From Eledone cirrhosa (Eukaryota): 64,000 bases of DNA. Under the pieces are notes generated by a model. That model made no database searches, was not told where the DNA came from, and was given only the letters and a program-made list of their open reading frames with translations. Numbering within the stretch: the stretch's first letter is position 1; every line of letters starts with the position of its first letter. Made by a program: the position numbers and the translations under genes. Location: the NCBI GenBank assembly GCA_964016885.1, contig OZ024740.1, positions 217,496,001-217,560,000 of the forward strand, given 5' to 3'. Below, one piece after another: positions 1-64,000 of the stretch.

Positions 1-1979
1 TCCATGTTTAAGCTGCCTATAGATCTCACACAGCATAAACATCAAAACACATTTTTACAACATCAAGAAGAACTCACCCAAGGGCAAGCTTCTGCAAACA
101 TGCAAGATAATAATTCGGGATGAAGCTACTATGAGTCATAAAGGAGCAATTGAAGCTTTGGACCGGACGATAAGGGATCTGAGAGAAAATAGTTGCATAA
201 TGGGAGGAGTGACAATGGTTCTTGCTGGTGATTTCAGACAAATTCTGCCCGTAATTCTTCTAGGGACGCGAGCTGATCAGGTAAATGTCTGTCTGAAAAC
301 ATCCTATCTTTGGCCCCACTTTCAGCTTCTGAGCCTTACAACCAACATGCGAGTGCACTTAACTGGTGACGAAGGTGTCAGTGAGTTTGCCATCCAACTA
401 CTTAAATTGCGAAATGGACTTCTTGAAAAGGACTCCAATGACCATATTCAGTTGTCATTTGGCCATATCCTTGAAACAGAACAAGAACTGATTACCAGAG
501 TGTTTCCAAACATTCAGACCAGGCAATGTGATCCGAAATGGCTCTGTCAACGAGCACTCTTAGCACCTAAAAATGTTATTCTGAAAGAAATCAACAGAAG
601 GCTGCTGGAGAAGTTACCGGGAGAGAAAATATGTTACAAATCAGTTCACACAATCACTTCTCAAACTTTGTAATGGCACAAGACTCATCATCAAAAATAT
701 TATGTCCAATGTTCTAGAAGTTACAATCATGTCAGGAAAATTTGCTGGTGACAATTGTTTCATTCCCAGAATACCTCTGAAGCCAACTGATATGCCATTT
801 GAATTTCGAAGACTTCAATTTCCGATCAGGCTCAGTTTTCCATGACCATTAATAAATCTCAAGGGCAATCATTGAAAGTCGTTGGGTTGAATCTGGCAGA
901 TCCTGTCTTTTCGCGTGGTCAACTCTATGTTGGCACAACAAGGGTTGGGAACCCTGATTGTCTCCTCATTGTGGCACCACAGGGAAAAATCAAGTATGTT
1001 GTTTATCCAGAGGATTTGGAATGAGCAATGTCGTAATTCCTCATTCAATGACAATATACACAGATCCTAATTCCTTAGTCATATAGTTTGCAAGGAATTC
1101 TGAAGCCGCAAGTTTACTGCATGGTGTTACTTTGGAAGAATATGCAGGCATTCCCGGTTACCTCTGCTATATAAAGTAGTATAAGTAAGGACTTTGTTGG
1201 GTAGAAATAGCAGCCAAATTTCCTTCAAATCCCACCTTACTTATTCAGGTATGTATATATGTATGAAGCAAAAAGGAACGGTTCTATTTGATAACTCGAT
1301 CTACTAGAAATATTAGCAAAATCCATTTCAAATCACAAACAACTGTCTTACACACACACATGTGTGTGTATGTATCTATGTATATCATGTGAGCCACTAT
1401 ACATGTTGTTATAGCTAATAGAAATAGAAAACAAATCTCCCTCAAACACGATCCTACTGCCATAGAGACAAAGATTGGTGAAAGCTACAGTGTACAAATT
1501 TAAATACACTTTCCCCGAATTACAGAAATGAGTAAGTAAATGCTTCATTCAATCATAAACCAATGCTAAATTTATTTTCTTATTTTATTTATGTTTTTAA
1601 AATAGTCTTGACATGTTGTTTGAATTTCAGAGGTTCAGATTGAGCAAAAAAAGAAAAGAAGAAAGAAAAGGATAAACAAAAATAATCTAAATGTATTTTT
1701 TTGGTCATGCCCTGACATACCTAATGATTCATCTATGAGTAAAGCATTATATATGCTGACTGTAATAGGGAGCAGTATTAAACAAAATCACCACTGGAAA
1801 AAACTAATATTTTTATCTAGATGATTTACTTTGACCAAACAACAATACATATTCTGCTATAATTCCTACTTTGGCTAAAATTCAGCAATCATATTTGAAT
1901 GGTCAAATATTTTGTAATGTGTGCCAAATATACTGTAACTTTCATAAAATACCCGGGTATCACCGGGTAGCTCAGCTAG
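1..1979 (+). mobile_element. Helitron, 3' part (decayed PIF1 helicase, 3' UTR and 3' terminus)
   Basis: PIF1 motifs DEATM, GDFRQ and MTINKSQGQSL. Ends in hairpin TACCCGGGTATCACCGGGTA then CTAG (1976-1979) before a (TA)n tract. Same family as 49715-53010 and 53011-60863. Confidence 0.92.
131..1024 (+). pseudogene. Helitron PIF1-family helicase fragment, disrupted
   Basis: ORFs 131-673 and 842-1024 match the C-terminal half of ORF 50167-52188, with an internal deletion at about 662 and frameshifts. Confidence 0.88.
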
Positions 1980-2075
1980 TATATATATATATATATATAT
2001 ATGTCTATATATGTATTTATATATTAAAAAATAAATTGACAGTTACAATCTTTAGTTAATTCTTAATTGTGTTGT

Positions 2076-2109
<34 letters not shown>

Positions 2110-2194
2110 TTAAGATAAGCAGAACAAGTAAAATTCAATCAATTTTTCAAAATACATTAAAAAATATAATATAAATATTTACCTCTTCTAGTGG

Positions 2195-2273
2195 CCCTTA
2201 CTGATCAGTTTCGCTCTGTAAAACCTCATAAATCCGATGGATTTATGATGGAAAACCAAAGCTCATCAGAGAA
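2195..2273 (-). ncRNA. Type I hammerhead ribozyme
   Basis: Minus strand reads ttct-CTGATGA-GCTTTG...(tcataaatcc/ggatttatga hairpin)...CAGAGC-GAAA-ctgatcag-TA-aggg. Palindromic stem III, GUA cleavage triplet, short GU-rich stem I. Confidence 0.85.
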
Positions 2274-2679
2274 GCATTTTCCGTTCCTAGGGCTAAACGT
2301 CCCAGGAACGACAAAATATACAACCTCCTGCCAGCTAATAAAGGTCTGAAAGGTCGTAAAAGTGACCCGTATGTAAACTGGACCGAAGTAAAAGCGGGAA
2401 AATCAAAGACTTGCTGTCTACAATTACTGCTAAAAAAATAGCAGCCAAGTAGAGCAACAGATTTGTTCTCAACGGACGGAGAAAAAGGTAGAAGTTAATA
2501 TGCCCAGGGATACTAGGTACCCCTAGAAATACATAGGTTGTCTATGATTCAAGGTTGTTCAATGGTGTTAATTTGATACACCAGAACTTTAATATTAAGA
2601 TAAGCAGAACAAGTAAAATTCAATCAATTTTTCAAAATACATTAAAAAATATAATATAAATATTTACCTCTTCTAGTGG

Positions 2680-2758
2680 CCCTTACTGATCAGTTTCGCT
2701 CTGTAAAACCTCATAAATCCGATGGATTTATGATGGAAAACCAAAGCTCATCAGAGAA
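2680..2758 (-). ncRNA. Type I hammerhead ribozyme (second tandem unit)
   Basis: Same sequence as 2195-2273, offset 485. Confidence 0.85.
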
Positions 2759-3207
2759 GCATTTTCTCTTCCTAGGGCTAAACGTCCCAGGAACGACAAA
2801 ATATACAACCTCCTGCCAGCTAATAAAGGTCTGAAAGGTCGTAAAAGTGACCCGTATGTAAACTGGACCGAAGTAAAAGCGGGAAAATCAAAGACTTGCT
2901 GTCTACAATTACTACTAAAAAAATAGCAGCCAAGTAGAGCAACAGATTTGTTCTCAACGGACGGAGAAAAAGGTAGAAGTTAATATGCCCAGGGATACTA
3001 GGTACCCCTAGAAATACATAGGTTGTCTATGATTCAAGGTTGTTCAATATATATATATATATATATATATTAGAGAGTGAGGTTTTTTTTACAAAATGAA
3101 AAATAACCGAGGTGTCCTACACGAGTGGAAGTATAAAGAAAAAGGGATGAAATCGAGAATGCAACTGAAGTCTTATTTTTTTTAAAAATATATATATTTA
3201 TTTGGTT

Positions 3208-3245
3208 CCTTTACCGGTTTCGCAGTTCTTCTGCTTTTCAAAAGG
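3208..3245 (-). ncRNA. Minimal type I hammerhead, U3:A8 variant (left arm)
   Basis: Reverse complement of 3316-3353. Confidence 0.75.
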
Positions 3246-3315
3246 TGAGTTGAGATGGAGGGTCTGTGGTTTTTCTCACATGTGAGAAAAACCACAGACC
3301 CTCCATCTCAACTCA

Positions 3316-3353
3316 CCTTTTGAAAAGCAGAAGAACTGCGAAACCGGTAAAGG
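3316..3353 (+). ncRNA. Minimal type I hammerhead, U3:A8 variant (right arm)
   Basis: cctt-TTGAAAA-GCAG-aagaa-CTGC-GAAA-ccgg-TA-aagg. Stems I and II are perfect, stem III loop CCGG is palindromic, and core CUGANGA is replaced by UUGAAAA. Confidence 0.78.
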
Positions 3354-3422
3354 AACCAAATAAATATATATATTTTTAAAAAAAATAAGACTTCAGTTGC
3401 ATTCTCGATTTCATCCCTTTTT

Positions 3423-3636
<214 letters not shown>

Positions 3637-4196
3637 GTATGCATCTAGGTACATAAATATATACATAAATAAATACACACAAACGCGCGCGTATATACAC
3701 ACATACATATATAGAAAGATGTTTGTCCTCTGTTATATGTAGCTATTAAGTGTTTGAGGTCCACCGTTTGACTGCAGAACCTGAAATCCAAATTCAGATA
3801 TTTTGGGCGAGATTTCAATGTGTCATGGAAAAATATTTTAAGGAAAATCTACAAGAATTGTATTGAAACCTGATTGAAGAAATTACCATTAATTCATTAA
3901 CATTTTCACTAACAAAGTATATATTGTCTAGTCTTGTGTTATAAATTGTTTACAAATCATAGTTGTAAACACAATGATTGACATGTGCAGCAAATTACTT
4001 TCAAATATAAATAACTTGGGAATTTGTTTCCCAAGCTATTGTAATATGTCACTGGTAAAGGTGGCACCCACATCTTCAAGGATATTTCGGGGTAAATGCT
4101 GGTTTCTTCAATGTAAAAATAAATTCAAAAGAAGTGAAAGTGAATAAATTAATGTTGTTTAATTAATTAATTCAGTTGATCACGTTGAACAGGGGT

Positions 4197-4204
4197 TATA
4201 TAAA
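4197..4204 (+). promoter_or_regulatory. TATA box of Cys-repeat gene copy 1
   Basis: TATATAAA about 100 nt upstream of an ATG in strong Kozak context (GACCACCATG). Also present in copy 2. Confidence 0.6.
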
Positions 4205-4299
4205 GCGTTCTTCTTAGACATTTGTTAAACCTGTCTTTGTTTCGAACAAGATAACGACCATCACAATTCTACAACAGGAAGATAAACTAACTGACCACC

Positions 4300-4360
4300 A
4301 TGTTGTACGAAATTCTAGTAGTATTTGCAGCATTTTCATTCGTAAACTGCTACACCAACT
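4300..4360 (+). CDS. Cys-repeat gene copy 1, exon 1 (signal peptide MLYEILVVFAAFSFVNC-YTN)
   Basis: CCACCATG start, hydrophobic 17-aa leader, GTAAGT donor at 4361 (phase 1) that joins exon 2 in frame. Conserved in all three copies and missed by the ORF track. Confidence 0.88.
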
Positions 4361-5286
4361 GTAAGTAAATCATATTACTATATTTTGTATATTTCTTGGT
4401 TTCTTTCTTCATATTATTATGATCTCTGAGTTACACACTCTATCGAGCAACGTTACTCCAGCCGACTGATTTTACACCTGCCAGTCGTGATACCATTTAC
4501 AACCCGGCTACGCATGTAAATCTTGTTCATAAAAGTAATGAACAGGAGAGGAGGCAGTATGCACCCTCGGCGGAATCCGTCTCTCGCATTTAATGGTATC
4601 GATTTAGCACCATTTGTCCGAACATAAATTCTCCTCTATATTCGTATAAAGACATCAGGGAAGCTAGAAGCTGACAATCGATCCCATACTCCTGCAGAAC
4701 CTTCCACAGCAGGTTTCGACTAAAATGCTGCTTTTCAAAATATATTTTGAAATAATTCTAGTCTACATTAATGTAATCTGGACGGTAAGTAAATTCTCAA
4801 CCACAGAAGAAACTCTAAAAATAAAAAGGACAGATGCTGGATATCATTCCAAAAGATAAAAAAATGAACGGCAAATTTCAAGAGAGTAGACTTTGTAGCA
4901 GATGACATTTCGCGTTTAAAGTATAGATTCTGATTGAATATGATTTAAAAAGATAAGTTATAACACTGGCCATCACAAACATCACAAATATCTATGCTAC
5001 AGAAACTTTCCTTATTGCAGTAACTCTGAGAAACATATATTTCTGGGGTTAATGGGGGTCTAATTAGATGGAATATCAGATTTCATGAAGCCTATCACAT
5101 TGCTAAGGATAGGGAACCAATAGTGAAAACAAATTGGTGAATATAGAGTGAACAAAATCTCTTCTGTTGGAGACTGTTTTATGGAATCAGTAGAAGATAG
5201 TGAAGTAATAATCATATTCTATTCTAAAAAAGGAGGTCTTTAACATTGTCTCTGCTCTTAATCAAGTGTGTGTGTGTGTGTGTAAA

Positions 5287-5383
<97 letters not shown>

Positions 5384-5961
5384 GAGGTGATACGTGCACG
5401 TACACTGTTTTCTGATAGATGTGTTCATACAAAGATATTGTAATAGATTCAGGTGTCCATATGTATGTCACATTTGTTGTAATTTACTAATGTAAGAAAA
5501 TATCTAGAACTAGAAAAGGTGTGGCACTCAATATATAATAAGTTTTATTTAATATGAGTTTAAAACTCATTATCTTGTGAAACGACATAATATTTTTGAG
5601 GGCCCTGATTAGGACAAAAAAAAACATTAGATATTTTAAAGAAAAGAGTTAAACTTTTACATCGTTAAGTAGTATATCTAATTGTTATAGATACAATAAA
5701 ATAATACAACAGTTTATGAACAAACAGAAATAATTATGATTGAAATCTAATTATCTTGCGAAACCCCAAAATGTTTTGAGGGACCTCACTGTGGAAAATA
5801 CAGCATTAAATATTTGAAATTTTTTACATTAATGCAAAGAGTTTAACTTTGATATTGTTAAGTATTATTATATCTAATTGTTATAGATTCCATACAAATA
5901 GAAAAATCAATGATGTATATTAAAGCTATGTATTGAGATGATAATGTTATTCTTTTTACAG

Positions 5962-7550
5962 ATGAATGTACCTATAATGGAAGAAGGTATGAAGGTGCAT
6001 TTAGCATCGACTGTAACACGTGTGTGTGTCTAGAAAGTGGACGAGCGCAGTGTTCAAATAAGATATGTGACTATGGACAACGATCAACATGTTGGTATGA
6101 AGGTAGACGTTACACAGTAGGACAGACAATCCAACAGTCATGTAATACATGTGTATGCAGAGCCAATGGTCAAATGGAATGTACAAAGAATACATGTCAG
6201 TGTACATATAAAGGACAAAATTACAATATTGGCCAGAGGTTTAATGAGGATTGCAACCAATGTGAATGTTTATCTAGTGGTATTGTACGGTGTTCTAACA
6301 AACGATGTCAATGTTTTGCCAATGGAAGAACATATCCAGTGGGGGCTACCTTTCAAAGGGAATGTAACACTTGCAAGTGTGACATTAACGGCAGAATAGT
6401 GTGTACTGACAACATATGTAAATGTTTTGAAAATGGAAGATCTTACCCCATTGGTGCTACATTTAGCAAGGACTGCAATACATGCACATGTCAAATAGAT
6501 GGTCGTATACAGTGTACAAGCAACGCATGTACTTGCACCTATAACAATATGGCTTATAATTTCGGACAACAATTCAGGAAAGGTTGTAACACCTGCACTT
6601 GTCAACAAAATGGACAGGTCCAATGTACAAATAACCCATGTCAATGTACATATAAAGGACAGGTTTATCAGATTCGTCAAAGATTTAACGATGATTGTAA
6701 CCAATGTGAATGTTTATCTAGTGGTACAGTGCAATGTACCAGTAACGTCTGTCAATGTACATACAACAACCAGGTCTATAATATCGGCGCTTCATTTAAT
6801 CAGGACTGTAACACCTGTAGCTGTCAACAAAATCGACAAGTCCAATGTACAAATAACCCGTGTCAATGTACACATAAAGGACAGGTTTATCAAATTCATC
6901 AAAGATTTAACGATGATTGTAACCAATGTGAATGTTTATCTAGTGGTACAGTGCAGTGCTCTAACAAGGCATGTCAATGTTTAGAAAATGGAAGATCTTA
7001 CCCCATTGGTGCTACATTTAGCAAGGACTGCAATACATGCACATGTCAACAAAATGGACAGTTCAAATGTACAAATAACCCATGTACTTGCACCTACAAC
7101 AATATGGTCTATAATTTCGGACAACAATTCAGGAAAGGTTGTAACACCTGCACTTGTCAACAAAATGGACAATTCCAATGTACAAATAACCCTTGTCAAT
7201 GTACATACAACGGTAAACGTTATGATGTTGGTTCTATATTCTACAATGATTGCAATAAATGTCAGTGCTATGATGATGGAAGAGTCCAATGTGAACAGAA
7301 AATATGCCCCAAACCATGCGTATTCAACGGACAAACCTTTTCTGTGGGAGAATCGTTTAAAAATGACTGCAATACATGTACATGTGGACAGTTTGGTCAA
7401 GTAGGATGTACTAACATGTACTGTCCTAAAACATGCCAATACAACGGAAAAACCTACACAGCTGGCCAAATATTCAAGGCTCAAGATAATTGCAATACAT
7501 GTCGATGTTCAGCTGGGCAAGTCAAGTGTACCAACTTAATATGTGGTCAA
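5962..7550 (+). CDS. Cys-repeat gene copy 1, exon 2: 14 tandem six-Cys pacifastin/truncated-VWC-like repeats. Full CDS join(4300-4360,5962-7550,8483-8497) = 554 aa secreted protein
   Basis: Acceptor TTTTTACAG ends at 5961; open frame of C-x16-C-N-x-C-x-C-x7-C-x4-C units with a 111-bp period; GTGAGT donor at 7551 (phase 0). Confidence 0.92.
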
Positions 7551-8482
7551 GTGAGTATGATTTTTATTACTCTTTTATTGTCTCAAATATTTACAATTCT
7601 ATCTTTCCTCTTATGTAATTTGTAGTCCTTTAGACACATTACACAAAGATATCATTACAATTTCCCTGTGTAATTACTGCTGTGATATAAGAAACAGGGG
7701 AACATCATCATTAGCATAGCTACCATTTAGTGAATGTTTGTTAGAGTATGACAGAGGTGATGGCATTCATTCATTGCTCCCTTGTGACCGATGAGATTAA
7801 TTTTAATAATCTTTCACATAAATTGCTGCAAGTTGATGCCGGTAGGTATGACGTCAACATGGAGAAAATTCGAGAAGGCCGATATTCTCTGTAGGACAGG
7901 TAATGTGTAGAGGGTTTCTGTGGATCCTGAAGGGCAGACACAATATGAGTGATAAGAAATGGAGATACGATTGAGTTGGAATTGTCTGAGTGGAGGTGAC
8001 ATAAAACCAATCATTATAGAAACTCTACACCATTGTAGTAGCAGTAGAAAGGGTAATGAAATAAGTCATTACGACAGTGATTAAGAGGCTGGGGTGTGGC
8101 CTTATCCAATTAGTCAAGAACATTTATCTGGATGTAGAACATCATATCTCCAGTCGTATGTCAAAATAGATGGCAATGTTATAGTCACTTTTATATAACT
8201 ATGAAATATATATTCTCTTTCAAAGAAATGCTTCAGTAGGAATGTTATTGGACTTACCAACATTCTGGTTAAAGGTTCAAACGTTCACTGCTGTTTCGTT
8301 TAATTTCCAACTAAGGGAGTTAATTCAACGTAACTTCGTTCCTTTATTTATCGCTAATATATATGTATATCGATATGTTAAGGAATTTTACCTATATCTA
8401 AATTGTTATATTTTGTAAGTTATTTATTTGATATTGTTTCAATATCAATAGTAATACAATATAAAACTTTATTTCATTACAG

Positions 8483-8497
8483 AGTGGATACTACTAA
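8483..8497 (+). CDS. Cys-repeat gene copy 1, terminal micro-exon (SGYY-stop)
   Basis: TTTCATTACAG|AGT GGA TAC TAC TAA, phase matches the exon 2 donor, AATAAA at 8631, and copy 2 has the equivalent TGYY. Confidence 0.7.
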   Translation, partial: SGYY

Positions 8498-8630
8498 AGA
8501 ACACAACAGGCTGCTTTCTGATTCGGGATAATTATGTTTCTGAATAATAATTGCAATTTCTTTTAATAATAATTGCAATTTTTGTGAATAACATTGTAAA
8601 TTTTGTAAATAATAATTTAAATAACTTTTT

Positions 8631-8641
8631 AATAAAATAAA
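8631..8641 (+). terminator. Polyadenylation signal of copy 1
   Basis: Overlapping AATAAAATAAA about 135 nt after the stop, followed by a T/GT-rich tract. Confidence 0.6.
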
Positions 8642-8699
8642 CAAACATACAACAAAAATTTATTGTTTTCCTAGATTCTTCTTCTTCTTATTATTATTA

Positions 8700-11470
8700 T
8701 TGGTCTAATCAGACGACTTTTTGCTCGCTTCCGTAAGTCTCTTTATTTACCTGCCATAATTATTAATCGTTAAATTTTTGTTGTTGAGTAAAGGATTTAA
8801 GTCCTTGGACTTTGCCCTGTGAAGGGAAAAGTACAATATTTGGGCCTTTTGGCCCAAATATTCGAACCTTTTACATTTAAAAATTATCGAAAAAAAAAAC
8901 ATGGCTGAGCCATGCGCCCAACGGTATGTCTTGCTGACGTGCGACAACGACGCAAAAGTTGAGAGGAGGGTTACGGCGAACACAGAAATTGATACAACAA
9001 ACACCACCACAAACAACGTGAACACAGACAGCAATGACATCAAGATTGAGAACACTAATTTGGAAAAAAATGACCACACAAACCACAACAGTAACAGCGA
9101 CAACCAAAATACAGACAACAGAAAAAATGACAACAAATGCAACAACAATATTAACACCACTAACATGAAAACAAATAGCGACAACACCAACAGCAATGAT
9201 ACAAATTGTACCGAGAACAACAACAACGGCAGAACCAAAGACACAACCAACTGCAACAGTGACAACAGCAACAACACCAACAACATCATTTGTAGCAACA
9301 GCAACAGCACAAACAACAAGACAAGTAGCAGCAGTAGTGGCGGCAACAATGATGCCAATGAAAAAGGGACCATCTCTTTTGCAAAGGAGGCTCGCAACGT
9401 AGAAACGGTCCTGGTTACAGAGGAGGAGATGGCGGTCGCAAGACACATGGTAACCAGAACTGAACTTTCAGTGTCCTTGATACCACCAACCGAGTTCCTG
9501 GGGGAACAAGAGCGACGCACAGTGTCATACCGCACGATGGCCACGAAATCGCGTCGTGAGGAGAGAGTCTCGGAGGCCCAAATCCAGAAGGCCTTTGGAA
9601 ATGTGTGGTCACGGAAAACCCACATCACCTGTAGCAAGAAATATGCTACTGTGGACCTTCTTTTTGCTACCACCAGGAAGCAAAATCACACTCACTGAGG
9701 ACCTTACGAAGTGATGACATAATGTTAGTCCCGTTTTACTGCGGGAAAAAAAATTGCAACGGTCAGGGTAGCCCAGGTTCCGCCTTACGTACCCGTGCCT
9801 TGGCTGGTCGTGTCTGTACTTGCAGGTACAGAAGTGGAGGAGAGAGGACTGGTCAGGTATTGGAATGGAGATGCTTATCCCAACCGATCAGGATTGCATC
9901 AGCGCTATTCCCGACATTATAGACCTCTGGAATGGCTCCCAACTTCCCATATCTGTAGAAGGCAGGTGCCCAAAGTATTTCAACTATGGATCGAAGTCTC
10001 ACCTCAAGGCCTTCTAGCCAGAGAAAATAACAAATGCGAAGTTTCCGCCGCCACACCCCTTCCAACGCCGGAACCGCTGCCATCAGAAACAGAGCAGTCA
10101 GCGAAAAAGTCAGGAGCTTCCACAGAGAGTAGGAAGACAATGTCCGTGGCACCCACACCAAAGCGACGGACAACAAAAACAGCGACGGCAGCTGCTGAAC
10201 AGAACCAGGCTCCACCATTACAAACAACAACACGCTTTTTGTGGAAGGGACGTGCTCCCATGGTCAGACGATCCATTTGCTGTCAACACCCGTTGCGTGG
10301 AGGACTAGTCTTGCCGTGGCTGATGATGCGCAAACATGCGCTGGGGCTGCGACATCTCTGGTGCTTCCTTGACGGTGAACAGGTGTGGTCGCCGTTAGCC
10401 AGACGCGCTTTTACCCAGCTCGTCTTCTTGATGGAGCTGCAGTCCTGGATCAGGAAAAGACCGAGGGATAGCGCTTGGAAGCTGGAATGTCTCCAAGCGC
10501 TCACCACCCTCTTTCAGCTGGGCACTGATGTCAGTAGGACAGCCACCTCGGCGTTCTATAGCGGGCTAGTGGAAGTGAAGAGTGACAACGTTCTCCGGGA
10601 GACCCTGAGCGCCGAAGACGATCAGCTGTTCGCTCTCTTCAAAAGAACTTTCAGCCCGGGGCCTTTGGACAACTTCCAGAAATCCTTGGCCTGGTAGTGC
10701 TACCGGGGAGCGTTGCCGGTTCGGGATAAGCTCTACAGGCACGGAGGTGCTGTCAGCCGAGCCTGTGTGAGATGCGCGCAGGGCGACGAAACCGCCCTGC
10801 ACGCATTCGTTCTATGCCCGAGGATTGCTGACTTGTGGAGCTATGTCAAACAGTTGCTGTCGCGTGTGGGACATAACCGGTTATCGACTGAGTTCATTGT
10901 GCAGATAGCCCCTCCATCCTCCTTTAAAGAGGAGGAAGCACATGTAGTTTTCATCTGCTTGGTGGCCATGGCGAAAGAGATTGTGTGGTGGACAAGGTTA
11001 AAAGGGTTGAAGACGGACACTTTCCTCTGCGGCCAATCCCTGATTAACTTCTTCAAGTTTCACTTGAAGAGGAAAATCAGGGTGGAGAGGCAAGTGCTGT
11101 CTTCTAGTAAGTTTGTTGAAAGGGGGGTGAAAGTGGCGAGTGTGCTCCGAGAAAACGGACCCGCTCTGAGAATGCACCTGTAGACTGAGGAGTGGGACAA
11201 CTGAGAGAGGGCGCTTGCCCTGGTAGTCAGGGTGGCCGTGGTCTTTTGTGTGGTTTTCGCCACGAGTAATCCTCGGAGGTTTCCCCCCTTTTGGGGAATT
11301 TTTGTTGTTTTAATTTTTAAATTTGTTTTTATACGTTTCCGTCTTGTTATTACCTTTTTACACGGCCAAAACCCACTTTGTATCGTCCTGTACCGTCCTC
11401 AGCCGTCTGTATTGTTTTTCCTCATGTTAGCGCTTGTGGCCAATAAAGAAATCATTATTATTGTTATTGT
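8700..11470 (+). mobile_element. L1/Tx1-like LINE, 5'-complete, internally deleted (ORF1 joined to ORF2 C-terminus at about 10230)
   Basis: N/T-rich ORF1 with a zinc-knuckle remnant (CPKYFNYGSKSHLKAF), ORF2 C-terminal CxxC..H...C motif (CVRCAQGDETALHAFVLCP), AATAAA at 11442 and an (ATT)n tail. Homologous to 17397-23073. Confidence 0.85.
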
Positions 11471-13078
11471 TCTTTGAGTGTCAGTCATTGATGTTATTTA
11501 ACTGGAAAGTTTGTTGAAATGAATATCAAGCCGCTACCTGCAGCCTCATATATTCAGGACGTATCGGAGGGTTCTTGCTGTTCCTAGCAAGCATGCCTTT
11601 TGAAGTGTTCCAAAAGGCGAAGCTGGTCTAATCCTCTTTAACCATCCCTGGAAACTCTTTGAGATAGTACCTAGTGCGCCTATGACAATCGGGACGACCT
11701 TGACTTCATGGCAGTTCCAAATCCTTTTTCCCTCCCACTTTAAGTCCTGGTATCGGTTAATTTTCTCCCTCTTCTTTTCTTGCACTCTCGTGTCAAATGG
11801 GTAGGCTCTATCTACAAGCAGGCACGATCTTTTTTCCTTGTCAGCCCTATTGTGTTCTAATTTCTGTATCCTAAAATCCTAAAATCCCATAGCACCTTCA
11901 CCTGATTGTTTTCTCTCACCGACTCTGGCTTATGCTCATATCACTTCTCAGGATGTGGTAAATTGTTCATTTTGCATAGATGCCAGTGGATCACCCTGCC
12001 TAACACATCCTGTCTCCAGCCTTTATAGTGAGTCTGTGCTAGGTGTTTACACTCGGATACAATGTGAGCCACAGTCTCCTCTCTCCACAGATCCTACACA
12101 GTGCGCTAGCCTCCTCCTTGTCAATATGGTGTTTCACCCACTTTGTTCTGAGGGCTTACTCTTGCGCAGCCATTAGCATTCCTTCTGTAGCTTTTTTAAG
12201 GTCTCCTCTTTTTAACCAGTTCCATGTCTGTGGATCTCTAAATTCAGTTTTCTTTAAGAAGGTACTATGAAGGGATTTTTCATGAAGGTTGCTCTTCCTC
12301 CTCGTTGTTATTTCCTCCTTGGACATCCCCTGGTCTATTGTCTTCTCCTTCAGTACAATTTTGAGCATTGGCTCCCCACTGTCAGTCACGTATTTGTGCA
12401 GGTTGTTTTTCTCCCTGTGAACACAGTCCTTTATGCTGATAAGACCTCTTCCACCTTCAGATCTCTTTAAGTAGAGTCTATCTACATCACTCCTCTTGTG
12501 GAACATGTAGATAGTTAATAGATTGCTAGTCTTCCTATCCATTTCTTTTTGATCAGCAACATTCCATTTCAGAATTCCCGCACTGTACTTAATAATAGAC
12601 ACAGCTCGGTAATTCACTGCACTTATCACATTCCTACTATTTAGATGTGATTTTAATACGTTCCTTAGTCTCCTTATATACACAGATCTTATCAATTCCT
12701 TCATGTTTTTGTTCTTGATGTCATATTCCTCCAGAACACCTAAATATTTGTATCCCTCTTCAGTGTCAATTTCCTTTATCATCTCACCTGTTGGTACCTG
12801 GATTCCCTTGCTTCTGCTCAATTTACCCCTCTTCATTAAAGGGACTCCACACTTATTAATACCAAATTCCATACATATATCATGCCCAGAGGTCTTCAAG
12901 GTGGCAGATAATATCAGACAGTTGTTGAGAAAAAGTATGAAGTCCTGGGAAACAGAGTTAACATCGGGTGGAGAATCCTTGGGAGGCGTGAAGATCAAGA
13001 GAGGTATCTTCCAGGGAGATAGTTTGTCCCCTTTGCTGTTTATCCTTGCCCTGATAACCCTGACCGTTATATTACACA
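11470..13078 (-). mobile_element. R4/Dong-like restriction-like-endonuclease non-LTR retrotransposon fragment with an inverted 5' piece
   Basis: Minus strand: MEFGINKC, YKYLG, RLYLKRSEGGRGL, and C-terminal EKINRYQDL..VVPIVIGALG..LQKACLLGT. Segment about 12888-13078 is on the plus strand (RGIFQGDSLSPLLF). The 3' end lies in a (TAA)-type tract. Confidence 0.8.
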
Positions 13079-14521
13079 GGGTCTGCTTCGGACCGGACCT
13101 CCAGATGGAGAAAAACTGGAGCGAGGTGACGAGCAAGGTGGCCTCCCTCAACCAGAAATGGGCTGAGAGGAAGCTGTCCCTGAAAGGCTGGGCGGAGATG
13201 GCGAATACGTACATCACATCCGTCATTTGCTACCGCCTCACCGACGTCCCTTGCCCCGACCCAACTCTCACCAAAATGGAGCGCCTCCTCTTCCGCTTTT
13301 TGTGGAAGGGACGCGCTCCCATGGTCAGACGATCCATCTGCTGTCAACACCCGTTGCGTGGAGGCATGCCATGGCAAACATGCGCTGGTGCTGCGACATC
13401 TCTGGTGCTTCCTTGACGGTGAAGAGGTGTGGTTGCCGTTCGCCAGGCACGTTTTCCCACAGCTCGTCTCCTTGACGGAGCTGCAGTTCTGGGTCAGGAA
13501 AAGTCCGAGGGATAGCGCTTGGAAACTGGAATGTCTCCAGGCGCTCACTGCTCTCTGCCAGCTGGGCACCAGTATCGGTGGAACATCCACCTCGGCGTTC
13601 TATAGAGGACTAGTGGAGGGGAAGAGCGACGGAGAGATCCTGGGCGTCGAAGAAGATCAGGTGTTTGCTCTCTTCCGGAGAACTTTCAGCCCAGGGCCTA
13701 TGGATAACTTCCAAAAATCTCTGGCCTGGAAGTGCCACCGGGGAGCGTTGCCGGTTCGAGATAAGCTCTACAGGCACGGAAGTGCCGTCAGCCGAGCCTG
13801 TTCGAGATGCGCGCACAGCGACGAAACCGTCGTCCACGCACTCGTTCAGTGCCCGAGCATTGCTGACTTGTGTAGCTATGTCGAACAGTTGCTGTCGCGT
13901 GTAGGACTGATCCGTTTATCGACTGAGTCCATTGTGCAGATGGTCTCGCCGTCTTCCTTCGAGGAGGAAGGGCAGGCGCTTTTCATCCGCCTGGTGGTCA
14001 TGGCGAAAGAGATTGTGTGGTGGACAAAGTTGAAAGGATTAAAGACAAACAATTTCCTCTTCGACGAATCCCTAATTAACTTTTTCAAGTTTCACTTGAA
14101 GAGGAAAATCAGGGTGGAGAGGCAAGTGCTGCCTTCTAGCAAGTTTGTTGAAAGGTGGGTGAATGTAGCGAGAATGGTCCGAGTGAACGGGACCGCTCTG
14201 AATATACGCCTGTAGTTTGAGAGATGGAAACATTGAGAGAGGGCGCTTGCCCATGTGGTCAGAGTGGCCGTGGTCTTTTGTGTGGTTTTCGCCACGCGTA
14301 ACCCTCGGAGGTTTCCCTCCTATTGGGGAATTTTTCATTGTTTCAATTTTCATTTTTATTGTTTATATATATATATGTTTCTATGTCTTTTTCTTTTCTT
14401 ATATAAATAATAAAATCTTTACACGAACAAAACCCATATCGTACCGTCCTGTACCGTCCTGTGGCGTCTGTAATGTTTTTCTTCATGTCAGCCCTTGTGG
14501 CCAATAAAGAAATCATTATTA

Positions 14522-14568
<47 letters not shown>
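13079..14568 (+). mobile_element. L1/Tx1-like LINE, 5'-truncated ORF2 C-terminus with (ATT)n tail
   Basis: FGPDLQMEKNW...CSRCAHSDETVVHALVQCP, AATAAA at about 14503, then (ATT)n. Confidence 0.85.
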
Positions 14569-14569
<1 letters not shown>

Positions 14570-14687
14570 CTGGGGGAAGAGTCTTCAAACACTCCTTCCA
14601 GCGGGTTCTTTTAGAAGCAACCTTCTCCAGCTGGATATATAAAGTATATATATATATATATAAGTATATATTTATACATATATATAA

Positions 14688-14737
<50 letters not shown>

Positions 14738-14780
14738 GTATATATATACACATATATATAAGTATATATATATATATATA

Positions 14781-16297
14781 AGTATATTTGTGAAATGGGT
14801 AGTGGTTGAAATTCAATTGTGCATGGTTAAATGGTAGTAGACGTGGTCAGACGGACATGAAAATTTACACACCTATGTAAAAAGTGCCAAGGAAGCAAAT
14901 AGACGAGGTTTCAAATCTCTAACTTGAAAAATGTGGTCCCTGGGGCCCCAAAACTATCGCGTTCGGTGAGTTATTTCCCCCTTGTTCTAATACTTTTGTC
15001 TTATTTACAATTTCATCATCCTTCTACATTTAACGATCATACAGTACCGTTTTATGAAATCGATTCTGCAGTACGGTCACTGTTTTCCATCAAAAGAAAT
15101 AAAACCCTCGGCGATACTTGGTTTTAGTGTCCTAAATTATCATCATCGACATTCAATTATTAGCTCCACCCACTACACGATACGTCACGAAGGTAAATGT
15201 TTCGAAAAAATTTTAAACTGTATATCTCAACAATATATTGTTTAAAGAAATTTTTTTTCTGTTGTTAAAAACTGTAAATCTGTTAAAAAAAAAAATGTAT
15301 TTCGCAGCAATTTTTTTCTGTTAAAAACTGTAAATAAATATTCATGTAAAAATGAAGCATAGTGTTTCGGTTAAATACATTTTTCTTTTAACAGATTTAC
15401 AGTTTTAAACAAGAGAAAAAAATTTCTTTAAACAATATATTGTTGCGATATACATTTTAACATTTTTTACGCAGAAGTAAATATTTCGAGAAACGTTGCA
15501 ACCGAACGAAAACAGGAAGACGATATTTTGGTTCGTGAAGACGTTCCCTGGCAATGAATAGGAAAAAAGCGAGGATAATACGTCGTTATGTGGATCGTGA
15601 AGAACAATTTCATGCAAAGACAAGACCAAGTTTATGGTATAAATGGAGTCGTTAGACTAATATTCTATTTAAAATAACAGAATGATTTCCAGCCCCGGAG
15701 TTTAAGAATGATGTAAATAAAATTGAAAACGAAAATGACAGAGGTTATTAAAATAGTAAAAGTAAATAGTGAAGATTTAGGCCAGTACATACGTATGCCC
15801 CGACGGACATACACATACATACGCACACACAAATACACAGACACACACGAACGCACGCGCGTATGTATAAATCTTATGCATTTCTACAGTATTTTCACCA
15901 AACTTAAGACATAGGTTACTTATGTACTCCGGATGGTCATGGGCACTTTCATTTTTCCAGATATTGATTATAGGGCCTCCCGGCAGATAACCCACTTTAA
16001 CCACTTCCTTAGAGTCGACTGAAGCACTGCAGTGCAATGCAACAAGACGTCATAACTTCTGGAGTTCGCAACCGATTTTCACAAAACTTGACATATGGGC
16101 TACGTTTGTCCTACATATGAATGTGAACTCTCAGAATTGGCACATATTGGGTAGGGGACCCCTGGGGCAGGAACCCCCTTTTGGAAAAAGCCGATGATTT
16201 TGTAAAAGTATAGATTTCAAAGCACCACTGAAGTATTGACATAAATGGTATACACAACTGCTATTTAATATCCGAGCAACGCCGGGTACCTCTGCTA

Positions 16298-16298
<1 letters not shown>
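14781..16298 (+). mobile_element. Non-autonomous Helitron-like element
   Basis: Lies between (TA)n tracts and ends CCGAGCAACGCCGGGTACCTCTG-CTAG (imperfect GC hairpin plus CTAG). No coding capacity; 5' boundary approximate. Confidence 0.65.
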
Positions 16299-16346
<48 letters not shown>

Positions 16347-16371
16347 TATATATATATATAAGTATATATAT

Positions 16372-16889
16372 ATATTTCGTTTCTGAATTTGTTTAGCAAG
16401 ATTCTTTATCTGAAAACGTGTGTTGAAACCGATATTGTTATACTTTGGGAGGGTCATGTTGCCAATAAGAAACACACGCACCAGTTGCTTTCACTTCAAT
16501 TTATTATAAATTAAATTTATAAATTTAAGAATTTATAAATTTACGGTTGGTTGGTTGGTTCTACAACCAGACGATTGTTCATATATTGTCAAAGTTCTTT
16601 CGTCACACATTCTGTGACCTCTTCAGTGACTGGGGATTCTTTTCTTTGTTTTTGTGCCTCTCCTTTGTTCTGTCCTACGCCATCTTGATGGCGTAGGACA
16701 GAACAACGGAGGTCACAGAATGTGTGACGAAAGAACTTTGACAATATATGAACAATCGTCTGGTTGTGGAACCAACCAACCAACCGGATATTTATTAATT
16801 CCTAAATTTATCAATTTAATTTATAATAAATTGAAGTGAATTTACTGGTGCGTGTGTTTCTTATTGGCAACATGACCGTCCCAAAGTAT

Positions 16890-16897
<8 letters not shown>
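16372..16897. mobile_element. Foldback of a Penelope pseudo-LTR (same family as 49398-49705)
   Basis: Arms about 16432-16685 and 16688-16897 centred on CTACGCCATC-TT-GATGGCGTAG. The left arm is the reverse complement of the 3' end of the Penelope at 47770-49705. Confidence 0.88.
16588..16630 (-). ncRNA. Minimal type I hammerhead ribozyme
   Basis: gtca-CTGAAGA-G-GTCACA-gaatg-TGTGAC-GAAA-gaac-TT-tgac. Confidence 0.75.
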
Positions 16898-16924
<27 letters not shown>

Positions 16925-17121
16925 ATGTAATCTGAGTAATAATATTCGATTCGTTTCCAATTATGCAAACAGCCTCTTTAAAGTCATGTCAGTAGAATGA
17001 CCCCACTATTCTTGCTCATAGAGGACTAACACCACTCTCTGGATCTGAACATTTCAACGAATTAACAAGGTAAATATTATTCCAACATTATGTTTTCGTG
17101 TTTTTTCTGTTCAAGTTCTAA

Positions 17122-17178
17122 CTGCCTGATGAGGTCGTAGCTGTTGAAAAATGGCTATCACTTAAATATATATAGCAG
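17122..17178 (+). ncRNA. Type I hammerhead, probably inactivated (G12 to U), within island 16921-17335
   Basis: ctgc-CTGATGA-GGTCGTAGCTGTT-gaaa-AATGGCTATCACT-TAAA-tatata-TA-gcag. All stems present; GAAA reads TAAA at 17163. Confidence 0.7.
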
Positions 17179-17330
17179 CGAATATGAATATGAATAAACG
17201 AAACTAATTTTAACCTGTTGACTTACACTTCTTGTTTTTACATTACTCCGGAGTAAACAGACCAAGCTGCGCACTCGTTAAGTGCTCCAGCTTTCATACT
17301 GAAGTGTCAGTAAACAACTAACACATACTC

Positions 17331-17396
<66 letters not shown>

Positions 17397-17400
<4 letters not shown>

Positions 17401-20400
17401 ATGGTTTCTTTATTGGCCACAAGGGCTAACATGAAGAAAACATTACATACGGCACAAAGGTACAGGACGATACAAAGTGTGTTTGGGCCGTGTAAAAAAG
17501 GTTATAACAAGAAGATAGAAATATCAAAATAATTCAAACAACAACAAAAATTCCCCAATAGGGGGGAAACTTCCGAGAGTCACTCGTGGCAAAAACCACA
17601 CAAAAGACCACGTCCACCCTGGCCACCAGGGCAAGCGCCCTTTCTCAGTTTTCCACTCCTCAGTCTACAGGCGCATACTCAGAGCGGGTCCGGTCACTCG
17701 GACCAGACTCGCCACTTTCACCCACCTTTCAACAAACTTATTTGAAGACAGCACTTGTCTCTCCCCCCTGATTTTCCTCTTCAAGGGAAATTTGAAAAAG
17801 TTAATCAGGGATTCGCCGAAGAGGAAAGTGTCCGTCTTCAATCTTTCAACCTTGTCCACCACACAATCTCTTTCGCCACCAGGTAGATCAAAACTGCCTG
17901 CCCTTCCTCCTCCTTAAAGGAGGGCGGCGGGGCTATCTGCACAATGCACTCAGTCGATAACCGGATCTGTCCTACACGTGAGAGCAAATGTTCAACATAG
18001 CTCCACAAGTCAGCAATGCTCGGACACTGAACGAGTGCGTGCATAACGGTTTCATCGCTCTGTGCGCAACTCGGACAGGTTCGGCTGATGGCTCTTCCGT
18101 GTCTGTAGAGCTTATCTTGAACCGGCAACGCTCTCCGGTAGCGCTGCTAGGCCAAGGATTTCTGGAAGTTGTCTTGAAGAGAGCGAACAGCTGATTGTCT
18201 TCGACGCCCAGGGTCTCCTCGAGAACGTTGTCGCGCTTTCCTTCCACTAGCCCTTCATAGAACGCCGAGGTGGATGTTCCACTGATACAAGTGCCCATCT
18301 GGTAGAGGGCGGTGAGCGCTTGGAGACATTACAGCTTCCAAGCGCTATCCCTCGGTCTTTTCCTGATCCAAGATTGTAGCTCCACCAAGGAGACGAGCTG
18401 GGAAAAAGCGCGTCTGGCAAACGGCGACCACACCTGTTCACCGTCAAGGAATCACCAGAGATGTCGCAGCCTCAGCGCATGTTTGTGCATAATCAGCCAC
18501 GGCATGCCAAGTCCTCCAGGCAACTGGTGTTGACAGCAAATGGGTCGTCTGACCATGGAAGCACGTCTCTTCCACAAAAAGCGGAAGAGAAGGTGCTCCA
18601 TTTTGGTCAGAGTTGGGAGGGGGGCATGGTACGACGGCCAGGCGGTAGCAGAGGACGGATGTTATGTACGCATTCGCCACCTCCACCCGACCTTTCAGAG
18701 ACAGCCTACGCTCGGCTCATTTCTGGGTGAGAGAGGCCACCCTGCTCGTTACCTTGCTCCAGTTTTCTCCATCTGGAGGTCCGGACCGAACCAGACCCAG
18801 AGCAATTTAACCGGTCCTTCCGTCCAGCGCCCCACGTTCTGTCGGACGGCATGGACTTGCCTCTCCAGGTGCCGAGTTGCTAGCCCACTGACCTTTCCTG
18901 GTTTATCTTTGCTCCTGTCACAGCTTCGTATTCCTTGAGAGCATTACCGAGCATCTGAACGTGTTTGGTGTTCGACATCACCACGGTGACGTCGTCGGCG
19001 TAATCCGACACGGATCTCCCGCATGCCAGTTCGCGTAGGACCCCCTTCATCGTCTCCAATTTGTGCTCTAACGGCTCGAGGGCCAATACGTACAAGAGGG
19101 ACGAGAGAGGACAACCATGGCTGACCGAGCTCATGATGCTGAACGGCTGCGACAGGTGGCCATTGACCCTCACAATCAAGCAGATGTCGCTGTGCATCGC
19201 AGCGATCCAGCCCCTGAAAACGAACCCGAAGCCGGCCGCTTTGAGGACCGCAGCCATGTACCGTTGGTCGACCCTATTAAATGCTCTAGATTGATCCAAG
19301 TTGATCAGAGGCCCACCCATGCTAGATTCCTTAACCACCCTCTCTATGATGTATCACATGAGATGGAGGTTGCCGAGGATGGATCTGTCCGGAATGGTAC
19401 ATATCTGCGCCTCTCCCACCAGATCACCGACGAAAAGCGCCAATCTCTTTGCTAACACTTTGGCCAAACTCTTAAACTCTGCGTTTAGAAAAGTTATGGG
19501 CCTGAAGTTGTGTATAACGCCCCCCTTGTTTGGGTCTTTTCTCAGCAACGCTACCGCTCCTCGGCTCACAAAACTGGGAATGCTCCCGTTCTGCTGCCAG
19601 TTGCAGTAGACATCTGCCAAGAGGTCGCCGAACAAGTTTTGGCATGTACGCATAAAGCTCGTAGGGCAGATCATCGAAACCTGGCGATATACCCCACGTG
19701 CACTCAGACATCGGTTCCCGTATTTCACCTGCTGTTATCGGCTTTTCGCAGCACTGCACTGCGGTCGTTGAGAGCCACGACAGTCCGTCGAGATATGCAC
19801 CGAAGTACATACTCCATCCGGCCTGCTGCCGCTCCCGAACAATCGATCAAAGTGCTGTTGAAAAGCTGCACACATCTGCTCGGGTTCGAACAGCATGCGC
19901 CCATTTTGATCAGGCAAAGACCGAATTGTGGACTTGTTGCCACGTCGCGCCTCCACCATCCGAGCCCATTGAACGGCTTTCGTCCCCTCGTGTCTTAGAG
20001 CACGCGTTCTAGCTCTGACAACGCAGCTTTGCGTTGAAGAATTGGTCGAGTGCCAATCTCGCCGCAAGCACGTCGGTTGCGATGCCTGTCCTAAACGCCT
20101 CTTCTAGCTTTCTAACTCTTCCTCTACTCTATTTTCCTCTATCACTACGCCTTTGCTAAACCGTATCGATTCTACTCTAATGGCCCTTTTCAGGGAAAAC
20201 CACCACCTGTTGTTGACGATCGCACCCGTCGATGCACGCTTAACTAAATCGCTAATCCGGTCTCTGTAAGCTTTGTGCGCCAGGAACGACATGTTCAGCT
20301 TCCAGTAACCGGGCCCTTGCTTATGGAGTTTATCTAAGTCAACTTCACAGATCACAAATTTGTTGTCCGTGTAGTTGACTACTTTAAATTGTGGACAACC

Positions 20401-23073
20401 TACACTAGTCTTATCTGTTTCCCTACAGAATATCATATCTAAATACGATCTGGATGACCCGATGCGGTTTGCCCATGTCCACATTGGCACATTCGGAGAA
20501 TCCAGTCTATACCTGTCAGACAGTTCAAAACGTCTGAGCAAGTTGTTGAGGCTTTTACACCCGCCTCCTCTGTCTACTAGCCCCACATAATCCCAGCGTG
20601 TATCTAAGATACCGTTCCAGTCGCCCATTAACACTAAATAGCGGGACGTTCCAAGAAAGGTCTCTAGACGTCTAAAGAAATCTGGCCGTCCTACACCCTA
20701 TTGGGGCGTAGACGGCTAGTAGCCTGAAAGCATTGCCTTCGCTGCCGGTCACGTCCAGCACCACCAATTTACCTTCTGGGTCCAGGAAGATGGCCCGTAT
20801 GGCGAAATCCAAGCCTCTCCGAAAAAGCACAGTACATCCTCCCCCCCCCCCCCCCCTCCCGATCCTGAACGGCTGGGAGATACGTATACATCGTAGCCGC
20901 CGAAGATCGTGCTTCGGAGATTCTGGTCTCGCTGATGGCCACCACATCTATGTTTAGTGACCTGAGGTCGTTGAGCAGGTGACCCTGCTTCGAAGATGAC
21001 CCCAGGCCACGTACATTTATATTGCCTATTCTAAGTTTGACCATGCTGGGTGAAGAACGGGGTAAGTCAGAAAGAATCACTTACCTTGATCGTTTGGGGA
21101 AGGGACAGTAGAACCGTCCCTTCGGCTGGTCAGGGATGTGTCCAAGATGATATCTCTATAGAATCTCTTGGAGAGTGAATGCCTGAAATCCCCAACGCAG
21201 TTGGGGAATTTTTGTTTTATTTGTTTGTAATCTTCGAGTTCAATTTTCACAATGTTAATATTTTTTGGTAATGTTCTTGGTGTCGGTGGGGTGTAGTAAT
21301 TTACGTCTGAAATATCGGTGTGCTATTTTATATATTCCATTAATCCTTGGTGTGCAATGTTTATGGTTGTGTACTTTTTTGGGGGAGGGTTGGTTTTGTT
21401 GCTGTTTTCTTGTTGTTGCTGTTGGGTGTGTGTGCTTTGTTGTGTTTGCAATGTTGCTGTTTGTGGTGATGCTGGGTGGTTGTTGTTGGTGGTGATGGTG
21501 GTGGCGTTGCTGCAAGTCGCCTTGCAGCCTTTATCCTTCTTTGTTTGTCCTCGCTTTTGGAGTTGCGAAGTTAAGTGGTTCTTTCGTTTTTGTTTTTTTT
21601 GGCAGACCTTTTGCCACTTGACTCCCGCCTCATACACCATGTCGGATTCCGTGGCGTCTGGGAATGGCTATGTGCTCCACGGCTGTTGGTGGTGGTTATA
21701 TAGCACTCTCCGGCGATTTTGTTGCTGGTGCAGCTAATGAAAATGGTGTTGCCGCCACTGCTGCCGCTGTTTTAGTTGTCCGTGGCCTTGGTACAAGTGC
21801 CACGGACGTTGCCTTCCTACTCACTGTGGAAGGGTCTTCTGCCTCTGTTGCCTGCCCTGCTCTTGGTAGCAGCGTATCAGGCGTCGGAAGGAGGGGGGGC
21901 TCTTCTTGGCTGTCTTCTGCGGGCAAAAGGCCTTAAGGTGAACCTTTAACCCACAGAGATAGCACTTTGGTCGCCTTCCTTCCACGCTTATAGGGAGTTG
22001 GAGTCCTTACTCGAGATCTATGATATCTGGGATGGTCTCGATACACTCCTGGTCAGTTTGTATTAGTATTTACATGCCTATACCTGACCAGTTCTCTCTT
22101 CCCATTCTCTGTATTTGTAGTATGTGGTCTTGTCCAGCAAGGACAGACGCGGCCAGCACGTCGGGCGGGACCTGGGTCACTTTGACCCTCACAATTTTCT
22201 GCCCGCAGTAGGAGGGCACCAAGACTATCTCCTCACTCTTTAGGGTTTCCAAAGAGTGAGACTTCGCCTCTTGGGGGGTGGCGAAAAGTACGTCTACTGT
22301 GGCATACTTTTTGCCTCGGGTGATGTGGGTTTTGTGCGCCTAGACGCACCACAAGGCCTTTTGGATTTGAGCCTCCGTAGCTCTCTCCCCCCGATGTGAC
22401 ATTTTGTTTACGATGCGGTAAGTCACCGTCCGTAGCTGTTGGTCCTTGAAAAAATTGGGTGGAGGTTTCAGGGAAACTCTATTGTCATTTCTTGTCATCA
22501 TGGCCCTTGCGACTGCTGTCTCCTCCTTTGTGACTAGCACTGTTTCTATATTTCGGGCCACACTTGCGAAAGAAGTGGCCCCTTTTTCAGCGGCACCATT
22601 ATTGCTGCCGCTACTGCTGCTACTGGTCTTGTTGTGGGTGCTGTTGCTGTTGCTACTGCTGCAAACGGTGTTGTTGCTGTTATCACTGTTGTAGTTGGTT
22701 TTGATTTTGGTTCCACCGTTGTTGCTGTTCTCTGTGCTATTTATATTGTTGCTGTTGGTGTTGTCGTTGTTCATTTTCTTGTTAGTGGTGTTAATATCGT
22801 TGTTGCATTTGTTGTCATTTTTTTCTGTTGTCTGTATTTTGGTTGTCGCTGTTATTGTTGTAGTTGGTGTGGTAATTAAAAAGAAAATTAGTGTTCAAGT
22901 AAAATGTTCAAATATTTGGACCAAAATGCCCAAATATTATACTTTCCCCCTCACAGGGCAAAGTCCAAGGGCTTATATCACTTACACAACAAGAAAATTT
23001 AACAACAAATAATTATAACAGGTGAATAAAGTGACTTACTGGGAGCCAGCAAAAAGACGTCCGATCAGACCAA
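17397..23073 (-). mobile_element. Full-length but decayed L1/Tx1-like LINE (ORF1, APE endonuclease, RT, C-terminal Cys motif)
   Basis: APE motifs NINVRGL, AISETR, GDWN, RSYLD, GPGYWKLN; RT motifs FRPITFLN, LDQSRAFNRV, HGCPLS, YADD. Many frameshifts. ATTATT at both ends. Confidence 0.92.
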
Positions 23074-23076
23074 TAA

Positions 23077-23195
23077 TTGTTTCTACTTTTGGCACAAGGG
23101 CAGCAATTATCCAGTGCATTACTGGTACTTTATTTTATCGACCCCATAAGGATGAAAGGCAAAGTTAACCTCGGCGGGATTTGAACTCAGAATGG
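23077..23195 (-). mobile_element. tRNA-derived SINE, family A
   Basis: B-box GAGTTCAAATCC on the minus strand. The same sequence recurs at 28505, 40300, 40677, 43197 and 44178. Confidence 0.85.
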
Positions 23196-23229
23196 CATGG
23201 GCCGTAACTCTATGCGTATAATAATAATG

Positions 23230-23535
23230 AAGGCAATCCGTCATTTACAACGACGATTGTTCCAGTTGATACGATCAACGGAACAGCCTGTTCATGAAAT
23301 AAACGTGCAAGTGGCTGAGCATTCCACCGACATGCGTATCCTTAACGTAGTTCTCAGGGAGATTCAGCGTGACACATAATGTGACAAGGCTGGTCCTTCG
23401 AATTACAGGTACAACTCATTTTTGCCAGCTGAGTGGACTGGAGCAACATGAAATAAAGTGTCTTGCTTAAGGACACAACGCGCCGCCGGGAATCGAACTC
23501 ACGACCTTGCGATTGTGAAGCAAAACTGCACGCCT
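23230..23535 (-). mobile_element. tRNA-derived SINE, family B
   Basis: Minus-strand head with B-box GAGTTCGATTCC. Core CAACTCATTTTT...GAAATAAAG...GGACACAAC is shared with 27620-27925. Confidence 0.75.
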
Positions 23536-23555
23536 TCACACACACACACATGTAT

Positions 23556-23603
<48 letters not shown>

Positions 23604-24154
23604 GTATATATACACACACACACACATATGTATACGCGCACATGATTTTGGCTCGATTTCTACTGCTGGATGCCCTTCCTAACACCAACCTCATTTACAG
23701 TGAGTACTGGGTGCTTTTTTACTGTGGCGCTTACACGACCACTTTACAGTGTGGGCTGGGTGCTTTTTTGTCGTGACACCTCCAGGGCCACTTTGCAGTG
23801 GGAGGGGGTGGAGGCATATTGTCTATATGCTTAGTAACTGGTAATGTCAAACAGAATAAATTTTAGTTTGTTTTTATTATTCAGGTCATTGAACCAGTCT
23901 ATCACATCAGAAGTACCCAACGATAAATTTAATTGAGAATTAGAGCAAACATGTGGGATAATTCTATCCAAGATGGATTTACTAACAACCCTCCTTCCTT
24001 CTTAAATTTTTCCTCCGTTATTTTCTCCTTCTTTTTCCTTTTCCCTCTTCCTTCTTTTTTCCAATCTTCTCTCTCCTTTTATATTTTTTTATCATATGTT
24101 GACTAGACACTTTCTTGTTCACAAGTGTTTTTTAGGCATCATATCATGTTACCT

Positions 24155-24225
24155 TATTTTATCTGATGAGAACGGAACTATCGCCCCAGGATGACATTTG
24201 TTTTTGAAATGCGCATAATAAAATA
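24155..24225 (+). ncRNA. Type I hammerhead ribozyme
   Basis: tattttat-CTGATGA-(weak stem II)-GAAA-tgcgca-TA-ataaaata. 8-bp stem I and palindromic stem III. Confidence 0.75.
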
Positions 24226-24424
24226 TATGGAACTTTTTAACCATTTTTTAATTTCTTCTTATATATACTCCAGTTCTATCAACTGTTGAGTGCTACTTAT
24301 CTGATATATGCATAGTTTTATTGTTCTACAATAAAACTCACCCCCTTCATTAACCTGCTCCTTGATTGTTTGAGCGCTAACTCTTATATCGGATACCATT
24401 GATGGTCTCTACTTCTTTTATAGC

Positions 24425-25135
24425 ATGGATTACTACAGCATCACAACTTCACTTAAAGACATACCTATTCCGGGAAAAACTGAATACATCAAACTTTTGA
24501 TTGAAAAAACGGACTCTTTCGTGCGAAGGCTTAGATGGATCCCATCTTTCCATGACCAGCGCTTAAAAGGAAATTTTTATATAAAGGAACATAATAATAT
24601 TGATTCATTATTTAACTCCAGAAGAAATCCTCCTTTCAATAAAAACCTAGCACATTTTGAAAATGAATTAACTAAAATTATACGGGGACTTAAATTCAAA
24701 ATAAACCCTTATCGAGGCCAGGAACACCTTATCAACCTTAAGAATAAAATGATCGACCTTAATTCTTCTAAAAACGTTTTAGTTCATTCTGACAAAACTA
24801 ATAATGTATACGGTATAACTAAAGATAAATATAATAACCTTATCCTTAAAGAACTAAGGAAAAATTATCGCGAAACCACCCACGATAATCTTGAGTCTAT
24901 TAATTTCGAAGCATTTGAGATTATTTCTAAACTTGGTATCGGGAAAAAAACTGAACCCTTCTTCCCAAGAATTCCCAGGATTAATCTGAAAGAGCACAAA
25001 ACAAATTTTCGATCTGAATTGCCTGTAAGACTAATTTCCCCCTCTAAATCCGATCTAGGGGTTGTTAGTAAATCCATCTTGGATAGAATTATCCCACAGG
25101 TTTGCTCTAATTCTCAATATGATTTTATAAATTAA
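24425..25135 (+). pseudogene. Truncated N-terminal region of a Penelope-like ORF, ending near the start of RT
   Basis: SLKDIPIP..LIEKTDSFVRRLRW, SDKTNNVY, RINLKEHKTNF..VRLISPSKSDLG, recognised from memory as PLE pre-RT motifs. Confidence 0.7.
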
Positions 25136-25795
25136 ATATGATAGTATACTTTAAAATTAATACAGAGATTTATAAAATTTTATAGCCTGAAATATTATAC
25201 ACTTTGATTAATTCATTACTCTGAACTAACTTAAATGATTTGAAAGTTAACGGTCAACCGGATACGTTTGGATAGTATATATAATTAATTAACTATAGAC
25301 TGGAAATTAACCTTCATATAATTACACCCAGTTATATTTAAGATTTAAATTGATGAATACTTCTAGATAATTCATTAATTCAAAGATTCGAGTTTACTCT
25401 TTCGCAAAGCTATGTCCAAATGTATAGTTCTGTATGGATATATATAATTCATCCCTCCCTATGTTTTACACTATAAAAATTATTCCCCTTTGTCTCTCTT
25501 TCCTTGATCAATTCTCTTTTGCTCTCTATACTTCTACTAGCTATATTATCCCCTTTCTCTGTCTTTCTTTTTTCTTTCGTCTTTCTTCAATAATTTAAAT
25601 TATTTGAATCTCTAACAGTTATGTAAATTGCTGTTATGTATTTTTAAGCTTTCTCACACGCACCCTCTGTATTATATGTAAGTTTTTTCATGTCTCAATC
25701 TTAAGGTATATAAATATTGAGTTTTGTCATATGTTACTCACTACCATGACTGAATCTTAACCATCTACTATGTCAGGGTATGTCATGCATCATCT

Positions 25796-25862
25796 TATTT
25801 TATCTGATGAGGACGTACTGTTGAAGTTAGCTCAGTACCTCTGAAATATGTATAATAAAATA
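25796..25862 (+). ncRNA. Type I hammerhead ribozyme
   Basis: tattttat-CTGATGA-GGAcGTACTG...CAGTACcTCT-GAAA-tatgta-TA-ataaaata. Confidence 0.8.
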
Positions 25863-26019
25863 TACTTGATCACAAGAATTGTGTATTTTTGTTAATATTT
25901 TGAATTAATATTAATAACTCCGGAAAACCATTTCTATTGAGTGCTTCCAATCTATTGTAAAACTCATTCTTTGATTTATTCATTGAACCTTGTTTAACCT
26001 TTAAATATATATATATATA

Positions 26020-26289
26020 TAGTGAAAGAGTGAAGAATAACATGGTCGGCTGTACAAAAAAGGTTTTATTTACAGTATTAACAATTGAACAATTGTTTCA
26101 TTGATCAGGTGTGTCTAAAGGCCGCTAATCACTAGAAGTTGCTTCACCCGACCTTAAATACATTGTGTGTCTCTGATTAAATCATCGGAATACTGGCCTC
26201 GAGACTCACCTGATCAATGAAACAATTGTTAATACTGTAAATAAACCCTTTTTGTACAGCCGACCATGTTATTCTTCACTCTTTCACTA
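26020..26289. repeat. Inverted repeat with arms of about 85-90 bp (PLE-type foldback)
   Basis: 26020-26111 is the reverse complement of 26207-26289 apart from a short duplication and a substitution. Adjacent to (TA)n. Confidence 0.85.
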
Positions 26290-26708
26290 CTCTTACTCCA
26301 AGAATAACCTACATGGTAATTCTCGCAAACTCGCTGCTCAACTAAGGAAACCTCTTGTTGAGTCAAACAACGCCGTACGTTAAAACTATCCATAGTACAG
26401 AATACTCACAACCTCTAACTGGGGATTACCTAAAACCATAACTTTTATAGAGAAGAGAAAACGCAGGAGAGTGTGTTTACAGGTTCACATGTGAGTCCTT
26501 TACTCCGTTATTTTACTTGATATTTGCTCCTCGCGTCTTCTCTTTTCAGTCGAGCACGTTAAATTGAATAGTATAGGCTGCCATCTCTAGCGGCTAAATC
26601 CTGTTCATACCACCGGTTTCTGCCTCACGCACGTATTTCTCTTTATTCCCACGTGCTGCGAGTTAGTTTCTTTACATTTCTCTGGTAGTGGAGACAATAT
26701 CGACTTTG

Positions 26709-26785
26709 CACCTGCTGATGAGCCAAGAGTTGAGTTTGTAACCACTAGCACGGCGAAACGAATTCTTAGCGAATTTTTACAGGTG
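26709..26785 (+). ncRNA. Type I hammerhead with a full stem III, within island about 26455-26926
   Basis: cacctg-CTGATGA-GCC...GGC-GAAA-cGAATTC-ttagc-GAATTTt-TA-caggtg, one mismatch at 15.2/16.2. The island has about 24-bp inverted ends. Confidence 0.78.
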
Positions 26786-26930
26786 GTGTTTTGTTTTTGA
26801 GGCTTGTTTTTCATTTTAATTTATCCTTTTAATTATTATGTTTCTCCTAAACCTCTATTAGCTTATATTCTCTTCACGCTGGTGGTTGAAATCCTGTAAT
26901 GAAAACACACTCTCCTCCGTTTTCTCCCCC

Positions 26931-27044
<114 letters not shown>

Positions 27045-27337
27045 TTTATATATATATATAAATGAATAAAGTTAGTCCTTCATCAGTGATCTTCTAACCT
27101 TCATTGGTATTTCATCGCTTTAAAGACCATATACCTCCGGTTGGTGCGAGCAACGGCTAAAGAAAGTCGTTGGGACACGTAAATAAGGGGAACGAGCGAG
27201 ACTGTAAACAAAAAAAGATGGTAAAGCAACGAAAAGTGAGGAAGAAAGAGTCAAGTTCCATGAATATAAGTTCGGTGAAATCGTGAACGAATATATATAT
27301 ATAAATATACGTATATATAAATATATATAAATATATT

Positions 27338-27603
27338 TGTATTAGTGCTCCGACATAGTGACATACATATGAATATACGTATTAAATGCTTATGAAAAGG
27401 CCTTTCGCAATGAATATTAAGGTTGTGACGTCACATACCTAGCTTCAGCAAAAGCAGGGGGAAATAATCGACGATGCCACCGTCTCTGACTTATAAGTGG
27501 TTACTAAGATTACATATCTCTCCGCCTTTACTGAAGCTAAACTAAGCTGGATTCTTTTACAATCCTGCTTACGTTTATGAGCTAATGTCGGAGCACTAAT
27601 ACA
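27338..27603. mobile_element. MITE
   Basis: 19-bp terminal inverted repeat TGTATTAGTGCTCCGACAT / ATGTCGGAGCACTAATACA plus internal inverted TAGCTTCAG/CTGAAGCTA. Superfamily unclear. Confidence 0.7.
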
Positions 27604-27619
27604 TTGGTAAAAAAAAAAG

Positions 27620-27925
27620 ACACCCTTCGGTCACGAATGACCACGGGATGTGCCCCTAGAGAGTTCCCTCCAAGGCACAACTCCGGGCATGGTTGTTTAA
27701 GGAAGACTAGTAGTCACCCAACCATGCCAGTCTCCCCTCTCCACACCACCGATGTTGTCCAAGGGAAAGGCAAAAGCCGATACAGCTTGGCACTATTGAC
27801 AATGCAACTCATTTTTACAACTGAGTAAACTAGAACAACGTGAAATAAAGTTGCTCAAGGACACAACACATAACGCAGTCCGAGAATCGAACTCACAACC
27901 TTCCGATTGCAAGCACAACGCTTGA
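27620..27925 (-). mobile_element. tRNA-derived SINE, family B-related
   Basis: Shares head and core with 23230-23535 but has a different tail. Confidence 0.65.
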
Positions 27926-28504
27926 AATTTATGTTAGATGGATAAAAATTCATGCATTCATATTCTTAATGTACTATTACAGTACCCGTTCCATGCAAAT
28001 ACATTTATAATTCTATTTTAACAAAAACTATAAACGACGTTACTGTGGAAATACACTTTAAATTAAAGCAGAAAGAAATATTGTCCTTCCTATCAGTCCC
28101 CACTACATTAAACAATTATAGCTATAACTGTCGCAGTATTTTTATTTGTCAACTAAATGTAAATAAACTATAAGTCGTATAAGATACATAACATATTCAA
28201 CATATCTAAATACACCGTTGGATACCATTAATATAAATACACTTTGGTTTTAGACAGCAACTTTAAAAGATATGGCTCGAATGAGATGTCAATCCCACAA
28301 TTTCAATTGTGGTCACTTCGTTAAAAGAAGTTTACTGATAAAGAGGAATAATTGAGTTGGCCCTCGTAGAATAGACAGTAATGCACTCACAAGCCCATAA
28401 AATATATTCAGTTAAAATTTCATTAGATTATATATTAAATGAATAAATTCTTCAATTTAATAAGTTGCACTAAATTAAACGATTACGAGATATTGTTTCA
28501 AATT

Positions 28505-28630
28505 GTACGGTCTGAGTTCAAATCACGCCGAAGTTTACTGTGACATTCATCCTTACGGGGTCGATAAAATAAAGTACAAGTAATACACTGGGATAATTTC
28601 TGGCCTTGTGCCAAAAGTAGAAACATTTAT
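28505..28630 (+). mobile_element. SINE family A
   Basis: TCTGAGTTCAAATC...CATCCTTACGGGGTCGATAAAATAAAGTAC...GGCCTTGTGCCAAAAGTAGAAAC. Confidence 0.8.
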
Positions 28631-29007
28631 TCTAAATTGTATTAAGCTAGAGTTAGTTAGATAAGCAAGAGTCGCCACTGATATAGGTGTATTAATATTT
28701 ATTAATTATTTCTATCGTGCAATGCCAGTGCATGAATATATTTTTTAAAGTGAGGAAAGACTGTGCACTGAGCCAATCCCACTCTCTGAGCGACAGTAGC
28801 TATAACCCGAAAAGAAGAAAAGATCAACATCGTCCGTAACTGAGCCGCAGGTTTTATATCGGAGTTATCCCAGCTCCCTGAATTGCCTTCTCCTAGAAGA
28901 ATGCCCTGACAAAGGCTAGGGGTCATTCACTCCCAGTGGTTTAACCGCGCGGTACATGTGTATATACATATTTACACACTTTTGGATGGCCGTTGACTCT
29001 TATGAGT

Positions 29008-29105
29008 CATACATACATTCATACATACATACATGATGGCTGCCCCCTCGTTATCGAGTATGGCCATTGCACAATAAAAAAAAAAAAAAAAAAAAAAAAA
29101 AAATA

Positions 29106-29151
<46 letters not shown>

Positions 29152-29230
29152 GCAATAATAATAATAACGACAACAACAATAATAATATACATATTCATAT
29201 ATATATACACACACACGCACGCACATAAGC

Positions 29231-29268
<38 letters not shown>

Positions 29269-31445
29269 GATAGCAACTAACAGTGCTGCGATCGAATGTG
29301 GCTTTTTAGCCCAGCCAATGATCCAAAATGTCTTGCACAGAGTCGGCAACCAAAACATTTACTGGGAATAGTCGGCTGTGGTTGGAGTTCGTGTACTTTT
29401 GCATGTCGCTTGAGTCCTCCTGCTGATTTACATTCTCTACCACATGTTTGGCAAGCATGATGAGTAGCATCTCCAACAGCAGCCTGGTAGTCAACCACTG
29501 GTCTTACTTTATGACTGCGAAGATGACTTTCGAGTCCAGCTTTGCTTAGGCAGAGTCTCGCACAGACGCTGCATGTCAGAAACATAGGAGGACCCTCGCC
29601 GTCTGGAAGTGCAACAGCAATACCCTTCCTCACGTCCCGCTTTACTTTCTCGTGTGCGATTCGAGATGCCTCAAAGGCAACTTTTCCCTCATATACAGTC
29701 TTTCTCCATTTATTACGATCAGCAGCAATATTTTCCCATGTATCAGCAGAGATGTTAGCGTCTTTCAGAGAGGCCTTCAAGGAATCCTTATACCTCTTTT
29801 TTGGTTTATGTGGCGGTCGTTTTCCTTTAACCAACTCTCCATAGAAGAGTTGTTTTGGTATTCTAGAATCCTTCATCCTGGCAAGGTGACCACTCCAACG
29901 GAGTCGCTGCTTAAGCACAAGAGCTTCTATACTGTCACACATAGAGCTTTCCAAAATCTCGACATCACTGATGTGGTCCCTCCAGCGAACGCCATGTATC
30001 CGTCTGAGACACATCTGATGGAAACGCTCCAATTGCTTAAGGTGGCGTCGATATGTGACCCAGGTCTCGCAGGCATAAAGAAGACAAGAGAGTACACATG
30101 CCCTGTACACCTTTACCTTTGTCCTCCTGCATATGTCTCGCCGACCCCAGAGTCGCCTTTCTAGCTTTCCGAAAGCATCACTTGCTTTCCTAATCCTAAG
30201 TGAGATTTCACTGTCAAGGTTGCCGTATCGATTGACAGTGCTTCCCAGGTAGACAAACTGATCAACCACTCCAAGTCGTCTGCCATACACATAGATGTTT
30301 GGTTCAGTGTACTGCCTACCAGGTGCAGGTTGGTACATGACGACGGTTTTCTTGAGACTGACAGTCAAACCCAGGGCAGTGCAAGCGTCAGAAAATACAT
30401 TCAAAATGTGCTGCATATCACTCTCTGTGTGCGCTACAAGATCGCAATCATCTGCATACAAGAGGTCTCTTATGACTGATGTAAATACTTTTGTCTTCGC
30501 AGCAAAGCGCCTGATGTTAAATATGCTGCCTGAGGTTCGATATCGGATGTAAACACCATGCTCGCAATTCCTGAATGCAATACAGAAAACCATTGCAAAG
30601 TATATGGCAAACAGGGTCGGTGCTGGAATATCCCCCTGTTTCACTCCATTTTTTACTGAGATAGGCTCCGACATGTTACCTCCGACATTAACCCAAGCCT
30701 TCATGTCGTCATGGAAAGACCTAACTAAAGCAAGGAACTTATCAGGGCAACCAAGTTTCTGGAGAACCTTCCATAATGCATCTCTGTTGACAGTATCGAA
30801 AGCCTTTGTCAGATCGACAAAAACCTGATACAGATCCAAGCCCTGTTCAATGCACTTCTCCTGGAGCTGTCTAGCTGAGAAGATCATATCAGTAGTGCCG
30901 CGTCCAACACGAAAACCAGATTGACTTTCAGGAAGGACACAATCTGCAATGTGTGTCAGCAGACGGTCCAGAAGCACCCTACATAAAACTTTCCCCACGA
31001 CAGAAAGCAATGATATACCTCTGTAGTTCCCACAATCATTCCTGTTACCCTTTCCCTTGTACAAGACCACCATTACTGCATCTCTCCAGTCCTCAGGCAC
31101 GGATTCATTAGCCCATATCCCTCCAAACAGAGAGTGAAGATGTTGCAGGAGTCTCTCACCACCATATTGTAGGAGCTCAGCATGTATGCCATCCATACCT
31201 GGAGATCTTCCACTGTTCAGCTTCGAAATAGCCACTGCAACCTCCACAAGTGTCGGAGGCTCTGCGAGAGCTACTTTCACAGGACTTTCCGGAATGAGAT
31301 TGAGGAAATCTTCACTGACGACAGACGGCTGATTCAAAAGATCATCAAAGTGCTCCCGCCACCTTCGTAGAATTCCCTGTGAGTCACGAAGAAGTTCTTT
31401 GCCATCCTTGCTGCGAATCGGTGTCACCAGAGAAGAAGACGGTCC
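29008..31445 (-). mobile_element. RTE-clade LINE, 5'-truncated, inserted in (TACA)n
   Basis: Uninterrupted ORF; 3' end GCAATGGCCATACTCGATAACGAGG...(ATGT)n; TACA repeats on both sides. Confidence 0.92.
29277..31445 (-). CDS. RTE reverse transcriptase (endonuclease missing) with three C-terminal C2H2 zinc fingers
   Basis: NYRGISLLS, QSGFR, FVDLTKAFD, GVKQG, YADD, FVYLGS, LRWSGH, and CxxC..H..H three times. The MYVC N-terminus in the ORF track is microsatellite. Confidence 0.9.
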   Translation of the reverse strand, partial: GPSSSLVTPIRSKDGKELLRDSQGILRRWREHFDDLLNQPSVVSEDFLNLIPESPVKVALAEPPTLVEVAVAISKLNSGRSPGMDGIHAELLQYGGERLLQHLHSLFGGIWANESVPEDWRDAVMVVLYKGKGNRNDCGNYRGISLLSVVGKVLCRVLLDRLLTHIADCVLPESQSGFRVGRGTTDMIFSARQLQEKCIEQGLDLYQVFVDLTKAFDTVNRDALWKVLQKLGCPDKFLALVRSFHDDMKAWVNVGGNMSEPISVKNGVKQGDIPAPTLFAIYFAMVFCIAFRNCEHGVYIRYRTSGSIFNIRRFAAKTKVFTSVIRDLLYADDCDLVAHTESDMQHILNVFSDACTALGLTVSLKKTVVMYQPAPGRQYTEPNIYVYGRRLGVVDQFVYLGSTVNRYGNLDSEISLRIRKASDAFGKLERRLWGRRDICRRTKVKVYRACVLSCLLYACETWVTYRRHLKQLERFHQMCLRRIHGVRWRDHISDVEILESSMCDSIEALVLKQRLRWSGHLARMKDSRIPKQLFYGELVKGKRPPHKPKKRYKDSLKASLKDANISADTWENIAADRNKWRKTVYEGKVAFEASRIAHEKVKRDVRKGIAVALPDGEGPPMFLTCSVCARLCLSKAGLESHLRSHKVRPVVDYQAAVGDATHHACQTCGRECKSAGGLKRHAKVHELQPQPTIPSKCFGCRLCARHFGSLAGLKSHIRSQHC

Positions 31446-32023
31446 ATACATACATACATACATACATACATACATACATACATACATACATACATACATA
31501 CATACATACATACATACATACATACATACATACATACATACATACAAACAAAGATATTTGTCCTCTATTATATATAGCTATTAACAAGTTTCAAGTGTTT
31601 GTGGTCTACCCGTTGACTTCAGAAATTCAAATCCAAATTTCAATGTGTCATGGAAAAATATTTTACAGAAAATCTACAAGAATTGTATTGAAACCTGATT
31701 GAAGAAATTACCATTAATTCATTAACATTTTCACTAACAAAGTATATATTGTCTAGTTTGGTGTTATAAATTGTTTACAAATCATTGTTTGTAAACACAT
31801 TGATTGACATGTGCAGCAAATTACTTTCAAATATAAATAACTTGGGAATTTGTTTCCCAAGCTATTGTAATATGTCACTGGTAAAGGTGGCACCCACATC
31901 TTCAAGGATATTTCGGGGTAAATGGTGGTTTCTTAAAATGTAAAAATAAATTCAAAAGAAGTGAAAGTGAATAAATTAATGTTGTTTAATTAATTAATTC
32001 AGTTGATCACGTTGAACAGGGAT

Positions 32024-32031
32024 TATATAAA
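32024..32031 (+). promoter_or_regulatory. TATA box of copy 2
   Basis: TATATAAA at the position homologous to 4197. Confidence 0.6.
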
Positions 32032-32127
32032 GCGTTATTCTTAGACATTTTGTTAGACCTGTCCTTGTTTCGAACAAGATAACAACCATCACAAATCTAT
32101 AACAGGAAGATAAACCAACTGACCACC

Positions 32128-32188
32128 ATGTTGTACGAAATTTTAGTAGTATTAGCAGCATTTTCATTCGTAAACTGCTACACCAACT
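32128..32188 (+). CDS. Cys-repeat gene copy 2, exon 1 (MLYEILVVLAAFSFVNCYTN)
   Basis: Kozak ATG and GTAAGT donor at 32189. Confidence 0.88.
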
Positions 32189-33087
32189 GTAAGTAAATCA
32201 TATTACTATATTTTGTATATTTCTTGGTTTCTTTCTTCATATTATTATGATCTCTGAGTTACACACTCTATCGAGCAACGTTACTCCAGCCGACTGATTT
32301 TACACCTGCCAGTCGTGATACCATTTACAACCCGGCTACGCATGTAAATCTTGTTCATAAAAGTAATGAACAGGAGAGTAGGCAGTATGCACCCTCGGCG
32401 GAATCCTTCTCTCTCATTTAATGGTATCGATTTAGCACCATTTGTCCGAAAATAAATTCTCCTCTATAATCGTATAGAGACAGCAGGGAAGCAAGAAGCT
32501 GACAATCGATCCCATACTCCTGCAGAACCTTCCACAGCAGGTTTCGACTAAAATGCTGCTTTTCAAAATATATTTTGAAATAATTCTAGTCTACATTAAT
32601 GTAATCTGGACGACAACAGAAACAAGTAAATTCTCAACCACAGAAGAAACTCTAAAAATAAAAAAAAAAGGACAGACGCTGGATATCGTTCCAAAAGATA
32701 AAAAAATGAAGGGCAAATTTCAAGAGAGTAGACTTTGTAGCAGATGACATTTCGTGTTTAAAGTATAGATTCTGATTGAACATGTTTTAAAAAGATAAGT
32801 TATAACACTGGCCATCCCTTTAAATCACAAATATTTTCCTTATTGCAGTAGCTGTGAAATACATATATTTCTGGGGTTAATGGGGGTTTAATTTGATGGA
32901 ATATCAGATTTAATGAAGCCTATCACATTGCTAAGGATAGGGAACCAATAGTGAAAACAAAATAGTGAATATAGAGTGAAGAAAATCAGTTCTGTTGGAG
33001 ACCGTTTTATGGAATCAGAAGATGGTGAAGAAATAATCATATTCTATTCTAAAAAAGGGAGTCTTTAACACTGTCTCTGCTCTTAAT

Positions 33088-33150
<63 letters not shown>

Positions 33151-33730
33151 AGGTGATACGTGCACGTACACTGTTTTCTGATAGATATGTTAATACAAAG
33201 ATATTGTAATAGATTCAGGTGTCCATATGTCTGTCACATTTGTTGTAATTTACTAATGTAAGAAAATATTTTGAACTAGAAAAGGTGTTGCACTCAATAT
33301 ATAATAACAGTTTTATTTAATATGAGTTTAAAACTCATTATCTTGTGAAACGACATAATATTTTTGAGGGCCCTGATTAGGACAAGAAAAAAACATTAGA
33401 TATTTTAAAGAAAAGAGTTAAACATTTACATCGTTAAGTAGTATATCTAATTGTTATAGATACAATAAAATAATACAACATTTTATAAACAAACAGAAAT
33501 AATTATGATTGAAATCTAATTATTTTGCGAAACCCCAAAATGTTTTGAGGGACCTCACTGTGGAAAATACAGCATTAAATATTTGAAATTGTTTACATTA
33601 ATGCAAAGAGTTTAACTTTGATACTGTTAAGTATTTTTATATCTAATTGTTATAGATTCCATACAAATAGAAATATCAATGATGTATATTAAAGCTATAT
33701 ATTGAGATGATAATGTTATTCTTTTTACAG

Positions 33731-35430
33731 ATGAATGTACCCATAATGGAAGAAGGTATGAAGGTGCATTTAGCATCGACTGTAACACGTGTGTGTGTCT
33801 TGAAAGTGGACGAGCGCAGTGTTCAAATAAGATATGTGACTATGGACAACGATCAACATGTTGGTATGAAGGTAGACGTTACACAGTAGGACAGACAATC
33901 CAACAGTCATGTAATACATGTGTATGCAGAGCCAATGGTCAAATGGATTGTACAAAGAATACATGTCAGTGTACATATAAAGGACAAAATTACAATATTG
34001 GCCAGAGGTTTAATGAGGATTGCAACCAATGTGAATGTTTATCTAGTGGTATTGTACGGTGTTCTAACAAACGATGTCAATGTTTTGCCAATGGAAGAAC
34101 ATATCCAGTGGGGGCTACCTTTCAAAGGGAATGTAACACTTGCAAGTGTGACATTAACGGCAGAATAGTGTGTTCTGACAACATATGTAACTGTTTTGAA
34201 AATGGAAGATCTTACCCTATTGGTGCTACATTTAGCAAGGACTGCAATACATGCACATGTCAACAACATGGACAGGTCCGATGTACAAATAACCCGTGTC
34301 AATGTACACATAAAGGACAGGTTTATCAAGTTCGTCAAAGATTTAATGATGATTGCAACCAATGTGAATGTTTATCTAGCGGTACAGTGCAGTGTTCTAA
34401 CAAGGCATGTCAATGTTTTGAAAATGGAAGATCTTACCCCAGTGGTGCTACATTTAGCAAGGACTGCAATACATGCACATGTCAAATAGATGGTCGTATA
34501 CAGTGTACAAGCAACCCATGTACTTGCACCTATAACAATATGGCTTATAATTTCGGACAACAATTCAGGAAAGGTTGTAACACCTGCACTTGTCAACAAA
34601 ATGGACAGGTCCAATGTACAAATAACCCATGTCAATGTACATATAAAGGACAGGTTTATCAGATTCGTCAAAGATTTAACGATGATTGTAACCAATGTGA
34701 ATGTTTATCTAGTGGTACAGTGCAATGTACCAGTAACGTCTGTCAATGTACATACAACAACCAGGTCTATAATATCGGCGCTTCATTTAATCAGGACTGT
34801 AACACCTGTAGCTGTCAACAAAATCGACAAGTCCAATGTACAAATAACCCGTGTCAATGTACACATAAAGGACAGGTTTATCAAATTAATCAAAGATTTA
34901 ACGATGATTGTAACCAATGTGAATGTTTATCTAGTGGTACAGTGCAGTGCTCTAACAAGCCATGTCAATGTTTTGAAAATGGAAGATCTTACCGCATTGG
35001 TGCTACATTTAGCAAGGACTGCAATACATGCACATGTCAACAAAATGGACAGTTCCAATGTACAAATAACCCTTGTCAATGTACATACAACGGTAAACGT
35101 TATGATGTTGGTTCTATATTCTACAATGATTGCAATAAATGTCAGTGCTATGATGATGGAAGAGTCCAATGTGAACAGAAAATATGCCCCAAACCATGCG
35201 TATTCAACGGAAAAACCTATTCTGTGGGAGAATCGTTTAAAAATGACTGCAATACATGTACATGTGGTCAGTTTGGTCAAGTAGGATGTACTAACATGTA
35301 CTGTCCTAAAACATGCCAATACAACGGAAAAATCTACACAGCTGGCCAAATATTCAAGGCTCAAGATAATTGCAATACATGTCGATGTTCAGCTGGGCAA
35401 GTCAAGTGTACCAACTTAATATGTGGTCAA
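33731..35430 (+). CDS. Cys-repeat gene copy 2, exon 2: 15 repeats. Full CDS join(32128-32188,33731-35430,36364-36378) = 591 aa
   Basis: Acceptor ends at 33730, open frame, GTGAGT donor at 35431. 111 bp longer than copy 1. Confidence 0.92.
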
Positions 35431-36363
35431 GTGAGTATGGTTTTTATTACTCCTTTATTGTCTCAAATATTTACAATTCCATCTTACCTCTTATGTAATT
35501 TGTAGTCCTTTAGACACATTACACAAAGACATCATTACAATTTCCCTGTGTAATTACTGCTGTGATATAAGAAACAGGGGAACATCATCATTAGCATAGC
35601 TACCATTTAGTGAATGTTTGTTAGAGTATGACAGAGGTGATGGCATTCATTCATTGCTCCCTTGTGACCGATTAGATTAATTTTAATAATCTTTCACATA
35701 AATTGCTGCAAGTTGATGCCGGTAGGTATGACGTCAACATGGAGAAAATTCAAGAAGGCCGATATTCTCTGTAGGACAGGTAATGTGTAAAGGGTTTCTG
35801 TGGATCCTGGTGGGCAGACACATTATGAGTGATAAGAAATGGGGATACGATTGAGTTGGAATTGTCTGAGTGGAGGTGACATGAAACCAACCATCTTAGA
35901 AGCTCTATACCATTGTAGTAGCAGTATAAAGGTTAATGAAATAAGTCATTACGACAGTGATTAAGAGACTGGGGTGTGACTTTAAACCAATTAGTGAAGA
36001 ACTTTTATCTGGATGTAGAACATCATATCTCCAGTCGTATGTCAAAATAGATGGCAATGTTATAGTCACTTTTATATAACTATGAAATATATATTCTCTT
36101 TCAAAGAAATGCTTCAGTAGGAATGTTATTGGACTTACCAACATTCTGGTTAAAGGTTCAAACGTTCACTGCTGTTTCGTTTAATTTCCAACTAAGGGAG
36201 TTAATTCAACGTAACTTCGTTCCTTTATTTATCGCTAATATATATGTATATCGATATGTTAAGGAATTTTACCTATATCTAAATTGTTATATTTTGTAAG
36301 TCATTTATTTGATATTGTTTCAATATCAATAGTAATACAATATAAAACTTTATTTCATTACAG

Positions 36364-36378
36364 ACTGGATACTACTAA
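36364..36378 (+). CDS. Cys-repeat gene copy 2, terminal micro-exon (TGYY-stop)
   Basis: TTTCATTACAG|ACT GGA TAC TAC TAA, with AATAAA at 36512. Confidence 0.7.
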   Translation, partial: TGYY

Positions 36379-36583
36379 AGAACACAACAGGCTGCTTTCT
36401 GATTCGGGATAATTATGTTTCTGAATAATAATTGCAATTTCTTTTAATAATAATTGCAATTTTTGTGAATAACATTGTAAATTTTGTAAATAATAATTTA
36501 AATATCTTTTTAATAAAATAAACAAACATACAACAACAATTTATTGTTTTTCTAGATTCTTCTTCTTGTTCTTCTTATTATTA

Positions 36584-38431
36584 TTGGTCTAATCGGACGA
36601 CTTTTTGCTCGCTTCTGTAAGTCTCTTTATTTACCTGCCATAATTATTTATTGTTAAATTTTTGTTGTTGTGTAAAGGATATAAGCCCTTGGACTTTGCC
36701 CTGTCAAGGGAAATGTACAATATTTGGGCCTTTTGGCCCAAATATTCGAACCTTTTACATTTAAAAATTATCGAAAAAAAAAACATGGCTGAGCCATGCG
36801 CCCAGCGATATGTCTGCTGACGTGCGACAACGACGCAAAAGTTGAGAGGAGTGTTACGGCGAACACAGAAATTGATACAACAAACACCACCACAAACAAC
36901 GTGAACACAGACAGCAATGACAACAAGATTGAGAACACTAATTTGGAAAAAAATGACCACACAAACCACAACAGTAACAGCGACAACCAAAATACAGACA
37001 ACAGAAAAAATGACAACAAATGCAACAACAATATTAACACCACTAACATGAAAACAAATAGCGACAACACCAACAGCAATGATACAAATTGTACCGAGAA
37101 CAACAACAACGGCAGCAGCAAAGACATAACCAACTGCAAAGTGATAACAGCAACAACACCAACAACATCATTTGTAGCAACAGCAACAGCACAAACAACA
37201 AGACCAGTAGCAGCAGTAGTGGCGGCAACAATGATGCCAATGAAAAAGGGACCATCTCTTTTGCAAAGGTGGCTCGCAACGTAGAAACGGTCCTGGTCAC
37301 AGAGGAGGAGATGGCGTTCGCAAGACACATGATAACCAGAACTGAATTTTCAGTGTCCTTGATACCACCAACCGACTTCCTGGGGGAACAAGAGCGACGC
37401 ACAGTATCATACCGCACGATTGCCACGAAATCACGTCGTGTGGATAGAGTCTCGGCGGCCCAAATCCAGAAGGCCTTGGAAAATGTGTGGTCGCGGAAAA
37501 CCCACATCACCCGAGGCAAGAAATATGCTACTGTGGACCTTCTATTTGGTACCACCAAGGAAGAAAAATCAACCTACGAAGTGATGACATAATGTTAGTC
37601 CCGTTTTACTGCGGGAAAAAAATTGCAACGGTCAGGGTAGCCCAGGTTCCGCCCTACGTACCCGTGCCTTGGCTGGTCGTTACTGTTCTTGCAGGTACAG
37701 AAGTTGGGGAGAGAGGATTGGTCAGGTATTGCATCAGCGCTATTCCCGACGTTATAGACTTCTGGAATGGCTCCCAAGTTCCCATATCAGTAGAAGGCAG
37801 GTGCCCAAAGTGCTTCAACTATGGATCGAAGTCTCACCTCAAGACCTTCTGCCCAGAGAAAATAACAAAGGCGAAGTTTCCACCACCCCCTCTTCCAACG
37901 CCGGAACCCCTGCCACCAGAAACAGAGCAGTCAGCGAAAAAGTGGGGAGCTTCCACAGAGAATAGGAAGACAACGTCCGTAACACCCACACCAAAGCCAC
38001 GGACAACAAAAACAGCGGCGGCAGCTGCATCAACAGAACCAGATTCCACCACCACAAACAACAACAAAGACAAATGAGAGGGTAGAACTCAGACCCCTCC
38101 CCGACCTCTCACAGTCGGACATGGAGTCTGAGGCGGCTGAGGAGTGGAAAACGGTTGTCAAAAAACAAAAAAACAAACAAACGCAAAAACACCACAGCTT
38201 CTCCCTCCAAAAGCGAAAGCAAAAAAGAGTGGTAAAGGCTGTCAGGAGACTTGAAGCAACACCACCACCATCACCACCACATGCATCACCACCAACAACA
38301 ACAACCACACCTCCACCAACATCACCACAAACAGCAACATCGCAAACACAACAAAGCACACACACCCAACAGCAACAAAACCCCGCCTCCCCCAAACTGC
38401 CCAAACGGGATTCCTCCAATAGATCTTCGGA
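36584..38431 (+). mobile_element. L1/Tx1-like LINE 5' part (ORF1), co-duplicated with the gene
   Basis: Same insertion point and sequence as 8700-10230; knuckle CPKCFNYGSKSHLKTFC. Confidence 0.85.
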
Positions 38432-38830
38432 GTAACGTTACTCGATAGAGTGCATTTCTTGGAGATCAGAGCTTCAATCCAGGCAGAGCCGCTACTTCTC
38501 CTAATTTATCACAGCTCTGATACTATGGGCATGTGGTTACAATGTCTCAAGGAAGAATCGCTGGACAGATTTTACGAAAAAAAATCAACCGGCAGTAGAC
38601 CCAAGCAAGATAGTTGGATAACATCCAAGAGCTTGGCTGGTCACGCTTGGAGATCCAGCCGGATCAGTTGGAAACGGTTGCTTCCAACAGCACCCGCTGG
38701 AATGAGTGTTTGAGGACTCAGCCCCCACTATCCTCTTTCTTGATACTTGTACATTATTCTATGTATTAAACATGCACCTTTGATGAGTTGTGGTACACCT
38801 GAGCACTGTACACAATAATTTCATTATTAT
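38432..38830 (+). mobile_element. Old RTE-like LINE 3' fragment
   Basis: One frame reads QL*YYGHVVTMSQGRIAGQIL, then STGSRP after a frameshift; (ATT) tail. Confidence 0.55.
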
Positions 38831-38963
38831 TTTAATATTACATTCCTAACAATTTCACGTTCGAAACCCCCTTCAGGGGTGTCCGACCCTTAAAAATCAA
38901 CAAAGGTGATACCTGTGATAGTGCAGTTTGAGAGGATCTTGTGTGTGAACTTGCTGAAAGTAA

Positions 38964-38998
38964 CGGGCATGTTTTGATCTTGTTAGATCTCATCAGCG
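38964..38998 (-). ncRNA. Decayed minimal hammerhead
   Basis: cg-CTGATGA-GATCT-aaca-AGATC-AAAA-catg-CC-cg, with two core mutations (G12A, U16.1C). Confidence 0.45.
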
Positions 38999-39249
38999 AA
39001 GAATATTCACTTTGCAAATTGGCCTAATAAAGATATGGGTAAAGTGTAATATTTTGGTTAGCTAATGAAGGAGATTCTACGTGGTCTTTAAACAACTAGA
39101 AATAGCAGCTAAATTTCCTTCAATTCTCATGCTACTGTCGTAAAAAAAGACACATTATATAAGGTAGTTTTAAACACACTACTCCGCTAGGAATACCTGT
39201 GAATATCGGTCTGTTGGACCAGGGGTTGTCTTAGAGCTAAACAGTAACA

Positions 39250-39254
39250 TTAGC

Positions 39255-39292
<38 letters not shown>

Positions 39293-39319
39293 CTACTACT
39301 ACTACTACTACAACTACCA

Positions 39320-39381
<62 letters not shown>

Positions 39382-39476
39382 ACTACTACTGCTGCTGCTG
39401 CTACAACAACAACAACAACTACTACTACTACTATTACTACTACCACCATCACCACCACAGCCACCACCATCACCAC
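39250..39476. repeat. Compound trinucleotide microsatellite (CAA/CTA/CTG/CCA)
   Basis: Directly visible. Confidence 0.95.
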
Positions 39477-39919
39477 TGTTGGTTTGAGAGCAGAGGAAAT
39501 CTCATAAGGACCTGCAGAACCCTACTTTAGATAAGACTTAAATATAACTCCTCAAGATTAGGGAATAAAAATACCTTTTAAATGTCGCTTTTAATAATTC
39601 TTATTTGTTAAAAGTTTCGGTACCAAGGTCATTAAATATCCATTTATCAGAATTCGTACATTGCTTAATTAGACCTGGATAACTAGTAGAATGTAATTTC
39701 TATTTTATCATTTATACTCCTCTGCTAACCAGTAAATTTCAAAATGGCGTCACAATGATTTGCTAACAAACAGCTTTGCAGCCATACCAAATATAAATTG
39801 ACAGACTTATACAGACTGTTTGTCTCGCTGGTGAGTGCAGAATTGCATGAAACTGGAGCCATACAACTCCGAGAAGAAACGGTAATATATTATAGAAATA
39901 AAACTGTTACGCATCAATG

Positions 39920-39954
<35 letters not shown>

Positions 39955-40299
39955 CACACACGTATACATACTTACACGTATATTCTGTGCCTAAATAATT
40001 TTTTGCTGTTCATCAAAACACACACACAGGCACGCTTATCCCAATAACAGCATTGTACATTCACTGTTTGATAGACACATTGGCTTTTCACGGTGTCACT
40101 TCTAACGCCACATGAACTATGTGTCTTTAGGTAATGGTAGAAGTCAAAATTCGTTTACTGAACACACTTATGTGGTCAATGCTTCTTTACGGCTGCGAAT
40201 GGTGGACTTTCACGAATCAGACCCAGAGATAACTCGAGTCTACTGAGATCTATTTCTATCGCAGAATAATCAGGCCCTCGTACGTCGACTGGATAAATA

Positions 40300-40410
40300 A
40301 TTGTTTCTACTTTTGGCACAAGGCCAGCAATTATCCAGTACATTACTGGTACTTTATTGACCCCGTAAGGAGGAAAGGCAAAGTTAACTTCGGCTGGATT
40401 TGAACTCAGA
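40300..40410 (-). mobile_element. SINE family A
   Basis: Matches 23077-23195; flanked by a GGATAAATAAT direct repeat. Confidence 0.8.
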
Positions 40411-40676
40411 ATGGATAAATAATGAAGAGATTTTGAAGTCAGTGCGGACGGAACGTGAGATAATGCTCACTATTAAAAAGAGATAACTAATGTTCCTCGG
40501 AATGTCATCAGGAAAGGCATGATGGAAAACTTTTCCACTAGCGGAAACATTCCTGGGAAGTGTGCCAGAGGTCGTCAAAGGAGGTTGTTTTGTGACAATT
40601 TCAACATCAAAGCCACAAAAGTAAGGGATCTCGCCCGAGATCGAACACCATGGAATGCCATTATTGGTCAAACACT

Positions 40677-40791
40677 ATCTGAGTTCAAATCCCGCCGAGG
40701 TTGACTTTGCCTTTCATCCTTACGGGGTCGATAAAATAAAGTACCAGTAATACACTGGGTAATTGCTGGCCTTGTGCCTAAAGTAGAAATA
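40677..40791 (+). mobile_element. SINE family A with 17-bp target-site duplication
   Basis: ATTATTGGTCAAACACT at 40660-40676 and 40792-40808. Confidence 0.85.
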
Positions 40792-40833
40792 ATTATTGGT
40801 CAAACACTGAAACAGTGATGGCACAAGAAGAAG

Positions 40834-40858
<25 letters not shown>

Positions 40859-40864
<6 letters not shown>

Positions 40865-41022
40865 CCCTATCACTTCTATCGCTACATGAACGATCTATAT
40901 TTTTGTAGTTGTAGAACACCCTGTCGCTCCTATCGCTAGATGAACGACCTATATTTATGTACTGGTAGAAGTCCCTATCACTTCTATCGCTACATGAACG
41001 ATGTATCTTTACTGGTAGAAGT
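40859..41022. repeat. 54-bp minisatellite, 3 units
   Basis: AGAAGTCCCTATCACTTCTATCGCTACATGAACGA... repeated next to (AAG)n. Confidence 0.8.
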
Positions 41023-41368
41023 GACAACATCCATATGAATACCATTTGTCTCTTACTTCTTTTGATATGCTTCATGTTCAACAGAAACTTATGACAAATA
41101 ACTGAATCATAATTTACAGCAGTGTCAAATAATATTTAAAAGAACATTTCTTTCTAGAAGACAATTCGAGATGAAATTTATAACCAGAGATTTTCTTAGA
41201 GTTTCGAGTGACATTTTAATGTTTCATAAGAGTTTCCGAGAAAATCTACAAGAATTTTTTCGAAACCTAACTAAAGAGATTACCCTTTAGTCATTAAAAT
41301 TTACATTGACAATCTCTCTCTCTTTCTCTACCTGTCTCACTCTCTCTTTCAATCTCTGTCTCTCAGTT

Positions 41369-41419
<51 letters not shown>

Positions 41420-41422
<3 letters not shown>

Positions 41423-41984
41423 ATTAGAGTTAAAACTCAATTGGAACCCTGTACGTATTAAGCTCCAAGTATAAATATAAATATAAATACTGAGCCAATT
41501 AATAATATATAGTAAGAAACACAGTAAACCGTGTGTCTAAAATTACAAGGGTTGAAAAACCACATTTGTTTGAAATATTTAACCAAGAAGCAGACAGAAT
41601 GATAAAATATACAAACCGCCGCAATAACCATTATATCTCTCGGACAGATTATCCCTAATCTGTTTCGCCCTGAGTGTGTTTGTAACAGATAATACCACGT
41701 TTGACTAGTGGAGCACGAGGTGATAAATTCATCTTTCTGTGTGAACGTTGGCAAATAGTGTTTGTGGCATTTAATCAGAATCTCTCGCTGATGAAGCCCA
41801 GGATTATCTGTTACAAACACACTCAGGGCGAAACAGATTAGGGATAATCTGTCCGAGAGATATAATGGTTATTGCAGCGGTTTGTATATTTTATCATTCT
41901 GTCTGCTTCTTGGTTAAATATTTCAAACAAATGTGGTTTTTCAACCCTTGTAATTTTAGACACACGGTTTACTGTGTTTCTTAC

Positions 41985-41994
<10 letters not shown>
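41420..41994. mobile_element. PLE-type foldback insert in (TA)n; 192-bp arms 41502-41693 and 41803-41994
   Basis: Near-perfect inverted arms with a 109-bp spacer; contains an HHR. Confidence 0.85.
41780..41861 (+). ncRNA. Canonical full type I hammerhead (GUC cleavage after 41853)
   Basis: atctctcg-CTGATGA-a-GCCC...GGGC-GAAA-CAGATTA-ggga-TAATCTG-TC-cgagagat. Confidence 0.92.
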
Positions 41995-42065
<71 letters not shown>

Positions 42066-42489
42066 CGTCTGTGTATTAGTAGAGTGTAAACATCAATATA
42101 TATATCTATATATCCAGGGAGTGTAACTTGGAGTTACTGTAGGTTCACCCGGGTGAGCACTCAATGTTGAGGTTCACTTCAGTGTCGAAGTGTAGAGCTT
42201 GACACAGTGTACTATAGTGAAATAGATTTTAGTTACTATGGAGAATTTTATAAAAATAACAAAATAAGATGCTGAGGTTACATATATCGTTTAATCATTA
42301 TACTTATTTCCACTGTTCACCATGCAATCGAGATGCCCTTCATACATTTGCTGTTGCTATGAGAACAGTATCCTCAGATGAATAACCGATATGTTTGATA
42401 TGTCGCTGGCAGGTAAAACACACGTCCAATTGCTCGTGCGCCTAGCAGACATATGAGTTCCTTGAAGGGTTTGCCAGCGGTCGTGTTTG

Positions 42490-42531
<42 letters not shown>

Positions 42532-42697
42532 CGTGAGCGTATTAATAGAGTGTAAATATCAAGATTAATATAGAAATGGCTTCTACAGGACTAGAACTGT
42601 TTCAATCAGAAGAAATCATCAGGCTTTATTGAGGATTCAATTTGAATTCAACAGTTCTATTCCTGTAGAAGCCATTTCTATATTAAGCTTGATATAC

Positions 42698-42826
<129 letters not shown>

Positions 42827-42866
42827 ATATATTAATAAATGGAAACTATATTTATAAAACCATAGT

Positions 42867-42932
42867 TATTTTATTATATATATTTCAAGGGCAACCAAGG
42901 TAAATTTTGGTGCGCTTTCATCAGATAAAATA
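42867..42932 (-). ncRNA. Type I hammerhead, family of 24155 and 25796, in pseudo-LTR remnant about 42825-43475
   Basis: tattttat-CTGATGA-AAGcGCACCAA...TTGGtTGCcCTT-GAAA-tatata-TA-ataaaata. Confidence 0.82.
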
Positions 42933-43196
42933 CAAAATTTGTTTTATAAATGTTGACATACCCGTAGAAAACAACCTTGACGGTTGAAGGTTCTCTGGAT
43001 AGTGGAATTTTTTATTTATTTAGGGTAATTCAAAGTTATGTGTGAGTATGCAAATGAATGTCAGAAAGATTAAAAAAAACAACGGTTTATTTAAATTATA
43101 CTGTTGGAAAAAGAGTTAGAAAAAAAAGAGAAAAAGAGAAAGGGAGAAAAAAAAAGAAGAAAAATGTAAATATAGTTTCCATTTATTAATATATTG

Positions 43197-43368
43197 TTTC
43201 TACTTTAGGCACAAGGCCAGCAATTATTCAGTACATTACTGGTACTTTATTTTATCGACCCCCTAAGGATGAAAGGCAAAGTTAACCTCGGCGGGATTTG
43301 AACTCAGACTGTAAAGGGACGTAACTATGCTAGAAAGCATGGCGTCCGACCCTCTGCCAATTCACAGC
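43197..43368 (-). mobile_element. SINE family A with 16-bp target-site duplication
   Basis: ATTTATTAATATATTG at 43181-43196 and 43369-43384. Confidence 0.85.
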
Positions 43369-43504
43369 ATTTATTAATATATTGAATATTTACTCCAGTA
43401 AACTGTTGAGTGCTTCATATCAGTTATAAAACTTTTAAGCTTGTTGAATCCCAACAAATTAAATATAACATTTGCATATATATATATATATATATAGTGT
43501 TAAT

Positions 43505-43543
43505 TGAACAAGTACTTTCATGCTTTCGCAATCTTCAGGTTCA
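43505..43543 (-). ncRNA. Minimal type I hammerhead in an 85-bp island between (TA)n tracts
   Basis: tgaac-CTGAAGA-tTGC-gaaa-GCAt-GAAA-gtac-TT-gttca. Confidence 0.75.
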
Positions 43544-43576
43544 TGATATGTGGTGACAGTCGAGTTTGCAATTTTC

Positions 43577-43654
<78 letters not shown>

Positions 43655-43658
<4 letters not shown>

Positions 43659-45980
43659 GTTAAACAAGGTTCAATGAATAAATCAAAGAATGAGTTTTAC
43701 AATAGATTGGAAGCATTCAACAACAATCGTTTTCCGGAGTTATTAATCAGATTATGAAACTTTAATAATGTTTTATTTTCTATTCATTTATGATAGAATT
43801 AATGTTAAACTAAAGGGTCTTGTTTAGGTATATAAACATATTGTTTGTTAACATGTTCTCTTGATGAATATGCACACCTTTGGATATTTTAGATATATAT
43901 AATTTAGATTGGGATCCTTATATATTTGTTTTTGTTTTAAATATATAATTTGGATATATAACTCATAAGAATACCGGTTATAATTGAACCGTAAATCATT
44001 CATGTATATATTTTACTCATTTTGAGTATGTTTTAGGATTCAGAAAGTTAGATTTGTACATTTTTATTTTTTTATATATATTTAGGTATAAATGTCATAA
44101 ATGATACTAGTCGACAAATATTGGTGTTTCTTTCCACTGAACTGGATGTAAAACTACAATTATAACATTATTAATAATTGTTTCTACAATAGGCACAAGG
44201 CCAGAAAATATCCCAGTGTATTACTGGTACTTTATTTTATCGACCCCCGTTAGGATGAAAGGCAAAGTTAACCTCGATGGGATTTGAACTCAGAATGGCA
44301 AGGGCCTTGTAATTATTTATTTATTATATGTATATCGTTTAGGATTCAGAAAGTTAGATTTGAACATTTTTTATTTTCTTATATATATTTAGGTACAAAT
44401 GTCACAAATGATACTAGTCGACACATATTGGTCTTTCTTTCCACTGAACTGGATGTAAAACTACAATTATAACATTACTAATAATGATTGTAATTATTTA
44501 TTTATTATATGTATATCGTTTCACTAATACCTATAATACTCTCTCTATATATTTGAACAAATCTTTTTATCTAGTATAACATGCCCCTAGTTACATTTAT
44601 AAGTAATTTAGATACTCAAATGACTCTCTATTGTTATAATTGTTACATATTTTCTGAATGTTCTAAATTATATAACGATTATTACTTAATTTAATTTAAT
44701 TTATTTTAATTAAATTCGGGTTACCTCCGGGTCATTGAAATCCTTAGCTCCTCTTTCTAACATCTTCGTGGACACTTTAGAAGTGTTGTTAGTCTACTAT
44801 ATAAATTTAAAAAATCTCTTGCATTTTTATGATCGCAAACAATTCATTATTTTTACCTTTTCACTTTTTATTTTGAATCTAGTCCTTATCCTTAGGATTC
44901 ATGAAGTTTTGATTTGTATATTTATAGTATATATCTATTAAATGATCCTATTATAATAATTGATCTAAAACATTAATTTTAACAATATTATCAGTAACTT
45001 ATTTATTGTATTGTATTATGTTATGTCTAATTGAGAGGTATCATCTTAATCTTTAGACAATATAATCTTTGTGTATTTTTTTGATAAACGCATATATATA
45101 ATTTAATAATCAAACTTTTTAAGTTTAATTATAAGGCCTGTTGATCCATTAGGCATTCAAATTGTTTATCTTAAAATTCTTTAAAGATTATAACTGTAAT
45201 TATTTTCTAAATTATATAATGTAAACTATTTTCAATATAATATAAATAATTTAATATTATACAATACATTTAGTAAAGTTTACCTTCGCGAGGATGTAAA
45301 AACATTATGTTTTCTTTCTCGTGTTTGTAAATCCTTTAAATCTTATTTCAGAAAATTTGATTTTATGAATTAAATATGATAGTATACTTTAATATTAATA
45401 GAGATATTTATTAACTTTTATAACCTAAAATATTATTCATTACTCTGAACTAACTTAAATTAAATGATTTGAATGTTAGCGGTCAACCAGATACGTTTGA
45501 ATATATATTGTATATATAGATAATTATCTATAGACTTGGTATTAACCTTCATATAAATACACCCAATTATAATTAAAATTTCGATTGATGAATACTTTTA
45601 GATAATTCAATAATTCAATGAATTGAGATTTTTTCTTTTTCCTAAAGCTAAGCCCAAATGTTGTTCTAATTAATATCTCCCTATATATTACACTATAAAA
45701 ATTATTCCTCTTTATCTCTCTGTAATCAACTCTCTTTTTCTTTCTAAGCTCTTACTAGCTATATTATCCCCTCATCTGTTTCTTTCTCTATGCCCTTCTT
45801 TTCTTTCCTCTTTCTTCAGTAATTTAAATTATTTGAATCTCTAACAGTTATATTGCTGCTATATATGTTTTAAGCTTTCTCAAACGCACCCTCTCTATTA
45901 TATGTATTATATGTAGGTTTTATTCATGTTTCAATATTAAGGTATATAAATATTGTGTGTTGTCATATATTACTCACCGA
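43655..45980. mobile_element. AT-rich PLE non-coding remnant with an inverted terminus; contains a SINE (44178-44300) and a local duplication of about 180 bp
   Basis: 45368-45980 matches 25130-25745; 43655-43746 is the reverse complement of about 25910-26003. Confidence 0.55.
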
Positions 45981-45984
45981 CCAG

Positions 45985-47720
45985 GTCCATACTCGATAAC
46001 CTCCACCTCATTTGATACATCATAGAGAGGCTAGGGTGTAAACTGGCTTCGGTGAGGCTTTGATCAATTTAGATCAATCAAAGGCATTTGATAGGGTCGA
46101 CTATCAATACCTGGAAGCGGTTCTCAAGGCAGCCGGTTTCAGCCCAGTCTTCAGAGGCTGGATCGCTGCTACGCACAGCAACATCTGCTCGGCAGTCAAG
46201 GTGAATGGCTACCTATCGGAGCCATTCCAAATCATGCGTTCCATCCGTCAAGGATGTCCTTTCTCTTCCATTCTGTATGTACTGACTCTCGAGCCACTAC
46301 TGCGGAAGTTGGAGCTATTGCATGGCATCCTGATGTAACTAGGACTGCGAAAAGCAGCGTCAAGAGATGACCGTAATTGTGTCGAAAACCTCGGAAATCT
46401 AGGTAATCGTCAACAGGAATACAAAACGTTCACAGGAGCAAGACTAAACCCAAACAAGTATCTCGGTTTGCAACTCGGTACATGGATAGACAAACCATGC
46501 CGTCAGAAAGCGTCGTTGGATGCTGACGAAAATTGGAACGAGTGGGCTGAGTGCAAACTGTAGTTAAAAGTTCGGGCGGGGGTGGCCAACACTTACATAG
46601 CATCTATCATCTACTACCGCTTGACAGTCGTGCCTTGCCCCCGCGAATACCTCACCAAAATGGAACGCCTACTCTTCAAATTTCTCTGGAAGAATCAGGC
46701 TCCATTGGTGAGGAGATCCATCTGCTGTCAACGACCTTCTAACAGAGGGCAGCGATGCCGTAGCTGATGATGCGCTAACACGCGCTGAGGCTATGCCATC
46801 TCCAGGTATTCCTGACCGGTGTGGCTGTCGTTTGTGAGATCAGCTCTTCCACAACTCGTCTCACTAACAGAGCTAGAGTCCTGGGTCAAGCGAAGACCGA
46901 AAATGGGCGCCTGGCACCTCGAGTGCCTTCAGGCGTTCACAGCCCTCTACCAAGCGGAAACGGCAATCAGCGGAGACTCAACTTCGACATTCTATAGGGT
47001 ATTAGTGGAGGATAAATCCGACGACGTTCTCGGGGAATTCTAGGCATCGAGGAGGACGAACTGACCAGTCTGTTCGGAAGGACTCTCCGTCCAGGGCCTA
47101 TGGATAACTGCCAGAGGTCTCTGGCCTGGCAGTGCTACCGAGGAGTTCTAACAGTTCGAGACAAAATCTACAGGCACGGACGCCCTGGCAGAGATCCTGC
47201 TAAAAGGGCCTGCCCAAGATGCAAGCAGGACATCGAAACCGTTCTGCTCGCAATTGTTCAGTGCCCAGGGGTGACCGACCTGTGGAATTATGTCGAACAG
47301 CTACTGTCACGTGTGGGACGCATCTAGTTGTCAGCCTAGTCGATTGTGAGGATCAACCCGCCGCCTTCATTTAACAATGAAGGAGAGGCGATTTTGTTCT
47401 GTCTGGTGGCTATGGTGAAAGATGTAATATGGTGGACGAGGTTAAAAAGGACTTATCTCCCTCCTTAAGTACCACTTCAGAAGGAAGGTGAGAGTGGAGA
47501 GAGAGGTGCTACACCCCAGTAAATTCGCTGAAAGGTGGGTGAATGTGGCGGAAATGGCCCGAGGGAATGGGCCTTCTCTGTATATAAACCTGTAGGTTGA
47601 GGAAGATAAACAGAGGGAAGACGGGAACACGTACAAAACGTGCTCCTGGTGTTGAAGGTTGTTCTATCCACGCGGTGTAAAACAACCCCACACTAACGTT
47701 CCCCCTATTTCAATTGTTAT
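45985..47720 (+). mobile_element. Diverged L1/Tx1-like LINE, 5'-truncated (RT to 3' end)
   Basis: LDQSKAFDRVD, IRQGCPFS, CPRCKQDIETV..QCP; many stops. Confidence 0.85.
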
Positions 47721-47769
47721 TTTATTATATATAGTTTATTTACCTATAGTAATGATTATCTAGATACAT

Positions 47770-49705
47770 ATGGCCTTAGCAACCTGTGCCCTACAAGACC
47801 AGCAAGAGGCAGACGACCTACCATTACTTCAATGGCCAAGAAAACCCACACAGATAGATGGAACGGGTGGACCAGAGCCATACGGACCCCGAAAACCACG
47901 ATGGACTAAAGAAAATGATTGCACATGCGGTGGGAGGCCTTAAGGAACATATGTTCAAATTTAATGGAAAAACATATGCCGAAGAGGAGGGAGCAGCCAT
48001 TGATGTTAGCATTGCAGGTGACATAGCTAACCTATTCATGGTATGGTGGGACAATAAACCTAAACTTAAACTTAAAGAACAATTACAAGACAGCAACCCC
48101 TTAACCCTGATAATGTACTCCCGCTACATTGATGATATAAACATCGTAGTAAAAACACCCCCACTAGAGAACAGTCAGGAATTAGAGAAAAACACCATGG
48201 AAAGTATCCAGCAAATAGCTAACTCCATCCACCAGAGTATTAGAGTTACTATAGACTACCCAAGCAAACACCCCAACCATCGATTACCTGTACTAGACAC
48301 AGAACTCTGGTTAGATACCATTAATAACAAAAAACAAATCCTCCATTCCCATTATGCCAAACCCATGACTTCCAAATATCTGATCCACCGAAACTCAGCT
48401 GTTTCAGACCATACCAAAATCAACATTCTGATTGCGGATTTCGTACGAGTGATGAGAAACGTGTCCCGCATGTGCAACCCCAAAGAACTAGAGAGACACA
48501 TACAACACTTCATCCACCGTATGCAGTTCTCTGCTTACAATCAGAGAGATAGAATCAGAGTATATAGAGGAGCCAGAACCAAATGGCAAAAATGGTAAAT
48601 AATGACACAAATGGGACCTGCCCCTTGTATAGGAGCAAATTTTGGAATAGAATAGAAAGAACTAGGAATAAGGTTAATAGAATAAACTCATGGTATGATA
48701 GCAATAAATACCAGAGTGTAATTTTCATCGATACAACCCTAGAGGTGAATTAGCTTACAAATTTAGAAGGGCCCTAGATAAACATAAACTCAATATTAAG
48801 ATAGTAGAAAGACCAGGTACCTCCATAAAAACACTTATTAGCAATACATACCCTTTTCAAAGACCTCCCTGTATAGATAAGAAATGTATAATCTGTAAAT
48901 TAAGCCTGCATATTAACTGTAAAAATAGAAATGTAGTATATAGCATAAGATGTACTGAAGGACAATGTAGAGATAAGAATATAGTGTACATAGGTGAGAC
49001 AGCTCGTAGTATAGGGGAACGGATAAATGAACACTGGCGAGACCTTCAAGATAGTAAAGAATCAGCTGTACTCTACCAACATGCTAAAATAGAACATAAG
49101 GGTAAATTAGAGAACATAGAAATAAAAATAGAATCTACACACAGAAAAGACGCAATGTTTAGACAAATCACAGAGGCAATAAACATAAAAGAATTACAGC
49201 CAAAATTAAATAGAAAACATGAGTGGAACAGCAATATCACAACTTATAATTAAGGACAAAATGAAAACACACACGCACATAGAACAAACAACCAACCTGT
49301 AACATGTAAATAAACAAATAAATAAAGCAATATAAACACACACAGACACCCGGATGTGGCGCATGCGCAGACTGAGCACACAACACACACACAGAAACAA
49401 GATGGCGTAGGACAGAACAAAGAATAGGCACAAAAACAAAGAAAAGAATCCCCAGTCACTGAAGAGGTCACAGAATGTGTGACGAAGGAACTTTGACAAT
49501 ATATAAACAACCATCTGGTTGTGGAACCAACCAACCGGAAATTTATAAATTCCTAAATTTATAAATTTATTATAATAAATTGAAGTGAAAGCGGCTGGTG
49601 CGTGTGTTTCTTATTGGCAACATGACCCTCCCAAAGTATAACAATATCGGTTTCAACACACGTTTTCAGATAAAGAATCTTGCTAAACAAATTCAGAAAC
49701 GAAAT
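47770..49705 (+). mobile_element. Penelope-like retroelement 3' part: RT, GIY-YIG endonuclease and pseudo-LTR
   Basis: RT motifs GAAIDVSIAGDIANLFM, RYIDD, LPVLD; GIY-YIG motifs VVYSIRC...YIGETARSIGERINEH...EAINIKELQPKLN; frameshifted. Confidence 0.92.
49455..49497 (+). ncRNA. Minimal hammerhead in the Penelope pseudo-LTR (GAAA mutated to GAAG)
   Basis: gtca-CTGAAGA-G-GTCACA-gaatg-TGTGAC-GAAG-gaac-TT-tgac; the intact version is at 16588-16630. Confidence 0.7.
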
Positions 49706-49714
49706 ATATATATA

Positions 49715-52700
49715 TATATATATATAAATGCAAGTTTACGATTCTGTGTGTCCGCCTAAAATTAGCAATCTACCGGACCAAACTCCTCAAAATTACATGT
49801 ACATATTCACTATGCACTCGGACAGGAAACGGTCGAAAAAGGTTTATTTTGCAAAGCATGGAATTCATTTAAAATCAATTTATCTTATTTATCAATGAAT
49901 ATCAAAAGAGATCATCCATTTTGTTTTTTATGTTCTCCAGTCTGTAGATAAGATAGTGAGGGATGGGAAGAGAGAGAGTGGCAGATGGAAGAGAGAGTAA
50001 GGGGATGAGAGAGAAAGAGAGAGAGAGTGAGTGGATGGGAGAGAGAGAGTAAGGGGGTGTTAGAGAGAAAGAAAGAGAGTAAGGGATGAGAGAGAGAGAG
50101 TGGGAGATGGGCGAGAGAGAGAGAGAGAGTAAGAAGATGTGAGAGAGAAAGAAAGAGAGTAAGGGGATGAGAGAGAAAGACGATGAAAGAGAGAGAGGCA
50201 AAGTAATCAGCAAGACCTGGAATCGAAGAAAGCAGTGTCATTTAGTGGAAGGTCATGAAGTCAAGTCAAGTGATACTATTGGGCGTGTTTACAATGTCCA
50301 TCCCAACAACAGAGAATGTTTTTATTTACGGCTATTTCTGCATACTGTTCGAGGACCAACGTCATTTGAGCATCTTAGGTGCTTCAGAGGAAAGGAGTGC
50401 GCAACATACCAAGAAGCATGTAAACAGCATGGACTCCTGCATGACAATGGACACTGGAAGAAGTGCCTAAAAGAAGCAGCAATCACTCAAGTACCCAGCC
50501 AAATAAGACAATTATTTGTTATTATGCTCACGGCATGTGGAATTGATGAAGCTCATCTACTCTGGCAGGAGTACAAAAACAATATGTCGGACGACTATCT
50601 ACACCTAGCCCGAAGACATCATGGCAATATGTATATGGAGTATACACCCAGGATTTACAATCAAGCTCTCTGTGACGTGTCCCATCGAGTTCAGGCAATG
50701 AATATCACATTAGCTAACTGCGGGATGCCAGAGCCAGATGAAGAAATAGAGGTAGCACAAGACATTTTTCAGGAGACAAACTACGATATCCAAGCATTGC
50801 GTAAGTTTGTGGATGAAAATGAACCTCGATTGATGGGTGACCAGAAATACGCCTACCACGACATCATCGAAAACATTCAAAATAACAGGGGAGGACTTTT
50901 CATCATCGATGCTCCTGCTGGCACAGGCAGGACATTCCTCATAAACCTCCTGCTTGCAAAAGTTCGCCAAAAGCAACATATTGCCCTTGTTGTGGCTTCA
51001 AGTGGCATTGCAGCAACACTTCTGGGTGGAGGAAGAACTGCACACTCCATGTTTAAGCAGCCTATAGATCTCACACGGCATGAACAATCTTTTTGCAACA
51101 TCAAGAAGAACTCACCCAAGGGCAAGCTTCTGCAAACATGCAAGATAATAATTTGGGATGAAGCTACGATGAGCCATAAAGGAGCAATTGAAGCTTTGGA
51201 CCGGACGATAAGGGATCTGAGAGAAAATAGTTGCATAATGGGAGGAGTGACAATGGTTCTTGCTGGTGATTTCAGACAAACTCTGTCTGTAATTCTTCGA
51301 GGGACGCGAGCTGATCAGGTAAATGTCTGTCTGAAAACATCCTATATCTGGCCCCACCTTCAGCTGCTGAGCCTTACAACCAACATGCGAGAGCACTTAA
51401 CTGGTGACAAAGGTGTCAGTGAGTTTGCCATCCAACTACTTAAATTGGGAAATGGACTTCTTGAAAAGGACTCCAATGACCATATTCAGTTGTCATTTGG
51501 CCATATCCTTGACACAGAACAAGAACTGATTGCCAGAGTGTTTCCAAACATTCAGACCAGGCAATGTGATCCGAAATGGCTCTGTCAACGAGCACTCTTA
51601 GCACCTAAAACTGTTGCTGTGAAAGAAATCAACAGAAGGCTGCTGGAGATGTTACCGGGACTGAAAATATGCTACAAATCAGTTGACACAATCACTTCTC
51701 AAGACCATGTTGTAAACTATCCAACTGAATTTTTGAATAGTCTTGAACAAGAAGGAATTCCTCCACACAATGAGATACTGAGGCTTGGAGCATCGGTTAT
51801 GCTACTTCGCAATCTGGATCCTCCAAAACTTTGTAATGGCACAAGACTCATCATCAAAAATATGATGTCCAATGTTCTAGAAATTGCAATCATATCAGGA
51901 AAATTTGCTGGTGACAATTGTTTCATTCCCAGAATACCTCTGAAGCCAGCTGATTTGCCATTTGAATTTCAAAGACTTCAATTTCCGATCAGGTTCAGTT
52001 TTGCCATGACCATTAATAAATCTCAAGGGCAATCATTGAAAGTCGTTGGGTTGAATCTGGCAGATCCTGTCTTTTCGCATGGTCAACTCTATGTTGGCAC
52101 AACAAGGGTTGGGAACCCTGATTGTCTCCTCATTGTGGCACAACAGGGCAAAATCAAGTATGTTGTTTATCCAGAGAATTTGGAATGAGCAATGTCCTAA
52201 TTCCGCATTCAATGACAATACACACAGATTCTAATTCCTTAGTCATGTAGTTTGCAAGGAATTCTGAAGCTGCAAATTTACTGCATGTTGTCGCTTTGGA
52301 AGAATATGTAGGCATTCCCAATTACCTCTACTATATAAAGTAGTATAAGTACGGACTTTGTTGGGTAGAAATAGCAGCCAAATTTCCTTAAATGTGTATG
52401 TATCTATGTATGTCGTGTGAGACTCTATACCTGTTGGTATAGCTAATAGAAATAGAAAATAAATCTCCCTCAAACAAGATCCTACTGCCATAGAGGCAAA
52501 TATTGGTGAAAGCTACAGTGTACAAATTTAAATACACTTTCCCAGAATTAGAGAAATGAGTAAGTAAATGCTTCATTCAATCATAAACCAACTCTAAATT
52601 TATTTTCTTATTTAATTTATGGTTTTTAAAATAGTCTTTACATGTTTGAATTTCAGAGGTTCAGATTGAGCAAAAAAAAAAGAAAGAAAATGATAAATAA

Positions 52701-53010
52701 AAAAAATCTAAATGTATTTTTTTGGTCATGCCCTTTTCACTGACAACATACCTAATGATTCATCTATGAGTAAAGCATTATATATGCTGACTGTAATAGG
52801 GAGCAGTATTAAAAAAAATCACCACTGGAAAAAACTAATATTTTTATCAAGATGATTTATTTTGACCAAACGACAATAAATATTCTGCTATAATTCCTAC
52901 TTTGGCTAAAATTCAGCAATCATATTTGAATGGTTAAATATTTTGTAATGTGTGCCAAATATATTGTAACTTTCATAAAATACCCGGGTATGACCGGGTA
53001 GCTCAGCTAG
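49715..53010 (+). mobile_element. Helitron copy with Rep deleted and helicase ORF open
   Basis: 5' TATATATAAATGCAAGTTTACG shared with 53011; internal deletion junction at about 50210; 3' hairpin plus CTAG at 53007-53010. Confidence 0.9.
50212..52188 (+). CDS. Helitron PIF1-family helicase domain (open frame; Walker A reads GTGRT, so probably inactive)
   Basis: DAPAGTGRTF, ASSGIAA, DEATM, GDFRQ, LCNGTRL, FAMTINKSQGQSL, FSHGQLYV. The ORF-track start at 50167 lies in a GA-rich repeat. Confidence 0.82.
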   Translation, partial: KTWNRRKQCHLVEGHEVKSSDTIGRVYNVHPNNRECFYLRLFLHTVRGPTSFEHLRCFRGKECATYQEACKQHGLLHDNGHWKKCLKEAAITQVPSQIRQLFVIMLTACGIDEAHLLWQEYKNNMSDDYLHLARRHHGNMYMEYTPRIYNQALCDVSHRVQAMNITLANCGMPEPDEEIEVAQDIFQETNYDIQALRKFVDENEPRLMGDQKYAYHDIIENIQNNRGGLFIIDAPAGTGRTFLINLLLAKVRQKQHIALVVASSGIAATLLGGGRTAHSMFKQPIDLTRHEQSFCNIKKNSPKGKLLQTCKIIIWDEATMSHKGAIEALDRTIRDLRENSCIMGGVTMVLAGDFRQTLSVILRGTRADQVNVCLKTSYIWPHLQLLSLTTNMREHLTGDKGVSEFAIQLLKLGNGLLEKDSNDHIQLSFGHILDTEQELIARVFPNIQTRQCDPKWLCQRALLAPKTVAVKEINRRLLEMLPGLKICYKSVDTITSQDHVVNYPTEFLNSLEQEGIPPHNEILRLGASVMLLRNLDPPKLCNGTRLIIKNMMSNVLEIAIISGKFAGDNCFIPRIPLKPADLPFEFQRLQFPIRFSFAMTINKSQGQSLKVVGLNLADPVFSHGQLYVGTTRVGNPDCLLIVAQQGKIKYVVYPENLE

Positions 53011-56000
53011 TATATATATAAATGCAAGTTTACGATTCTGTGTGTCCGCCTAAAACTAGCAAACTACTGGACCAAACTCCTCAAAATTACATGTACATAT
53101 TCACTATACACTCGGACAGGTAACGGTCGAAAAAGTGTTACTTTGCAAAGCAAGGAATTCATTTAAATTCAATTTATCTTATTTTCTAATGAATATCAAA
53201 AGAGATCATCCATTTTGTGTTTTTAAGTTCCCCAGTCTGTAGATAAGAGAGTGGGGGATGGGAGAGAGAGAGAGAGTAAGGGATGAAAGAGAAAGAGAGA
53301 TAGTGGCAGATGGGAGAGAAAGTAAGGGGATAAGAGAGAAAGAGAGAGTGTGAGTGGATGGGAGAGAGAGAGTAAGGGGATGTGAGAGAGAAAGAAAGAG
53401 AGTAAGGGATAAGAGAGAGAGTGGGAGATGGGAGAGAAAGAATAAGGGGATGTGAGAGAGAAAGAAAGAGAGTAAGGGGATGAGAGAGAAAGACGATGAA
53501 AGAGAGAGAGGGAAAGTAACCAGCGTTGTTAACTTTTATTTATTTATTATTTTTACACACTTTTTAACTCTCCCGCTTCCTTAACGTTATTTATCTTTTC
53601 TTTATTTTTTGTTCTCTATTCCGTAGAGAGGGGGGGGGGGTGAGAGAGAAAAAGAGAGAGAGAGAGAGTAATGGGATGGGAGAGAGAGAGAGAGGGAAAT
53701 TAGCAAGCGTTCATTAACTTTTATTTATTTATTATTTTTACACATTTCTTAACTCTCCCAATGTTATTTATCTTTTATTTATTTTTTGTTCGCTATTGTG
53801 TAGAGCAGGGGTCACCAAACGTTTTTCACACTGGGCCGGAGAACTGAAAGAATGACAAGCGCGGGCCGCATAATCATTCTGTTCAATACTTGCAAGCCAG
53901 AACGAAAGCTTTGGGAAAAAAGACGAAACACTACGTTTAGCATTCCATGTTAATCATGGGCGAGTGGCGTGCAATGCGCAAAAAACAAAGACAACCAACA
54001 TAATTATTTACTAAAAAGTTATCAAAGAAGGCGACGTAGCAAAAATATAATAATTTGATGATTTTGTAGAGATCACAGACGAGGTTATCCTTTCCCTGAA
54101 GTTTCAAGTTCAGTTCATTCATGTGGGATGTGATGTCGACCAAAAATGACAACTTTGACAGCCAGATAGGATCTGACAGCTGTGGATCAGCTCTATCTTT
54201 TTCAGTGAGGAAAACATCTATTTCGTTTCGGAGCTTGTAAAAACAAAACAGGGCTTTACCGCAGCTGAGCCACCTCACTGCTGTGTGATAAGGCAAGTCA
54301 CAGAAATCAGAATCAATTTCTTCAAGAAAAGCCTGGAACTGACGGTGATTGAGTGCATGTCCCCGAATGAAGTTCACAGCAGAAACGACTGGTTTCAGTA
54401 CACAAGAAATATCCAAGTCTTTCCCACAGAGTGTTTGCTGATATATGATGCAGTGTATGAACAGAGCGCCCGGAATTTGCAAATCTTCCAACTGAGTCCT
54501 GATCTGCCCGACCAGACTCTTCCTCACTCCATCCATGTTCTTTCCTCCATCAACTGTAACACCTCGAAGCTGATTCCACTGAAGGTTATAGTCTTGCAAA
54601 GTTTTCTGCACTTCCATGAAAATGTCTTTTCCAGTTGTTGTTCCATGCATGCAGCAAACGGATGTTCAACTCTTCCGTTATCTGAAAGTCCAAATTGACA
54701 CCACGAATGAACACGAGAAGTCGTGACGTACTCGAGAGATCAGTAGACTCACCCAGCGTCAGAGAATACCACAACAAGTTCCTAGCTTTCTCGCGTATCT
54801 ATAGCACTATGTTCTCTCCAAGTTCTTCTGTTCGCCGCACAACTGAACTTGCCGAAACGCTGATACTTCCAAACAAATCGGCTTTCTCAGGACACAAGTC
54901 ATTTGCTGCTTCCATCATACACTCTTTGATGAAGTTGTCATCAGTAAACGGTTTTCCTCGCTCTGCCAACTTATGCACTATTTTATAACTTGTACGAGTG
55001 ACAGATTCATTTTCAGCAAACTTTCTCGTGAAGAGATTTCTTTGAGTTTCTAAACCACGTTTCATGGACTCATATTTCTCAGAGCGTAACCTTCCAGAAA
55101 ACTTTGTATATGTTGATAGATGTTTTGCTTCATAGTGACGCCGAAGATTGTACTCTTTCAAAACGGCAACACTTTCGCTGCATACCACGCAACTAGCTTT
55201 CTGGTCCTTTGTTTCCACAAAGAAGTACTTTACTCCCCATTCTTCATTGAAAACGCGACACTCGGCGTCCACTTTTTCTTTTCTTAGTAGCCATAATAAA
55301 GGGTGAAGAAAACGGGATCTGAAAATGAAAAAGACATTGAATTAGAAACATCTCGTGTTCCATCCGTTTTATCACGCAAATGCAAGTACCGCCGGCAACC
55401 TGATGAACTGACGTCGCAGGTCTGATCCGGCCCGCGGGCCATAGTTTAGTGACCCCTGGTGTAGAGGATGAGAGAGAGAAAGAAAGAGAGGAGATGAGAA
55501 AGAGAAAGGGCGTGAAGCGGATGGGGAGAGAAAGACAATAAGAAAAGAGAAAAGATGGGAGAGCCAAAAAAGTAAAGAGGCAGGAGAAAGGGAGGGTGAT
55601 TGGAGGGATTATTTATCTAACGTGTGTCTGCGTTTATATATATATTTACACACACTTATGTGATATGGGGGGGGGGGGGCGTTCTTTAGCAGACGTTATA
55701 TGTTACCATCAAAGATTATTTTCTACGTACGTCTAAAGAAATCAGATGCTTTTATAGATTTATATATGTATGTATTTAACAGACGAAAAGAAAAAACGGT
55801 ATTTTTAAAAGATATTATTTGAATATATTATTTTCCGCTGTTATTTGAATTAACACAGAAAATATTTTTTTTGTAGTGTTTGTCGTTTTTTTTTTGGATA
55901 CAATCTGAAATCCCAATATTTTCTACATATGTCTAAAATAAATTACACCTAATATACATTCATATAAAGAGATCATTTAAAACAACTTTACTGAGTTGTT

Positions 56001-59000
56001 TCTATTTCGGAAAGAGTGTGGTGTGTAATAATATCACTTCAAATGCCTAGAAAACGTTCCAGATCATTATATGGAAGGTCATCTTCAGAGGCTAAGAGAA
56101 AGAAAACACAGCGATCTGAAGAAAGTGAAGAAGTTCGGCATGCCCGTCTAGCTGCTAACAGAGCCCAAACAGCGTTAGCACGAGCACACCATTTGGGAAC
56201 AAAGGACTGCTGTTACACGAGAACAACAAATTAAGGAACAGCAGCAAATCAGACGAAATGCTAATCAAGAACATCGTTTCTACTGCCTGAGCAGGAGAAC
56301 AAGCCACAAGTAAAATGAACTGGCTGATGGGTGCTTTTTCTTATGACCCTCAAAAGGACTACAGCAGTAATCCACAAATCAACATTGGCAAAATGAACAA
56401 ATGCTGCCAGTATTGTGTTGCCAAGAAGTGGGCAGCAGAAACACCAAGTCTATGGTGCTCAAAAGGCAAAGTGAGCCTTAAAACAATACAAGAACCTCCT
56501 GAATTTCTGAAGAATCTGCTCCTTCAGGATACACCAGAAGCACGACACTTCAATAAATACATCATAAAATATAATTCTGCCTTTCAAATGACATCTTTTG
56601 GGGCTGACAGGAATGTTATTGACTTTAGATTCTGTACAGTATTACCACTTAATGGGTGGCGTTCTGCCTCTTTTACAGGAGTCTCACAAATTTGTGCAGG
56701 TTTACTTCATGGGTGGAAATGAAACAAAGGCACAACAAAGATGTACCAATACCCATGGTGGATTGCAGTTCTACATAGTCATAATGTTACAAGAAATGCT
56801 TCACTAACATCATAAGTACGTCAGTGTATTTAAATATGCACTGGAACATATGAACAACATCAGAGATCTTAAAATCATCATTAGGGCAGATAAACACCCA
56901 GACTCAGAACATGAACGAATATTCAATGGACCTGTCACTGATGAAGTTGCAATCATAATGGTTGATGAAGAGTATGGACGACGTCACATTGTTTTACACA
57001 AACAAAGTGGACATTTGGAGCGAATTTGTGAAACTCATAGAGCCTATGATTCACTCCAATATCCGCTCATCTTTTGGAATGGTCAAGATGGATATCATTT
57101 TCGGCTACGGCAGATCAGCCCAGGAACGGGACAAGAAGCTGGCCGATCAATCAACTGCAAAGAATTCTATGCTTATCATTTCATGGTACGTGATCACTTC
57201 AACCAAGTTCTGCGATTCAAAGAAGTAACCAGCCAGTTCATGGTGGACATGTATGCCAAAATTGAAACAGAAAGATTGGGTTTTCTGGGAAGGATTCAAC
57301 TAAGTTGAGGGCAGATAACTACATCCACCTTAGAGATGCCATCAATTCTGATGTTGACCCAAGAAATATTGGCCAGCCAGTCATACTAGATCTCTTCATT
57401 ACATTTACATGCAATTCAAACTGGTCAGAAATATCAAATGAATTTTTTGAAAATCAAAACCAAAGGATCGATATAACCTTATTGCTCGGGTTTTCCATGA
57501 AAAGCAAAAACAACTCATCCTTCTCCTAAAAGAAGGAAGAATCTTTGGTGAGCTTAGTGCTTGGATGACCACGTTTGAGTGGCAAAAGAGAGGTCTTCCT
57601 CACTCTCACACACTAATCTGGTGCAAGGAGAAGATAAGACCAGATGATGTTGATAAGATCATTTCAGCAGAGTTTCCTGATAAAGGTGGTGATCCAGAGC
57701 TCTTTGAAACCATCAAGTCCAAACTCATTCATGGTCCATCAATCCAGCCTCTCCCTGCATGAAAGATAAAAAATGCAGCAGACATTATCCTAGAGCTTTT
57801 ATTCGGGAAACTCGTCGTACACAACAAAGTTTTGTGTAAACTTTTAAAAGCTCATATCATATGTTGAGTATTGCAGCTCCGTCAAGGCAATCCTATATGT
57901 CACAAAATTATCAACAAGGGCAGTGATATGGCTACCTTTATTACTGACAAAGAACTCAATGATGGTTGGCTGAATGAGGTCAAACGGTATGAAACATGTC
58001 GATACATCTCCAGCAATGAAGCTATCTGGCGAATCTTTGGATTTGATATCCACAAACGCCACCCAACAGTGGACACCCTCGCAGTCCACCTGGAAAATGG
58101 ACAGAGAGTGTACTTCACTAAGATCACTGCTCATCAGTTGACACAAGTATCACATGACACTACACTAACTGCTTTCTTTAAACTCTGCCAGAATGATGTA
58201 TTTGTTCGATCCCTCCTATATCCTGAAGTCCCAACATACTACACCGGGACCAATTGCAAGACCTGGAATCGAAGAAAGCAGGGTCATGAAGTCAAGTCAA
58301 GTGATGCTATTGGGCCTGTTTAGAATGTCCATTCCAACAACAGAGAATGTTTTTATTTACGGCTACTTCTGCATACTGTTCGAGGACCAACGTCATTTGA
58401 GGATCTTAGATGCTTCAGAGGAAGGGAGTGTGCAACATACCAAGAAGCATGTACACAGCATGGACTCCTGCATGACAATGGAAACTGGAAGAAGTGCCTA
58501 GAAGAAGCAGCAATCACTCAAGTAGCCAGCCAAATAAGACAATTATTTGCTATTATGCTCACCGCATGTGGAATTGATGAAGCTCATCTACTCTGGCAGG
58601 AGTACAAAAAACAATATGTCGGACGACTATCTACACCTAGCCCGAAGATATCATGGCAATATGTATATGGAATATACCCCCAGGATTTACAATCAAGCTC
58701 TCTGTGACGTGTCCCATCGAGTTCAGGCAATGAATATCACATTAGCTAACTGCGGGATGCCAGAGCCAGATGAAGAAATAGAGGTAGCACAAGACATTTT
58801 TCAGGAGACAAACTACGATATTCAAGCATTGCGTAAGTTTGTGGATTGATGGGTGATCAGAAATACGCCTACCACAACATCATCGAAAACATTCAAAATG
58901 ACAGGGGAGGACATTTCTTCATCGATGCTCCTGCTGGCACAGGTAAGACATTCCTCATAAACCTCCTGCTTGCAAAGGTTCGCTAAAAGCAACATATTGC

Positions 59001-60863
59001 CCTTGCTGCGGCTTCAAGTGGCATTGCAGCAACACTTCTGTATGGAGGAAGAACTATCTCTGGCCCCGCTTTCAGCTGCTGAGCCTTACAACCAACATGC
59101 GAGTGCACTTAACTGGTGACAAAGGTGTCAGTGAGTTTGCCATCCAACTACTTAAATTGGGAAATGGACTTCTTGAAAAGGACTCCAATGACCATATTCA
59201 GTTGTCATTAGGCCATATCATTGACACAGAACAAGAACTGATTGCCAGAGTGTTTCCAAACAATCAGACCAGGCAATGTGATCCGAAATGGCTCTGTGAA
59301 CGAGCAATCTTGGCACCTAAAAATGTTACTCTGAAAGAAATCAACAGAAGGCTGCTGGAGATGTTACTGGGAGAGAAAATAAGTTACAGATCAGTTGTCA
59401 CAATCACTTCTCAAGACCATGTTGTAAACTATCCAATTGAATTTTTGAACAGTCTTGAACAAGCGGGAATTCCTCCACACAACCTGATACTGAGGCTTGG
59501 AGCATCGGTTATGCTACTTCGCAATCTGGATCCTCCAAAACTTTGTAATGGCACAAGACTCATCATCAAAAATATGATGTCCAATGTTCTAGAAGTTGCA
59601 ATCATGTCAGGAAAATTTGCTGGTGAAAATTGTTTTATTCCAAGAATACCTCTGAAGCCAACTGATTTGCCATTTGAATTTCAAAGACTTCAATTTCCGA
59701 TCAGGCTCAGTTTTGCCATGACCATTAATAAATCTCAAGGGCAATCATTGAAAGTCGTTGGGTTGAATCTGGCAGATCCTGTCTTTTCACATGGTCAACT
59801 CTATGTTGGCACAACAAGGGTTGGGAACCTTGATTGTCTCTTTATAGTGGCACCACAGGGCAAAACCAAGAATGTTGTTTATCCAGAGGCTTTGGAATGA
59901 GCAATGTCGTAATTCCTCATTCAATGACAATACACACACTTCCTAATTTCTTAGTCATGTAGTTTGCAAGGAATTCTGAAGCCGCAAATTTACTGCATGG
60001 TGTTACTTTGAAAGAATGTGCAGGCAGTCCCGGGTACCTCTGCTATATAAAGTAGTATAAGTAAAGACTTTGTTGGGTAGAAATAGCAGCCAAATTTCCT
60101 TCAAATTCCACCTTACTTTCTCAGCTATGTATATATGTATGAAGTAAAAAGGAATGGTCCTATGTGATAACTGGATCTACTAGAAATATTAGCAAAATCC
60201 ATTTCAAATCACAAACAACTGTCTTACACTCATCCATGTGTGTGTATGTATCTATGTATGTCGTGTGAGCCACTATACCTGTTGGTATAGCTAATAGAAA
60301 TAGAAAACAAATCTCCCTCAAACAAGATCCTACTGCCATAGAGACTAAGATTGGTGAAAGCTACAGTGTACAAATTTAAATACACTTTCCCCGAATTACA
60401 GAAATGTGTAAGTAAATGCTTCATTCAATCATAAACCAATGCTAAATTTATTTTCTTATTTTATTTATGGTTTTTAAAATAGTCTTTACATGTTGTTTGA
60501 ATTTCAGAGGTTCAGATTGAGCAAAAAAATAAAAAAAGAAAGAAAGAAAAGGACAAAGAAAAAAAATCTAGATATATTTTTTTGGTCATACTCTGACAAC
60601 ATACCTAATGATTCATCTATGAGTAAAGCATTATATATGCTGACTGTAATAGGGAGCAGTATTTAAAAAAATCACCACTGGAAAAAACTAATATTTTTAT
60701 CGAGATGATTTACTTTGACCAAACGACAATAAATATTCTGCTATAATTCCTACTTTGGCTAAAATTCAGCAATCATATTTGAATGGTCAAATATTTTGTA
60801 ATGTGTGCCAAATATACTGTAATTTTCATAAAATACCCAGGTATCACCGGGTAGTTCAGCGAG
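53011..60863 (+). mobile_element. Near full-length decayed Helitron (Rep-Hel pseudogene about 56040-59900)
   Basis: Rep motifs DLFITFTCN and FEWQKRGLPHSH, helicase GTGKT through TINKSQG, and a 3' hairpin with CTAG mutated to CGAG. Head-to-tail with the preceding copy. Confidence 0.92.
53806..55458 (-). mobile_element. hAT DNA transposon (Charlie/SPIN, GTF2IRD2-like transposase), internally deleted
   Basis: 15-bp TIR CAGGGGTCACCAAAC / GTTTAGTGACCCCTG, 8-bp TSD GTGTAGAG at 53798-53805 and 55459-55466, frameshifted transposase MATKKRK..DAECRVFNEEW..HCIIYQQ..VRWLS. Confidence 0.95.
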
Positions 60864-60882
60864 TATATATATATATATATAT

Positions 60883-61438
60883 ATCATAAAACATGTCTAT
60901 AGAATCACCAGATAAAATATATATCGTTTCCTCTCCCAATTAGCATAATTAACCATATAAAAAATCGATTAGACCAAGCTATAAGAATAAAGGCTTCTAT
61001 GAAGAAATCTTCGACAAATAACCGAAAGCAGCCCTTTGCGGCAGTTGCGACGGAGTATTTATCGAGTTTTTCGACAGTGTGTGTAAATCGACCAGATAAA
61101 CAATCAACCAAACATAATTAGGTGTAAAATAAACTAGGAGAAAAGAGAACATATTTAGTTACTTCTACCATGGTTTCGTCCGCATTTTAAGATATCCGAT
61201 AACATCGGACATCTCGAGCACCGGACTCTTCAGGAGTTAGCTCAAATTTAGACAATTAATTTTCCAAAGTGATCGCGCCAAGAATATATTCAAAAATGGC
61301 TAAGAATCGTGACGTAGCAGCGGTCAGGTTAGAAAGAATGTGATTAGTTGCTTACGGGTGGTGGCTTTTTGCTAGAAAGCGCAGCCCAATACAGCCAATA
61401 TTGTATCTCAACCTAACGGGATTTTATTATATATAAAG

Positions 61439-61523
<85 letters not shown>

Positions 61524-61733
61524 GCAACGGGTCACTTTGTGGCTCAATAAAGAATTAATAAATTACATAATCAGAGCTATATATCATAAAACATGTCTAT
61601 AGAATCACCAGATAAAATATATACCGTTTTCACTCCCAATTACCAAAATAAACCATATAAAAAATCGATTAGACCAAGCTATAAGAATAAAGGGTTCTAT
61701 GAAGAAATCTCCGACAAATAATCGAAAGCAGCC
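60883..61733 (-). mobile_element. PLE-type partial tandem insert in (TA)n with HHR
   Basis: 60883-61032 is repeated at about 61580-61733; absent at the paralogous site near 1980-2000. Confidence 0.72.
61161..61237 (-). ncRNA. Type I hammerhead ribozyme
   Basis: actc-CTGAAGA-GTCCG...(gagatgtccgat/atcggatatctt)...CGGAC-GAAA-ccatgg-TA-gaagt; stem I has one bulge. Confidence 0.8.
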
Positions 61734-61823
61734 TATATATGTATATATATGTATTTATATATTAAAAAATAAGTTGACAGTTACAATCTTTACTTAATTC
61801 TTAATTGTGTTGTTATATATACA

Positions 61824-61984
<161 letters not shown>

Positions 61985-62623
61985 GTATGCATCTACACAA
62001 ACGCGCGCGCATATACACACATACATATATAGAAAGATATTTGTCCTCTGTTATATGTAGCTATTAAGTGTTTGAGGTCCACCGTTTGACTGCAGAAGTT
62101 GAAATTTAAATTCAGATATTTTGGGCGAGATTTCAATGTGTCATGGAAAAATATTTTAGGGAAAATCTACAAGAATTGTATTGAAACCTGATTGAAGAAA
62201 TTACCATTAATTCATTAACATTTTCACTAACAAAGTATACATTGTCTAATCTTATGTTATAAATTGTTTACAAATCATTGTTTGTAAACACATTGATTGA
62301 CATGTGCAGGAAATTACTTTCAAATATAAATAACTTGGGAATTTGTTTCCCAAGCTATTGTAATATGTCACTGGTAAAGGTGGCACCCACATCTTCAAGG
62401 ATATTTCGGGGTAAATGCTGGTTTCTTCAATGTAAAAATAAATTCAAAAGAAGTGAAAGTGAATAAATTAATGTTGTTTAATTAATTAATTCAGTTGATC
62501 ACGTTGAACAGGGGTTATATGAAGCGTTCGTCTTAGACATTTGTTAAACCTGTCCTTGTTTCGATAAAATAAAGATAACAACCATCACAATTCTACAACA
62601 GGAAGATAAACCAACTGACCACC

Positions 62624-62684
62624 ATGTTGTACGAAATTCTAGCAGTATTTGCAGCATTCTCATTCGTAAACTGCTACACCAACT
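62624..62684 (+). CDS. Cys-repeat gene copy 3, exon 1 (MLYEILAVFAAFSFVNCYTN)
   Basis: Kozak ATG and GTAAGT donor at 62685. Confidence 0.85.
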
Positions 62685-63255
62685 GTAAGTAAATCATATT
62701 ACTATATTTTGTATATTTCTTGGTTTCTTACTTCATATTATTATGATCTCTGAGTTACACACTCTATCGAGCAACGTTACTCCAGCCGACTGATTTTACA
62801 CCTGCCTGTCGTGATACCATTTACAAAACGGCTACACATGTCAATCTTGTTCATAAAAGTAATGAACAGGAGAGTAGGCAGTATGCACCCTCGGCGGAAT
62901 CCGTCTTTCTAATTCAATGGTATCGATTTAGCACCATTTGTCCGAACATAAATTCCCCTCTATATTCGTATAGAGACATCAGAGAAGCAAGAAGCTGACA
63001 ATCGATCCCATACTCCTGTAGAACCTTCTACAGCAGGTTTCGACTAAAATGCTGCTTTTCAAAATATATTTTGAAATAATTCTAGTCTACATTAATATAA
63101 TCTGGACAATAACAGAAACAAGTGAACAAAATCTCTTCTGTTGGAGACTGTTTTATGGAATCAGAAGAAGATGGTAAAAAAATAATCATATTCTATTCTA
63201 AAGAAGGGAGTCTTTAACACTGTCTCTGCTCTTAATCAAGTGTATGTGTGTGTGC

Positions 63256-63349
<94 letters not shown>

Positions 63350-63928
63350 TTGGAGGTGATACGTGCACGTACACTGTTTTCTGATAGATGTGTTAATACA
63401 AAGATATTGTAATAGATTCAGGTGTCCATATGTCTGTCACATTTGTTGTAATTTACTAATGTAAGAAAATATTTTGAACTAGAAAAGGTGTTGCACTCAA
63501 TATATAATAAGTTTTATTTAATATGAGTTTAAAACTCATTATCTTGTGAAACGACATAATATGTTTGAGGGCCCTGATTAGGACAAGAAAAAAACATTAG
63601 ATATTTTAAAGAAAAGAGTTAAACATTTACATCGTTAAGTAGTATATGTAATTGTTATAGATACAATAAAATAATACAACATTTTATGAACAAACAGAAA
63701 TAATTATGATTGAAATCTAATTATCTTGCGAAACCCCAAAATGTTTTGAGGGACCTCACTGTGGAAAATACAGCATTAAATATTTGAAATTGTTTACATT
63801 AATGCCAAGAATGCATTGATATCGTTAATTATTTTTATATCTAATTGTTATAGATTCTATACAAATAGAAAAATCAATGACTTATATTAAAGCTATATAT
63901 TGAGATGATAATGTTATTCTTTTTACAG

Positions 63929-64000
63929 ATGAATGTACCCATAATGGAAGAAGGTATGAAGGTGCATTTAGCATCGACTGTAACACGTGTGTGTGTCTAG
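63929..64000 (+). CDS. Cys-repeat gene copy 3, start of exon 2 (runs off the window)
   Basis: TTTTTACAG|AT GAA TGT ACC CAT AAT GGA..., homologous to 5962 and 33731. Confidence 0.85.
   Translation: MNVPIMEEGMKVHLASTVTRVCV

Follow-up and report, generated by a model that had tools for sequence, protein, structure and literature searches.

The 485-bp tandem array and its hammerheads

The window analysed in this study is a stretch of 64,000 nucleotides of the Eledone cirrhosa genome, in which TRF reports a tandem repeat of period 485 at 2107-3048 (1.9 copies, 99% alike). We set the edges of the array to 2110-3048, which gives 1.94 head-to-tail copies of a non-coding 485-bp unit. Unit positions (u) are numbered along the minus strand (Table 1), on which the array reads u32-485 followed by u1-485. 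The two window units differ at three positions and the longest stop-to-stop frame within the array is 83 aa. Both carry on the minus strand, in the same order, CUGAUGA, stem II, GAAA, CUGAUCAG and UA. This is the layout of a hammerhead consisting of the stem I 5′ strand, CUGAUGA, stem II, GAAA, a palindromic stem III, UA and the stem I 3′ strand, with the core C positions at 2269 and 2754, a spacing of 485 nt between the predicted cuts, and a stem II of six pairs plus a long extension. An earlier sequence-only reading of this DNA had described two near-identical head-to-tail units without an open reading frame, a minus-strand hammerhead in each, predicted cleavage sites 485 nt apart, and a 10-nt palindromic stem III beside a long stem II hairpin, and our analysis recovered each of these. 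A search of Rfam over the window hammerheads returned no match at the gathering score and none at E<=10, probably because stem II is extended.

Table 1. Coordinates in the window of the 485-bp array, its predicted parts and the adjoining sequences.
Feature	Position	Strand	Remark
Full 485-bp unit	2110..2594	-	u1 = 2594, u485 = 2110
Upstream unit, 5′-truncated (u32-485; without first 31 nt)	2595..3048	-	
Type I hammerhead, downstream copy	2190..2278	-	predicted cut after GUA, 2199/2198
Type I hammerhead, upstream copy	2675..2763	-	predicted cut 2684/2683
Palindromic stem III, ACTGATCAGT	2200-2209, also 2685-2694	-	
Predicted 485-nt monomer between both cuts	2199..2683	-	
Fixed end S1 (u467-485), putative main reverse-transcription start	2110..2128	-	
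Second fixed end S2 (u104-109, tail end)	2486..2491	-	in use in other copies, not in the window copy
(TA)n target microsatellite, S1 side	2076..2109	.	
(TA)n adjoining the 5′-truncated end	3049..3070	.	
Neighbouring separate insertion	3071..3429	.	inverted 3′ ends 3132-3429 and ~60-nt tail 3071-3131

The paralogous site at ~61.8 kb of the window (90-96% alike) is an empty microsatellite, whereas two ~99%-alike duplicates (L112 and L113), ~100 kb away in either direction, contain the insertion. The suggestion that the insertion is younger than the segmental duplication is therefore correct for the older duplication only, and comparison of these paralogues places the insertion between two duplication rounds. 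Each segmental duplicate also contains Helitron-like PIF1 helicase fragments (23-1020, 50143-52188 and 56808-59900), and a long exon for a cysteine-rich VWC/pacifastin-repeat protein, with kielin/chordin-like relatives in molluscs, is duplicated at 5937-7625 and 33706-35505. Hammerhead-like motifs of other families occur at 26715, 41788 and 61233 (minus) and at ~24158, one of them in an inverted repeat (41502-41994) and one with the palindrome ACCATGGT. Three tandem hammerheads with a spacing of 467 bp and an ACTAGT stem III were seen elsewhere (L094:43-1000).

A dispersed family with two fixed insertion ends

The hammerhead 19-mer across the cleavage site has 635 exact copies in the 3.0-Gb genome and its reversed control has none, which argues that the hammerhead is not a chance motif. 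The last 19 nt of the unit, its 3′ end, has 1012 exact copies, again with 0 for the reversed control. A DNA search of the genome gave 2039 candidate places, of which the best 39 were scored. The family is scattered over many chromosomes, mostly at (TA)n sites, in arrays of up to about 10 units, and identity to the window unit ranges from ~78% to 100% among 108 full units. After removal of coordinate duplicates we read 162 insertions, a non-random sample made up of the best-scoring young copies, every site with the exact 19-mer within the first 380 Mb of C1, more C1 3′-end sites, and old copies. Literature searches limited to openly accessible papers and the main texts of preprints gave no earlier account of this family.

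The outer ends of the insertions fall at two fixed places ~105 nt apart, S1 (u485) and S2 (u104-109 of the next unit). The 162 insertions divide into 95 with S1 and a truncation, 40 with S1 and S2, 13 with S2 and a truncation, 2 with S1 at both ends, 0 with S2 at both ends and 12 others, and the S1+S2 class makes up 40 of the 42 two-armed insertions. Among the first 120 insertions it made up 34 of 36, where independent choice of ends would give 21% (p 2e-21). TATATA lies within 12 nt of the end in 105 of 109 cases at S1 and in 38 of 44 at S2; the outer ends sit inside (TA)n, which makes target-site duplications unreadable. There are zero lineage-level variants in S1 (u467-485) in 87 units, and in the predicted circular fold both S1 and S2 are unpaired and directly 3′ of a hairpin.

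Variable 5′ truncation, inversions and unrelated flanks are found among the insertions, which have the Penelope-type traits of a one-end tail, an inverted 5′ arm, partial tandems and an AT-rich target. In the available account of PMC8557442, Penelope-like insertions are truncated and partly tandem, with an inverted copy on the 5′ side, a one-end tail and microsatellite targets. In vitro, both strands of AT-rich DNA are nicked and extended by a Penelope protein of the anole, which starts at two internal RNA sites bounding the tail (PMC11167929). The back-to-back S1+S2 layout is, at the level of sequence, the Penelope ‘tail’ signature, and we tie the 485-bp unit to Penelope machinery because its insertion ends match this type of anatomy.

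Conservation and predicted folding of the ribozyme

In 87 units, no lineage variant falls at the seven core positions or in the stem I 5′ strand, the cleavage triplet is GUA or GUC only, and the inner U-A pair of stem III is replaced by C-G in 16 units, a compensatory change that keeps the palindrome. Variable sites number 4 of 41 in the hammerhead versus 98 of 396 elsewhere (p 0.03), a comparison in which conservation at u379-397 is inflated because the exact hammerhead 19-mer chose part of the sample. In old subfamilies the basal pair of stem II is mismatched. The consensus circular fold of 18 diverse units contains six compensatory pairs. Folded as a circle, the monomer has a predicted energy of -145 kcal/mol versus -101.6 +/- 6.4 for 40 shuffles (z -6.8), with 65% of it paired; in the window unit the active hammerhead fold differs from the minimum-energy fold.

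A dimeric hammerhead fold, which had been proposed earlier, is possible in that the palindrome duplex is predicted at -13.6 kcal/mol, but it may not be needed because a stem III of 3 bp capped by a tetraloop is available to the monomer. Among Xenopus retrozyme dimers, 8 of 9 showed no cleavage (10.64898/2026.07.22.740005). A Pol III promoter was looked for and was not found, and stretches of 5-7 U residues in the RNA would disfavour read-through by Pol III.

The two A>G differences of the window insertion raised the question of A-to-I editing scars, an idea that found no support, as the internal branches of a 108-unit tree carry 44 A>G versus 45 T>C changes (p 0.11). The A>G at u379, in stem II, is found in L001, L004, L031 and L040 on two u233-variant backgrounds, through either recurrent change or template switching.

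Nature of the template

Our results suggest, with a probability of roughly 0.7, that the array is a young non-coding 485-bp retrozyme whose mobility depends in trans on an RT/GIY-YIG protein of Penelope-like type, with a unit-length RNA circle as the predicted template. Read-through transcripts spanning two hammerheads of an array would cleave themselves after GUA and free a 485-nt monomer, which a host ligase would close. A protein, presumably that of a Penelope element, would nick (TA)n and begin to reverse-transcribe the RNA internally at S1, and synthesis on the opposite DNA strand would begin at S2, ~105 nt downstream. A variable number of turns round the template could then yield both the 5′-truncated tandem arrays and the back-to-back arms, the window copy being one S1-primed arm of 1.94 turns.

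The distribution of variants among units bears directly on the template. Linear read-through of source arrays should pass new variants on as mosaics, whereas lineage variants present in every unit point to one unit-length template copied repeatedly, most simply a circle. In 64 young insertions, of which 52 have at least two pieces, 18 lineage variants occupied every covering unit in 46 cases and were mosaic in 1; without three variants seen in just two insertions, the definition of which favours this result, the counts are 41 and 1. Private variants of young arrays are in all units of their own insertion in 5 cases and mosaic in 49, the latter as expected for later mutations or copying errors. 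Once old copies are added, the counts become 193 all-unit versus 59 mosaic, and most of these mosaics are single-unit matches. In both L112 and L113, the duplicates of the window insertion, the units are identical and at u92 and u379 differ from most of the family, so that the window dimer is most simply explained as one template copied twice.

The strongest alternative is also driven by Penelope but has a linear template, either read-through multimers that stay uncut or cut monomers joined by template jumps; lengthening and homogenising of the arrays would follow at the DNA level, and the hammerhead would have another or only an occasional role. In favour of this explanation is the higher-order periodicity, of 2 or 3 units, seen in long arrays, with period-2 variants in L006 and L069 and longer repeated blocks in L044 and L045, which call for multimeric templates or later DNA-level expansion because one monomer circle cannot yield them. 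In the only in vitro study at hand on Penelope insertion cleavage is dispensable, since hammerhead mutants caused no loss of insertion by the anole protein and unprocessed RNA was the dominant substrate (PMC11167929). The 5′ ends of the insertions are also enriched near the ribozyme, at u380-450, and 40 of 89 long arms end in u351-450, a distribution consistent with stalls at the ribozyme and at the AU hairpin next to it, with partial cleavage also possible. Run-off at the cleavage site was rejected as the source of these ends, which have no sharp peak at u397, and this absence speaks against a linear template as well. Against a linear template are further the all-unit variants, which also fill incomplete 5′ units and arms in inverted orientation (L029, L050, L057 and L067), the seamless cleavage site, with 0 deletions at u384-403 in 173-180 pieces of a partly selected sample, and the covariation of the ribozyme across ~20% divergence. 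On balance we consider a linear template unlikely.

A bolder form of the circle model is that a Penelope RT dimer copied one ribozyme-made circle from two starts simultaneously, one per nicked strand, and that the family survived ~20% divergence without a coding parent as a purely parasitic circle. We would give this even odds.

Search for a coding parent

If the unit were only the pseudo-LTR at the terminus of an autonomous Penelope-like element with coding copies that escaped the searches, a coding element should adjoin it at a recurring junction. No such element was found in the 162 insertions, one flank of which was unread, and no RT and GIY-YIG frame lay between pseudo-LTRs, as it would in an autonomous Penelope-like element. 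The sequence-only reading had named a unit that is always such a terminus as one refuting outcome and had proposed a genome-wide look for arrays as opposed to RT/GIY-YIG attachment; what emerged was arrays of the length given above and, in this sample, no recurring coding junction. It is in favour of a missed parent that our sample is 162 of several hundred insertions, that the searches scored the best candidates only, and that Penelope-like coding fragments are present in 5 of 111 5′ flanks. However, a (TA)n run separates the unit from the fragment in 4 of these 5, the junction of the fifth (L301) being unread, and the three pairs of 5′ flanks that have a common abutting sequence adjoin the unit at differing positions. 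The oldest copies examined keep the same non-coding unit and ends, and in a control family searched in the same manner, to which the neighbouring element (3071-3429) belongs, 8 of 30 loci, some of them redundant, had a coding frame upstream. We regard a missed parent of this kind as very unlikely.

Other leads to a parent were tried and rejected. A hammerhead pair 2.8 kb apart (L043), which could have been a pLTR-ORF-pLTR arrangement, is only a microsatellite-embedded local duplicate, and a short-stem-II motif with the same stem III had 2 matches, both unrelated. Tracing back from two old copies yielded only more non-coding units, and loose ends in public contigs were traced to an old subfamily.

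Penelope-like coding families with an equal tail layout and TA flanks occur in the genome. One of them is represented by the neighbouring insertion, which stands in the same TA run as the 485-bp array and of which 3132-3429 is a perfect 298-bp palindrome made of a pair of 3′ ends, in inverted orientation, from a young Penelope-like coding family. In L270 this family has a 436-aa frame with a GIY-YIG domain (E 4e-7) and, by eye, RT-like motifs; the hammerhead-like motif of the neighbouring insertion has a UUGAAAA core, in which U3-A8 replaces C3-G8, and an ACCGGT stem III. We consider it a candidate, although unproven, partner of the 485-bp unit. A second, abundant family (20585 candidate genomic places) has RT and GIY-YIG fragments at 16350-16840 and 47858-49729, a minimal hammerhead at 16626 (minus), a fixed end and a 59-nt tail. 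No sequence common to the 485-bp unit and the 3′ ends of these two families was found in 30 + 30 loci. In L272:5412-9632 (minus), a 1407-aa open frame looks like two Penelope-like pieces of different families fused in frame.

The weakest explanation, in which DNA-level duplication spread a satellite-like repeat whose hammerhead is decorative, can point to the three copies that segmental duplication produced here and to the local duplicate in L043, but judged by the end anatomy (fixed 3′ ends with variable truncation, inversions and unrelated flanks), the empty paralogous site and the hammerhead covariation it is largely refuted.

Relation to known retrozymes and Penelope-like elements

By its sequence-level features the 485-bp element is a non-LTR retrozyme, an already known class, with cleavage and circle predicted. 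That assignment, made in the sequence-only reading, is borne out by a dispersed, non-coding family of tandem arrays with a conserved and covarying hammerhead and, in 162 insertions, without a recurring coding attachment. The metazoan non-LTR retrozymes, in the available account of PMC7229834, likewise have tandem units that are non-coding and contain a single type I hammerhead, GC <50%, no LTR, a strongly self-paired predicted circle, and co-occurring Penelope-like elements. At 485 nt the unit exceeds the 170-400 nt RNAs given there, but is inside the 51-972 bp range in the accessible part of 10.64898/2026.07.22.740005. It further differs from the retrozymes of PMC7229834, as far as that account goes, in its extended stem II and in that circles were shown there, whereas the 485-bp circle is a prediction from sequence; the two-site fixed ends and TA targeting of our family have no counterpart in the same account.

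Li, Clavereau and Pollet (10.64898/2026.07.22.740005), in the portion available, treat retrozymes as non-autonomous Penelope derivatives linked to pseudo-LTRs by homology. In contrast, the Penelope link of the 485-bp family comes from insertion anatomy, with no homologous parent found, and its arrays would mostly have formed at insertion, whereas local amplification is favoured in that portion of their text. The family resembles EN+ Penelope-like insertions, as these are outlined in PMC8557442, PMC11167929 and PMC4209133, in 5′ truncation, partial tandems, the inverted 5′ arm, the one-end tail, microsatellite targets, and a hammerhead with a palindromic helix III. It departs from the same outline in having no ORF, a tail of 104-109 nt versus 30-40, and up to ~10 full units per insertion.

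Retrozyme movement and the use of hammerhead circles by Penelope have been proposed, without demonstration, in the parts of PMC7229834, PMC4209133 and 10.64898/2026.07.22.740005 at hand. The 485-bp family ties retrozymes to Penelope by the anatomy of its ends and by a unit-length bottleneck in its variants, and it offers defined predicted cut and start sites. If the circle is indeed copied from two starts, the family would be a ready non-coding substrate for asking whether Penelope elements really use hammerhead circles as their template.
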